From an uncultured Chloroflexia bacterium (lineage in GTDB: Bacteria > Chloroflexota > Ktedonobacteria > Ktedonobacterales > JADMIN01), in NCBI GenBank assembly GCA_963718915.1, contig CAVRAI010000004.1, forward strand, positions 360,001-392,000: a DNA stretch of 32,000 nucleotides, in the 5' to 3' direction. Positions 1-32,000 of the stretch are shown here, piece after piece (within the stretch, counting starts at the first letter, position 1; every line of letters begins with the position of its first letter). The notes under the pieces were generated by a model, which worked only from the letters and a program-made list of their open reading frames with translations, had not been told where the DNA came from and ran no database searches. A program made the position numbers and the translations under genes.

Positions 1-86
1 TCTATCTTCCTGGCACTGGCTGTTACATCGTCCAGGCCAACTGGCCCGGCAACGGCTGGTTCATCGATTTTGCCGCAGGCCGCTGA
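1..86 (+). CDS. 3' end of a gene entering from the left edge (partial); product unknown
   Basis: Frame 3 is open from the window edge to TGA at 84-86. It translates to YLPGTGCYIVQANWPGNGWFIDFAAGR*, which is non-repetitive. It is convergent with the next gene. Too short for a family call. Confidence 0.3.
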   Translation, partial: YLPGTGCYIVQANWPGNGWFIDFAAGR

Positions 87-105
87 CCTGGCGCCCGCAC
101 ATTTC

Positions 106-1152
106 CTATGACAAGAACTCGAACGATTGCAGTATCTGCTGGAAGGTCGGTTCTATCGTCGCGAAGGTATCCACCGGGGCCAGCTCGAGCGCGTAGACGG
201 TGTTGCCACCGTGGATGGTCGCGAGCGCTATTGCGTGCATTGGCGTGAGCTTCCCATTTTGCTGCACCGTGACATCGCCCGATTCCTGTGTCCAGGTCTG
301 CCCCGCGATAAATACCGTTGTTGGCCCACTACGATTGGCGATTCCTGTTTTCTGCGCCAGCACTGCCAGGGCGCTGTCCGCCACCTGCTGCGCCGGAACG
401 TCGGTCGTGGCAAACGTCCCAACATTGAAGTTTGCGCCAGCGGTGGGATTCGAGAAGATGACGAGGCGTGGTGACTGATTGTTCTGGATGGTCTGCAGCC
501 ACCCAGTGGGATAGCCGACACTGAACACGTTGCCACTATCGGTGAAGATTTTGAGATTGCTCGCAGGGGTGGCTGTCGGCGCGGGTGTCGCGGTCGCCGA
601 TGCGGTCGCGGTCGGTGAGGCGCTGAAGAACGGGAGTCGCCCATTCGCCAGCAGCACACCCGCGCCGCCGACGATCAGCAACAGCACAATCAGCAACAGG
701 ATAGCAATAAGACCAGATGGGACGCGCCTGCGGCCTGTGTCTGCTGGTTTGCCGGGAGGCGCGCTCGTCCCAGCGGCAGGCGCGTCGAAGGGAAGCGCTG
801 GCTGGGTCTGTGACTCTGTAGATGGCATGGCCTGAGCGGGTATGGTCTGGGTACGCGCAGGCGCTGGTGGCATAGGAAAGTCCGCCGTCATGTCCTCAGC
901 GTTCGTAGTATCACCATCGTCTGAGGTGGTATCAACCTCCGCGACGCTGGCCGTTTCACTGGCTAAGTCGTGCGCTGGCATAGCTTCTGGTAAATCGCTG
1001 GGAAGGATACTCGGACGAGTCGCCGAGTCATCCTCTGCCGACGACGCCAGCACGGGCGCGGCAAGCGGCGTGCCACAGCTTGGACACGCCATCGTTGATC
1101 CAGGTGCGAGCGGCGTGCGCCGCCCGCAGAGAGTACACGCGATGTCCTGCAT
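106..1152 (-). CDS. Membrane-anchored protein: N-terminal zinc-ribbon, PT/A-rich linker, one TM helix, C-terminal globular domain of unknown function
   Basis: ORF 106..1209. The internal ATG at 1152 (MQDIACTLCG...) has a GGAG 8 nt upstream. CxxC-x13-CxxC (CTLCG...CPSCG) gives the zinc ribbon. The low-complexity linker is followed by a hydrophobic stretch (GLIAILLLIVLLLIVGGAGVLLA) and a roughly 150-aa non-repetitive C-terminal domain. The start could instead be 1209. Confidence 0.7.
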   Translation of the reverse strand: MQDIACTLCGRRTPLAPGSTMACPSCGTPLAAPVLASSAEDDSATRPSILPSDLPEAMPAHDLASETASVAEVDTTSDDGDTTNAEDMTADFPMPPAPARTQTIPAQAMPSTESQTQPALPFDAPAAGTSAPPGKPADTGRRRVPSGLIAILLLIVLLLIVGGAGVLLANGRLPFFSASPTATASATATPAPTATPASNLKIFTDSGNVFSVGYPTGWLQTIQNNQSPRLVIFSNPTAGANFNVGTFATTDVPAQQVADSALAVLAQKTGIANRSGPTTVFIAGQTWTQESGDVTVQQNGKLTPMHAIALATIHGGNTVYALELAPVDTFATIEPTFQQILQSFEFLS

Positions 1153-1294
1153 AGAACTGCTCCAGAAGAAGAGAGCCGGAAGGGCGCGCCAATGCGCACT
1201 TGTAGGCATACGCGAAGCAAAGCAACTCGCTCATGCGCATAGCGCGACGAGATGTACTGGCGCGCGTTCCCGGCAGTAGTGGCGTCGCGAACCG

Positions 1295-1594
1295 CTATTT
1301 CGTGTTCTTCGGCCCAATCAGGGCGTAAAGCACCGGGCCGATCCAGACGGGCAACAGAATGATCAGGGTCACCAGCCAGCCCCAGCGCTTCTCTTGAATA
1401 GAATCGAGGAACGCGACAATCCAGGCAATCGCATAGATGATAGCAGCGACTATGAAGGCGATGAGAGCCAGCCCGAAGTTACTTGCCTGTCCAAAGAAGT
1501 TGCCCTGCGTCATCAGCACGCCGATTACGGTCAGTGCGATGGAGATGATCGTGAGCAGCAGGACAGTCCACTTGCTCAATAAGGTTACTTTCAT
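1295..1594 (-). CDS. Small integral membrane protein with a PLDc_N-like C-terminal motif
   Basis: ORF 1295..1666. The likely start is the ATG at 1594 (MKVTLLSKW...). There are three hydrophobic helices. The tail W-x-LVTLIILLPVWIGPVLYALIGPK resembles the cardiolipin-synthase N-terminal (PLDc_N) small-protein motif, recognised from memory. Confidence 0.65.
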   Translation of the reverse strand: MKVTLLSKWTVLLLTIISIALTVIGVLMTQGNFFGQASNFGLALIAFIVAAIIYAIAWIVAFLDSIQEKRWGWLVTLIILLPVWIGPVLYALIGPKNTK

Positions 1595-1802
1595 ACCATG
1601 ATGCCCTTTCACATGATCGAGGGGTGCACAAGACGCTCCCCATACTCTAACGGACAAAGCTGACACTTTGCATTACATGCATAGAGAGCGTGCCATATTT
1701 GTGGGCATGAAGCAACCCCCCAAAGCGCGTGAGTGGGCTACGCAGATTCAGGTACGGCGGCAGGCCGTGCGCATGGGATCGCTGAAGTGGGCTATTAGGC
1801 CA

Positions 1803-2195
1803 TTATGGCCGTAGCCACCGCTCGCCGTAGGCGCGTAGCGCCGCGACCACAGCCACCGCGTCGCGCCCTTTTGGGGTCAGCGCGTATTCGACGCGGGGTG
1901 GTATCTCGGCGTAAATGTGGCGTGTGACTAGACCTTCATCCACCATTTTGCGCAGTCGGTCGGTGAGCACGCGCGGACTGATGCCGGTGGATGCCTGAAG
2001 GGCAGTGAAGCGCCGTGGCTCATCCGCAAGATCGCGTACCAGTAGCAGTGTCCAGGCGTCGCCAAGCACCGCTACTGCCGCCGCAACGCCGCAAAATGAC
2101 TCTCCGCCTGGCCGCGACGCCCCGCTCTCAGTCGATTGCGACACCGGGCTAAGCGTCTCCTCGTGATAGGTGTCTTTGTCTGTCATCATGGTCAT
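1803..2195 (-). CDS. HxlR-family winged-helix transcriptional regulator
   Basis: The core CGVAAAVAVLGDAWTLLLVRDL...RRFTALQASTGISPRVLTDRLRKMVDEGLVTRHIYAEIPPRVEYALTPKG is the typical HxlR pattern. It is divergent from the VOC gene. The start is ambiguous (ATG at 2195 or 2189; ORF-track maximum 2294). Confidence 0.85.
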   Translation of the reverse strand: MTMMTDKDTYHEETLSPVSQSTESGASRPGGESFCGVAAAVAVLGDAWTLLLVRDLADEPRRFTALQASTGISPRVLTDRLRKMVDEGLVTRHIYAEIPPRVEYALTPKGRDAVAVVAALRAYGERWLRP

Positions 2196-2286
2196 CCCCC
2201 AGACTTCGGGTATTGTATCTTTCTTCTCTCTCACTGGCAGAAATCTGGATCCTGCGTGAAGCTCTTGACATGAATTCATGGCTATG

Positions 2287-2301
2287 CTATACATTATATA
2301 G
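2287..2301. promoter_or_regulatory. Imperfect palindrome in the HxlR/VOC divergent intergenic region (candidate operator)
   Basis: CTATACATTATATAG matches its reverse complement at 12 of 15 positions (CTATA-N5-TATAG). It lies in the AT-rich 2196-2357 spacer between divergent genes. A neighbouring tandem CAATAGCAATAGCA is also present. Confidence 0.3.
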
Positions 2302-2357
2302 TTACTGTCATCACAATAGCAATAGCAAAACTCTTATCTGCCGCTGGAGGCATAGAC

Positions 2358-3308
2358 ATGACACAGGATACACAACAGCAGGGCACATCCGCTCAATCGT
2401 CGGTGATTGACCCTGCCACCCAGGTCGGGTTTGTCGCGTTGACGGTGGCCGACCTCGCACGGTCACTCAAGTTCTATACAGATATCTTTGGCTTTACGCT
2501 ACTCGATCAGAAGGCGGGTGAGGCGACGCTGGGCACGCCGTCGGCGCCGCTGCTTCTGCTGCGCGAGGAGGCTGGCGCGCGTCCCTGGCCGCACGATCAG
2601 TATGCCTATACGGGCCTCTATCACTTCGCGGTGCTGGTTCCAACCCGCCGCGACCTGGGACGCTGGCTACGTCACTGGCTGCAGTTGGGGCTGCCGCTGC
2701 CAGGGCAGGGCGACCATTTGGTGAGTGAGGCGCTCTACATCTCCGATCCCGATGGCAATGGCATCGAGATTTACCGCGACCGTCCGCGCAGTGAGTGGCA
2801 TTGGGATGATGGTCAGGTGCGGATGGCGGTTGACCCGGTGGACATCCGTGGTGTGCTGGGCGAGGCTGAGAAGGACGACGAGCCATGGGCGGGATTCCCG
2901 GATGGCACGCGCGTCGGCCACATCCATCTGCAGATTGGCGATGTCCCTCAGGCGAAGGTGTTTTACCACGAGGTGCTGGGGTTCGATATCGTAGCGATGA
3001 TGCCGAGCGCGCTCTTCGTCTCGGCAGGTGGCTATCACCACCACATCGGTATGAACATCTGGCATAGCCGCAACGCGCCGCCCGCGCCCGCTGGAACCGC
3101 CGGATTGCGCTTCTTTACGCTGGAGATTCCCGGCGAGGAGGCACGCGCCGCCATTGTTGCACGGCTCGACGCGGCAGGCATCATCCACACACAGACGCCC
3201 GACGCGGTGATTGTTCAGGATCCGTGGCAGAATACGCTGGTGCTTCAGATTGGCCCAGCGGGCAACGCCGTCACCGCCGACAAGCTGGTGGGAGCCGCGC
3301 AGAAGTAA
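2358..3308 (+). CDS. Two-domain VOC (glyoxalase/bleomycin-resistance/extradiol dioxygenase) protein, CatE-like putative ring-cleaving dioxygenase
   Basis: GGAGG lies 7 nt upstream of the ATG at 2358. There are two tandem VOC modules. The motif SEALYISDPDGNGIEIYRDRP and a second module (VGHIHLQIGDV...FYHEVLGF) are typical of the COG2514/CatE-like group. Confidence 0.85.
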   Translation: MTQDTQQQGTSAQSSVIDPATQVGFVALTVADLARSLKFYTDIFGFTLLDQKAGEATLGTPSAPLLLLREEAGARPWPHDQYAYTGLYHFAVLVPTRRDLGRWLRHWLQLGLPLPGQGDHLVSEALYISDPDGNGIEIYRDRPRSEWHWDDGQVRMAVDPVDIRGVLGEAEKDDEPWAGFPDGTRVGHIHLQIGDVPQAKVFYHEVLGFDIVAMMPSALFVSAGGYHHHIGMNIWHSRNAPPAPAGTAGLRFFTLEIPGEEARAAIVARLDAAGIIHTQTPDAVIVQDPWQNTLVLQIGPAGNAVTADKLVGAAQK

Positions 3309-3341
3309 CGGGCTGATCCTGATATCGCGACAGTGAAATGC

Positions 3342-3375
3342 ACCCCTTTCTGAGCATATGAGAGGGGGTATTTTG
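3342..3375 (+). terminator. Rho-independent terminator after the VOC gene
   Basis: ACCCCTTTCT-gagcatatg-AGAGGGGGT hairpin followed by ATTTTG. It sits between convergent genes (3308 end, 3393 end). Confidence 0.6.
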
Positions 3376-3392
3376 CATACATTGTGTTGCGA

Positions 3393-5057
3393 TCACACGC
3401 GGGAGTTGCGCCAGCGTCCGCTACGGAAGCGCCAGTACGAGAGGCCTGCCTGGGTCCAGAAGTCGAGCCCCATCGCCAGGCGCGCGCCGGGCAGCCCCCA
3501 GATTGGTATCATCAACGCGGCCACTGGCAAGCGCAGGCCCCACGTGCCAGCGGCGCGCACCAGCACTGGAAAGCGCGTATCGCCCGCGCCGCGCAATGCG
3601 CCGTTGAAAACAAAGCTGCATGCCGAGGCAGGCATCAGGAGCAGCGAGAGCCGCATGGCAATGTCGCCCGCGTTCAGCACAGGCGGATCAGCCACGAACA
3701 CGCCAAGCAGCATGCGCGGTATCGCCGCCTCGAAGAGGCCGACGACGAGCATCACCATCACCGCCGGGCGTACCGATGCCCAGACCGAACGCTCGGCAAG
3801 ATCGGTGTCGCGCGCGCCGAGCGCCTGCCCCACCAGCGCCGTCGCCGCGACCGAGAAGCCGAAGCCGGGCAGCGTGCCGATGCTATCCACGGTATTGATA
3901 GTCACATTGGCGGCATAGGTGATCGGCCCCAGGCCGATGACGACGCGGTTGAAGGTCAGCACGCCTAACTGGAAGACCACCAGTTCCGCCGCCGACGGTA
4001 TCCCAACCCGCAGCACACGGCCCATGATGCCGAAATTGGGACGCAGGGCGGTGCGGGTGAGCAGCGGCGCACGTGGATGCTTGCGCGTCATCAGGTAGGC
4101 GGCGAGGACGCACCCAAGCGTCCACCCTGTAGCCGCGCCGACAGCGGAGCCAACCACGCCAATCGGCGGAATGCCCAGCGCAGGGACACCGTTCATCAGC
4201 GTCCATGAGGCGACGATATTCGCGCCATTGACGACTAGCATCACCATCAATGGACGCCGCGCGTCGCCCGAGCCGCGCATCGCCGCGTTCATGGCAGAGG
4301 CCGCGCCCGCTGCGGGCATCGTCAGGCTGTAGACACGAATGTACGAGGCTGCTAGGTCTGCCTCGATGCCGGTAACGCCGAGTAACGCAATGATGCCATG
4401 CGCCAGCGGAATGGCCAGGCCGATCATTGCCAGGCCGATGATTGCGCCCAGCCAGATACCCTGGCCGACGGTGCGTGAGGCGAGGCGACCATCGCGCGCG
4501 CCTGTCGCCCGCGCTACCAGCGCCGTCACACCGATATTGACGCCGAAAAAGACGGTGAGCACAATCCAGGCCGCCGTGCTAGCGATACCCACCGCGGCCA
4601 CCGCCGTCGCGCGTCCATAGCCGAGCGCCTGAATTGCGTGATCGGAGAGGTGACCTGAGAGAAAGGTGTCAGAGACGCCGACGCCGAGCGAAAGCAGTTG
4701 CTCGCCGATGGAGGGCAACGCCAGTCCCCAGACTCGGCGTTTCAGTTCCGTATCGGTCTTGTCTGTCGCCTTGATCGCCTTCGCTGGCGTGGATAGAACG
4801 AGCGCGTTAGGCGACGGTGGTGAGTCTGTGATGGCAGTGTCGTCGCTAGCGACGATGCGCGGGCTAATCGCGCGCCGCCGACGGAGGATGCTGTGTTGGA
4901 ACGCACGTGGCCGTGGACGTTTTGATTGGCCGCGCGCTGGCCGAGTACTTGTGGTTGCCTTCGATGTAGTCGGTTGCTTCGAGATGACCCCAGACGATGA
5001 AAACGTGGTTCCGCGGATAAATGAGAACAGGGGACGACTTCGATTTGGCAGACGCAT
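3393..5057 (-). CDS. MATE-family multidrug/toxin efflux transporter with a long basic or disordered N-terminal extension
   Basis: The core starts near RRVWGLALPSIGEQLLSLGVGVSDTFLSGHLS and has about 12 hydrophobic helices typical of MATE/NorM. The ORF track extends to 5255, but GC drops after about 5040 and the ATG at 5057 (MRLPNRSRP...) is the more plausible start. The true start is uncertain. Confidence 0.85.
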   Translation of the reverse strand: MRLPNRSRPLFSFIRGTTFSSSGVISKQPTTSKATTSTRPARGQSKRPRPRAFQHSILRRRRAISPRIVASDDTAITDSPPSPNALVLSTPAKAIKATDKTDTELKRRVWGLALPSIGEQLLSLGVGVSDTFLSGHLSDHAIQALGYGRATAVAAVGIASTAAWIVLTVFFGVNIGVTALVARATGARDGRLASRTVGQGIWLGAIIGLAMIGLAIPLAHGIIALLGVTGIEADLAASYIRVYSLTMPAAGAASAMNAAMRGSGDARRPLMVMLVVNGANIVASWTLMNGVPALGIPPIGVVGSAVGAATGWTLGCVLAAYLMTRKHPRAPLLTRTALRPNFGIMGRVLRVGIPSAAELVVFQLGVLTFNRVVIGLGPITYAANVTINTVDSIGTLPGFGFSVAATALVGQALGARDTDLAERSVWASVRPAVMVMLVVGLFEAAIPRMLLGVFVADPPVLNAGDIAMRLSLLLMPASACSFVFNGALRGAGDTRFPVLVRAAGTWGLRLPVAALMIPIWGLPGARLAMGLDFWTQAGLSYWRFRSGRWRNSRV

Positions 5058-5371
5058 GAATGAAAACTCCAGAGCTGAAGGCACGGTCTTCTTGTTAGAT
5101 ATATATCTCACATCGCTCAGCAATACAAGCGGCTGTGAGACTATCTTACTGAATGTGACGTGCCCCACACTCTGGAGTAACCGTATGTGTCTGGCTACCC
5201 TATCCCGGACAATCACTCGGCTTCTCTGAGCGATGCGGTGTGTGATGTCTATCAACCATTACATGGATTATCGGCACTCAACACATACATGCCACAATGC
5301 CAGGTTGGACGTGGGACTGGTTATTCGGCCACAATCCACAGTGATATACTTTGGTGAAGGAGCAGGCTGCT

Positions 5372-5815
5372 ATGACCATCATGAGACGACTCGAAGCGGT
5401 CAGCGGAGTGGGCGCCGCTGTTCTGGGTGTGGTCGGCGCCATCACTGCGATTGCGCTACCGACCGCTATGCAGCGTGGGACGGCGCTCGACGCGCGAGGA
5501 AACGTCCTCGCGGTTCAGACGACACAAATAGGCTTCTTACAACACGTTGGAGCGCCAGTGGGCGTTGCGATGCTCACCGCGTTGGGAGTCCTGGCGCTCT
5601 GCCTCGCCATCGTCAGCCTGGCGCGGGGAAGCCAGCTCTCGCTGGCGACCTTGATATTCCTGTGGGTGCTCGCCGGTCTGCTGACCTACGCGGCTTTGGC
5701 CGCCACGGTGGTATTGGGGCCGAACTTCTGGCCGAGCGCCGCGCTCAGTATCGTCTGCGCTGTCCTGGCCACCGCGCAATTTCTCAGGCAACCAGGACAG
5801 CGACCCGCTCGTTGA
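5372..5815 (+). CDS. Hypothetical integral membrane protein (about 4 TM helices)
   Basis: The track ORF starts at TTG 5351. GAAGGAG at 5357-5363 precedes the ATG at 5372 (MTIMRRLEAV...). The hydrophobic helix pattern is clear. The overlapping 5233..5880 frame is Arg-rich and was rejected. Confidence 0.6.
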   Translation: MTIMRRLEAVSGVGAAVLGVVGAITAIALPTAMQRGTALDARGNVLAVQTTQIGFLQHVGAPVGVAMLTALGVLALCLAIVSLARGSQLSLATLIFLWVLAGLLTYAALAATVVLGPNFWPSAALSIVCAVLATAQFLRQPGQRPAR

Positions 5816-5819
5816 CATG

Positions 5820-6922
5820 CTATTCGAGCGCTGCGAAAGCTATTGAAGTCGTGCTCTTCTCGGCGAAGAGCTTGCCGTAGCTCTCGTAGCGTTCGACATC
5901 GAGCGTGCCATCCGCCACAGCCGCGCGGATGGCGCAGTCTGGCTCGTGCAGATGGGTGCAATCGGTGAGGCGGCACTGCCCAAGATAGGGCGCGAACTCG
6001 CGGAAGCAGGTGTCGAGATGGCGCAAGCGAGGCTGCTCCCAACGCCAGCGCGCGGATGCCAGCGGTATCCGCGATATAGCCGCTCATCGCTGTCGAGCGG
6101 AACGAGCCGCGTGCCAGTGGTGGTATGGCGTCCCTTATGGGTCGTCTCACCTATCGCGCTTACCCGCAGGGCCAGTCCTGGCTGTACAGCGTTCAGCAGG
6201 CTCGATTTCCCCACGCCAGATGGCCCGACAAATGCCGAGGTGCGTCCAGCCAGGTGACCGCGCAGCTCGCTGACTCCCGCCCCAGTGGTGGCGCTGGTCA
6301 TCACAACGGGATAGCCCATCGCGCGATAGACCTCCAATCGTTCGAGCAGCCAGTCGTCCGGCTGCTGGTCAACTTTGTTCAGACAGATCAACGCGACGAT
6401 GCTCTGTGATTCGGCGAGCACGAGCAGGCGATCCAGCAGGCGCAGGTGTGGCGCAGGCTCGCGCGCGGCAAAGACCGCGATGAGCTGGTCCAGCCCCGCG
6501 ATGGTCGTCAACGACAGATTGCCCTCACCCGCGTTCGGGTCGCGGCGGGTGAAGGCTCCTCCTGCCCGTGCGATGATCTGCTCGATGACGCCGCTATCGC
6601 CACCGGTTGGCAGAACGCGCACGCGGTCGCCGATAGCCACCGGATCATGCTCGCGCACGGTAACGCGCTTCACCTCGCGTCCCGCCCCGCCCCGCGATCC
6701 AAATTCCAGTTCTTTGCGCAGACGTCCCCGGATACTGCAACGAAGGATGCCATCCGGCGTCTCGACTGAGTAGAGGCCACGGCTCCCATCGACAATAAGC
6801 CCCTCCGCCAGCTGGGCGGCTGTGGGCGCCTCGAATGCGCCGGTCGCTCGTTCGGACTGACGCGATGATCGGTGTTTTGAAGACAAGTCGGTTGTTCTCC
6901 TGACGCTGAAAATGCCCGGCAA
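5820..6922 (-). pseudogene. rsgA: Ribosome small-subunit-dependent GTPase RsgA, interrupted by two frame changes about 45 nt apart
   Basis: Frame A (5840..6922) carries the OB domain, NKVD (G4) and GPSGVGKSSLLN (G1), and reads ...GRHTTTGTRLVPLDSDE before leaving the frame near 6083-6088. Frame B reads SGYIADTAGIRALAL (G3, DTxG) until about 6037-6042. Frame C (5820..6026) reads WEQPRLRHLDTCFREFAPYLGQCRLTDCTHLHEPDCAI, the C-terminal zinc-finger motif. The only start candidate is TTG at 6922. Confidence 0.8.
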
Positions 6923-7321
6923 GCGCTGTGGCCGGTATGTGATTTGTGGTGGTAATCGGACGTGCGGATGTTGCGCGACGAGCGATGCCCGCCGGAATGC
7001 GGATTCAAGGTCAGCGCCAGGGCCACCACGGCGGCTCTCTCAGCGTGTGGAGACGTTCTCTCGACGTGTGGGGAGGGTGAGATGATGGTGGCGCAGACCA
7101 TGACGCGCAGGTGCGGACATGCTCATAGGGTCACCCTCCTTCCAGCGCCATGACCAGGGGGTGTGTCATGGCAAATCAGACCGGGGCGAGTAGACAACTG
7201 TTCGCTGTCGGTCTCGCCGCACGCTATTGTACGCGATCACGCTGGCATGACGCAAGCGACGCGACACTATATAATGCAGCGGAAGGTGAAAGTACGACGA
7301 TAGATGCGAGTGAGGTGTGCT

Positions 7322-7867
7322 ATGGCTGGACGAGAACGCCCTTCGTGGGATGACTACTATATTAACATTGCGTGGGTGGTGGCGAGCCGCTCCAGCTGCA
7401 TCCGTCGCCGCGTAGGCGCGCTGATCGTCGTCGAGAAGCGCATTATCAGTACTGGATACAATGGCACGCCGTTTGGCGTCAAGAATTGCGACGAGGGCGG
7501 CTGTCCGCGCTGCGCCTCGGATGCGCCGAGCGGCGCCGGGCTGGAGTATTGTCTTTGTGTTCACGGCGAGCAGAATGCCATCGCCCTGGCGGCGCGACAA
7601 GGTACCGCGACTGAGGGCGCCAGCCTCTACGTGACCACACGCCCCTGCTTCAACTGCCTCAAAGAGTCCGTGCAGGCGGGTATCAGGGAAGTCGTCTATG
7701 ACCAGCCATATGACTACGACGACGAGCTGGAAGATGCCTATCAGTCGTTGCTGGCGCAATCAGGTCTGGTGATGCGCCGCCATCCATATAGTACGACGCA
7801 CTCGGTACCGCCAATCGCGGGGCCAGCCAGCGCGGATACCGGCCCGGAGATGCCCGATGAGGGATAA
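7322..7867 (+). CDS. dCMP (deoxycytidylate) deaminase, CMP/dCMP-type zinc deaminase
   Basis: WDDYYINIAWVVASRSSC..., then VGALIV...GYNG, a CVHGEQNA (H-x-E) motif and PCFNC (PCxxC) zinc ligands. GAGGTG lies 6 nt upstream of the ATG at 7322. Confidence 0.85.
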   Translation: MAGRERPSWDDYYINIAWVVASRSSCIRRRVGALIVVEKRIISTGYNGTPFGVKNCDEGGCPRCASDAPSGAGLEYCLCVHGEQNAIALAARQGTATEGASLYVTTRPCFNCLKESVQAGIREVVYDQPYDYDDELEDAYQSLLAQSGLVMRRHPYSTTHSVPPIAGPASADTGPEMPDEG

Positions 7868-7999
7868 GACTCTGCGTGTCTGATGCCATTGTTCGCGGGG
7901 TGGGTCATACGGTCACACTTTGCCGTTGCGGTTCGTCAACCAGGTAGGGTGTTCAACGCACCGTCGAACGATTGTCGAAACGCGGAAGGGAAAACAACC

Positions 8000-8386
8000 A
8001 TGTCGCTACAAGTGACCACCATCATGCTCGGAGTCGAGGACCTGGCCCGCTCCAGGAAGTTCTATGGGGAGGGCCTGGGCTGCGCGCTCGATCAGGATTA
8101 TCCCCAATTCGTCAAGTTCACGCTGGGTGATGGCTCGTCGTCGCTGGCGCTCTACCAGCGCAAGGCCGCGGCTCAGGATGCGGGCGTCTCCTCCGAGGGA
8201 TCCGGCTTCCGGGGGGTCTCTTTCCACTACATTGTCTCCTCGCCTGAGGCGGTGGACGAGGTCATGAGCAAGGCGGTGGCAGCCGGTGGCGGTGTCGTGA
8301 AGGCAGCGGCCGCGGTGCAGTGGGGCTACTTCGGCTACTTTAGCGACCCGGATGGCTACCTCTGGAAAGTCGCAACCGGCTCGTAG
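8000..8386 (+). CDS. Single-domain VOC/glyoxalase-family protein
   Basis: ATG at 8000 after GGAAGGG. MSLQVTTIMLGVEDLARSRKFYGEGLG...YFSDPDGYLWKV is the standard VOC beta-alpha-beta3 signature. Confidence 0.8.
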   Translation: MSLQVTTIMLGVEDLARSRKFYGEGLGCALDQDYPQFVKFTLGDGSSSLALYQRKAAAQDAGVSSEGSGFRGVSFHYIVSSPEAVDEVMSKAVAAGGGVVKAAAAVQWGYFGYFSDPDGYLWKVATGS

Positions 8387-8429
8387 GCCGCATCTGTAGA
8401 ATGCCCCATCAGGGCCACTAGATCAACAT

Positions 8430-8480
8430 GCCTCCTGGTCGCGAGCGCACGCCACCAAACGTGCAGACGTGCCAGGAGGC
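8430..8480 (+). terminator. Long hairpin downstream of the VOC gene (possible terminator)
   Basis: A perfect 9-bp inverted repeat, GCCTCCTGG ... CCAGGAGGC, with an inner GCACG/CGTGC pairing, followed by TCCCGCTTTC. The U-tract is weak. Confidence 0.4.
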
Positions 8481-8554
8481 TCCCGCTTTCAATAGACTTG
8501 TCTCATTGGTTTAATGGCATTACCCCGCTCTCAGAGAGTCGGCATTGCTGGCTC

Positions 8555-8583
8555 TTGACACGCTAATGAAAATAGTCTATAAA
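8555..8583 (+). promoter_or_regulatory. Near-consensus sigma-70-type promoter for the MBL-fold gene
   Basis: TTGACA (8555-8560), a 17-nt spacer, then TATAAA (8578-8583). It lies in an AT-rich stretch. AGGAGG at 8614-8619 precedes the ATG at 8628. Confidence 0.5.
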
Positions 8584-8627
8584 CTAACTATATTAGTAAT
8601 TGGCGTTGTGAGCAGGAGGTTCACTCG

Positions 8628-9362
8628 ATGGCGATCTCGATAACGACCCATGGCCAGTATCTGACTCAGATAAAGCGGTCAACGATCTTGTTTCCGATCA
8701 ACTGCTATCTGGTGCGTGAGGATGACGGGCTGACACTGGTTGACACCAACTGGACGAAGACAGCGGACGCCATTCTTGCTGCGGCGGGGCAGCTTGGCGC
8801 GCCGATCCGGCGGATTGCGCTGACGCATGTGCACGGCGACCATGTCGGCTCGCTCGATCCGCTCCATCAGACGCTTCCAGATGTCGATGTGCTGGTGGGC
8901 GCTCGTGAGGCGCGATTGCTCGCGCGCGACTTCAGCCTCGATGCGGATGAAGCCCAAACGAAGCCCCGCGGCGACTATCCGGTCATCACGACGCGCCCAA
9001 CGGGCATACTCCGGCCCGGTGACATGGTGGGATCGCTGCGCGTGATCGCCTCTCCCGGCCATACGCCCGGACACATCGCGTTTCTCGATACCCGCGACGG
9101 CACATTGATCGCTGGCGACGCACTCTTTACCTTCACTGGCATCGGTGTCGCAGGGATGTTCAGGATGCGCTTCCCGTTCTCCTCGATGGCGACATGGGAT
9201 AAGGGTACGGCGCTCCGTTCCGCCCGCGCGCTCACCGAACTTCAGCCGACCCGGTTGGCCGTGGGACATGGGCCAGTGCTCGAAGCGCCGGTCGCGGCGA
9301 TGAAGCAGGCGATTGACGCGGCGGCCCAGCGATTTCCTAACCATGGCGTGATCGCCTCCTAA
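8628..9362 (+). CDS. MBL-fold metallo-hydrolase
   Basis: A THVHGDHVG (HxHxDH) motif, a later SPGHTPGH and a C-terminal GHG. The length is typical for the beta-lactamase-fold hydrolase family. Confidence 0.85.
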   Translation: MAISITTHGQYLTQIKRSTILFPINCYLVREDDGLTLVDTNWTKTADAILAAAGQLGAPIRRIALTHVHGDHVGSLDPLHQTLPDVDVLVGAREARLLARDFSLDADEAQTKPRGDYPVITTRPTGILRPGDMVGSLRVIASPGHTPGHIAFLDTRDGTLIAGDALFTFTGIGVAGMFRMRFPFSSMATWDKGTALRSARALTELQPTRLAVGHGPVLEAPVAAMKQAIDAAAQRFPNHGVIAS

Positions 9363-9384
9363 GAGAGAGGCAATGCAGGTTCGT

Positions 9385-10767
9385 TCACATCGTCCCTACT
9401 CGCTCGCAGCGCGCCACACATTCGATATGAGTCGTGAAGGGGAACATATCTACCGGCTGCACTGATACCAGCCGGTAGCCGTTGTCGCACATCATGCGTA
9501 GATCGCGGGCAAGCGTCGAAGGATCGCATGAGACGTAGACGAAGGTTCTCGGCGCAAGCCGATGTATCTCGTTCAGCGCGCGTGGCAGACATCCGGTGCG
9601 CGGCGGGTCAACCAGCACGACATCCGCGCGATCGCGCGGAGGGCGCATTGTGCCAAGAACGCGCTCCAATACCCCTTCAGTCGCGATCACGTTGCTGGCG
9701 TGGTTTAAAGTGGCGCTGGCGCGAGCGTCGGCGACCGCGCCTGGATGCGACTCGATCGCGTGAACGCGGGCAACGTCATCCGCGAGAATCAGCGAGAACA
9801 ATCCAACGCCGCTGTAGCCGTCCAGTAGGTGATCCGCTGGCAATAGGCGCGCCGCCGCACGCGCCTCACGCACGAGAATAGGGGTCTGCGCCGCGTTCAC
9901 CTGAAAGAACGACCCGGCCGAGACGCGGTATATTTTGTTCAGAACGCGCTCGAAGATGAAGTCGGAGCCAGCGGTAATGCGGCCATGCCCGCCTGGAACC
10001 CCAAGGACGACAACTCCTGCCAGCCCCGGTATCTCTCCGTGTATTGTGCTGGCAAGCGTGGCCATCTCGTCGGCGTTGGCGAATGCGCCAGCTGGGCGCG
10101 CCTCAATGGTCAGCAGGCCGTAGCCATTCAGAGCGATGTCAGTCGAGGCGGTATCCAGTGGGTTGGCGGCGACCCGTACGGTGAATCGCTCGGTGAATCC
10201 GGCTGCCTCGGCGCCCCAGCGCGCCTGCATCCATTCGCGTATCGCGACATAGAGCGTATCGAGCATTGGATGTACGATGGGGCAGTTGGGCATATCCAGC
10301 ACATCGCGGCTACTGGCGCGGCGGAAGCCAATCGCGCCCTCCGCGCCTACGGCGAACTGAGCGACGGTGCGATAGCGCCAGAGGTCACTGCCTTCGGGCA
10401 TGCCGATGGTTGGCAACACAGGCGGTTCAGCGAAGTGGCCAATACGCTGGAGCAACTGCTCGACGATGTGCGTCTTCCAGACGACCTGGGCAGGATAGGC
10501 GATGTGCTGCCACTGGAATCCGCCTGTCGCGGAGAGTTCGGGATAGCGCGGCGCGACGCGATCTGGCGACGCTTCCATTATCTCGACCAGTTCTGCCCGC
10601 GCGGAGGACTTGCTCTCACTCACCACACGGGCGCGGACACGCTCGCCAGGGATTCCGCCCGGCACGAATACCGCGCGCCCATAGTAGCGGCCCACCGCAT
10701 CTCCACCATAGGCGAGATCGGTCAACGCTAATTCCAGTAGTGCGCCGTCCGTATCGGCTTCTGACAT
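9385..10767 (-). CDS. TRAM-domain 23S rRNA (uracil-5)-methyltransferase, RlmD/RumA-like (TrmA family)
   Basis: N-terminal TRAM (LTDLAYGGDAVGRYYGRAVFVPGGIPGERVRARV), then FFQVN, a DGYSGVGLFS SAM motif, VLVDPPRTG and YVSCDPSTLARD. ATG at 10767. Confidence 0.85.
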   Translation of the reverse strand: MSEADTDGALLELALTDLAYGGDAVGRYYGRAVFVPGGIPGERVRARVVSESKSSARAELVEIMEASPDRVAPRYPELSATGGFQWQHIAYPAQVVWKTHIVEQLLQRIGHFAEPPVLPTIGMPEGSDLWRYRTVAQFAVGAEGAIGFRRASSRDVLDMPNCPIVHPMLDTLYVAIREWMQARWGAEAAGFTERFTVRVAANPLDTASTDIALNGYGLLTIEARPAGAFANADEMATLASTIHGEIPGLAGVVVLGVPGGHGRITAGSDFIFERVLNKIYRVSAGSFFQVNAAQTPILVREARAAARLLPADHLLDGYSGVGLFSLILADDVARVHAIESHPGAVADARASATLNHASNVIATEGVLERVLGTMRPPRDRADVVLVDPPRTGCLPRALNEIHRLAPRTFVYVSCDPSTLARDLRMMCDNGYRLVSVQPVDMFPFTTHIECVARCERVGTM

Positions 10768-10895
10768 GACTGCGCGCCCTTCCCAGTCTGATCGACACGG
10801 TTAATCTCTATAGAAGTCTTAGTACTCTGCCGTAGTGTAGCATGTACAAAGGCAAAGGCAATCAGAGGGATAGAGATTACAGGTAGGTGCGGGAA

Positions 10896-11939
10896 CTAGA
10901 CGAGCGCGCGCCGCCGCGCCGGAGAGGGATGGCGCATCGTCACAATCGAGAGGAGCACGGCGCCCAGCCCCACACAACTCACCAGCACGCGAATGATCCC
11001 GCCGATCACTGGCGCGGTGCTGGCAATGGCGAGTATCGACACACCAAGAACGGTCGCCAGAATGAATGGCAGACGTCTATGGCTTGCCGCGCCCGGAACC
11101 AGCGCGCTCCCGATCCAGAGGCCGAGCGCCGACGTGCCAAAGATCGAGCCTCCCCAGAGTACCACACCAATCGCCAGCGCCAGTGGGATACCCAGGCAGC
11201 TCAGCACCAGCACCAGCGCGGCGACGACGCCGATCACGTATGCCAGCAGGCCGAGAAACAGGCTGCCAAGGGGCTGGTGGCGGGCGATGAGCCGCACGCG
11301 GGTCAGTTGCGATGGCATGAAGAGTGAGATGAAAAGCCCGGAGAATGCCCAGAAGATGACATCAGCCCAGTCGAGGCGGACGGGAATGATGCTGGTGACG
11401 TTCGGCAGCGCGAATTGATCGGTCGTCATGCCGCGATCGATCTGGCCATCCACCACGACGCCGGGCGAGCGGCTAATGGAGCCACCGAACGTCTGCACAT
11501 CGCCAGCGATATGCGCGCCTGGCAGGAGGGTTACATTGCCGCCAAGCGCCAGCACGCGGCCATCAACCTCGCCAGAGACGACAATACTCCCACCGACTGC
11601 CACAACATCGTTGCTCACACGGCCAAGCACGGTAATATTGCCGCCGTAGTCCATGAGGTGGCCGCAATACCACTGTTGTGTATCAACGACAACATCTTTG
11701 CCAAAGACATCGTGGTCCTCTGGAGCGCAACTCGCGAGTGGAGTGCGATTCCATGCGGGTGTGGTTCTGGCGAAGGATCCAGTCGAAAGCGCCAGTCGGT
11801 CAGGATATTCGCTCTGCGCGCCGCTAAACCAGGTGTGCCAGGGCAGCGCAAAAGCAGCGCCGAAGAGCGCGACGCCGCCGAGAACCGCTGCCAGGAGTAT
11901 CGCATAGCGTGCGTGCGAGGATGAGTGGGGGGCGCGCAT
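10896..11939 (-). CDS. Membrane protein with a bactofilin-like (polymer-forming cytoskeletal) beta-helix repeat region and a C-terminal multi-TM region
   Basis: An N-terminal TM helix. Repeats GGNITVLGRVSNDVVAVGGSIVVSGEVDGRVLALGGNVTLLPGAHIAGDVQTFGGSI. Four to five C-terminal hydrophobic helices. It starts 7 nt after the preceding gene, so it is probably in the same operon. Confidence 0.7.
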   Translation of the reverse strand: MRAPHSSSHARYAILLAAVLGGVALFGAAFALPWHTWFSGAQSEYPDRLALSTGSFARTTPAWNRTPLASCAPEDHDVFGKDVVVDTQQWYCGHLMDYGGNITVLGRVSNDVVAVGGSIVVSGEVDGRVLALGGNVTLLPGAHIAGDVQTFGGSISRSPGVVVDGQIDRGMTTDQFALPNVTSIIPVRLDWADVIFWAFSGLFISLFMPSQLTRVRLIARHQPLGSLFLGLLAYVIGVVAALVLVLSCLGIPLALAIGVVLWGGSIFGTSALGLWIGSALVPGAASHRRLPFILATVLGVSILAIASTAPVIGGIIRVLVSCVGLGAVLLSIVTMRHPSPARRRALV

Positions 11940-11946
11940 GGGAGCG

Positions 11947-12561
11947 TCAGGCTTCCTGTGGGTCGCGCCCGAACTGGCGAGTCAGTTGCACCCAGGACAG
12001 CAGTAGGCACCCCAGTAGGGCGCCCAATACGGCGGGAATCACCCAGGGCGTGGCGGTGGCGCGGCTGATCATCTGGCCGATCATTCGTCCGAAAGCCAGC
12101 AGGCCAATCGCCATCGAGATGAGCGCGTCGAGAATCGCGACCGCTAACGTGGGGTTAACCAGCGTGACGACAACTCCCGTACTCAGCATAAGGAGCAGCG
12201 CTACACTGAATATCACGCCGAGAATGCGCAGCGAACGCAGCCACGAGACTCGTGGGGGCAGACTCGCGACGAGTTGTTGTTGCGGTGCGGGTGCAGTCGC
12301 GATGCGCGTCAGCACCTTCGCGGTAAATTCATTGGGTGCGCTGGCCATCGTTACTGGCATGCGTAGCCGGATTTGGCGGTCGAGCGCATCATCGGCGGGT
12401 TCGACCGCAATATTGGCCTGCCGCGTGCCAGCGGGCAAAGCTGGCCGACGACGTAGCGCCATGCGCGCGAGGATGAAGGCGAATAGCGCGGAGAAGGCGG
12501 CGATACTAGTGCGCCGCCAGCCCGACGTCGCCTGCCGCGATCGATCCATGCTCTCGCTCAT
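11947..12561 (-). CDS. Putative membrane anti-sigma factor (assigned by position only)
   Basis: ATG at 12561 after GAGGAA. It has TM helices and sits directly downstream of the ECF sigma gene. No zf-HC2 motif is seen, so the function is inferred from gene order. Confidence 0.55.
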   Translation of the reverse strand: MSESMDRSRQATSGWRRTSIAAFSALFAFILARMALRRRPALPAGTRQANIAVEPADDALDRQIRLRMPVTMASAPNEFTAKVLTRIATAPAPQQQLVASLPPRVSWLRSLRILGVIFSVALLLMLSTGVVVTLVNPTLAVAILDALISMAIGLLAFGRMIGQMISRATATPWVIPAVLGALLGCLLLSWVQLTRQFGRDPQEA

Positions 12562-13246
12562 CTGTTTCCTCGCTGGCGAGGGTCATGTCCAGCCCCTGTG
12601 CCTTCATAGTTCGCGCGACAAGCTCGCGGGCGCGGTGGAGACGGGCCTTCACCAGAGCCGGAGTCAGGTCCAGGGTTTGGGCAATTTCCTCATAGGAGAA
12701 GTCATGCCAGTAGCGCAGAAGCAGAACCGCGCGATACTTGACCGGCAGCGTATCGAGGATGCGCTGCATGTCGTCAGCGGTCTCATGGCGCAGAGCGGAC
12801 TGCTCTGGCCCTGGGCCAACATCGGCGATCCATTCCAGGAAGGGCACGTTCTCCAGGGGCAATGCGAGAAAACGTCGACGACGAAGCTGGTCAATCGAAA
12901 GGTGCGACGCAATCGAGAGCAGCCAAGTGCTGAACCGATGCGTATCTTTATAGGTGTGCAACTGGGTGTAGGCGCGGACAAAAGCTTCCTGGGCGACGTC
13001 CTCCGCCTCGGTTGGGTTGCCGAGCATGCGGTAGGCGACATTGAACACAGGATCCTTGTACTTCTCAACGAGCGACGAGAATGCCTCCTGATCACCAGAA
13101 AGCGTTCTGCGCACGAGAGTGGTGTCCTCGATCATATCGGTCGTACGCGACGAAGAGATACCATTCGTGTTCTCGTCTTGCGAACGCCCAGACATCGCGC
13201 GACCCAGCGCTTTACCAGCAGCCAGGGCAGTACCTTGGATATCCAC
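12506..13246 (-). CDS. ECF-type RNA polymerase sigma factor (sigma-70 family, regions 2 and 4)
   Basis: GTG at 13246 is preceded by GAAGGAGG with a 6-nt spacer. Region 2 reads FSSLVEKYKDPVFNVAYRMLGNPTEAEDVAQEAFVRAY...FSTWLLSIASHLSIDQLRRR. Region 4 reads LPVKYRAVLLLRYWHDFSYEEIAQTLDLTPALVKARLHRAR. Confidence 0.85.
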   Translation of the reverse strand: MDIQGTALAAGKALGRAMSGRSQDENTNGISSSRTTDMIEDTTLVRRTLSGDQEAFSSLVEKYKDPVFNVAYRMLGNPTEAEDVAQEAFVRAYTQLHTYKDTHRFSTWLLSIASHLSIDQLRRRRFLALPLENVPFLEWIADVGPGPEQSALRHETADDMQRILDTLPVKYRAVLLLRYWHDFSYEEIAQTLDLTPALVKARLHRARELVARTMKAQGLDMTLASEETDEREHGSIAAGDVGLAAH

Positions 13247-13920
13247 CCCGGGCCTCCTTCGTTTGGCCGTGTGCCGTATCTATCTCGTTGGCGATGTATC
13301 CCGGCAATCCCGGAGATACCATTCGCCACATCGAGCTATCTCATTGCATCACGCCGACATGAACCTGGTTGACTATGCCTCTCTGAAGCTGAGCTTCCCG
13401 TTCTGTATACGCGGAAATCGCCTCAGGGTTGCAAACTTGCCATTCACGTCTGGCGTTGATAGTATTTTACCCCATAACCCTGGGCATCTGTAGTGTCCAA
13501 GGGTAGAAACCTGTCTAAGACTTAGGATGTACGATATCGTGCTTGTCTGCAATGACGTGCTCCACATCTTGCCGCGATTCCAGTGTTTATTGGTGTTCAT
13601 TGGAGGGCAATCTCCGAGCACAAGCACACTGAGAACCGCCAGATATCCGCAGGCAGTCACCGCAATCGTCCATCGTCAGACGTGAGGGGTGTGGCTGAGC
13701 CTCATAGAGTGGTCATACATTGTGGGAGCGCCCAACTCCAATCGCCCGCAGGATGACAAGCAGGATAAGAGCGCCAGCAAACGTGATGACCAGGGCGCCG
13801 ACGATGCCGACGATACCGTTCCGGCGCTACTTGTGTGGATGGTTTGCGCCTGCTACACTTGCGCAACGAGACTCGAGGCACATGCATTGCATAGATGGGC
13901 ATAGATGACGGAGGCCCACG

Positions 13921-15363
13921 ATGAGCGATTCAGCCGGGGATGCAGACCTCTTATCCGATGCTGGGCGTGTGATCGAGCCAGGGAGTCTGCCCGGTGTTGG
14001 AGGGTTGGGGCCAGGTTTCGAGGGTGGGGATAGTGTTGCCGCGCCAGTGCCGCCAGTGGGAAATCGGCCTGCCGCGACGGAGGCGGCTCCGCTCTCTCTG
14101 CGCAAGTCACTTACGTACTCCAGCGGGAATTTCGGCTCTGGCGTCTTCTATTCGTTCAACAACTTCATATTGCCCATCTACCTCAAGTCATTTGGCGCGT
14201 CCAATGTGTTGATTGGCTTGCTCAGCAGCACGCGCTCGCTCGAAGGCTCGGTCATCCAGCCAGCCGTTGGCGCGTGGAGCGACCGCATCTGGACACGTCT
14301 CGGCCGTCGCAAGCCCTTTATTGTGGCATTTGTCCCGTTGTGCGTCTTCTTTCTCATCCTCACGCCACTGATTGCGCCGCCACAGAATCCACCCGCGAAG
14401 GCGACGGGTGAGTGGTCACTCCCCTTGATTCTGGCCTCCCTTGGCATCTTTCTCTTCTCGGTCACTTTCAACATCATGTACGACCCCTATAATTCGCTGC
14501 TGGCTGATATCACGCCAGAGCGGCAGCGGGGCCGGGTGAATGGCGTCTTCCAGGCGGCGGGCGCGTTCGGTCAGGTGGCGATTCTGCTGGTTGGAGCGCT
14601 ACTTGGCGTCGATATGCGCGTGCTCTTTCTGATTACCGCGGGCACGCTGCTGACCTTCTTTCTGCCAACGGTGCTCGGCATCCGCGAGTCGCGCAATCTG
14701 CCTGGCGTCACCGAGCATCGTCGCTATACCGTGCGCGACTACTGGAACGGTCTGCGTTCGGACCCGCAGGTGCTGCTCTATTTCGCCGTCCAGTTTTTTC
14801 TCTGGTTCGGGATCAACGCCATCACACCATTCCTGACGTTGTACGCCATCAACGAGGCGGGATTCTCGGAAGAGGGGGCGCTGCTGCTCTCACTGATGTT
14901 GCTGTTGAGCACGGCGCTGTTCGTCTGGCCGTTCGGCGCGCTCAGCGACCGCCTGGGTCTGCGCCGCGTATTTTTGCTGGGAATGATCTGCATGGCGGGA
15001 GCATCCACCGCAGGCATCTTTACGCACAACGCGCTGCTGCTCTTCATCATCGTGACGGTTGCGGGCATTGGCAACGCGGCGCAGACGGCCAGCTCATTTC
15101 CGCTCCTGACGCGCATTGTCTTCCCCGATCAGATGGGTCTCTATACAGGTCTGAATACAGCGGTAACCTCTGTTGCCGCACCGCTTTCGGCCTTCATCGC
15201 GGGCGAGTTGATCGACCACCTCGGCTACACGGCCATGTTTCCTTTCGTCGCCGCGATGTTTATCGTCGCGCTGCTGCCGCTGGCGACCCTGCGCGTTGAA
15301 CGCTCCAAAGCGGCGGTTGCCCGTGCCAGTCTCGTGGAGCAGGGCGAGCCATTGCCTGAGTAG
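13921..15363 (+). CDS. MFS transporter, GPH/SLC45-like (glycoside-cation symporter-like)
   Basis: GGAGG lies 6 nt upstream of the ATG at 13921. There are about 12 TM helices. The N-terminal motif SGNFG...GAWSDRIWTRLGRRKPFI is typical of the GPH/sucrose-transporter-like MFS branch. Confidence 0.85.
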   Translation: MSDSAGDADLLSDAGRVIEPGSLPGVGGLGPGFEGGDSVAAPVPPVGNRPAATEAAPLSLRKSLTYSSGNFGSGVFYSFNNFILPIYLKSFGASNVLIGLLSSTRSLEGSVIQPAVGAWSDRIWTRLGRRKPFIVAFVPLCVFFLILTPLIAPPQNPPAKATGEWSLPLILASLGIFLFSVTFNIMYDPYNSLLADITPERQRGRVNGVFQAAGAFGQVAILLVGALLGVDMRVLFLITAGTLLTFFLPTVLGIRESRNLPGVTEHRRYTVRDYWNGLRSDPQVLLYFAVQFFLWFGINAITPFLTLYAINEAGFSEEGALLLSLMLLLSTALFVWPFGALSDRLGLRRVFLLGMICMAGASTAGIFTHNALLLFIIVTVAGIGNAAQTASSFPLLTRIVFPDQMGLYTGLNTAVTSVAAPLSAFIAGELIDHLGYTAMFPFVAAMFIVALLPLATLRVERSKAAVARASLVEQGEPLPE

Positions 15364-15392
15364 CCGGGAGTAGGCGGGAGCGCGCAGACAAT

Positions 15393-15430
15393 CCCCCTCG
15401 TCCACATGGCTTTCACATGGAAGGAGGGGG
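15393..15430. terminator. Hairpin between convergent MFS and sodA genes (possible bidirectional terminator)
   Basis: CCCCCTC-g-TCCA-CATG [gctttca] CATG-GA-a-GGAGGGGG, which is CCCCCTC/GAGGGGG plus inner TCCA/TGGA and CATG/CATG pairing. No clear U-tract on either strand. Confidence 0.45.
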
Positions 15431-15454
15431 AGTCATTCAGGAGCCTTGTGCGTG

Positions 15455-16075
15455 CTAGCGTCCGCTCATGCCCTGGGCAAAGCGCCTGGCGATCTCGTCC
15501 CAATTGACGACATTCCACCAGGCCGCCAGATACTCTGGGCGCCGGTTCTGATACTTCAGATAGTAGGCGTGTTCCCAGACATCGTTCCCCATGACTGGGT
15601 AGAGGCCATCGATCAGCGGGCTGTCCTGGTTGGCCGTCGACGTGACCGCGAGTTTGCCGTCCGCACCGATGACCAGCCACGCCCAGCCGGAGCCGAAACG
15701 TTTGGCGCCAGCATCATTGAACGCCGCCTTGAACTGATCGAATGAGCCAAATACGGAGGAGATGGCGCTGGCAAGGTCGCCAGTTGGCTCGCCGCCGCCA
15801 CCGGGCTTCATGATCTGCCAGAACATGCTGTGGTTGATGTGCCCGCCACCGTTGTTGCGGACAGTCGTGCGAATGTTTTCAGGGACGCTGCTCAGGCCGC
15901 GGATCAGCTCATCGATGCTCATGTTGTCGAACTGGCTCTGCCCCTGGAGCGCGGCGTTCAGGTTGTTGACGTATGCCTGATGGTGTTTGTCGTGATGCAG
16001 GTGCATCGTTTCTTCGTCGATATACGGTTCCAGTGCATTGTAGTCATACGGCAGCGATGGAAGTTCGTACGCCAT
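15455..16075 (-). CDS. sodA: Superoxide dismutase, Fe/Mn family (Mn-type signature)
   Basis: [40 protein letters not shown], then [20 protein letters not shown] and [24 protein letters not shown] lies upstream of the ATG at 16075. Confidence 0.95.
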
Positions 16076-16232
16076 TGTTTTGGAATCCTCCTAACGTTCT
16101 GCGAATCGGTAAAACAGGATGAGAGACACCCATGATGTCAGCCGCAAAACTTGTGCCCGATTGGCATGTGCCACCGCTCGTCAGTCTAGCACATGATCTG
16201 GCCTACCGGCAGGGCTGGCTGGCAATGGCAGG

Positions 16233-16304
16233 TGTCTCTATGTCACATCGTAGCGCTCGCGCGACATGAGCGGCAAGCGACGCATCAATCCCTGTCTCTA
16301 TGTC
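16233..16304. repeat. Exact 12-nt direct repeat TGTCTCTATGTC, two copies spaced 60 nt start to start
   Basis: The copies are at 16233-16244 and 16293-16304, in the sodA/rtcB divergent intergenic region. Read directly from the sequence. Confidence 0.6.
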
Positions 16305-16644
16305 CAGGGCAGATGGAGAGTCGCGGGTATCAGATTTCTGCTTGAATGAACGGGAGGTCTCTTGCGCGTGACCGGTCCAGTATGTTACTTTAAAGCGCGG
16401 TGCGAGTTGAGCGCACCGATGAAGGACAGGAGGACGCAGCATGCAACAGAAGCTACTCGGCCTTGCGCCGTTTACCCAAGCGCTGTATCCCCGTGCCTGC
16501 CAACAAGTGTACGCTCACTCTCGCCGTCGGAGGGTGGATTGAGGCGTACTCGATCAGAGAGCAGGCGCGGGTGTCCGATGATGACATCCGCGCTATTTTT
16601 ATGCGCGCTATTCGAGATTCGTCTCGATTCTGAAGAGGCTTGTA

Positions 16645-18069
16645 ATGATTACCGGCAAGATACTCAAAACCTACGGCTGGCCCGAAGGCAAGATCATCGG
16701 GCTGGCAAAATCAGCTGCGGAAGATCTGGCAAAGACCGGCCTCGAACAGGACGCTATCCTCGTCTGGCTGGATGGCGTGCGCGAGGAGCCGGGCAAATAT
16801 CTGGCTGATCCAACGTTCGCGGCGCTGGCGCGTGAGTGCTTGCGTCGCTCCAAAACGCCCTACGATGAGACTGAAGATATTGCCCGTGACCAGCCCGCGA
16901 ACTTTGCCGTCTGGGGCGAGAGCCTGATCGAGGGTCAGGCGGTAGCTCAGATGGAAAATGCGATGCGGCTACCCGTCGCGGTTCAGGGCGCGCTCATGCC
17001 CGACGCGCATGTGGGCTATGGCCTGCCCATTGGCGGCGTGCTGGCGGCGGATGACGCGGTCATCCCGTATGCGGTCGGCGTCGATATCGGCTGTCGCATG
17101 CGGCTGTCGATCTATGACATCTCGCCCATTGTGCTGGGCCAGCGGCGCGCTGAGTTTCGCAACGCCCTGCTGGATCGCACGCGCTTCGGGCTGCGCGAGG
17201 GCTGGGAAGTGCGCGACCGCCCCGATCATCCTGTGCTGGACGACCCAGCATGGGAGGCGACGCGGCTGCTCAAGTCGCTCAAGATGAAGGCCCAGCAGCA
17301 GTTGGGCACGTCTGGCAGCGGCAACCATTTCGTCGAGTGGGGCGCGTTCCGCCTCTACGCCGACGACGAACAGCTTGGCCTGAATGCGGGCGAGTACCTG
17401 GCGTTGCTCTCACACAGCGGTTCGAGGGGTGTTGGCTTCAAGATTGCCAACACCTTCACCGAGCTGGCGTCGCGGGAGCATCCGCGCCTGAATGCATCGC
17501 TGCGTCATCTGGCGTGGCTCTCGCTGGCCAGTGAGGCAGGCCAGGAATACTGGCTCTCGATGGAGCTGGCGGGGCGCTTCGCCTCGGCGAATCACGCCGT
17601 CATCCACCAGCGCGTGGCGGCGGCGATGAAGCTGCGGACGGTGTCCGTTGTGGAAAACTTTCACAATTTCGCGTGGCTGGAAGACTTGCCTGATGGCTCG
17701 CGTGCGGTTGTCCATCGCAAGGGAGCGACCCCAGCAAGTAAAGGTGTTCTCGGAATCATTCCCGGCTCGATGGGAGATGCGGGTTACGTCGTACGCGGGC
17801 GCGGGTCGGAGGTGGCGCTCAACTCGGCGTCGCATGGCGCGGGCCGCCGTATGAGCCGCCGGGCCGCCTTCGAGGCGATCACGAAGACGGCGCGAGACGC
17901 CTATCTTCGCGAGCGGGGCATCACGCTGCTTGGCGGCAATGTGGATGAGTCGCCGCAGGCGTACAAGGACATCGAGATGGTCGTCGCCGCACAGAGCGAT
18001 CTGATCGATGTGCTGGGCAAGTTCACACCACGGCTGGTCCGTATGGCTGACGAGGCGGGCGAGTTCTAA
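16645..18069 (+). CDS. rtcB: RNA-splicing ligase RtcB (3'-phosphate/5'-hydroxyl RNA ligase)
   Basis: GAAGAGG lies 6 nt upstream of the ATG at 16645. Motifs: LMPDAHVGYG, GVDIGCRM, GSGNHFVEWG, HSGSRGVG, HNFAW and HRKGATP. Confidence 0.9.
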   Translation: MITGKILKTYGWPEGKIIGLAKSAAEDLAKTGLEQDAILVWLDGVREEPGKYLADPTFAALARECLRRSKTPYDETEDIARDQPANFAVWGESLIEGQAVAQMENAMRLPVAVQGALMPDAHVGYGLPIGGVLAADDAVIPYAVGVDIGCRMRLSIYDISPIVLGQRRAEFRNALLDRTRFGLREGWEVRDRPDHPVLDDPAWEATRLLKSLKMKAQQQLGTSGSGNHFVEWGAFRLYADDEQLGLNAGEYLALLSHSGSRGVGFKIANTFTELASREHPRLNASLRHLAWLSLASEAGQEYWLSMELAGRFASANHAVIHQRVAAAMKLRTVSVVENFHNFAWLEDLPDGSRAVVHRKGATPASKGVLGIIPGSMGDAGYVVRGRGSEVALNSASHGAGRRMSRRAAFEAITKTARDAYLRERGITLLGGNVDESPQAYKDIEMVVAAQSDLIDVLGKFTPRLVRMADEAGEF

Positions 18070-18162
18070 AACAGCCCGTCCGCCTCCCATGCGCGCATAA
18101 TGATGAACCCACAGACGTCAGATCGTTTTCAGTCATTGTAGAGAAACCAGTTCCCTGGGCTG

Positions 18163-18649
18163 TTATGGATCGACAGCGGGAGCGATACGCCGTAAACCTA
18201 ACACGATGCGCTCATTGGAGTTCACATCGGTGAGGAATCGCGGTTTCTGGTCGTGTGCGCTACCAGCCATACTCATGTAGCGAATGTCTGATTCTCTACA
18301 TTGAGCAATTCGCTTGCGCATTTCAGCGTAGGACTCGGGCCTGTGCGCTTCGCTGTCGGCTTTCTGGCGGCGAAAGAGTGCATCCTGCTTCGGAAAGAAT
18401 GCATCAAACTGATCACGGTTTTCCATGAATAGAGGATCGTTCCATAGTCATCTCGCAGGAGAGTGGCGAAAAACTCGCCTGTATCTCTTCCGGTGGGAAG
18501 CCTTGCCGCCAGAGTGAGATCACACTGTAGACATGACATCTTCTCTCTCCGACATACCACCCGCCATCTCGCCTGCGCACATATTCGACTGCTTGCATTG
18601 TTTTGTCCCATGTTTCGCTGAAGCCTACGGAACTCTGCGCCGACGGCAC
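18163..18649 (-). pseudogene. Degraded DUF433-like gene (about 2 frame changes) followed by an N-terminal stub of a DUF5615/Mut7-C-like gene, a TA-like pair remnant
   Basis: Frame 1 reads DGGWYVGERRCHVYSVISLWRQGFPPEEIQA. The next frame reads EFFATLLRDDYGTILYSWK and the third reads ENRDQFDAFFPKQDALFRRQKA...YAEMRKRIAQ. Together they read like one DUF433 protein. The frame changes fall at a T5 run (about 18464) and an A4 run (about 18420). The tail KPRFLTDVNSNERIVLGLRRIAPAVD resembles DUF5615 N-termini and then stops. Local GC is lower. Confidence 0.45.
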
Positions 18650-18721
18650 TCACGGACAATGTATTGTGTGCAAGGCGCCTCTCTCGAATATGTCAGAAAC
18701 CCACTAGGAAGAGCCTGAACG

Positions 18722-19378
18722 ATGTCAGATGACCCTGGAAATCTCGCCAACACACGCGCCACCTATGATCGCGTGGCCGAGGAATATGCGGCGCGTATCG
18801 CGGGGGAGCTGGCGGGCAAGCCACTGGATCGCGCGCTACTGGCATGCTTTGTCGAGCAGGTTGGCGGGCTGGGCATTATCGCGGATATTGGCTGCGGCCC
18901 TGGGCATGTCGCCGCCTATTTGCATGAATTGGGCGCGCAGGTCGTTGGGATTGACCTTTCGCCAGAGATGGTGGCAATCGCCCGGCAACGTTCGCCGGAG
19001 ATCCCTTTCGAGCAGGGGTCGATGCTCGCGTTGGCGACGCCCGATGCGTCGTGGGGTGGCATTGTGGCGCTGTATTCGATCATTCATCTGCCACCGGAGG
19101 GTCGTCCGCGGGCGCTGGCGGAGTTCCACCGTGCGCTGCGTCCAGGCGGGCTGCTCTTGCTGGCCTTTCATATCGGCGACGAGCAGCGCCATGTGGAGGA
19201 GTGGTGGGGGGAGGAGGTCTCGCTGGATACCTGGTTCCTCCAGCCGCGCGAGATCGAGTCGCTGCTGCGAGACGCGGCGTTTACCATCGAGATGTCGCTG
19301 GTGCGGCAGCCGTACGCGCCGGATGTCGAGCATCAGAGCCAGCGGGCGTATATCCTCGCGCGCAAATTGGCGGAGTAA
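18722..19378 (+). CDS. Class I SAM-dependent methyltransferase
   Basis: Motif I IADIGCGPGHVAAYL, then VVGIDLSPEMV, then post-I/II motifs (IVALYSIIHL, LRPGGLLLLAF). Confidence 0.85.
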   Translation: MSDDPGNLANTRATYDRVAEEYAARIAGELAGKPLDRALLACFVEQVGGLGIIADIGCGPGHVAAYLHELGAQVVGIDLSPEMVAIARQRSPEIPFEQGSMLALATPDASWGGIVALYSIIHLPPEGRPRALAEFHRALRPGGLLLLAFHIGDEQRHVEEWWGEEVSLDTWFLQPREIESLLRDAAFTIEMSLVRQPYAPDVEHQSQRAYILARKLAE

Positions 19379-19408
19379 TCCTCAGTCTCCGTGCTGGCGC
19401 CGCCTGGA

Positions 19409-20194
19409 CTATCCCGCACTCGGTGTTACCAGTTCGCTTGAAACGACGGTTATCACGGCGGGCAATGACCCAGACTTGAGATAGGCAGCCACCTGTCGCG
19501 CCGAGGCCTCGTCTCCACCCGTGATCTGGCCCGCGCCATCAATCTCGCTCTGGATGGTCGCCGATTCTACGACGATATCATCGACCGCAATAGTCAGATA
19601 TTGGCCGATGCGCGACGCGGTGTAAGAAGCGAATTGTTGCCTGGCTGATCCCGCGAACGCAAATTGCACAACCCACTGGCCGCTCTGGTTGTCTAGCTCT
19701 GCGGCTACCTGATTGCGATCAATCTGGTCCCCTGTGAATGCGATATGGTATTGCCCGGCCTCACAGGGGCCGACGCAAGTCTTGCCTGTTGTGCTTGCGC
19801 CGACTGGCAGGAAGTCTGATCCTGTGTCGAGAATTGCGACCGCGCCGCTGCTGGTCAGCAACGAGGTGATGTCGGCGATCTGCGGGCTGCCCGTGATACC
19901 TGGCAATTCGACGATGATTTGCGTTGAGCCGTCGGCACGTACAACGGGGTCGTGAACGTCAGATCTCCCCGCGAGTCGTCGGGTGAGCACGCCCATCGCC
20001 GCATCGCGCTCTTTCGCCAGAGTGCAGGCGGGCGCTTCCGGAAGACACGCCGTGCTCAAGGTAAGTCGGACGCCGCCATCTTGCCCAAGCGAGTGCTGAG
20101 GCGTGACAGACTGCCGCAGTCCAATAGGCGAACAGGCTGTGAGAAGCAGAGCGGCAACGAGTACAAAAGAGTGGCCAACCCAGTGCTTTGGCAT
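19409..20194 (-). CDS. Lipoprotein made of a SecD periplasmic (P1 head/base)-like domain without the SecD/F membrane domain
   Basis: ATG at 20194 (MPKHWVGHSFVLVAALLLTAC, lipobox L-T-A-C). AMGVLTRRLAG...STQIIVELPGITGSPQIADITSLLTSSGAVAIL and QYLTIAVDDIVVESATIQSEIDGAGQITGG...ASARQVAAYLKSGSLPAVITV follow the SecD P1 pattern. The ORF ends where the SecD TM helices would begin. Confidence 0.7.
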   Translation of the reverse strand: MPKHWVGHSFVLVAALLLTACSPIGLRQSVTPQHSLGQDGGVRLTLSTACLPEAPACTLAKERDAAMGVLTRRLAGRSDVHDPVVRADGSTQIIVELPGITGSPQIADITSLLTSSGAVAILDTGSDFLPVGASTTGKTCVGPCEAGQYHIAFTGDQIDRNQVAAELDNQSGQWVVQFAFAGSARQQFASYTASRIGQYLTIAVDDIVVESATIQSEIDGAGQITGGDEASARQVAAYLKSGSLPAVITVVSSELVTPSAG

Positions 20195-20374
20195 TGATGG
20201 AAACCTCTCAACCTCGAATATGAGCACTCTGGCGCTTTGCACCGACCCATCGATTGAGGGCAGGCCGTGGCGATTGGGAGTCTCCATAGCCTTTGGTACA
20301 TGTTGCGCGCAGCCGCACAGGGCAATCCCGGAACGGCTACGCACTCATGTGACCTCACATGCCCATCCCGGACA

Positions 20375-21625
20375 TTATGGCAGGCTCACAGGCATATTGC
20401 CTGGAGTAATTGCCGAAGAGCCGGTGGCGTGCGCGCCAGCGCCTAGCGGGAATTGCGCGATGATATCCGACGGGTCGATGTACTGAAGCGTACTGGCGTA
20501 GAAGGCCTGGCTGTCCGCGCGCCATGCCGGGCGGGAGAAGCCGTTCGGCGAGTCGTAGAAGCGCGTAGCGCCGCCAGTCATCGGGCCAGAGGCGACGTTG
20601 GGCGCTGGATCGGCGCTCGTGACAGCAACCTGCGAGCCATCGGGCGAAATCGCCAGATAGGCCGGATCGTTTGACGTGAGGGTCGGCAGGATACTCACCG
20701 CGCTACTGCCATCCGCGTTGGCGGAGTACCAGTGCGAGGACTGGGTCAGATCGCTGCCGCCACCAGTGACGGTTGATGCAAGCGATTGGTAGGCGATATG
20801 CGCGCCATCGGCTGAGACATCCCAGCCGCCATAGAAAATCTCGCCCTCGGCGCCTCCCCAGGTTCCCGCTGTCCCAATAGTGATGGGCGCGCCAATGGCG
20901 GCGTGCGAGGCCAGATCATAGCGGTGAATCAGCTCAGGAACGACTGGACTGGCAGGTACGCTGATGCCCGTGTAGGTCATGTAGAACAGTGTCGAACAAC
21001 GGACGACCCCTTCGATAGCGCCATCCGTGCCGGAAAGCGCGGTAAGGGTATTTGTCGTCAGGTCGTAGCTTTGCGCTGGAGAACTGGCCCCAGTAAAGAT
21101 AATCAGCGTGTGATCATCCGCCCAGGCAAAGAGGCGTTGCGGCTGATCTGACTGCGCATTCGTGATGGGATGCGCCAGCGGGACTTTCGTCACCGCGTGG
21201 GTGCTGGTATCGACGATATAGGGGTTGAATTCGACCGAAAAGGGAACGTACTGTGTGATTGCCACGGCGAGATGATGCGCGTCAGGGGCGGCAGCAATGA
21301 GGGTTGGCGTCGGAGCATTGCCAACCGCGTTCTCATCCTGGATTCCCAGCGGATAGACAAAGTTACTGAGCGTTGCCGTTGCGGCGCTGGCGGGAATGCG
21401 ACCGAGAACCTGTTTCGCCTGAACCCAGACCAGCGCGCTACCGGTCGCAGCGGTTGCGCAGGGGATAGGTGTCGCGGTTGGGACAGCGGCGCTACCAGGT
21501 GAAGTTGTCGAGCCGATACTGCACGCAAATAATGGGAGCGCACTACACCCTAACAGAATGACCAATCGGATGAGACCATGCCTGTGCCTTCTCAATACAT
21601 TCTCCTCTCGCCGCGGCCTGTGCAT
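20375..21625 (-). CDS. Lipoprotein with PD40/TolB-like beta-propeller repeats
   Basis: Signal peptide RRHRHGLIRLVILLGCSALPLFAC (lipobox L-F-A-C). Repeated xSxDG motifs (DVSADGAHIAY, ANADGSSAV, AISPDGSQVAV). Start candidates are ATG 21625, TTG 21595 (preceded by GAGGAG plus 6 nt) and GTG 21688. Confidence 0.7.
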   Translation of the reverse strand: MHRPRREENVLRRHRHGLIRLVILLGCSALPLFACSIGSTTSPGSAAVPTATPIPCATAATGSALVWVQAKQVLGRIPASAATATLSNFVYPLGIQDENAVGNAPTPTLIAAAPDAHHLAVAITQYVPFSVEFNPYIVDTSTHAVTKVPLAHPITNAQSDQPQRLFAWADDHTLIIFTGASSPAQSYDLTTNTLTALSGTDGAIEGVVRCSTLFYMTYTGISVPASPVVPELIHRYDLASHAAIGAPITIGTAGTWGGAEGEIFYGGWDVSADGAHIAYQSLASTVTGGGSDLTQSSHWYSANADGSSAVSILPTLTSNDPAYLAISPDGSQVAVTSADPAPNVASGPMTGGATRFYDSPNGFSRPAWRADSQAFYASTLQYIDPSDIIAQFPLGAGAHATGSSAITPGNMPVSLP

Positions 21626-22023
21626 CGCTAATCCAGACGGCAGGCCGGGCGCACTACTCTCATTCACGCGAAAACGACGATGGAACACAGATGCCGCCTG
21701 GTGGAAAGGATTCGCGAAGACCGAGAAGATGCCGACGAGGCTCTAAGCAAGCATGGCACTGTGACAGCGAGTATAGGGGTTCAGGCAAACGAAATCAAGT
21801 GGCCTCTGGCACAAAGTGATTGTTGCCACAATTGGTGGCGCATAGCTGGGAACACGACATGCCGAAATGATGTGAGGATGTCTGGAGGCGGATGAGAAGC
21901 GAAAGAGGAGCGCATTGCTGATGCGCCAGCCGTTCAGGGATGTGTGCGTGTAGTTGATCGCCGCCGGCACGTTGGGTCGAGCTTGAGGCGATTGCTCCGC
22001 CCAACAAAGCTGTCGTCATGGCA

Positions 22024-22993
22024 TCATGGCGAATTTCCGTCAGGAATGTCACGGGTGACTCTGCGCGGTGGGGCTTGTTGGCGTAGCGCCATTGGACGCA
22101 TTGGCAGCGCTGACGTCATCGCGTTAGCGTGCTGCGCGGTGTTTGTATGCTCGATGAACGGCCTGAGCAGGTTGGTAAACTCGGCAGGCACTACCAGCTT
22201 GGTGGATGGCGATGCGCCGAGCGCCTTGAGCGCATCCAGGTATTGCAGGCTCATCGTCTGATTGTCGAGGTGATCCGCGACCGAAGATATCTGCGCCAGC
22301 GCCTGTGAATATCCTTCGGCGCGCAGGATGGCTGCCTGGCGCGCGCCCTCGGCTTCGAGAATCGCGGCCTGCTTCTGGCCATCGGCGACTCGCACTGCGG
22401 CGTCACGCTTGCCATCGGCTTCGAGGATGATGGCGCGGCGGCTGCGCTCGGCGGACATCTGCCGGGTCATCGCTTCCTGAATCTCGTGCGGCGGGCTTAT
22501 CTCGCGGATCTCGACGGCCGTGACCTTGATGCCCCAACGTTCGGTAACTTCGTCGAGTTTGCCGCGCAGGGTGGAATTGATATCCTCACGGCGGGAAAGC
22601 ACCGAGTCGAGCAGCATATCGCCAACAACCGCGCGCAACGTGGTGATCGCGATGCCGCGCGATGCGTTTTCATACTGCTGAACGTTGATGACGCTCGACT
22701 GCGGGGTCGACGATCTTGGAGTAAATCAGAAAATCGATGGACAGCGAGGCGTTATCCTGGGTGATGCAGGCCTGCGGCGTGACGTCGAAGACTCGCTCGC
22801 GCAGATCGGTGCGAATGCCCTTGTCGACGACCGGAATGAGTAGAACCAGGCCCGGACCGCGCACACCCACCAGACGGCCAAGCCGCAGCACAACCAGACG
22901 CTGATACTCCGGCACGACGCGAATTGCCATCCCAACAAGAACGACACCTAGAAGAATGACGAGCACGGCGATCACAAAAGCTATTGGTGACAT
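22024..22993 (-). pseudogene. SPFH/Band-7 (stomatin/slipin-like) protein, split by one frame change
   Basis: 22670..22993 reads an N-terminal TM plus VVPEYQRLVVLRLGRLVGVRGPGLVLLIPVVD...SIDFLIYSKIVDPAVE. After a shift near 22690-22699 the next frame reads SVINVQQYENASRGIAITTLRAVVGDMLLDSVLSRREDIN...GIKVTAVEIREISPPHEIQEAMTRQMSAERSRRA. Confidence 0.8.
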
Positions 22994-23044
22994 GGTGGCG
23001 CCTCCTCCACGAAAACGATAGACTCACGAGCTATGATGTGACAC

Positions 23045-23724
23045 TCAGAGCAGTGATTCATCGGGCAGCCTCCATTCATATGGCCGGTGCACGAGGAGCG
23101 TTATCCCTTCCACTGCGAGCACCTCCACCGTCTCGCCTGCCTGAATCGGCCCGGCTTCCGCGACGGCGCTCCACTCCTCGCCGTTCACGCGGACGGTCCC
23201 ACGTAGCGCCAGGTCCGTGGTCGCCACACCTCCTTTCCGAGCAACGCCTCGCTCCCGCTCTTGCTCGGAAGATGACGGGTACGCAGGACGGCGCGCACGA
23301 CGACGAGGATGTAGCTACTGACCGCAAGCGTGCCAAGGCCAATGAGCCAGGGACTGATAGACCTGTCAGGCGTTTCGGGCGCTGGACCCACGAATGGTGT
23401 GAAGAGGAGCAGCGATCCCGCGACAAAGGCGATGACACCGCCCAGCGCGATCAGGCCAAACTGCGGCGAATGCGCCTCGGCGACGAAGAGTCCGGCGGCG
23501 AGGACAAGGAGCGCCACACCAAACCAGTTGACGCCCAGCATGCTGAATCCCAGTAGCGCCAGCGCCAGTGCGATCCCGCCGATAATGCCTGGGAAGAGGG
23601 TTCCTGGGTGATGGAACTCGCCGATAAGGCCAACGATCCCCAGGATGAAGAGGAGATATGCCACATTGGGATCCGCCAGCACCGAAAGAAACGGCCCTGG
23701 CATCGAGAGAAACGTCATCGGCAT
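23045..23724 (-). pseudogene. NfeD-family membrane protein (partner of SPFH), frame-shifted before its OB-fold domain and lacking an N-terminal protease domain
   Basis: 23185..23724 reads LADPNVAYLLFILGIVGLIGEFHHPGTLFPGIIGG... (the NfeD TM region) up to SEALLGKEV. A shift near 23224-23230 leads into VATTDLALRGTVRVNGEEWSAVAEAGPIQAGETVEVLAVEGITLLV (NfeD C-terminal OB fold, 23045..23227). Confidence 0.75.
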
Positions 23725-23790
23725 CGCTCGCCTCGCAATCCAGCGCTCACCGTCGCGTGGCTGGTCTGTTCGTCAACTAGTGAGGCGTCT

Positions 23791-23937
23791 ATGAGCCAAC
23801 GAGCAACAACCAGCGTCCTGCATGAATTTCATCTGCCGGAGCGAATACCATCTGATGGAACGGTCTATGAAACGTCCTACCAATACGTAGTATACGTCTG
23901 TTCAAAGACTTCAAGGCACACTCGGATCGCACGATGA
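23791..23937 (+). CDS. Candidate small protein (48 aa), unknown function
   Basis: GTGAGG lies 5-6 nt upstream of the ATG at 23791. It reads MSQRATTSVLHEFHLPERIPSDGTVYETSYQYVVYVCSKTSRHTRIAR*. A 7-bp hairpin plus T-run starts 11 nt after the stop. No family was recognised and it could be fortuitous. Confidence 0.25.
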   Translation: MSQRATTSVLHEFHLPERIPSDGTVYETSYQYVVYVCSKTSRHTRIAR

Positions 23938-23947
23938 AGATGAAAGG

Positions 23948-23966
23948 AGGAGAGGCAGACTCTCCT
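23948..23966. terminator. Short GC hairpin AGGAGAG-gcaga-CTCTCCT followed by TTTAT on the plus strand
   Basis: A perfect 7-bp stem read from the sequence. On the plus strand it follows the small ORF. On the minus strand it lies about 140 nt downstream of the GS-like gene end. Confidence 0.4.
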
Positions 23967-24103
23967 TTATGTAAATACGAAGCCCTGTAACAGTACGTTG
24001 CAAGGGCAGCGCTGGCGTTGTCGAAAGCCCCAGGTGAAAGGGCGCTGCGGCGTCTGCAACCGACTCATAAAATAACTGGGCGTCGGGGCCACTTCACCGC
24101 TGC

Positions 24104-25467
24104 TTAATACTTGTAGAAATGCTGGCGCGCCTCCTCCTCTGGCGGCATGTCGGCGAAGTGCTGGCATTCCAGTCGCTTGACCGCGAGGTAGGCTGTCATC
24201 TCAATGGGCCGAGGGCATCGGCCAGCACGGTATCTTGCTCCAGCGCATCCAGCGCCTCGTCGAGCGTGGCTGGCAGTCGGCTGATGTGGCGTTGCTGGCG
24301 TTCTTCGTCGCTCAGATTGGCTGGGTCAACATCGACTGGCGCCTGGATGCAGCTGGCGGCGGATGCCATCCAGCCCAGCCGCGATCAGCCCGCCAAGCGC
24401 CAGATACGGATTGCCGCTATGGTCGGCTGGTTTTAGCTCCAGGTTGGTCGATTCGGCCTCGCGCCCCCAGAATGGCGAGGGGATGCGAATCGCGCCCTCC
24501 CGGTTGTCGAAGCCATAGGCGGTATAGGCGGAACTCCAGAAGTGCGGCAGCAGCCGACGATACGAGTTGGGGCTGGCGCAGGTGAGCGCCAGCAGCGCTG
24601 GCAGATGGGCCAGCACACCGCCGATAAAGTGGTAGCCCAGCTGGCTGATTCCGCCCCGCCCCTGAGGATCATACAGCAGGTTGTGCCCCGCGTTGGCGGC
24701 GCCTGGAGTCCCCACAGACTGAAATGGATATGCGCGCCGCTGCCGGCCTGGTCGAGAAATGGCTTCGCGGCGAACGAGGCGAGCACGCCATGCTGCCGGG
24801 CGACGCCGCGCACGGTCTCACGCACCAGCAGCACATTATCCGCGGCGCGCAGCGCATCGGCGTGGATGGATCGAGAGCTCCTGCTGGCCGGGGCCAAGTT
24901 CCGGCATAAACTGCTCGACCTGAATGCCTTCCTGTTCCAGCGCCGCCAGGATGTCGTCGATGATCTGCGCCGACGAGTCGAAGCCAATGCTGCTGTAGCA
25001 GAGGCTTCGGTCATAGGGTGCGTAGCCGCCGTCGGCGTTTCACGCGCCAGATAAAACTCATGCTCCACGCTTGCCTGTACGGCAATGCCCATCTGCGCCG
25101 CCGCCGCCATCATGCGCTTGAGGAAGGTGCGCGGGCAGGCGCTCCAGGGCTGGCGGTCCTGCTGCGAATAGAGGTCGCAGAGCATCATGCCCGTGTTGGG
25201 CGCGTAGGGCAGCACGACGAAGGTATCTGGGTCGGGCACCAGGCGAAACTCGCCAACTGGCCCCATGCCGTCAACCGCCGCCAGCGCATCGACACCCGCA
25301 AATGCCTGCATGGCGAGCGACTGCCCGATTCCCTCAGCCATGCGGCTTTTCAGGCCATTGATATGGGTCGCTTTGCCGCGAATGATGCCGCCATTATCGC
25401 AGTACATGAAGCGCACCAGCCGCAGGTGCGCCTCTTCCGCGCGTTGGAGAACGGTCTCGCGGTCCAT
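24104..25467 (-). pseudogene. Glutamine synthetase-family (GlnA/PuuA-like) gene with about 5 frame changes
   Basis: The N-terminus is LRLVRFMYCDNGGIIRGK... The catalytic-domain pieces lie in different frames: VEHEFYLARETP | DGGYAPYDRSLCYSSIGFDSSAQIIDDILAALEQEGIQVEQFMPELGPGQQELSIH | ADALRAADNVLLVRETVRGVARQHGVLASFAAKPFLDQAGSGAHIHFSLWG | TPGAANAGHNLLYDP...SPNSYRRLLPHFWSSAYTAYGFDNREGAIRIP...[17 protein letters not shown] | [36 protein letters not shown] | [15 protein letters not shown]...YKY*. The shifts are near 25031-25038, 24862-24871, 24710-24716, 24331-24343 and 24197-24206. Confidence 0.85.
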
Positions 25468-25645
25468 GGCTTTCCTCCGGGCTATGACGCTGCACGCGAG
25501 GCTACTGCCCGCTGGCGTATCATACCTGATGACGACGGGAAGAAATGGCGCGAACGGGTAATGTACAGCGTATGACGTACGATAGGCAACGGCGAAATGG
25601 CTGTCAAGGCCACAGGCGCGGCGCTATGCGACTGGCGCGAGAAGG

Positions 25646-26925
25646 ATGGCGACGATGGAAGCGCTGGATCTGACTGATATTCCGGTCATAGACGAACACT
25701 GCCATGGATTCTACCTGCGCAGACAGCCGACTGATGTCATGGCATGGCGCCGCCATTTCACGGAGTCCGCGGACGAAAGCATTTGGCAGGAACATGTTCC
25801 TTCCACGCTCTTCTATCAGCGGCTGATGCGTGAGCTGGCGACGTTCTTTGGCTGCGAAGCCACGGAGTCGGCGGTGCTTGAGGCGCGAGTCGCTACCAAT
25901 CCGACGACCTGATCCGTGCATTTCTCCAGGCGGGCAACATCGAGACGTTGCTGATCGACCAAGGATATCCGGCGGCTGAACTGCTCATGCCAGATGCGGA
26001 TGTCGCGGCGCTCGCGGGCTGCCGGGTGGGTGCGTTCCTGCGGCTGGAAAACCTGATGCAGGAGTTGATCGCGGAGCACGATACGCTGGATGCCGTCACC
26101 GAGGCGCTGCGCGCGGCGCTCGCTGATGTGCGCGCGCAAGGATATGTTGGCCTCAAGAGTATCGTCGCCTATCGCACCGGGCTGGATATCCGCTGGTGGG
26201 AGAGGTCCGAGGCGGTGGACGTCATTTCACGCAGGCGCGCCAGGAGGCGGTCGAACAGGGACATCTACGCTTGCAGCACAAACCATTGCTCGATACCCTG
26301 CTGCATGTGGCATTCACCGAAGCGGCGCGGCAAGAGCTTCCGGTCCAGTTCCACACGGGCTATGGCGATACCGATGCTGATATGCTGCTGGCGAATCCGT
26401 TGCATCTGCGCGCCGTGCTGGAGCACCGGCCCTATCGCGGTATGCGCGTGGTGCTGCTGCACGAATGCTACCCATACACGCGCCAGGGCGGCTATCTCGC
26501 GGCGGTCTACGAGCAGGTGTATCTGGACCTTTCCTATGGCATCCCATTTCTCAGTTATGGCGAGATGGTCGCGTTTACCCGTGCGGCGCTAGGCGTCGCG
26601 CCCAACCTCGAAGCTGCTCTATAGCTCAGATGCCGTTGGGATTCCCGAACTCCACTGGATCAGCGCGCGCGACGGTCGCCGCATTCTTGGCCAGGCGCTG
26701 GGCGAATCGGTGGCGTATGGCGAATTGACCCTCTCGGAGGCCGAGACAGCCGCCATGGCAGTGCTCCATGATAATGCGGTGCGCCTCTATCGGCTCGGCG
26801 ATCGAGCCTCAGAAGTCATGATTTGCAACGTGAGTAGATTATGTAAAGGTTGGGTACGAGAGACCGAACAGAGCCAACTACTGGCGGATTGCTGTCTGTT
26901 CGTATATACTAAATTCGAGAAATGA
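25646..26925 (+). pseudogene. Amidohydrolase_2-like metal-dependent hydrolase with about 3 frame changes; final frame runs on to 26925
   Basis: ATG at 25646 after GAGAAGG. It begins PVIDEHCHGF (HxH metal motif). The pieces are ...ARVATNP | DDLIRAFLQAGNIETLLIDQGYP...YVGLKSIVAYRTGLDI...SEAVDV | FTQARQEAVEQGHLRLQHKPLLDTLL...PVQFHTGYGDTD...VVLLHECYPY... | SKLLYSSDAVGIPELHW...AVLHDNAVRLYRLG. The shifts are near 25899-25905, 26225-26232 (T-run) and 26600-26606. It is divergent from the GS-like gene. Confidence 0.75.
26869..26906 (+). terminator. Hairpin CGAACAGA-(22 nt)-TCTGTTCG followed by an AT-rich tract
   Basis: A perfect 8-bp inverted repeat read from the sequence, followed by TATATACTAAATT. 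It lies just after the conserved end of the amidohydrolase (..RLYRLG at about 26810). Confidence 0.35.
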
Positions 26926-27117
26926 AGATTTGGTGCCGCCGCTGTTTGTCGCTATTACGTAGATATGCGTTCGTGTAGGGCTTTTCCATTGCTGCCAGGC
27001 ATAATGAGTCAAGAGCACCTTGTTATTCATAGAGATGCTTGCACTTGTGCTTCTGTGGTAATCTGAATCGCGGCCCAGATTTAGATTCGTCTGACTTGCA
27101 CTGTTTGGAGTTTTTAA

Positions 27118-29648
27118 ACGGTCGCCAAAAGTGATGACCTTGACGTTACAATAGCTAAAGATCTACTTCGGGTAATCCGAGAAATTTCTGATGAAAGGTA
27201 TCAATATGACATATTCAGAGCGATATTCAACTCGGCCTCAGATATATCGCATGAATATTGTATAGAAGCAGCCCGCGAATTACATCCAAGTATATTTGGC
27301 GTTGCTGCCTTGACCGAGATAGCTGCAAACAGCGAAACAGAGCAGCAACGTCGGCTGATTAATGAGGTATTGGAACAGATCGCAAGATTATCCGAGCTTC
27401 GTGGATTTGCCCTTCTTTATCTACTCTTGCCTGCCATGAATAGGGTGCCTGTAAATGAATTTGCTCACGAATGATAGAAATTGCGTATGGGATTGAGAAC
27501 CGCGAGGAGCGTTTGGCATCACTTGCAGGTCTCCTTACTTTTACGTCGGTGAACTTGCTAGAGACTACGAAGAACACGTTAACAGAGTACCTGCCCCAGA
27601 GTTTTGACCCAGCTTTGCGCACTTTTATCATAGAACGTATGGCCTCGCAGTTAACGTCAGACATGGTATCGCATTCCCTCATGGCAGGCACAAGTAATTG
27701 GTTTGAAAGATTGGTTCATGATCGTGGGCTGCAACTTCTGATCTATGCGTGGGCATACCTCTGGCGAGATTTAGATCCCAAGGCGCAGCAAGAGTCACTA
27801 CTTCTTGCTCTTCGAGTTCCAGATATGCAAGCACGAGCACAAGCGGTAAGGCACCTCGCCAAATACCTGCCACATAATCTCATTGAGGCGGCATTGCACA
27901 GATCCACAAACTGAGAGATCAAGCCGATCTCGCCCAAATCCTTTCAGCGATTGCGCCTGATGTGCCTGTCGACCTGATGGATGACTTCTTAACCGCAATG
28001 CAGAGACTGAATGGTGGCTATACCACCGATGATATCCTTGAAGCTATTGCACCACGGCTGTCGCTTCAGCAGTGTGAGTTTGTCCTTGATCTCATTGATG
28101 GACTCGACAGATCGTACGACTCATGGGCGAAAGAACGCAATTTAAAAGCACTGGCGGTGTACCTTCCCGACACGCTAGTCGGACGAGCAGTCGAAATCGC
28201 CAATTCGATTCCAGAGCCATCGTTACGGGTAAATGTTCTACTGGCATTGGGTCACCTTCTTACGGCATCGCAATATGGCGAATTGCTAGACACTATCTCA
28301 GCAGCGGTAGGCGAGATCTACATGCCTGATGTCCTGAAACGCGTTGCGTCACATTTGCCGGAAGACTTTTTCCGCGATTCGTCAGTATATGCGAATCGGT
28401 AGATGAGTCCGAGGCGGTGGCAGATGCGCTCGCAGCACTTGCACCTCGCCTGACATCGACGGTCGGATGCAGCTCATTACTTTAGCCCGTAAACTTGTCC
28501 CAATACGAGCGCGCGTAAGGGCTTTGACACTGTTGTCGCCATACTCGACGGATGACCTGATGCTTGAGGCACTCACAATTGCCCGCACATCCGACAAACT
28601 AGACGACACGATTTATGCGTTGCAAATATTGGTGCCGCATGGTGGTGTTCAATGGGAGACAGAATGGCTAGGTTTGGTCATTGACTCTGCGCGTAAGGTG
28701 GGCCAGATTGATGACGGAGAATATGTTGACGAGTATGGGCGAGAACCTAGCCTCAGGCATTATGCTCCTGATCAGATACTCATGCAATTTCTGTTTGCCG
28801 TCGACCCCCGATTTCAGGGCGAATTGCTAACAGAATTGCTTCGTCAACTCCGATTGAGTGCTGATCAAACGCACTCGGCCGATGTCCTTATGCAACTTCT
28901 TGATTATTTGCCTGATGAGTTAATTAAGTCGAATCGTGCGGTATTCATCGAGATGACAAAGCACATCGCTGAGGATAGTTGGATTCAAACGTTGGAAAAA
29001 TATCAAGAGATATTGCCGGTTTCCGTCCTGAAGTGCGGTCTTGGCGCGACCTTGCGTCAAGGCGCTGGCAATAGGTTCTTCGGCGTCCAAGACGTACTTG
29101 ACCTTGCATTATCGGGGACTCCGATTTATCTATTGGGATCCTACGGTAAGAATAACGATCCGGTCGCAGGGGGGCCTGGAGATGTGCTTGCGTTGCTATA
29201 CAATTTCAACTTACTGCGGCCTCGTCGGCAACGCCGTCAAGTCACTGTGATGGTACCGCGTCTAGTTGCTGCAGGCCAGACGAGCCGCGTTCAGTTGAAC
29301 ATCGGACTAGCTGAGGGACAAAGCCGCATACAGCTGGTTCCCACGCGAACCATCCAATTAGTCGTCGAGATGCAATCTGGAGATTCTGCAATCCGTGTTG
29401 AAAATGGAAGAGTGCGATTGGTTGAAGTTGCCTGGGACAAGGACGTTTCGCCGCTATCGTTTGAGGTTTATGTGTCTCAGCTGGGCAGACACTCCCTGCA
29501 CATCAAGATCTCAAGTGGGCATGCTGAATTAGTCGTTCAGAAGGCAGACATTGAAGTTGTCCTCGACGCAGTAGAAGGCGCTTCGTCGGACGAATTCATA
29601 CTCACCCAGTCAGAGTTCAAAGTTGAACCTAAAGATGCTACTCGTTGA
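27118..29648 (+). pseudogene. Large alpha-helical-repeat (HEAT/ARM-like) protein with a beta-rich C-terminal domain, fragmented into at least 5 frame pieces; N-terminal part apparently missing
   Basis: The pieces are 27118-27474 (VAKSDDLDVTIAKDLLRVIREISDERYQYDIFRAIFNS...LLYLLLPAMNRVPVNEF), 27471-27914, about 27900-28402, about 28365-28455 (FVSICESVDESEAVADALAALAPRLT) and 28467-29648 (393 aa, the longest intact ORF). All share a recurring pattern of about 35-45 aa: L-x-A-L-A-P-x-L-P-x-x-L-x(6-10)-I-x-D-x(3)-R. The last roughly 130 aa (VTVMVPRLVAAGQTSRVQLNIGL...SLHIKISSGHAELVVQKADIEVV) alternate like a beta-sandwich. Confidence 0.55.
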
Positions 29649-29661
29649 TTTTCTCCATATA

Positions 29662-30300
29662 TTACTTGCCTTCAGGCTTAGACGCCAAAACGAAAGCAAT
29701 ACCATTAATGAGTGTGCTGAAAGCAATAAGTATGATATAAGCCGTGCTTAACCATGTCCAACCGAACGATCGTATCAGATATTGAGCAACTGAGAATTGC
29801 GCCACTGCCGGAAAAAGCAGCAAGGTGATTATTAGAATTGGCACGTTTGCAAGCCCCGTGAGGATCCGTACGAATCTCCCTTCCAGCCCTTCACCAATAT
29901 CCGTAATGACTGAGCTTATGTCAGGGTATTCCAATGGATGGGCTATCGCTTTATTGGAATATGGGTTTGGGTATCCAATGTCGAAATACAACTTAACAAT
30001 GATCCGGCGGAGCCGACGAAGGTGATTGGAGAGACCAACCAAATAGCTGAACAAAGCTGCGACAATGACAGAAAAGCCCAAAACTATCATCCACACAGGA
30101 ACATGAATTTCAAGTCCAGCAAGAGATAGCTGATTATCTGACTTTGCAATGCCAAACGACAGGAGGATTGTGATAGCGCTACAAACACACTGTAATAGAT
30201 AGGCTCTATTAATGCTTGTTCCGGTGGCTAGCATTGTTTCGTGGATGCGCTCGATGTAATGCAGGGTTAACTCACGCTCCTGAATTGGATATGAATTCAT
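29662..30300 (-). CDS. Orphan 4-TM membrane protein (212 aa), unknown function
   Basis: ATG at 30300 with AAGGTGA about 10 nt upstream. It has a soluble N-terminal helix of about 30 aa and four hydrophobic helices (AYLLQCVCSAITILLSFGI, VPVWMIVLGFSVIVAALFSYLVGL, ILTGLANVPILIITLLLFPAV, WLSTAYIILIAFSTLINGIAFVLA). It is convergent with the repeat gene, with a 13-nt gap. No family was recognised. Confidence 0.6.
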   Translation of the reverse strand: MNSYPIQERELTLHYIERIHETMLATGTSINRAYLLQCVCSAITILLSFGIAKSDNQLSLAGLEIHVPVWMIVLGFSVIVAALFSYLVGLSNHLRRLRRIIVKLYFDIGYPNPYSNKAIAHPLEYPDISSVITDIGEGLEGRFVRILTGLANVPILIITLLLFPAVAQFSVAQYLIRSFGWTWLSTAYIILIAFSTLINGIAFVLASKPEGK

Positions 30301-30447
30301 CCCGACCGCTCACCTTCATGAGTAGTTTCAGCCATATCTCAACTCCATTAGAATATGCGCGAGTGGACGCTACGCTATACAAGCTTAGCGTGTTATATCA
30401 TATTTATGCCTCAGGGAAACACGGAATCATGGTAGCTGACTATTCGC

Positions 30448-31920
30448 TTACAGCTTCGGGATGAGGGGACCGAACTGGTCCGCGGTGGGTTCCGCTCAGC
30501 AGAACCATGGCTCGCTTAGGTGGGGGACAGGTCGCCGTGCTCGCCGGAGCGTGCCGGTGGTGTCAGACATGCCTGCGCCCACCAGCGCCGGTTCACGCAC
30601 ACCCAGCCGCTCTGCTGCCAGGCGACGGATGGCGGCGAACGTCACCGCGATTGGCTCGCGCTGGCTGGCGGCGTGCTCGACCAGCGCCTGGACCTCGCGC
30701 TGCAACGCATCCATGCGCGGGTCGGGATGCTGCCAGGTGTAGCTGAGCGCCTCCTCATCCAACGGGCCGAGCCACCCTCGCCCAGCAGGGTCGTCCAGCA
30801 AGGCAGAGCTGGGCGGCACGAGCAGACGGATGGCGTACTGGATCGGGTCAACATGCTCCACCAGCCCATGTTCGGCGATGAAGTCCAGCACGTCAAGGTA
30901 GTCGCTGGCGGTGGTCCATGGCGTGAAGGCGACGAAGGTTGGGCGCATCGGGATGCCCGCGTCGTCCAGGATATCCAGCGCTTCGGCAACATCGGCGCGG
31001 CTATGGCCCTTCTTCAGATGGCGCAATACCCCCTCGCTCAGCGATTCGACTGCGGAGACGACGAAGGCGCAGCCGAGCGAGGCAAGCTCCGGGAAGATCT
31101 CGCGCCGTTCGAGAATGTGCTCGATCTTGATCGTCGCGTCGAAGGTCAGGTGTGGAAATTCGGCGTGCATCGCGCGGACAATCTCCAGTGAGTGGCGCGG
31201 ACCGTTGAGGAAGTCTGGGTCGCCGAAGGTGATATGCCCGACGCCAGCATGCGCCTGGGCGCGGATATCTTCGAGCACAAGCGGGCGCGGAATCGCGAAG
31301 AAGCGTCCGCCGTAGACGGGCGTGATCGGGCAATGGGCGCAGGTGTGCAGGCAGCCGCGCGTCGCTTCAACATAGCCCGCCGGAACGACCTCGTCGCCAC
31401 GTACCAGATAGGCGTAGGACTGCGGCGCGGGCAGCGTCTCGCGTTCGGGCGCGGCATACTCCAGCCGCCGCAGCACAGGCAGCGCATGATGGTCGCGCGT
31501 GCGCACGCCGGGTATCGTTTCGGGCGCGCTGCCCTGGTGCGATGATTCGAGCGAGTCGGCCAGCGCCAGCAGCGCCTCCTCATACTCGCCGCCGATGATC
31601 GAGTCGGCAACGGTGCGCAGCAGATAGTCGGCGTTGAGGGTGGCATAGAGGCCGTAGAAACAGATATGCGCGCTGGGATTGAGCGTTCGGACGCGCGCGG
31701 CGACATGCGCTCCCAGGCGCAGCGCGGTATGCATCGGCGCGGAGATGGCAACCAGTTTCGCCTGTGTGATAGCGTCATCGGATAGCTCGGAGACAGAGGT
31801 ATCGACCGCGACCGGCGAGAATCCGGCGCGGCGCAGAACCGCCAGAGGCGAGGCAAGACTGAGCGGCTGGTGACCCAGTTCGTAGCATGCTACCAGCAGG
31901 ATTGCGCCCGCTGCTCTCAT
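30448..31920 (-). CDS. B12-binding-like/radical SAM protein with a C-terminal C-U-A-E-P tail: CUAEP/CCAEP-tail radical SAM selenoprotein (TGA at 30496-30498 read as Sec)
   Basis: ATG at 31920. There is an N-terminal Rossmann-like B12-binding-type domain and a CxxxCxxC motif (ATRGCLHTCAHCP). The track ORF ends at TGA, but the minus strand reads TGC TGA GCG GAA CCC, which is C-U-A-E-P. It stays open to TAA at 30448-30450, giving ...SEPWFCUAEPTADQFGPLIPKL*, 490 codons. Confidence 0.8.
30467..30481 (-). promoter_or_regulatory. Candidate bacterial SECIS hairpin downstream of the in-frame UGA
   Basis: The RNA reads UGA GCGGAACCCACCGC-GGACC-AGUUC-GGUCC-CC. This is a 5-bp stem with a 5-nt loop containing GU, starting 14 nt after the UGA. 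A possible extra G-C pair lies beyond a C/C mismatch. Confidence 0.45.
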
Positions 31921-32000
31921 TTCTTCGCAGGAGCGGCAGGTGCGCCGCCCTTGCCCTTCGCGCCGCCGGCCCCCTCAGGAACCCAGCCCTCAGGCATCGC
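31917..32000 (-). CDS. 3' end of an upstream gene (partial), stop overlapping the radical SAM start (ATGA)
   Basis: The minus strand is open from the window edge: ...AMPEGWVPEGAGGAKGKGGAPAAPAKK*. TGA at 31917-31919 overlaps the ATG at 31918-31920. High GC makes chance open frames common, so this is tentative. Confidence 0.4.
   Translation of the reverse strand, partial: AMPEGWVPEGAGGAKGKGGAPAAPAKK

Follow-up and report, generated by a model that had tools for sequence, protein, structure and literature searches.

Defence-island hotspots of Escherichia coli occupy fixed positions between core genes, hold cargo that varies by strain and have a deviant composition, and, according to PMC10121019, their occupants can in the great majority be recognised as prophages, ICEs, transposons and other mobile elements. 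A second system relevant here is that of the STAND/NLR-like (Avs-type) defence proteins, in which a C-terminal repeat array acting as sensor is combined with a central P-loop NTPase (NB-ARC, NACHT or AAA_16) and an N-terminal effector. A third point of reference is technical and concerns the pseudo-pseudogenes of error-prone, probably long-read, metagenome assemblies, which are interrupted by isolated 1-2 bp indels that are private to one assembly and missing from contigs of other samples.

This article describes a low-GC islet of an uncultured member of the Ktedonobacterales (Chloroflexota), taking as material a stretch of 32,000 nucleotides, hereafter the window, whose relevant features are listed in Table 1. 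The locus is alike to the E. coli hotspots in its fixed position between core genes, its strain-dependent cargo and its deviant composition (PMC10121019). With a probability of roughly three in four, it represents a small accessory islet acquired at a variable hotspot between convergent core genes, in which a conserved tail-to-tail gene pair is intact and the apparent breakage is due to assembly error.

Table 1. Features of the islet and of the adjoining host DNA, in window coordinates.
Feature	Positions	Strand	Remarks
Amidohydrolase gene (Amidohydro_2), host left flank	25646..26803	+	Broken here by private 1-bp indels at 25888, 26220, 26224 and 26601
Low-GC islet, 3,640 bp, 47.7% GC	26804..30443	.	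From the amidohydrolase stop codon to the conserved 3' trailer of the radical-SAM gene; based on composition, synteny breakpoints with L002/L003 and the same site in L082
Islet leader, non-coding	26804..27117	+	Ends in GGAG (27107-27110) and a 7-nt spacer; start position 27118
Gene of the 844-aa soluble repeat protein	27118..29648	+	Corrected ORF; based on frame segments, L001/L082 indels and the L083 orthologue
Gene of the 4-TM protein, 212 aa, intact	29662..30300	-	Four hydrophobic segments; unnamed family; tail-to-tail with the repeat gene
Right islet end, AT-rich upstream region of the 4-TM gene	30301..30443	-	Identical in L082
Conserved 3' trailer of the radical-SAM gene, host DNA outside the islet	30444..30495	-	Kept in L002 and L003; GGACC-N5-GGTCC hairpin
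B12-binding radical-SAM gene, host right flank	30496..31920	-	Intact; convergent with the amidohydrolase gene; Pfam PF04055 and PF02310

The islet had been noticed by a hand count of 60-mers (38-52% GC, against about 60% in the flanks), a contrast that a computed profile without significant deviation would have contradicted. The profile deviates clearly. Windows of 500 bp between 27001 and 30500 have 42-53% GC, the 56 background windows of this size have a mean of 61.2% (sd 3.6, minimum 53.4), and the 47.7% of the region 26804-30443 compares with 60.9 +/- 1.1% (minimum 58.3%) in all other windows of 3.64 kb. The tetranucleotide L1 distance is 0.484 in the islet and 0.139 +/- 0.011 elsewhere, and GC3 amounts to 0.46-0.50 in the islet genes and 0.66-0.78 (around 0.72) in the host genes. 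The composition of the islet is unameliorated, and the islet is horizontally acquired, foreign accessory DNA. Homology to L002 and L003, the closest species-level relatives, ends on the left at about 26803, at the amidohydrolase stop codon, and resumes on the right at about 30444, that is, 52 bp downstream of the radical-SAM stop. The limits first proposed, 26930-30447, deviate from these by no more than about 130 bp at the left end and 4 bp at the right end, and the placement of the segment between the 3' ends of two genes was also correct, the amidohydrolase and radical-SAM genes being convergent around the islet. The radical-SAM protein is conserved at 85-92% amino acid identity in Ktedonobacterales MAGs, and its trailer, whose hairpin gives a fold z of -1.95, would be the anchor for recombination on the right.

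The same convergent amidohydrolase and radical-SAM genes occur in L002 and L003 with unrelated DNA between them (2.1 kb and 631 bp, respectively), which contains two small ORFs in both genomes plus a PQQ propeller in L002. One of these small ORFs is also located at the site in the more distant L006, and in L008, another more distant relative, the spot is taken by a low-GC DNA methylase and a NotI-like endonuclease, forming a restriction-modification pair. Because of this different cargo in L002, L003 and L008, the site between the amidohydrolase and radical-SAM genes is a variable hotspot. The islet itself shows presence/absence polymorphism at this conserved position, being present in L082 (ERZ25039457 contig_22392) and missing from L002, L003 and L006, and its genes were found at none of 80 radical-SAM loci of Ktedonobacterales and beyond. 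The original prediction of an acquired, accessory segment is in accordance with its absence from L002 and L003, the hotspot site and the foreign composition. As a separate observation, the small ORF pair of L002 and L003 resembles a toxin-antitoxin module by layout only; this identity was discarded, as no family match was obtained in Pfam, NCBIfam or PHROGs.

The same comparison bears on the view that the clade inherited the segment from its ancestor, with later deletion or replacement in L002, L003 and L006 and a low GC that reflects constraints of the genes themselves. That L082, the closest available relative (~93% flank identity), has the islet at the same site is consistent with this view, and so are the left 320 bp, which diverge from L082 about as much as the flanks do (5%) and would date the islet before the split between the window and L082, and the orthologous pairs of L083 and L085, likewise at ~48-49% GC. 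Protein constraints, however, do not explain a GC3 of 0.46-0.50 in a genome at ~0.72, and a different small ORF common to L002, L003 and L006 makes that cassette the more parsimonious ancestral state; the score of zero in 80 radical-SAM loci also argues against ancestry, which is considered highly improbable. Relatives carrying the same segment with intact genes had been named in advance as evidence against acquisition, and this was borne out in part: L082 does have an effectively intact copy, but the pattern of divergence and the absence from L002, L003 and L006 oppose simple ancestry. By parsimony, the acquired islet would have displaced the small two-ORF cassette of the nearest relatives.

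The contig L082 is colinear with the window from 19704 to 30449 and allows the islet to be compared with its surroundings. The islet body is ~99.5% identical between the two: divergence amounts to 0.59% for the repeat gene and 0.31% for the TM gene and is 0% at the right end, versus 5% in the leader, where the window has seven 1-bp deletions relative to L082, and 14% and 7.1% in the flanks (Fisher p = 3e-56). Another contig, L001, comes from a third sample and has 99.86% identity with the window. An islet identity of 99.5% next to flanks diverging by 7-14% points to recent recombination or transfer. The divergence from L082 drops sharply at ~27150, a point that lies 350 bp within the islet instead of at its border, and the L082 contig stops at the right edge of the islet; consequently, the near-identity may be due to a longer homologous-recombination tract of which the islet is just a part, and not to a transfer of the islet as such.

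Signatures of mobility were searched for by several strategies. The whole window contains no tRNA, and there was no Rfam match; convincing terminal direct or inverted repeats, a repeat pair across both junctions and a target-site duplication were not found; and none of the islet ORFs encodes an integrase, recombinase or transposase detectable with Pfam or NCBIfam, there being no further ORF of useful size. These domain, tRNA and repeat searches confirm what had been stated from inspection, namely that integrase, transposase, tRNA and terminal repeats are lacking. With tblastn, the islet genes were matched neither among 50,697 records of phages nor among 72,556 of plasmids; they had no relative in IMG/VR scans and no PHROG match, and neither the IMG/VR scans nor the tblastn searches pointed to a donor lineage. 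The similarity to phage or plasmid genes that marks prophage or plasmid fragments was thus not found, while the features of a classical integrase-mediated island are represented by composition and presence/absence and not by an integrase or a tRNA with direct repeats. Unlike the E. coli hotspots, the islet has no integrase, transposase, tRNA or attachment repeat, its cargo is no recognised defence system and its left junction coincides exactly with a stop codon. This position of the junction, together with the lack of mobility signatures, suggests homologous recombination anchored in the flanks: the islet would have arrived, and would afterwards have been passed among related strains, through recombination in the conserved flanking DNA and not through an integrase of its own.

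As written in the window, the repeat gene has four 1-bp deletions (about 27465, 27897, 28364 and 28461), which divide it into five frame segments, and its start reads ACG where L082 has ATG. The amidohydrolase stop codon reads CGA in place of the TGA of L082, so that the ORF runs on to 26925. The segment had appeared to contain a fragmented helical-repeat gene and an intact 4-TM gene; the 4-TM gene is indeed intact and the repeat gene is split in the sequence as deposited, but the fragmentation does not seem to be biological. None of the four frameshifts occurs in L082, and the two that L001 covers are missing from L001 as well. L082 has in turn five private indels that are missing from both the window and L001, and there is no overlap between this set and that of the window. 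The indels are situated within short stretches of homopolymer or dinucleotide sequence, and the indel-to-substitution ratio is about 9:17. Correction of the four deletions yields a single ORF of 844 codons with no in-frame stops, which, together with the lack of the frameshifts in L082 and L001, indicates that the breaks are artefacts. For the frameshifts at 27465 and 27897, as for the ACG start and the missing stop codon of the amidohydrolase gene, the check was made against one sequence, L082, itself error-prone. In the flanking core genes, 11 private indels (22.7-26.6 kb) set the window apart from L002, L003 and L082, which are in agreement with one another at these positions. The apparent breakage of the repeat, glutamine-synthetase-like and amidohydrolase genes is therefore attributed, from these sequence comparisons, to single-base indel errors of the assembly and not to decay.

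The original prediction had read the segment as an old, partly eroded acquisition. On this view the repeat gene, and possibly also the neighbouring genes of the glutamine-synthetase-like protein and the amidohydrolase, would be genuine pseudogenes of this strain. Decay would account for the five frame segments, the lack of a canonical start (ACG at 27118) and the loss of the amidohydrolase stop codon. It would also fit the bunching of the frame-breaking lesions in 22.7-28.5 kb, the rest of the window being spared, which counts against an artefact and differs from the uniform errors of indel-ridden assemblies. However, all lesions are indels of 1-2 bp that occur in this assembly alone, with zero nonsense substitutions, and those of the islet are not reproduced in L001 or L082, the latter having a different set. 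Four independent frameshifts would be needed despite only ~0.5% substitutions relative to L082. Selection does not seem to be relaxed either, as dN/dS versus L083 is 0.22 for the repeat gene and 0.04 for the 4-TM gene and no stops are left after correction. The amidohydrolase gene, once corrected for indels, translates without internal stops into a protein 88% identical to the intact 395-aa protein of L002, and the 101 synonymous versus 47 non-synonymous codon changes between them look like purifying selection. Since the islet is also near-identical to its L082 counterpart, unameliorated in composition and affected by the same kind of indels as its flanks, erosion is unlikely, and an intact gene pair with assembly errors is the reading adopted below.

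The corrected repeat protein consists of degenerate helical repeats over its first ~600 aa, of the 'LAPxLP' type of STAND NTPase C-termini, and of a conserved domain in its last ~220 aa. For the repeat region, homologues could be detected solely in the C-terminal arrays of NB-ARC/AAA_16 STAND NTPases (P0001-P0016), and a repeat HMM built from P0001 matches the islet protein with E 2.9e-8 and six weak copies, so that the C-terminal sensor array of the Avs-type proteins is represented by homology. The STAND NTPases (NB-ARC PF00931 or AAA_16 PF13191, e.g. P0001-P0014), detected as homologues at E 1e-29 to 1e-7, share with it a repeat of ~31-38 residues (..R..AL..LAP.LP..LL..AL..A..I.D..), but the repeats of the islet protein are far more degenerate (22-32% identity). 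The islet protein, moreover, opens directly in repeats and has neither the NTPase module nor the N-terminal effector: it is preceded by no more than 314 bp of non-coding DNA, and no extension or domain match was found. In accordance with this, a Pfam search of the corrected 844-aa protein yielded no match, neither to an NTPase nor to a nuclease, a TIR or any further effector domain. As all the homologues are STAND NTPases, it was considered that the gene could be the 3' remnant of a STAND gene of 1,200-1,450 aa; this was rejected because L082 has GGAG-N7-ATG at the very position at which the ORF of the window opens, right after a stop, and the 314 bp upstream are non-coding in both sequences, the L082 leader having no ORF in any frame.

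At the other end, the STAND homologues finish in '...DVGRWWP' and the islet protein instead in its ~220-aa domain, which is probably beta-rich and was matched only in L083 (SRR23961915) and L085 (SRR31557530). A word-index search with this domain retrieved the source protein itself as sole match, PDB sequence and profile searches with the repeat protein and the domain returned nothing meaningful, and an AlphaFold2 model of the 393-aa C-terminal ORF from a single sequence (pLDDT 41) was too poor for a fold search; the domain appears to be novel, with no known relatives. No TM segments were found in the repeat protein, which is predicted to be a cytoplasmic alpha-solenoid.

The 4-TM protein belongs to a family of 153 clusters (E<=1e-3) characterized by the motifs LHYIDKxH..ETG..INR and HPLEYPN, and it has no relative in Pfam, NCBIfam, PADLOC, PHROG or PDB. 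A weak PDB match of the family to the transmembrane helices of ABCB6 was judged to be due to chance, an AlphaFold2 model based on a 3-sequence alignment (pLDDT 51.5) was too poor for a fold search, and a metagenome scan with a narrower alignment of the family gave one uninformative contig of 1.4 kb. The stop codons of the two islet genes are 13 bp apart, and a scan for promoters and terminators gave no informative signal. The convergent pair recurs in L083, where the TM protein is 70% and its partner 56% identical (over 506 aa), and in L085, with 34% for the TM protein and 26% for the C-terminus of the partner (E 1e-11 to 1e-13); both diverged pairs have about 48-49% GC. The two genes are thus real, linked and conserved, and likely to be functional. 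A universal partner for the TM family was discarded, since more distant members have other neighbours, among them PDZ-peptidases and an NmrA-like gene, and the pairing is limited to a subclade.

As to the function of the cargo, a weak working model is that a soluble repeat scaffold or sensor would act with the membrane protein; a role in conflict is hinted at by the hotspot context and the repeat type only. The gene pair could be a novel two-gene anti-phage or conflict module of a defence hotspot, comprising a sensor with STAND/NLR-related repeats and a membrane-disrupting 4-TM effector. Such a role would be in line with the methylase/NotI-like pair and the toxin-antitoxin-like ORF pair that the site holds in L008 and in L002/L003, with repeat homologues that are detectable solely in STAND C-terminal arrays, with the maintenance of the pair across 34-70% identity, with strain-level presence/absence and recent exchange, and with the clustering of defence systems at core-gene hotspots known from PMC10121019. 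It is, however, doubtful. PADLOC (PADLOC-DB 2.0) matched zero families at E<=0.1 with any islet ORF piece or the TM protein, and Pfam, NCBIfam and PHROGs gave sub-threshold noise only on the islet ORFs and the corrected protein. The pair lacks an NTPase, nuclease, TIR or other effector domain, is convergent and not an operon, and has no phage or plasmid copy; the distant TM-family members lie in unrelated contexts, such as PDZ-peptidases and an NmrA-like gene, that look housekeeping-like, and the small ORFs of L002/L003 match no toxin or antitoxin family. In its most explicit form, which is speculative and just as doubtful, the STAND-type-repeat protein would sense an invader protein and gate or activate the HPLEYPN 4-TM protein, and the two-component module would travel via the hotspot without mobile-element machinery.

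The locus is a cautionary case, in which an island with a 'fragmented' gene resembled erosion and two independent contigs revealed assembly indels in what appears to be an intact, recently exchanged islet. For Ktedonobacterales, it provides an example of a variable hotspot on the downstream side of a B12-radical-SAM gene, with lineage-specific cargo that includes a restriction-modification pair. In addition, it reveals a conserved, uncharacterised gene pair, composed of an NTPase-less STAND-type repeat protein and a member of a 4-TM family of ~150 clusters, which would be a reasonable choice for functional tests, although of low priority.

The segment between the amidohydrolase gene and the B12-binding radical-SAM gene differs in composition from the rest of the window, and the drop in GC content reported in the original prediction is real and large. 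GC content is 42-53% in 500-bp windows between 27001 and 30500, versus a mean of 61.2% in the remaining 56 windows (sd 3.6, minimum 53.4). With the borders refined to 26804-30443 the islet has 47.7% GC, versus 60.9 +/- 1.1% (minimum 58.3%) for all other 3.64-kb windows of the 32-kb sequence; in tetranucleotide usage it lies at an L1 distance of 0.484 from the remaining window, versus 0.139 +/- 0.011, and the GC3 of its genes is 0.46-0.50, with 0.66-0.78 in seven host ORFs. The DNA match of the relatives L002 and L003 to the window ends at ~26795-26803 and restarts at ~30444, at the 3' trailer of the radical-SAM gene (see table), which contains a GGACC-N5-GGTCC hairpin and is likely to serve as terminator and as right anchor of a variable site.

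Searching species-representative genomes for homologues of the window's intact radical-SAM protein placed the window in the Ktedonobacterales (Chloroflexota), the best loci being L003 (92% at the amino acid level), L002 (91%), L004 (89%), L006 (87%) and L005 (85%). In L002 and L003 the amidohydrolase gene (intact, 395 aa, C-terminus ...RLYQLTY*) and the radical-SAM gene are convergent neighbors, as in the window, and other DNA lies between them: in L003 a 631-bp stretch with a pair of small overlapping ORFs, and in L002 the same pair together with a gene for a PQQ beta-propeller lipoprotein (12120-13283). One of the small ORFs is also present in L006. The ORF pair is toxin-antitoxin-like in layout and has no match in Pfam, NCBIfam or PHROG. 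Directly downstream of the radical-SAM orthologue of the more distant L008 (71%), a segment of 48-55% GC (11581-13633) carries genes for a DNA methylase of the N6/N4 type (PF01555, 4e-43) and an endonuclease of the NotI family (PF12183, 6.9e-7), a type II restriction-modification pair at the same hotspot. Since L002, L003 and L008 have other cargo here, and the islet genes occur in none of the 80 radical-SAM loci examined, the site counts as a variable hotspot and the islet as accessory, which supports the foreign, accessory nature originally ascribed to it. The contigs of L004 (at its end) and L082 (at position 1), the latter carrying the same islet, break within ~30 bp of the 3' end of the radical-SAM gene or of the right border of the islet, consistent with strain heterogeneity disrupting assemblies at the hotspot.

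The helical-repeat gene was originally described as fragmented and, as written in the window, it is split into frame segments 27118-27471, 27459-27911, 27887-28399, 28330-28482 and 28407-29645. Two independent contigs, located via exact-product and homologue look-ups of the 4-TM protein, indicate that the split, and the apparent gene decay, are an assembly artefact. L001 (Logan assembly, ERR11563127) matches window 28338-30478 at 99.86%, apart from a single substitution and 1-bp insertions at ~28364 and ~28461, the very two that bring three of the frame segments into one reading frame. The 12.3-kb contig L082 (ENA ERZ25039457) runs colinear with window 19704-30449, and relative to it all four breaks (27465, 27897, 28364, 28461) are single-base deletions in the window; indels of L082 itself (29251, 29494, 29597, 29605, 29811) are found neither in the window nor in L001. 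Comparison of the three indel sets thus makes each indel with three-sequence coverage a singleton. The islet indels lie in short homopolymers or dinucleotides, and over both islet genes the window and L082 differ by ~9 indel events versus 17 substitutions, a ratio that is typical of consensus error, not evolution. With the four bases put back, the repeat gene becomes a single unbroken ORF of 844 codons; L082, when corrected in turn, yields an ATG-initiated ORF of 844 aa, whose product differs from the window protein at 9 residues. At two places covered only by L082, possible substitutions or errors, the window has ACG versus ATG at the repeat-gene start (27118-27120) and GAT CGA versus TAT TGA at the amidohydrolase end (26798-26805; ...GY* in L082), the CGA in place of the stop extending the window's amidohydrolase ORF to 26925.

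The left flank is also affected: L002, L003 and L082 agree against the window at 11 private frame-breaking indels of 1-2 bp within 22699-26601, which hit a glutamine-synthetase-like gene, the amidohydrolase and neighboring genes. After their removal the amidohydrolase has no internal stop and 88% identity to that of L002, with 101 synonymous and 47 non-synonymous codon changes. Presumed errors cluster in 22.7-28.5 kb, with none in 10.9-18 kb or the radical-SAM gene; our guess is that polishing against mixed strains around the shared islet caused this clustering.

Features of the islet and its site, with substitution divergence between the window and L082
Feature	Coordinates	Strand	Divergence	Remarks
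Flank segment	19.7-22.6 kb		14%	
Flank segment	22.6-26.8 kb		7.1%	
Non-coding left 314 bp of islet			5%	
Repeat gene, corrected	27118-29648	+	0.59%	844 aa; L082 start GGAG-N7-ATG right after stop
4-TM gene	29662-30300	-	0.31%	212 aa; four hydrophobic segments
Last 143 bp of islet			0%	
Radical-SAM 3' trailer	30444-30495			52 bp of conserved host DNA, islet to radical-SAM stop; common to L002 and L003
Two-small-ORF cassette	L002 11572-12076; L003 ~11575-12084; L006 11815-11949			~74-76 aa + 97 aa

Divergence from L082 is lower in the islet body than in the flank (Fisher p = 3e-56) and switches from high to low at ~27150, within the islet; L082 stops at 30449, and the identical tract is followed only as far as the islet's right edge. 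The flanks of the L002 and L003 lineages are 12-15% diverged. We infer that the islet predates the split between the lineages of the window and of L082, a split itself later than their separation from the L002 and L003 lineages, and that recombination or inter-strain transfer would have homogenized the islet body at a much later date. The description of the island as old and partly eroded is not sustained: wherever the identical tract ends, the islet is neither ameliorated nor eroded. A patch at window 23204-23953 (NfeD-like gene region), inside DNA diverged by 7-10%, is 97-99% identical to L082, and this indicates that mosaic homologous recombination is common in these populations. The stated lack of integrase, transposase, tRNA and terminal repeats holds, as every islet ORF is devoid of integrase or transposase domains and searches found no tRNA or tmRNA, no Rfam family and no repeat pair spanning both islet ends. 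Given the lack of mobility genes, the position of the junctions, one at a stop codon and the other at the conserved 3' trailer, and the contig breaks in L004 and L082, spread by flank-anchored homologous recombination would be the most economical mechanism.

The repeat gene encodes a stand-alone protein. Its only detectable relatives (950-1,460 aa, E 1e-29 to 1e-4, 22-32% identity) carry NB-ARC, AAA_16 or related NTPase domains and are matched in their C-terminal arrays of ~31-38-residue repeats; an HMM from the repeats of one of these STAND-NTPase-type proteins, P0001, hits the islet protein with six weak copies (E 2.9e-8). No NTPase or effector domain and no transmembrane segment was found in the islet protein and, unlike the NTPase relatives, it does not end in '...GRWWP'. 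That the gene is the 3' stump of a larger one was rejected in view of the L082 start directly after a stop and of the 314 bp upstream, which hold no ORF. The final ~220 residues, kept in L083 and L085 (contigs with a diverged gene pair) and with no relative in Pfam, PDB or a 5.8-billion-protein index, suggest a beta-sandwich; the AlphaFold model is unusable (pLDDT 41).

The 4-TM protein belongs to an unnamed family of ~200-aa proteins (153 clusters at E<=1e-3) with a conserved N-terminal motif, LHYIDKxH..ETG..INR, and a second one, HPLEYPN, in the central loop, and has no match in Pfam, NCBIfam, PADLOC, PHROG or PDB. The tail-to-tail pair occurs in L083 (TM 70% identity, partner 56% over 506 aa) and L085 (TM 34%, partner C-terminus 26%, E 1e-11 to 1e-13), on contigs of ~48-49% GC, and more distant family members have other neighbors; the pair is thus a conserved module within a subclade. 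Versus L083, the repeat gene has a dN/dS of 0.22 and the 4-TM gene one of 0.04 (dS saturated), and both genes are under purifying selection. PDZ-containing peptidases (M61; S41/Tricorn_C1) adjoin distant 4-TM members (L087 1003-2883, L090 588-1787), and in two or three members of the family the N-terminus holds an HTH or sigma-70 region 4 domain, both observations being possible clues to the general role of the family.

It is improbable that the pair constitutes a conflict or defense system, although the STAND-type repeats, the strain-level mobility of the islet and the hotspot setting, with a restriction-modification pair in L008 and a toxin-antitoxin-like layout in L002 and L003, would accord with one, and defense systems are described as residing in hotspots between core genes (PMC10121019). 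PADLOC gave no match, enzymatic or effector domains were not found, the genes are convergent rather than operonic, distant TM homologues lie in housekeeping-like settings, the supposed toxin-antitoxin pair matches no family, and searches found no phage or plasmid copy. What stands of the original interpretation is a foreign, accessory segment without mobility genes at a hotspot, neither its age nor its erosion being upheld and the defense role being unproven. The segment is an ordinary small genomic islet with an uncharacterized but conserved gene pair, for which the most natural model would have a soluble repeat protein cooperate, as scaffold or sensor, with the membrane protein.

Follow-up and report, generated by a model that had tools for sequence, protein, structure and literature searches.

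Four single-base frame breaks in a rare alpha-solenoid gene of a Ktedonobacterial metagenome assembly: probable consensus errors in one natural gene

Overview

The window, i.e. the whole 32,000-nt stretch of contig CAVRAI010000004.1 that was analysed, contains on its forward strand (27118–29648) a gene of approximately 844 codons, the stop counted, for a predicted alpha-solenoid protein with a beta-sandwich end, which is distributed over five frame segments and is colinear with the homologues P0002 and P0041. The four frame breaks that separate these segments are genuine in the deposited sequence, confirming the original observation. They very probably arose as errors in the consensus of a long-read metagenome assembly, within one natural gene, because a 99%-identical copy from elsewhere reads through all four of them, and the intact gene is probably functional.

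The alternative that fares best against the evidence, unlikely as it is, takes the gene for a true and recent strain-specific pseudogene, in which small indels have inactivated the islet gene in the sequenced strain, and with it the adjacent GS-like, amidohydrolase, NfeD and SPFH-like genes, while a sister strain, represented by the contig that encodes P0041, has kept an intact allele of the islet gene. This alternative draws on the breaks being really present in the deposited sequence and on joint decay being common for accessory islet genes and dispensable operons; the observations that bear on it are weighed below as they arise.

Frame path and break sites

Six-frame translation follows the gene from frame 1 (27118–27465) to frame 0 (27468–27896) and frame 2 (27893–28372), and then to frame 1 (28366–28461) and frame 0 (28464–29648), with the stop codon at 29646–29648. 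Each of the four steps equals the loss of one base, and no in-frame stop is found inside any of the segments. When the intact 842-aa homologue P0002 was compared with the window by tblastn, the pieces were matched in order (residues 8–116, 115–260, 260–415 and 449–838), and a read-through translation carrying an X at each break gave a single BLASTP segment against it (8–838 to 8–838) with 40.6% identity and 2 gap columns in 832, which bears out the earlier proposal of a single gene, approximately 840 codons long, to which all the pieces belong.

The break positions were refined by tblastn of the near-identical P0041 against the window. At break 1 (27466–27467) and at break 4 (28462–28463) two bases stand in place of one P0041 codon (Pro117 and Arg450, respectively), so that one base is missing in each case. 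Break 2 (27896–27902) consists of a CA_ codon short of one base, and at break 3 (28364–28372) the lost base belongs at the T5 run (28366–28370) or immediately 5′ of it, the probable site being GAAGA(A)C, ahead of the run and outside it. The sequence-only reading had thus recognized all four junctions, while its position for break 4 (28445–28455) does not hold, and its assignment of break 3 to the T5 run probably does not either. All four breaks have the same direction, which fits deletion-biased errors, although this is a weak signal.

At the 5′ end, the position of the start codon (27118–27120) reads ACG where P0041 has Met, no canonical start occurs in the first segment ahead of the TTG at 27310, and an in-frame TAA (27115–27117) lies immediately 5′ of 27118. 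The ACG can be counted in favor of a pseudogene; if the breaks are assembly errors, it would probably be a further consensus error, in this case a substitution. Residue 1 of P0002 likewise corresponds to 27118. Since both P0002 and P0041 start at this position, right after the TAA, the suggestion that a 5′ part encoding an NTPase has been lost, or has degenerated within 26930–27117, is unsupported. An additional (fifth) frame shift at the 5′ end, from an ATG at 27134 in frame 2, was considered and dropped, as the Met of P0041 aligns with the ACG at 27118.

A near-identical copy with breaks of its own

P0041 is a 732-aa protein encoded on a separate 12,332-bp ENA contig and is approximately 99% identical to the window gene; it was found by exact look-up in the 90% cluster of the window’s 141-aa ORF (27977–28399). 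By tblastn, its residues 2–116 match the window in frame 1 (98.3% identity), 118–260 in frame 0 (99.3%), 260–419 in frame 2 (95%, with most mismatches at the two edges that adjoin junctions), 418–449 in frame 1 (100%), and 451–712 in frame 0 (100%). As the window frames are matched in the turn 1, 0, 2, 1, 0, P0041 is continuous over all four breaks. On this comparison it shows that an allele intact across the four junctions exists at 99% identity, without proving by itself that this is the allele of the sequenced strain.

Only about 7 of 712 residues differ between the window gene and P0041, and decay would have had to introduce five lesions into a gene that departs so little from its intact allele. 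Also hard to reconcile with a pseudogene is that the breaks cease mid-gene at 28463, the remaining 1.2 kb of the gene being 100% identical to P0041. At break 2 there are three amino-acid differences from P0041 within seven residues, at a place where P0041 agrees with P0002 (LIEVALQHIY in both), and three such window-only differences in so short a stretch point to a poor local consensus and not to evolutionary change.

The ENA contig has breaks of its own. P0041 contains a private break at approximately 29250 in window coordinates, after which its last 19 residues equal window frame 2, and P0037, the copy of the neighboring membrane protein on the same contig, is identical to the window protein over 163 residues save for one substitution up to the point (~29810) where it leaves the frame, its tail then being 100% identical to the window’s other frame. 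At both of these breaks the window has the reading that is conserved in the distant homologues P0002 and P0038. Different one-base breaks in two independent assemblies, on a background of ~99% identity, are the signature of consensus errors and not of gene decay. A pseudogene would require in addition that the gene and its neighbor had also been broken independently on the sister contig; lesions shared with an independent sequence of the same lineage were not found, P0041 being continuous at the window’s breaks and broken elsewhere.

The error-dense stretch and its backbone genes

The breaks of the repeat gene lie at the 3′ end of an error-dense stretch (22699–28463) with approximately 14 window-specific frame changes of 1–2 nt, as identified from alignments within the genus and from P0041. 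These changes cut the SPFH-like, NfeD, GS-like and amidohydrolase genes as well as the repeat gene, and no window-specific frame change was found between 28464 and 32000. In the backbone genes they were located by three-way alignments of the window with two genomes of the same genus, G002 and G005, of which the latter was taken as a short-read MAG from its k141 contig names. All are window-specific indels of 1–2 nt: one in the SPFH-like gene (22699), one in NfeD (23236), at least five in the GS-like gene (24204, 24339, 24704, 24866, 25036 and perhaps 25486), and three in the amidohydrolase gene (25887, 26220 and 26604). The orthologues of the four cut backbone genes are intact in the relatives, and across the backbone ORFs the window shows 8–9 frame switches against the relatives, compared with 1–3 between the two relatives themselves.

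The length of the window branch relative to the mean of the relatives is 1.16 for the GS-like gene and 1.40 for the amidohydrolase gene, with 0.97–1.55 for intact genes, and the counts of synonymous to non-synonymous changes are 41/16 and 53/17 in the two broken genes and 38–47/7–12 in the relatives. Both branch lengths lie inside the range of the intact genes, and the counts are still those of purifying selection, with no clear relaxation. There is a slight non-synonymous excess in the broken backbone genes (42/117 vs 87/348), which counts in favor of the pseudogene and with which a mild relaxation of selection would be compatible as well.

The indels in coding sequence of the window are all of 1–2 nt, whereas half of the lineage-specific indels on the G005 branch are of at least 3 nt. 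Pseudogenes of bacteria have several-fold more substitutions than small indels, and they contain many longer deletions. Many tiny indels with few substitutions and zero nonsense codons form the pattern expected of sequencing error. Under the pseudogene alternative, a stretch of 6 kb would have taken up ~14 frame-changing indels while remaining free of nonsense codons and of coding indels longer than 2 nt, and its branch would not have lengthened; the marks of relaxed selection looked for in these genes (excess substitutions, nonsense codons and larger indels) were not found.

It is extremely improbable that recoding, through programmed ribosomal frameshifting or transcriptional slippage, yields one protein from the sequence as it stands. 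In its favor, every step is in the same (−1) direction and one of them adjoins the T5 run. Against it, three of the four junctions lack a slippery heptamer, the unrelated neighbor genes bear indels of both signs, and we know of no precedent for four programmed shifts in one bacterial gene. Recoding is contradicted by the near-identical P0041, which, like the distant P0002, is encoded in a single frame.

State of the assembly as a whole

Frame breaks in the host assembly (G000; 5.45 Mb in 17 contigs, 61.5% G+C) extend to essential genes elsewhere, which counts further against a pseudogene. ileS is frame-split at approximately position 453150 of contig C15, and one copy of dnaE has its middle part in another frame; rpoB, rpoC, gyrA and secA are unbroken. 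The alignment of 348 kb of the window’s contig (C4) with G002 contains 289 isolated frame-changing indels of 1–2 nt in conserved context, at 56 of which G000 looks broken and at 119 of which G002 does. The densest cluster on the G000 side is 384204–386605 (window 24204–26605), and breaks are far denser here (~1 per 400 bp) than on average in the genome (~1 per 6 kb). The claim that the repeat gene survives only as frame-shifted pieces is unsupported, in view of the continuity of P0041 over the junctions, the error-dense 6 kb around the gene, and the breaks in essential genes.

G002 is one of the MAGs of Microflora Danica, a project whose assemblies were built from Nanopore reads only and polished with a single round of Medaka (PMC12313526). 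For G000, the assembly of 5.45 Mb into as few as 17 contigs suggests a long-read origin. The breaks seen here share with the frameshift clusters of Nanopore-only, low-coverage MAGs that they are private indels of 1–2 nt, of both signs and clumped, that they come without accompanying substitutions, that they differ between assemblies, and that they hit essential genes. In the model of consensus errors, indels and substitutions alike would have arisen in the long-read consensus of a soil Ktedonobacterales MAG, and the poor consensus over ~6 kb (22.7–28.5 kb) may, as a guess, reflect read coverage that was low or mixed near a strain-variable islet.

If the breaks are artefactual, the question of whether the final 393-aa ORF is expressed separately, which had been raised and for which no support was obtained, falls away. 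Clusters of frame-broken genes in G000 and in the Nanopore-derived G002 should accordingly be read with caution, and not be taken for decay, recoding or split genes. In the output of annotation pipelines such genes will appear as several short ORFs, as is illustrated by the database entries for the present gene, which are 141-aa and 362-aa fragments of an 844-aa protein.

Protein architecture

The intact protein is predicted to have a HEAT/ARM-like alpha-solenoid of approximately 700 aa, to which a macroglobulin-like beta-sandwich is joined at the C-terminus, and an architecture without an NTPase would be its native one. The AlphaFold2 model of P0002, built from a shallow alignment and with a mean pLDDT of 62, has ~42 helices over residues 10–696 with a spacing of ~16 aa, followed by 8–9 strands. 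The period of the helix pairs is ~32 aa in this model; the periodicity is based on the helix spacing together with multi-stretch HMMER matches, internal repeats not being shown by BLASTP self-comparison. In a Foldseek search with the model, the top matches were all HEAT/ARM solenoids (E 5e-7 to 1e-4, with low TM-scores). Eukaryotic HEAT/ARM solenoids such as karyopherins, Integrator subunits, RRP12 and SF3B1 are of the same overall fold class; TM-scores of 0.15–0.35 and identities of 10–14% make this a likeness of fold class and not of family membership. No Pfam HEAT/ARM repeat profile was matched at E ≤ 0.01.

The last 192 residues encoded in the window are modeled as a confident all-beta domain (pLDDT about 80–90), of which the C-terminal ~140 aa (29223–29645, forward strand) form a macroglobulin (MG)-like Ig-type sandwich according to the AlphaFold model and VIA-align. 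The best VIA-align matches are MG domains of the complement proteins C3, C4 and C5 and of a bacterial alpha-2-macroglobulin, at Z 10–11 and an rmsd of 2.3–2.5 Å over 101–113 residues, and many other Ig-like sandwiches match as well, at Z 8–9. The fold is shared with the MG families, from which the present protein differs in that it has a single such domain with 11–20% identity, lacks both a thioester and a bait region, and matches no Pfam A2M profile. The AlphaFold models and the fold searches thus agree with the helical-repeat body and beta-sandwich tail that had been proposed from the letters.

The repeats are of the kind found C-terminal to STAND NTPases, as had been suggested earlier: they match the post-NTPase regions of NB-ARC and NACHT/NPHP3_N STAND proteins in 4–8 stretches each, with phmmer/HMMER E-values of 2.6e-13 to 1e-4. 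The C-terminal repeat arrays of these proteins are, on such matches, homologous to the solenoid repeats of the present protein, the repeat type being shared with the sensor arms of bacterial STAND NTPases of 1150–1760 aa (P0005, P0007, P0008, P0009 and P0026). A sub-threshold NCBIfam match to HyoA, a NACHT antiphage protein (E 0.0056, 14 bits vs a cut-off of 1200), also falls in the region following the NTPase of HyoA. One of the matched STAND proteins has a trypsin-like N-terminal domain.

In contrast to the STAND NTPases, the present protein has neither a P-loop NTPase nor an effector domain, ends in the MG-like beta-sandwich and, like its two full-length relatives, starts directly with repeats. 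No P-loop NTPase (NACHT or NB-ARC) was detected by Pfam, NCBIfam or PADLOC in the pieces, P0002 or P0041, so that the absence of an NTPase domain noted at the outset extends to these two homologues, whose N-termini coincide with window position 27118. More generally, Pfam, NCBIfam, PADLOC and PHROGs gave no significant family for the pieces, P0002, P0041 or the membrane protein encoded next to the gene. As inferred from the fold, the homology of the repeats and the gene neighborhood, the solenoid protein may be a binding scaffold of the STAND-sensor type minus the NTPase switch, acting with the adjacent 4-TM protein, possibly as an accessory module.

Extent of the family

P0002 was identified by an exhaustive phmmer search of the last piece against 1.8 billion cluster representatives (from about 15 billion proteins), in which it matched with 40% identity over residues 451–839. 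A third homologue (~42–48% identity) is present as the fragments P0003 and P0004 on one 8,640-bp ENA contig and is itself frame-split, an observation that can be placed on the side of the pseudogene. In the protein libraries searched (1.8 billion representatives), the family appears to be very rare, with approximately three loci: P0002, the allele of P0041 and the window, and P0003 with P0004. The gene has no paralogue in its own genome, and searches of 60 related genomes, the GTDB species representatives and JGI metagenome contigs yielded no homologue. A search for longer homologues of the 399-aa piece was empty, having missed P0002 as well, an ESM Atlas search gave no usable match, and a profile search of the PDB sequences gave no match. 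The intact gene is the defining member of a very rare family, to which a distant full-length relative and a broken one also belong, and STAND-type sensor repeats without an NTPase and with an MG-like end would be a small but real addition to the solenoid architectures of the Chloroflexota.

The islet and its membrane protein

The repeat gene lies in an islet of 48% G+C (26797–30443) between the amidohydrolase and radical SAM genes, which the relatives of the same genus do not have. Neither notable flanking direct repeats nor a tRNA-like target nor an integrase ORF turned up when the islet was examined for hallmarks of a mobile element. Its reverse strand (29662–30300) encodes, in tail-to-tail orientation to the repeat gene, an intact orphan 4-TM membrane protein of 212 aa, whose relatives are the distant P0038 only, plus the copy P0037. 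The repeat gene and the membrane protein are encoded together on the 12.3-kb ENA contig too (P0041 and P0037). That the islet constitutes an undescribed two-gene accessory module, composed of a stand-alone fusion of a STAND-type sensor solenoid with an MG domain and of a conserved 4-TM protein placed tail to tail with it, is a quite doubtful proposal; if true, the module could be an NTPase-less conflict/defence or surface-recognition system of Ktedonobacteria.

At the corresponding locus of G002, two small ORFs have a size that fits a toxin–antitoxin pair; they gave no Pfam match, and such a pair is not claimed. Between the amidohydrolase and radical SAM genes, the relatives carry other cargo, amounting to 0.63 kb in G002 and 2.1 kb in G005.

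Frame Changes beyond the Repeat Gene

The four conserved backbone genes that succeed one another upstream of the low-GC islet (SPFH-like, NfeD, GS-like, and amidohydrolase; window 22024-26800) all carry window-specific frame changes of 1-2 nt, located at 22699, 23236, 24204, 24339, 24704, 24866, 25036, 25887, 26220, and 26604, and comparison with three related genomes (G001, G002, and G005) revealed intact orthologues of all four genes in each of them. These frame changes are part of the error-dense stretch that contains the repeat gene. Elsewhere in G000, the Ktedonobacterales MAG under study, the best match of the essential gene ileS (G000:C15:452213-454805) is divided over two frames at approximately 453150, and in one copy of dnaE, also essential (G000:C4:439734-443771), the middle portion (profile positions 187-750) is out of frame with the two ends; the second dnaE copy, on contig C13 of G000, is intact.

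In the related Nanopore MAG G002 (MFD05502.bin.2.92), apparent frame breaks were found at approximately 119 sites over 348 kb versus 56 in G000, i.e. about twice as many, when G002:C24:582001-982000 (L100-L119) was compared with G000:C4:100001-700000. Dense clusters of the G002 breaks face C4:318-321 kb, 509-512 kb, and 545-548 kb of G000.

The Variable Spot and Its Cargo

The gap between the amidohydrolase gene and the radical SAM gene, which occupies 30496-31920 on the minus strand, is a variable spot among the window, G002, and G005, the loci compared being window 26797-30443, L010:4070-4702, and G005:C8:30565-32665. The window carries the low-GC islet there, G002 has two small unannotatable ORFs of 89 and about 110 aa, and G005 has the same two ORFs together with a 388-aa repeat protein, which looks like a β-propeller.

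Beside the repeat gene lies an intact orphan gene for a 212-aa membrane protein (29662-30300, minus strand), which has no family match in Pfam, NCBIfam, PADLOC, or PHROGs, and the sole relatives found are P0038 (70% identity) and the near-identical, frame-broken P0037. The third member of the repeat-protein family (P0003 and P0004; 42-48% identity to the window repeat gene) appears in the records solely as short pieces that follow one another along a single ENA contig of 8,640 bp and is therefore frame-split in its own assembly too.

Follow-up and report, generated by a model that had tools for sequence, protein, structure and literature searches.

The nearest characterized relative of the protein considered here is ArsL, a radical SAM enzyme that cleaves SAM to a 3-amino-3-carboxypropyl (ACP) radical and whose tail binds As(III); removal of the tail stops formation of the C–As bond, while SAM cleavage remains (10.1101/2024.02.01.577332; 10.64898/2026.04.29.721666). 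The CUAEP family, to which the present locus belongs, is described as uncharacterized in the sole paper that we found to mention it, in agreement with what the first-pass annotation of this DNA had stated about its function, and the same work points out the repeated occurrence of CU motifs in proteins that deal with heavy-metal atoms (Haft 2022 preprint, 10.1101/2022.07.06.499078). TIGR04167 (rSAM_SeCys), named as a radical SAM selenoprotein family in a 2022 review (PMC9312934), likewise contains Sec but is a separate family, absent among the NCBIfam matches of our protein at E ≤ 0.01. Our literature search found no papers joining ArsL, selenocysteine and radical SAM.

The window, i.e. the whole 32-kb stretch of DNA analysed here, carries on its minus strand an ORF (31920..30499) of 474 codons that starts with ATG and ends with ...EPWFC (codons GAG CCA TGG TTC TGC). 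Cys474 is followed by a TGA (30498–30496), by 15 sense codons (GCG GAA CCC ACC GCG GAC CAG TTC GGT CCC CTC ATC CCG AAG CTG, encoding AEPTADQFGPLIPKL) and by a TAA (30450–30448), and the readthrough product thus comprises 474 + U + 15 = 490 residues, with the end ...EPWFC-U-AEPTADQFGPLIPKL. The in-frame TGA and the 16-codon extension had been proposed in the first-pass annotation, whose coordinates and protein end proved exact to the base. From the N- to the C-terminus, the protein consists of a B12-binding-like Rossmann domain, the radical SAM core, a C-terminal domain, a variable linker and the Cys–Sec tail. The features of the gene are as follows.

30448..31920, minus strand: full coding sequence of the predicted CUAEP-tail radical SAM selenoprotein, 490 codons plus TAA

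31330..31353, minus strand: radical SAM cluster motif C190-x3-C194-x2-C197 (CLHTCAHC), invariant in both alignments (A1 and A4)

30535..30663, minus strand: poorly conserved linker, approximately residues 420–462, between the catalytic core and the motif RRPxPHLSEPWFCU, conserved in the tail, varying in sequence and length among homologues

30499..30501, minus strand: Cys474, partner of Sec in the predicted vicinal C-U pair, invariant in A1 and A4

30496..30498, minus strand: in-frame UGA, predicted Sec475; the column is TGA in 66/80 and TGC/TGT in 14/80 distinct homologous sequences

30448..30495, minus strand: post-UGA tail AEPTADQFGPLIPKL plus TAA, with AEP(T/S)xxQ(F/L) kept in Sec and Cys forms

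When the 490-aa readthrough protein was run against the NCBIfam HMMs, it reached 712.5 bits with the equivalog model NF040546 (cut-off 500), and profile positions 1–467 of 468 aligned with residues 7–484, that is, through the TGA and 9 residues beyond it. NF040546 (rSAM_CUAEP) is the family whose name, 'CUAEP/CCAEP-tail radical SAM (seleno)protein', had been put forward in the first-pass annotation, and the protein is a member of it. The match is full-length, with the same domain order, the CX3CX2C motif and the name-giving C-[U/C]-A-E-P, present as ...EPWFC-U-AEPT... at 30501–30484, and no structural difference was seen. The Pfam model Radical_SAM (PF04055) recognized the domain with 49.1 bits against a cut-off of 29.5, and the B12-binding model scored 29.7 bits, just below its gathering score of 32.1. 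Outside the cluster motif, the cysteines C12, C87 and C284 are conserved. Members of the family occur in no fewer than 587 species genomes of soil phyla (Chloroflexota, Gemmatimonadota, Planctomycetota, Methylomirabilota and Acidobacteriota); cultured carriers of the Sec form are Thermomicrobium roseum DSM 5159, Ktedonosporobacter rubrisoli SCAWS-G2 and Thermalbibacter longus, and Thermogemmatispora aurantia A1-2 is a cultured carrier of the Cys form. The nearest database match is 92% identical, the closest database homologues already bear the CUAEP-tail name from NCBI, and an exact-protein look-up returned no identical entry for the 474-aa product. Since the family is already catalogued, the selenoprotein call is no discovery: the gene is a true representative of an established selenoprotein family and of no new kind. 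What it brings is a correction of the annotation, the true product being one of 490 residues with a Cys–Sec pair.

The string WFC-[TGA/TGC/TGT]-AEP was found in all 86 related loci (85 fetched plus T. roseum), and the codon counts given above refer to the 80 distinct sequences that these loci yield. The homologue alignment bears out the Sec/Cys column that the first-pass annotation had anticipated (66 TGA versus 14 Cys), as well as the predicted protein-level conservation of the 45 nt past the TGA: AEP follows the pair without exception, and AEPTxxQ[F/L] is conserved in TGA and Cys forms alike. In the closest relatives (L001, L002 and L007), the DNA homology spans the tail and ends at 30444–30449, where the TAA closes the extended ORF, and the codon changes within the tail are synonymous (CCG/CCC for Pro, AAG/AAA for Lys). 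Taken alone, an open stretch of 15 codons after a stop is unremarkable, the chance being (61/64)^15, or ~0.5; the sequence context of the extension is, however, far beyond chance.

Alternatively, the TGA could be a true stop, in which case the gene would encode a 474-residue enzyme, the downstream 45 nt would be untranslated 3′ sequence and the hairpin that they contain would act as a terminator or stabilizer. This would match the gene-caller and RefSeq annotations: as had been claimed for gene callers in general, 105 of the best 120 database homologues end at ...WFC, and so does the RefSeq CDS of T. roseum DSM 5159, which stops at the TGA. However, the AEPTxxQ[F/L] conserved downstream of the TGA recurs in the 14 Cys forms, where its translation is beyond doubt, close relatives differ there by synonymous changes, all 66 TGA forms keep an open frame for a further 10–27 codons and the NF040546 alignment extends beyond the TGA. 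The hairpin, moreover, lacks a U-tract, and a scan for promoters and terminators over 30200–32000 found none. We therefore regard a true stop as very improbable.

Even harder to credit is the notion that the TGA arose by misassembly, or by a mutation that inactivated a gene in decay. It could draw on the fact that four neighbouring genes in the window, at 22.0–26.8 kb, are frameshifted relative to intact orthologues (Amidohydro_2, glutamine synthetase, NfeD and Band 7), but the same TGA recurs in independent genomes of at least six phyla (according to record labels), cultured isolates included, amounting to 66 distinct sequences, and the gene is otherwise intact, with its frame preserved. TGA is also the ordinary stop codon of three genes of the window (yggX, a MATE gene and a TrmA-like gene), which rules out a global reassignment of TGA and makes the recoding site-specific. 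The TGA at 30498–30496 is almost certainly read as selenocysteine; the radical SAM gene would therefore be 16 codons longer than the version of the gene callers, and the Cys474–Sec475 pair would lie 15 residues before the C-terminus.

Bacterial SECIS elements, for example that of E. coli fdhF, are hairpins within the coding sequence directly 3′ of the UGA, and a model of them, bSECISearch, is reportedly due to Zhang and Gladyshev. Two structures are predicted at the corresponding place in the window.

30465..30483, minus strand: bacterial SECIS-type hairpin of 7 bp, from RNA folding and covariation

30488..30506, minus strand: possible 8-bp stem GGUUCUGC / GCGGAACC with the UGA as triloop, from RNA folding, of uncertain status

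The hairpin is composed of a 5′ arm (GCGGACC, 30483–30477), a loop (AGUUC, 30476–30472) and a 3′ arm (GGUCCCC, 30471–30465), with a single C·C mismatch at the second pair; its stem begins 12 nt and its loop 19 nt downstream of the UGA. It resembles bacterial SECIS elements in its position in the coding sequence just past the UGA, in its similar geometry and in the G/U of its loop, and differs from them in its short stem (5–7 bp), its 5-nt AGUUN loop and the lack of an obvious bulged U. In the loop consensus AGUUN, the G at position 2 is invariant and is followed by U in 61/65 sequences. Both-sided, compensatory changes were observed at 6/7 pairs (e.g. AU 36 / GC 22; CG 33 / UA 19 / GC 5), and 42 different peptides are encoded across the constant structure. 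The covariation score of the submitted structure, i.e. hairpin plus UGA-enclosing stem, was 0.267 as compared with 0.166 for shuffled alignments (0/500 shuffles reached 0.267), and pairing amounted to 92.8% versus 30–52% in slid controls. The median minimum free energy of the hairpin was −10.6 kcal/mol in Sec forms and −4.0 kcal/mol in Cys forms (p = 2e-8), the hairpin being absent from the latter. Compensatory substitutions thus maintain it in UGA-bearing genes only. Because of the compensatory changes in six of the seven pairs and of its absence from Cys forms, the hairpin at 30483–30465 is, on this comparative evidence, a bacterial SECIS element, and such covariation appears to be unreported for the CUAEP family in the literature searched. 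An Rfam scan of 30300–30650 gave chance-level matches only, no family fitting the hairpin; this carries little weight, since to our knowledge Rfam contains no general bacterial SECIS model. As for the stem enclosing the UGA, it is 99.6% paired, with one-sided wobble changes only, which are confounded by the WFCUAEP codons. The pair-breaking Ala codon GCY occurs in 2/66 Sec forms versus 6/14 Cys forms (Fisher p = 2e-4, uncorrected for phylogeny).

Neither selA, selB, selD nor tRNA-Sec was found within the 32 kb of the source genome covered here or the ~1 Mb of related loci. ARAGORN predicted zero tRNAs in the window, and tRNA-Sec was missing from its predictions for 60 related loci; tblastn searches of the ~1 Mb of loci with E. 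coli SelA and SelB gave a weak match to a PLP enzyme in one locus (L038) alone. When SelA was compared with a plasmid collection, which excludes the T. roseum chromosome, no Thermomicrobium match was listed. The literature searched for selenocysteine in combination with Ktedonobacter or T. roseum contained no statement on Sec machinery; the Sec-decoding trait is present in some Chloroflexi (PMC5322559). We infer that the source genome is capable of decoding Sec, and this reliance on inference is a point in favour of the improbable true-stop reading. By analogy with established bacterial decoding, SelB loaded with Sec-tRNA(Sec) would bind the hairpin on the translating mRNA and insert Sec at the UGA, and the insertion would yield a vicinal Cys474–Sec475 pair. 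Taken together, we hold it to be highly probable that 31920–30448 (minus strand) is a single gene for a 490-residue NF040546 selenoprotein in a Ktedonobacterales-type (Chloroflexota) genome.

The gene upstream of it, labelled 'oxidative damage protection / Fe(II) trafficking protein', is represented in the window by its 3′ end.

31917..32000, minus strand: 3′ end of yggX, last 27 codons plus TGA, upstream of the radical SAM gene, the TGA overlapping the radical SAM ATG (ATGA)

The C-terminus of the window YggX, ...AMPEGWVPEGAGGAKGKGGAPAAPAKK*, is identical with that of the YggX of L001, and the orthologue was recognized by NF003817 (128 bits, cut-off 74) and PF04362. yggX lies directly upstream of the radical SAM gene in 49/86 loci, and in one protein (P0110) YggX and the radical SAM enzyme are fused in frame. 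The gene for this Fe-S protection protein and the radical SAM gene are translationally coupled via the ATGA overlap. In the window's own clade yggX is the sole linked gene, while among 82 non-redundant loci clustered by neighbourhood other lineages display Nfu directly downstream (12), an L-amino-acid ligase (20), an Fmt-like formyltransferase (29) or DUF169 (6). The coupling to yggX and the Nfu, L-amino-acid ligase, formyltransferase and DUF169 neighbours appear to be unreported in the literature searched. Clustering revealed no conserved partners in lineages devoid of YggX or Nfu, so that many lineages lack conserved neighbours altogether, and the conserved neighbourhood contains neither ars nor mer genes nor any of selenium metabolism; no ars genes lie beside the radical SAM gene in the window or among its conserved neighbours, and arsC was met in T. 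roseum only, 11 kb away. The window also contains a low-GC insertion, around which no att-like direct repeats were found and whose four ORFs had no Pfam or PADLOC matches.

ArsL (NF040542) is the second-best family for the window protein, with 312.1 bits, below the cut-off of 450. The two share 38% identity over ~420 residues, the Rossmann-like N-domain and radical SAM core, many motifs and, in particular, the CX3CX2C cluster motif; the identity to ArsL appears to be unreported in the literature searched. The likeness extends to the C-terminal tail, where ArsL bears a vicinal Cys pair resembling the Cys–Sec of the window protein, and MAFFT placed Cys474 in register with CC in the RCCLKC tail of the ArsL-type protein. 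The vicinal pair alone aligns, however: the CCxxC arsenite-binding motif of ArsL is absent from the tail FC-U-AEP, R-C-C-L-K-C offering three soft ligands and C-U-A-E-P two, and the window protein is predicted to use Sec. The latter also has an extra variable linker of ~55 residues (range ~45–55), which the ArsL-type protein lacks. The genomic contexts differ as well, ArsL occurring with arsM/arsQ or in ars islands, a setting not met here (the Bacillus cereus homologue with an RCCLKC tail, for instance, lies within an arsenic island), whereas CUAEP genes occur with yggX, Nfu, L-amino-acid ligase and formyltransferase. The sub-cut-off ArsL score, the two soft ligands, the lack of ars, mer or selenium neighbours and the sparse linkage were counted against ArsL-type catalysis, and the data would fit either ACP-radical or 5′-deoxyadenosyl-radical chemistry.

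A structure was modelled for a Cys-form homologue (P0033) that is 69% identical to the window protein. The model had a pLDDT of 85, with values of 23–65 in the region equivalent to the linker, and the linker before the Cys–Sec tail is possibly flexible, as this model would suggest; the variable linker and the low pLDDT were counted as support for a mobile tail. In Foldseek, the best PDB match was AprD4 (6fd2; E = 3e-19, TM 0.68–0.72). AprD4 and the cobalamin-dependent class B enzymes MgmA (9ccb), OxsB, TsrM, TokK and CysS, the best structural matches to the model, likewise combine a Rossmann-like N-domain with a partial TIM barrel, but the sequence identity is 13–22% and none has a Cys–Sec tail. 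The core is thus class-B-like, with the canonical CX3CX2C cluster site. By sequence, the PDB search gave weak matches to 9ccb and 6fd2 only, and no solved structure of ArsL or of a CUAEP protein.

What, then, may the tail do? In ArsL, the Cys-rich tail offers As(III) to a radical derived from SAM, and the homology suggests a substrate-holding Cys–Sec arm. The arm would hold a soft atom (a metalloid, a chalcogen or a thiophilic metal) in the active site, where a carbon–heteroatom bond would arise through the SAM-derived radical, possibly the ACP radical known from ArsL; in some lineages, the adjacent L-amino-acid ligase and formyltransferase would process an amino-acid-like product further. Such a swinging arm is a tentative proposal based on analogy, to which we attach somewhat less than even confidence. 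Vicinal chalcogen pairs near the C-terminus on a mobile segment are familiar from thioredoxin reductase (GCUG) and MerA (CC), where the arm exchanges with a buried active site, shuttling electrons in the former and a soft metal ion in the latter. Both are flavoprotein disulfide reductases of unrelated fold, and the likeness to the CUAEP tail is one of functional analogy only.

That the Cys–Sec pair is redox-active, as the first-pass annotation had it, is an assumption. As an alternative role of the tail in the same selenoprotein, the pair would be a redox or H-atom relay and not a substrate holder. It might form a selenenylsulfide/selenolthiol couple borne by a flexible arm at the C-terminus, as in the GCUG of mammalian thioredoxin reductase; Sec-H might donate an H atom to quench a product radical; or the pair might be a nucleophile carrying a methyl or ACP group, like Cys355 of RlmN/Cfr. 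In most bacterial selenoproteins Sec indeed serves in redox catalysis, and a relay would fit the vicinal C-U, placed on an arm at the C-terminus whose predicted structure has low confidence, the lack of metalloid-related gene context and the ORF for a bacilliredoxin-like protein with a CGC motif found directly downstream in two Gemmatimonadota loci. AprD4, the best structural match, performs 5′-dA radical chemistry, and cobalamin is not known to take part in the action of AprD4 or ArsL, so that a different carrier could have its place. On the other hand, in ArsL, the nearest characterized sequence homologue, the Cys-rich tail serves for binding of the substrate atom and not for redox chemistry, and AEP is invariant after the pair, though unnecessary for a simple redox couple. 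We consider a relay rather unlikely.

The CUAEP family thus has as its nearest characterized relative an enzyme of unusual chemistry, the radical formation of a C–As bond by means of a Cys-rich tail. The covarying SECIS, the long linker, the coupling to yggX or Nfu and the linkage to ligase, formyltransferase and DUF169 genes put concrete, testable hypotheses in the place of the label 'uncharacterized'. It is tempting to speculate, by analogy and as an improbable extension of the arm proposal, that the CUAEP enzymes are a second and far commoner ArsL-type branch, which would make an unknown selenium or metalloid amino acid that ligase and formyltransferase would turn into a dipeptide-like metabolite. 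If this were true, YggX or Nfu would supply an oxygen-exposed and possibly sacrificial Fe-S cluster, and the dipeptide-like metabolite would be made in many aerobic soil bacteria.

The radical SAM gene and its in-frame TGA are placed as follows.

31920-30499, minus strand: radical SAM ORF of 474 codons with an ATG start, ending in GAG CCA TGG TTC TGC.
30498-30496, minus strand: in-frame TGA, directly after the TGC of the 474-codon ORF.

Beyond the TGA the frame continues as GCG GAA CCC ACC GCG GAC CAG TTC GGT CCC CTC ATC CCG AAG CTG, followed by TAA (30450-30448). Re-reading of the minus strand returned exactly the coordinates, sequence and count (16 extra codons, 490 residues) of the first-pass annotation, in which the TGA was read as selenocysteine (Sec). 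Fifteen open codons after a stop are expected in about half of random sequences, so that this frame alone is unremarkable and its significance must come from comparison. Scored with C in place of U, the 490-residue protein reached 712.5 bits (cut-off 500) against the NCBIfam equivalog model NF040546, 'CUAEP/CCAEP-tail radical SAM (seleno)protein', a name that the first-pass annotation had rightly given; the alignment covers positions 1-467 of the 468 in the profile and residues 7-484 of the protein, and thus runs nine residues beyond the TGA. Pfam detected Radical_SAM, with a B12-binding domain slightly below threshold, and the cluster motif C190-x3-C194-x2-C197 is invariant among homologues. 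The closest database proteins, at most 92% identical, come from metagenome-assembled genomes of Ktedonobacterales, and several already carry the NF040546 family name given by NCBI; a look-up of the exact 474-aa product returned no database record.

In 105 of the 120 best database homologues the protein stops at ...WFC, a sign of truncation by gene callers, as had been anticipated for such genes; the other 15, which are Cys forms, continue as WFCCAEP(T/S).... With each species represented by a single genome, a scan found relatives in at least 587 genomes. WFC-(TGA/TGC/TGT)-AEP is present in all 85 loci fetched and in that of Thermomicrobium roseum, a later addition; among 80 distinct sequences, the tail column holds TGA in 66 and a Cys codon in 14. 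The ensuing AEP(T/S)xxQ(F/L) is kept in Sec and Cys forms alike, and the 15-residue tail of Ktedonobacterales, ...PL(T/I)P(K/Q/R)(L/F), does not differ in length between the two. Tail differences between the window and close relatives are synonymous (CCG/CCC, AAG/AAA), and nucleotide homology to the related loci L001, L002 and L007 crosses the tail and ends at 30444-30449, at the TAA. The column is thus Sec/Cys and the 45 nt after the TGA are conserved as protein, both as the initial reading implied. Beside this conservation, it is very improbable that the TGA is a true stop, and just as improbable that it is an error. Reassignment of TGA is ruled out, since it serves as the stop codon of three genes within the window: yggX, a MATE gene and a TrmA-like gene. 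Taken at the level of sequence, five lines of comparative evidence say that the TGA would be read as selenocysteine.

The RefSeq CDS WP_012643191.1 on the T. roseum DSM 5159 megaplasmid NC_011961.1 (L086 11953-13470) stops at an in-frame TGA, past which the frame reads AEPLEDPSGPVASQVRMVDQPLR and a hairpin, GGACC CGUCG GGUCC, follows; a cultured, sequenced organism therefore has a truncated annotation of a Sec form.

In the window, too, the TGA is followed by an RNA hairpin.

30483-30465, minus strand: SECIS-type hairpin GCGGACC / AGUUC / GGUCCCC, starting 12 nt after the UGA.

When 64 distinct TGA-form sequences were aligned without gaps, six of the seven pairs showed changes on both sides (for example, A-U in 36 and G-C in 22; C-G in 33, U-A in 19 and G-C in 5). 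The covariation score, computed on the joint structure of this hairpin and a possible UGA-enclosing stem, was 0.267 as compared with 0.166 after shuffling, and none of 500 shuffles reached 0.267; a shift of the 3′ arm by one to three columns lowered pairing from 92.8% to 30-52%. The loop reads AGUUN in 58 of 65 sequences, with an invariant G at loop position 2, and lies 19 nt after the UGA, a position that matches bacterial SECIS elements. Over the same hairpin, 66 sequences encode 42 different peptides, which argues that the constraint acts on the RNA. Median MFE was -4.0 kcal/mol in Cys forms and -10.6 kcal/mol in Sec forms (Mann-Whitney p = 2e-8). The structure is missing from Cys forms, with one exception in Thermogemmatispora aurantia A1-2 (L052 7393-7440), which has TGC and a near-intact copy, GGGGCC AGUUC GGCUC; this remnant looks like a recent Sec-to-Cys replacement. 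A second, possible stem of 8 bp would present the UGA as a triloop (codons W-F-C-U-A-E-P, 30506-30488). Its pairing reaches 99.6% in TGA forms, but the changes are all wobbles and the invariant peptide is a confounder. One pair of this stem would be broken by the Ala codon GCY, found in 2 of the 66 Sec forms versus 6 of 14 Cys forms, a skew that is suggestive though uncorrected for phylogeny. Together, the comparisons show a gene that is predicted to encode a selenoprotein; its family is already known, and its last codons carry the SECIS.

No tRNA gene was found in the 32-kb window, no sel genes among its ORFs, and neither sel genes nor tRNA-Sec were seen in the related loci, which total about 1 Mb. 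The Sec trait is present in some Chloroflexi (PMC5322559), of which the literature searched says no more. We infer SelB-dependent Sec insertion at UGA-475.

A 3.6-kb low-GC insertion (26833-30447; 46-50% GC versus about 60%), missing from the closest relatives L001, L006 and L007, starts directly after the TAA of the extended ORF and contains four ORFs.

27471-27914, plus strand: ORF.
27962-28402, plus strand: ORF.
28467-29648, plus strand: ORF.
29662-30300, minus strand: ORF.

None of the four has a Pfam or PADLOC match, and no direct repeats were found at the flanks of the insertion. At the same position, the 92%-identical relatives L002 (2141-9400) and L003 (8164-8538) have another mobile element, with a tyrosine integrase, an excisionase-like HTH_17 and a DDE transposase, starting ~100 nt past the radical SAM stop; insertions seem to recur at the 3′ end of the gene. 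Further on (22049-26832), four consecutive genes for Amidohydro_2, glutamine synthetase, NfeD and Band 7/SPFH are each frame-switched relative to intact L001 orthologues (near 25888, 25033-24205, 23236 and 22700), for which either assembly indels or a run of pseudogenes may be the cause. No such switch affects the radical SAM gene, which is intact.

The AlphaFold model of P0033, a Cys-form homologue 69% identical to the window protein, has a confident core (mean pLDDT 85, pTM 0.86) and a poor linker and tail (residues ~445-483, pLDDT 23-65). Of solved structures, AprD4 (6fd2; E = 3e-19, TM about 0.7) matches it best, followed by the cobalamin-dependent MgmA, OxsB, TsrM, TokK and CysS, which makes the architecture class-B-like, with a Rossmann-type N-domain and a radical SAM barrel. 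The tail motif (R)RPxP(H/R)L(S/T)ExWFCUAEP is conserved and is separated from the core by ~45-55 residues that vary in length and sequence among homologues; besides the cluster cysteines, C284 is invariant, and C12 and C87 are fully or almost fully so. The predicted Cys-Sec pair lies on a low-confidence, possibly flexible C-terminal segment of a class-B-like radical SAM enzyme.

The CUAEP family is called uncharacterised by Haft, who notes that CU motifs recur in proteins handling heavy-metal atoms (10.1101/2022.07.06.499078); the first-pass annotation had said the same of its function, and we found no other paper mentioning the family in the literature searched. The second-best NCBIfam match is the ArsL model NF040542 (RCCLKC-tail; 312 bits, under its cut-off of 450). 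A Bacillus cereus plasmid encodes an ArsL-type protein that shares 38% identity with the window protein across the core; its vicinal CC aligns with C474-U475 in MAFFT, and it has no long linker. ArsL is a non-canonical radical SAM enzyme in which cleavage of the C-gamma-S bond of SAM yields a 3-amino-3-carboxypropyl radical. As(III) is bound by the Cys-rich tail of ArsL, and tail deletion abolishes C-As bond formation while SAM cleavage is retained (10.1101/2024.02.01.577332; 10.64898/2026.04.29.721666). By analogy, the tail may work as in ArsL, a tentative reading to which we give somewhat less than even chances: the tail would present a soft atom to a SAM-derived radical, and a carbon-heteroatom bond would form. 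The main alternative, somewhat less likely still, is that the tail acts as an arm in a redox, H-atom or group-carrier role, similar to those of thioredoxin reductase or RlmN.

The ArsL-type gene of B. cereus AH820 plasmid pAH820_272 (L088 1438-13218) lies in an arsenic island (MIP channel, GTP-binding protein, GNAT, ArsR, ACR3, ArsC, ArsD, ArsA), and an ATP-grasp protein nearby is a distant relative (26% identity, E = 2e-18) of the CUAEP-linked ligase. Recurrent neighbours of CUAEP-family genes were counted over 82 non-redundant loci and are given here after the yggX end in the window.

32000-31917, minus strand: 3′ end of yggX (last 27 codons), its TGA overlapping the radical SAM ATG.
Divergent upstream, 29 of 82 loci: Fmt-like formyltransferase.
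Downstream, 20 of 82 loci: L-amino-acid-ligase-type ATP-grasp enzyme (ATP-grasp_4 + LAL_C2).
Directly downstream, 12 of 82 loci: Nfu-type Fe-S carrier.
Nearby, 6 of 82 loci: DUF169.

The radical SAM gene is coupled to yggX, which encodes a bona fide YggX orthologue ('oxidative damage protection protein'; NF003817, 128 bits versus 74; PF04362), lies immediately upstream in 49 of 86 loci and is the sole linked gene in the window's own clade. The homologue P0110 (574 aa) is an in-frame fusion of an N-terminal YggX domain to a Cys-form enzyme of the family, known from two member sequences on a 2.8-kb contig and possibly an assembly artefact. In Planctomycetota and Vicinamibacterales (L050 2398-6652, L059 6001-10478, L077 2-4446), the co-directional order rSAM-Nfu (Nfu_N + NifU)-DUF169-ligase resembles an operon. 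DUF169 is missing from the rSAM-Nfu-ligase order of Methylomirabilota (L053, L055, L085). In Chloroflexota the partners differ: yggX lies upstream, the Fmt-like formyltransferase is divergent and the ligase convergent. No conserved neighbours were found in Thermomicrobiales and several other lineages examined. The occurrence of two different Fe-S maintenance proteins, YggX or Nfu, beside the same enzyme in different phyla argues for a cluster that is unusually exposed or consumed, and an amino-acid-like product would fit the ligase and formyltransferase. In two Gemmatimonadota genomes (L066, L067), an ORF of 144-164 aa directly downstream of the Cys-form gene resembles, by its VCGCS motif alone, a bacilliredoxin-type thiol-disulfide oxidoreductase.

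This kind of selenoprotein is already known: a curated NCBIfam model names the Sec/Cys tail, and the 2022 preprint lists the family among CU selenoproteins. The result is accordingly a correct re-annotation and no discovery. In the literature searched, the SECIS covariation and the link to ArsL appear not to have been reported, nor do the YggX/Nfu and ligase/formyltransferase/DUF169 context and the list of cultured carriers. The covariation, the ArsL link, the gene context and the cultured carriers make the question of function testable.
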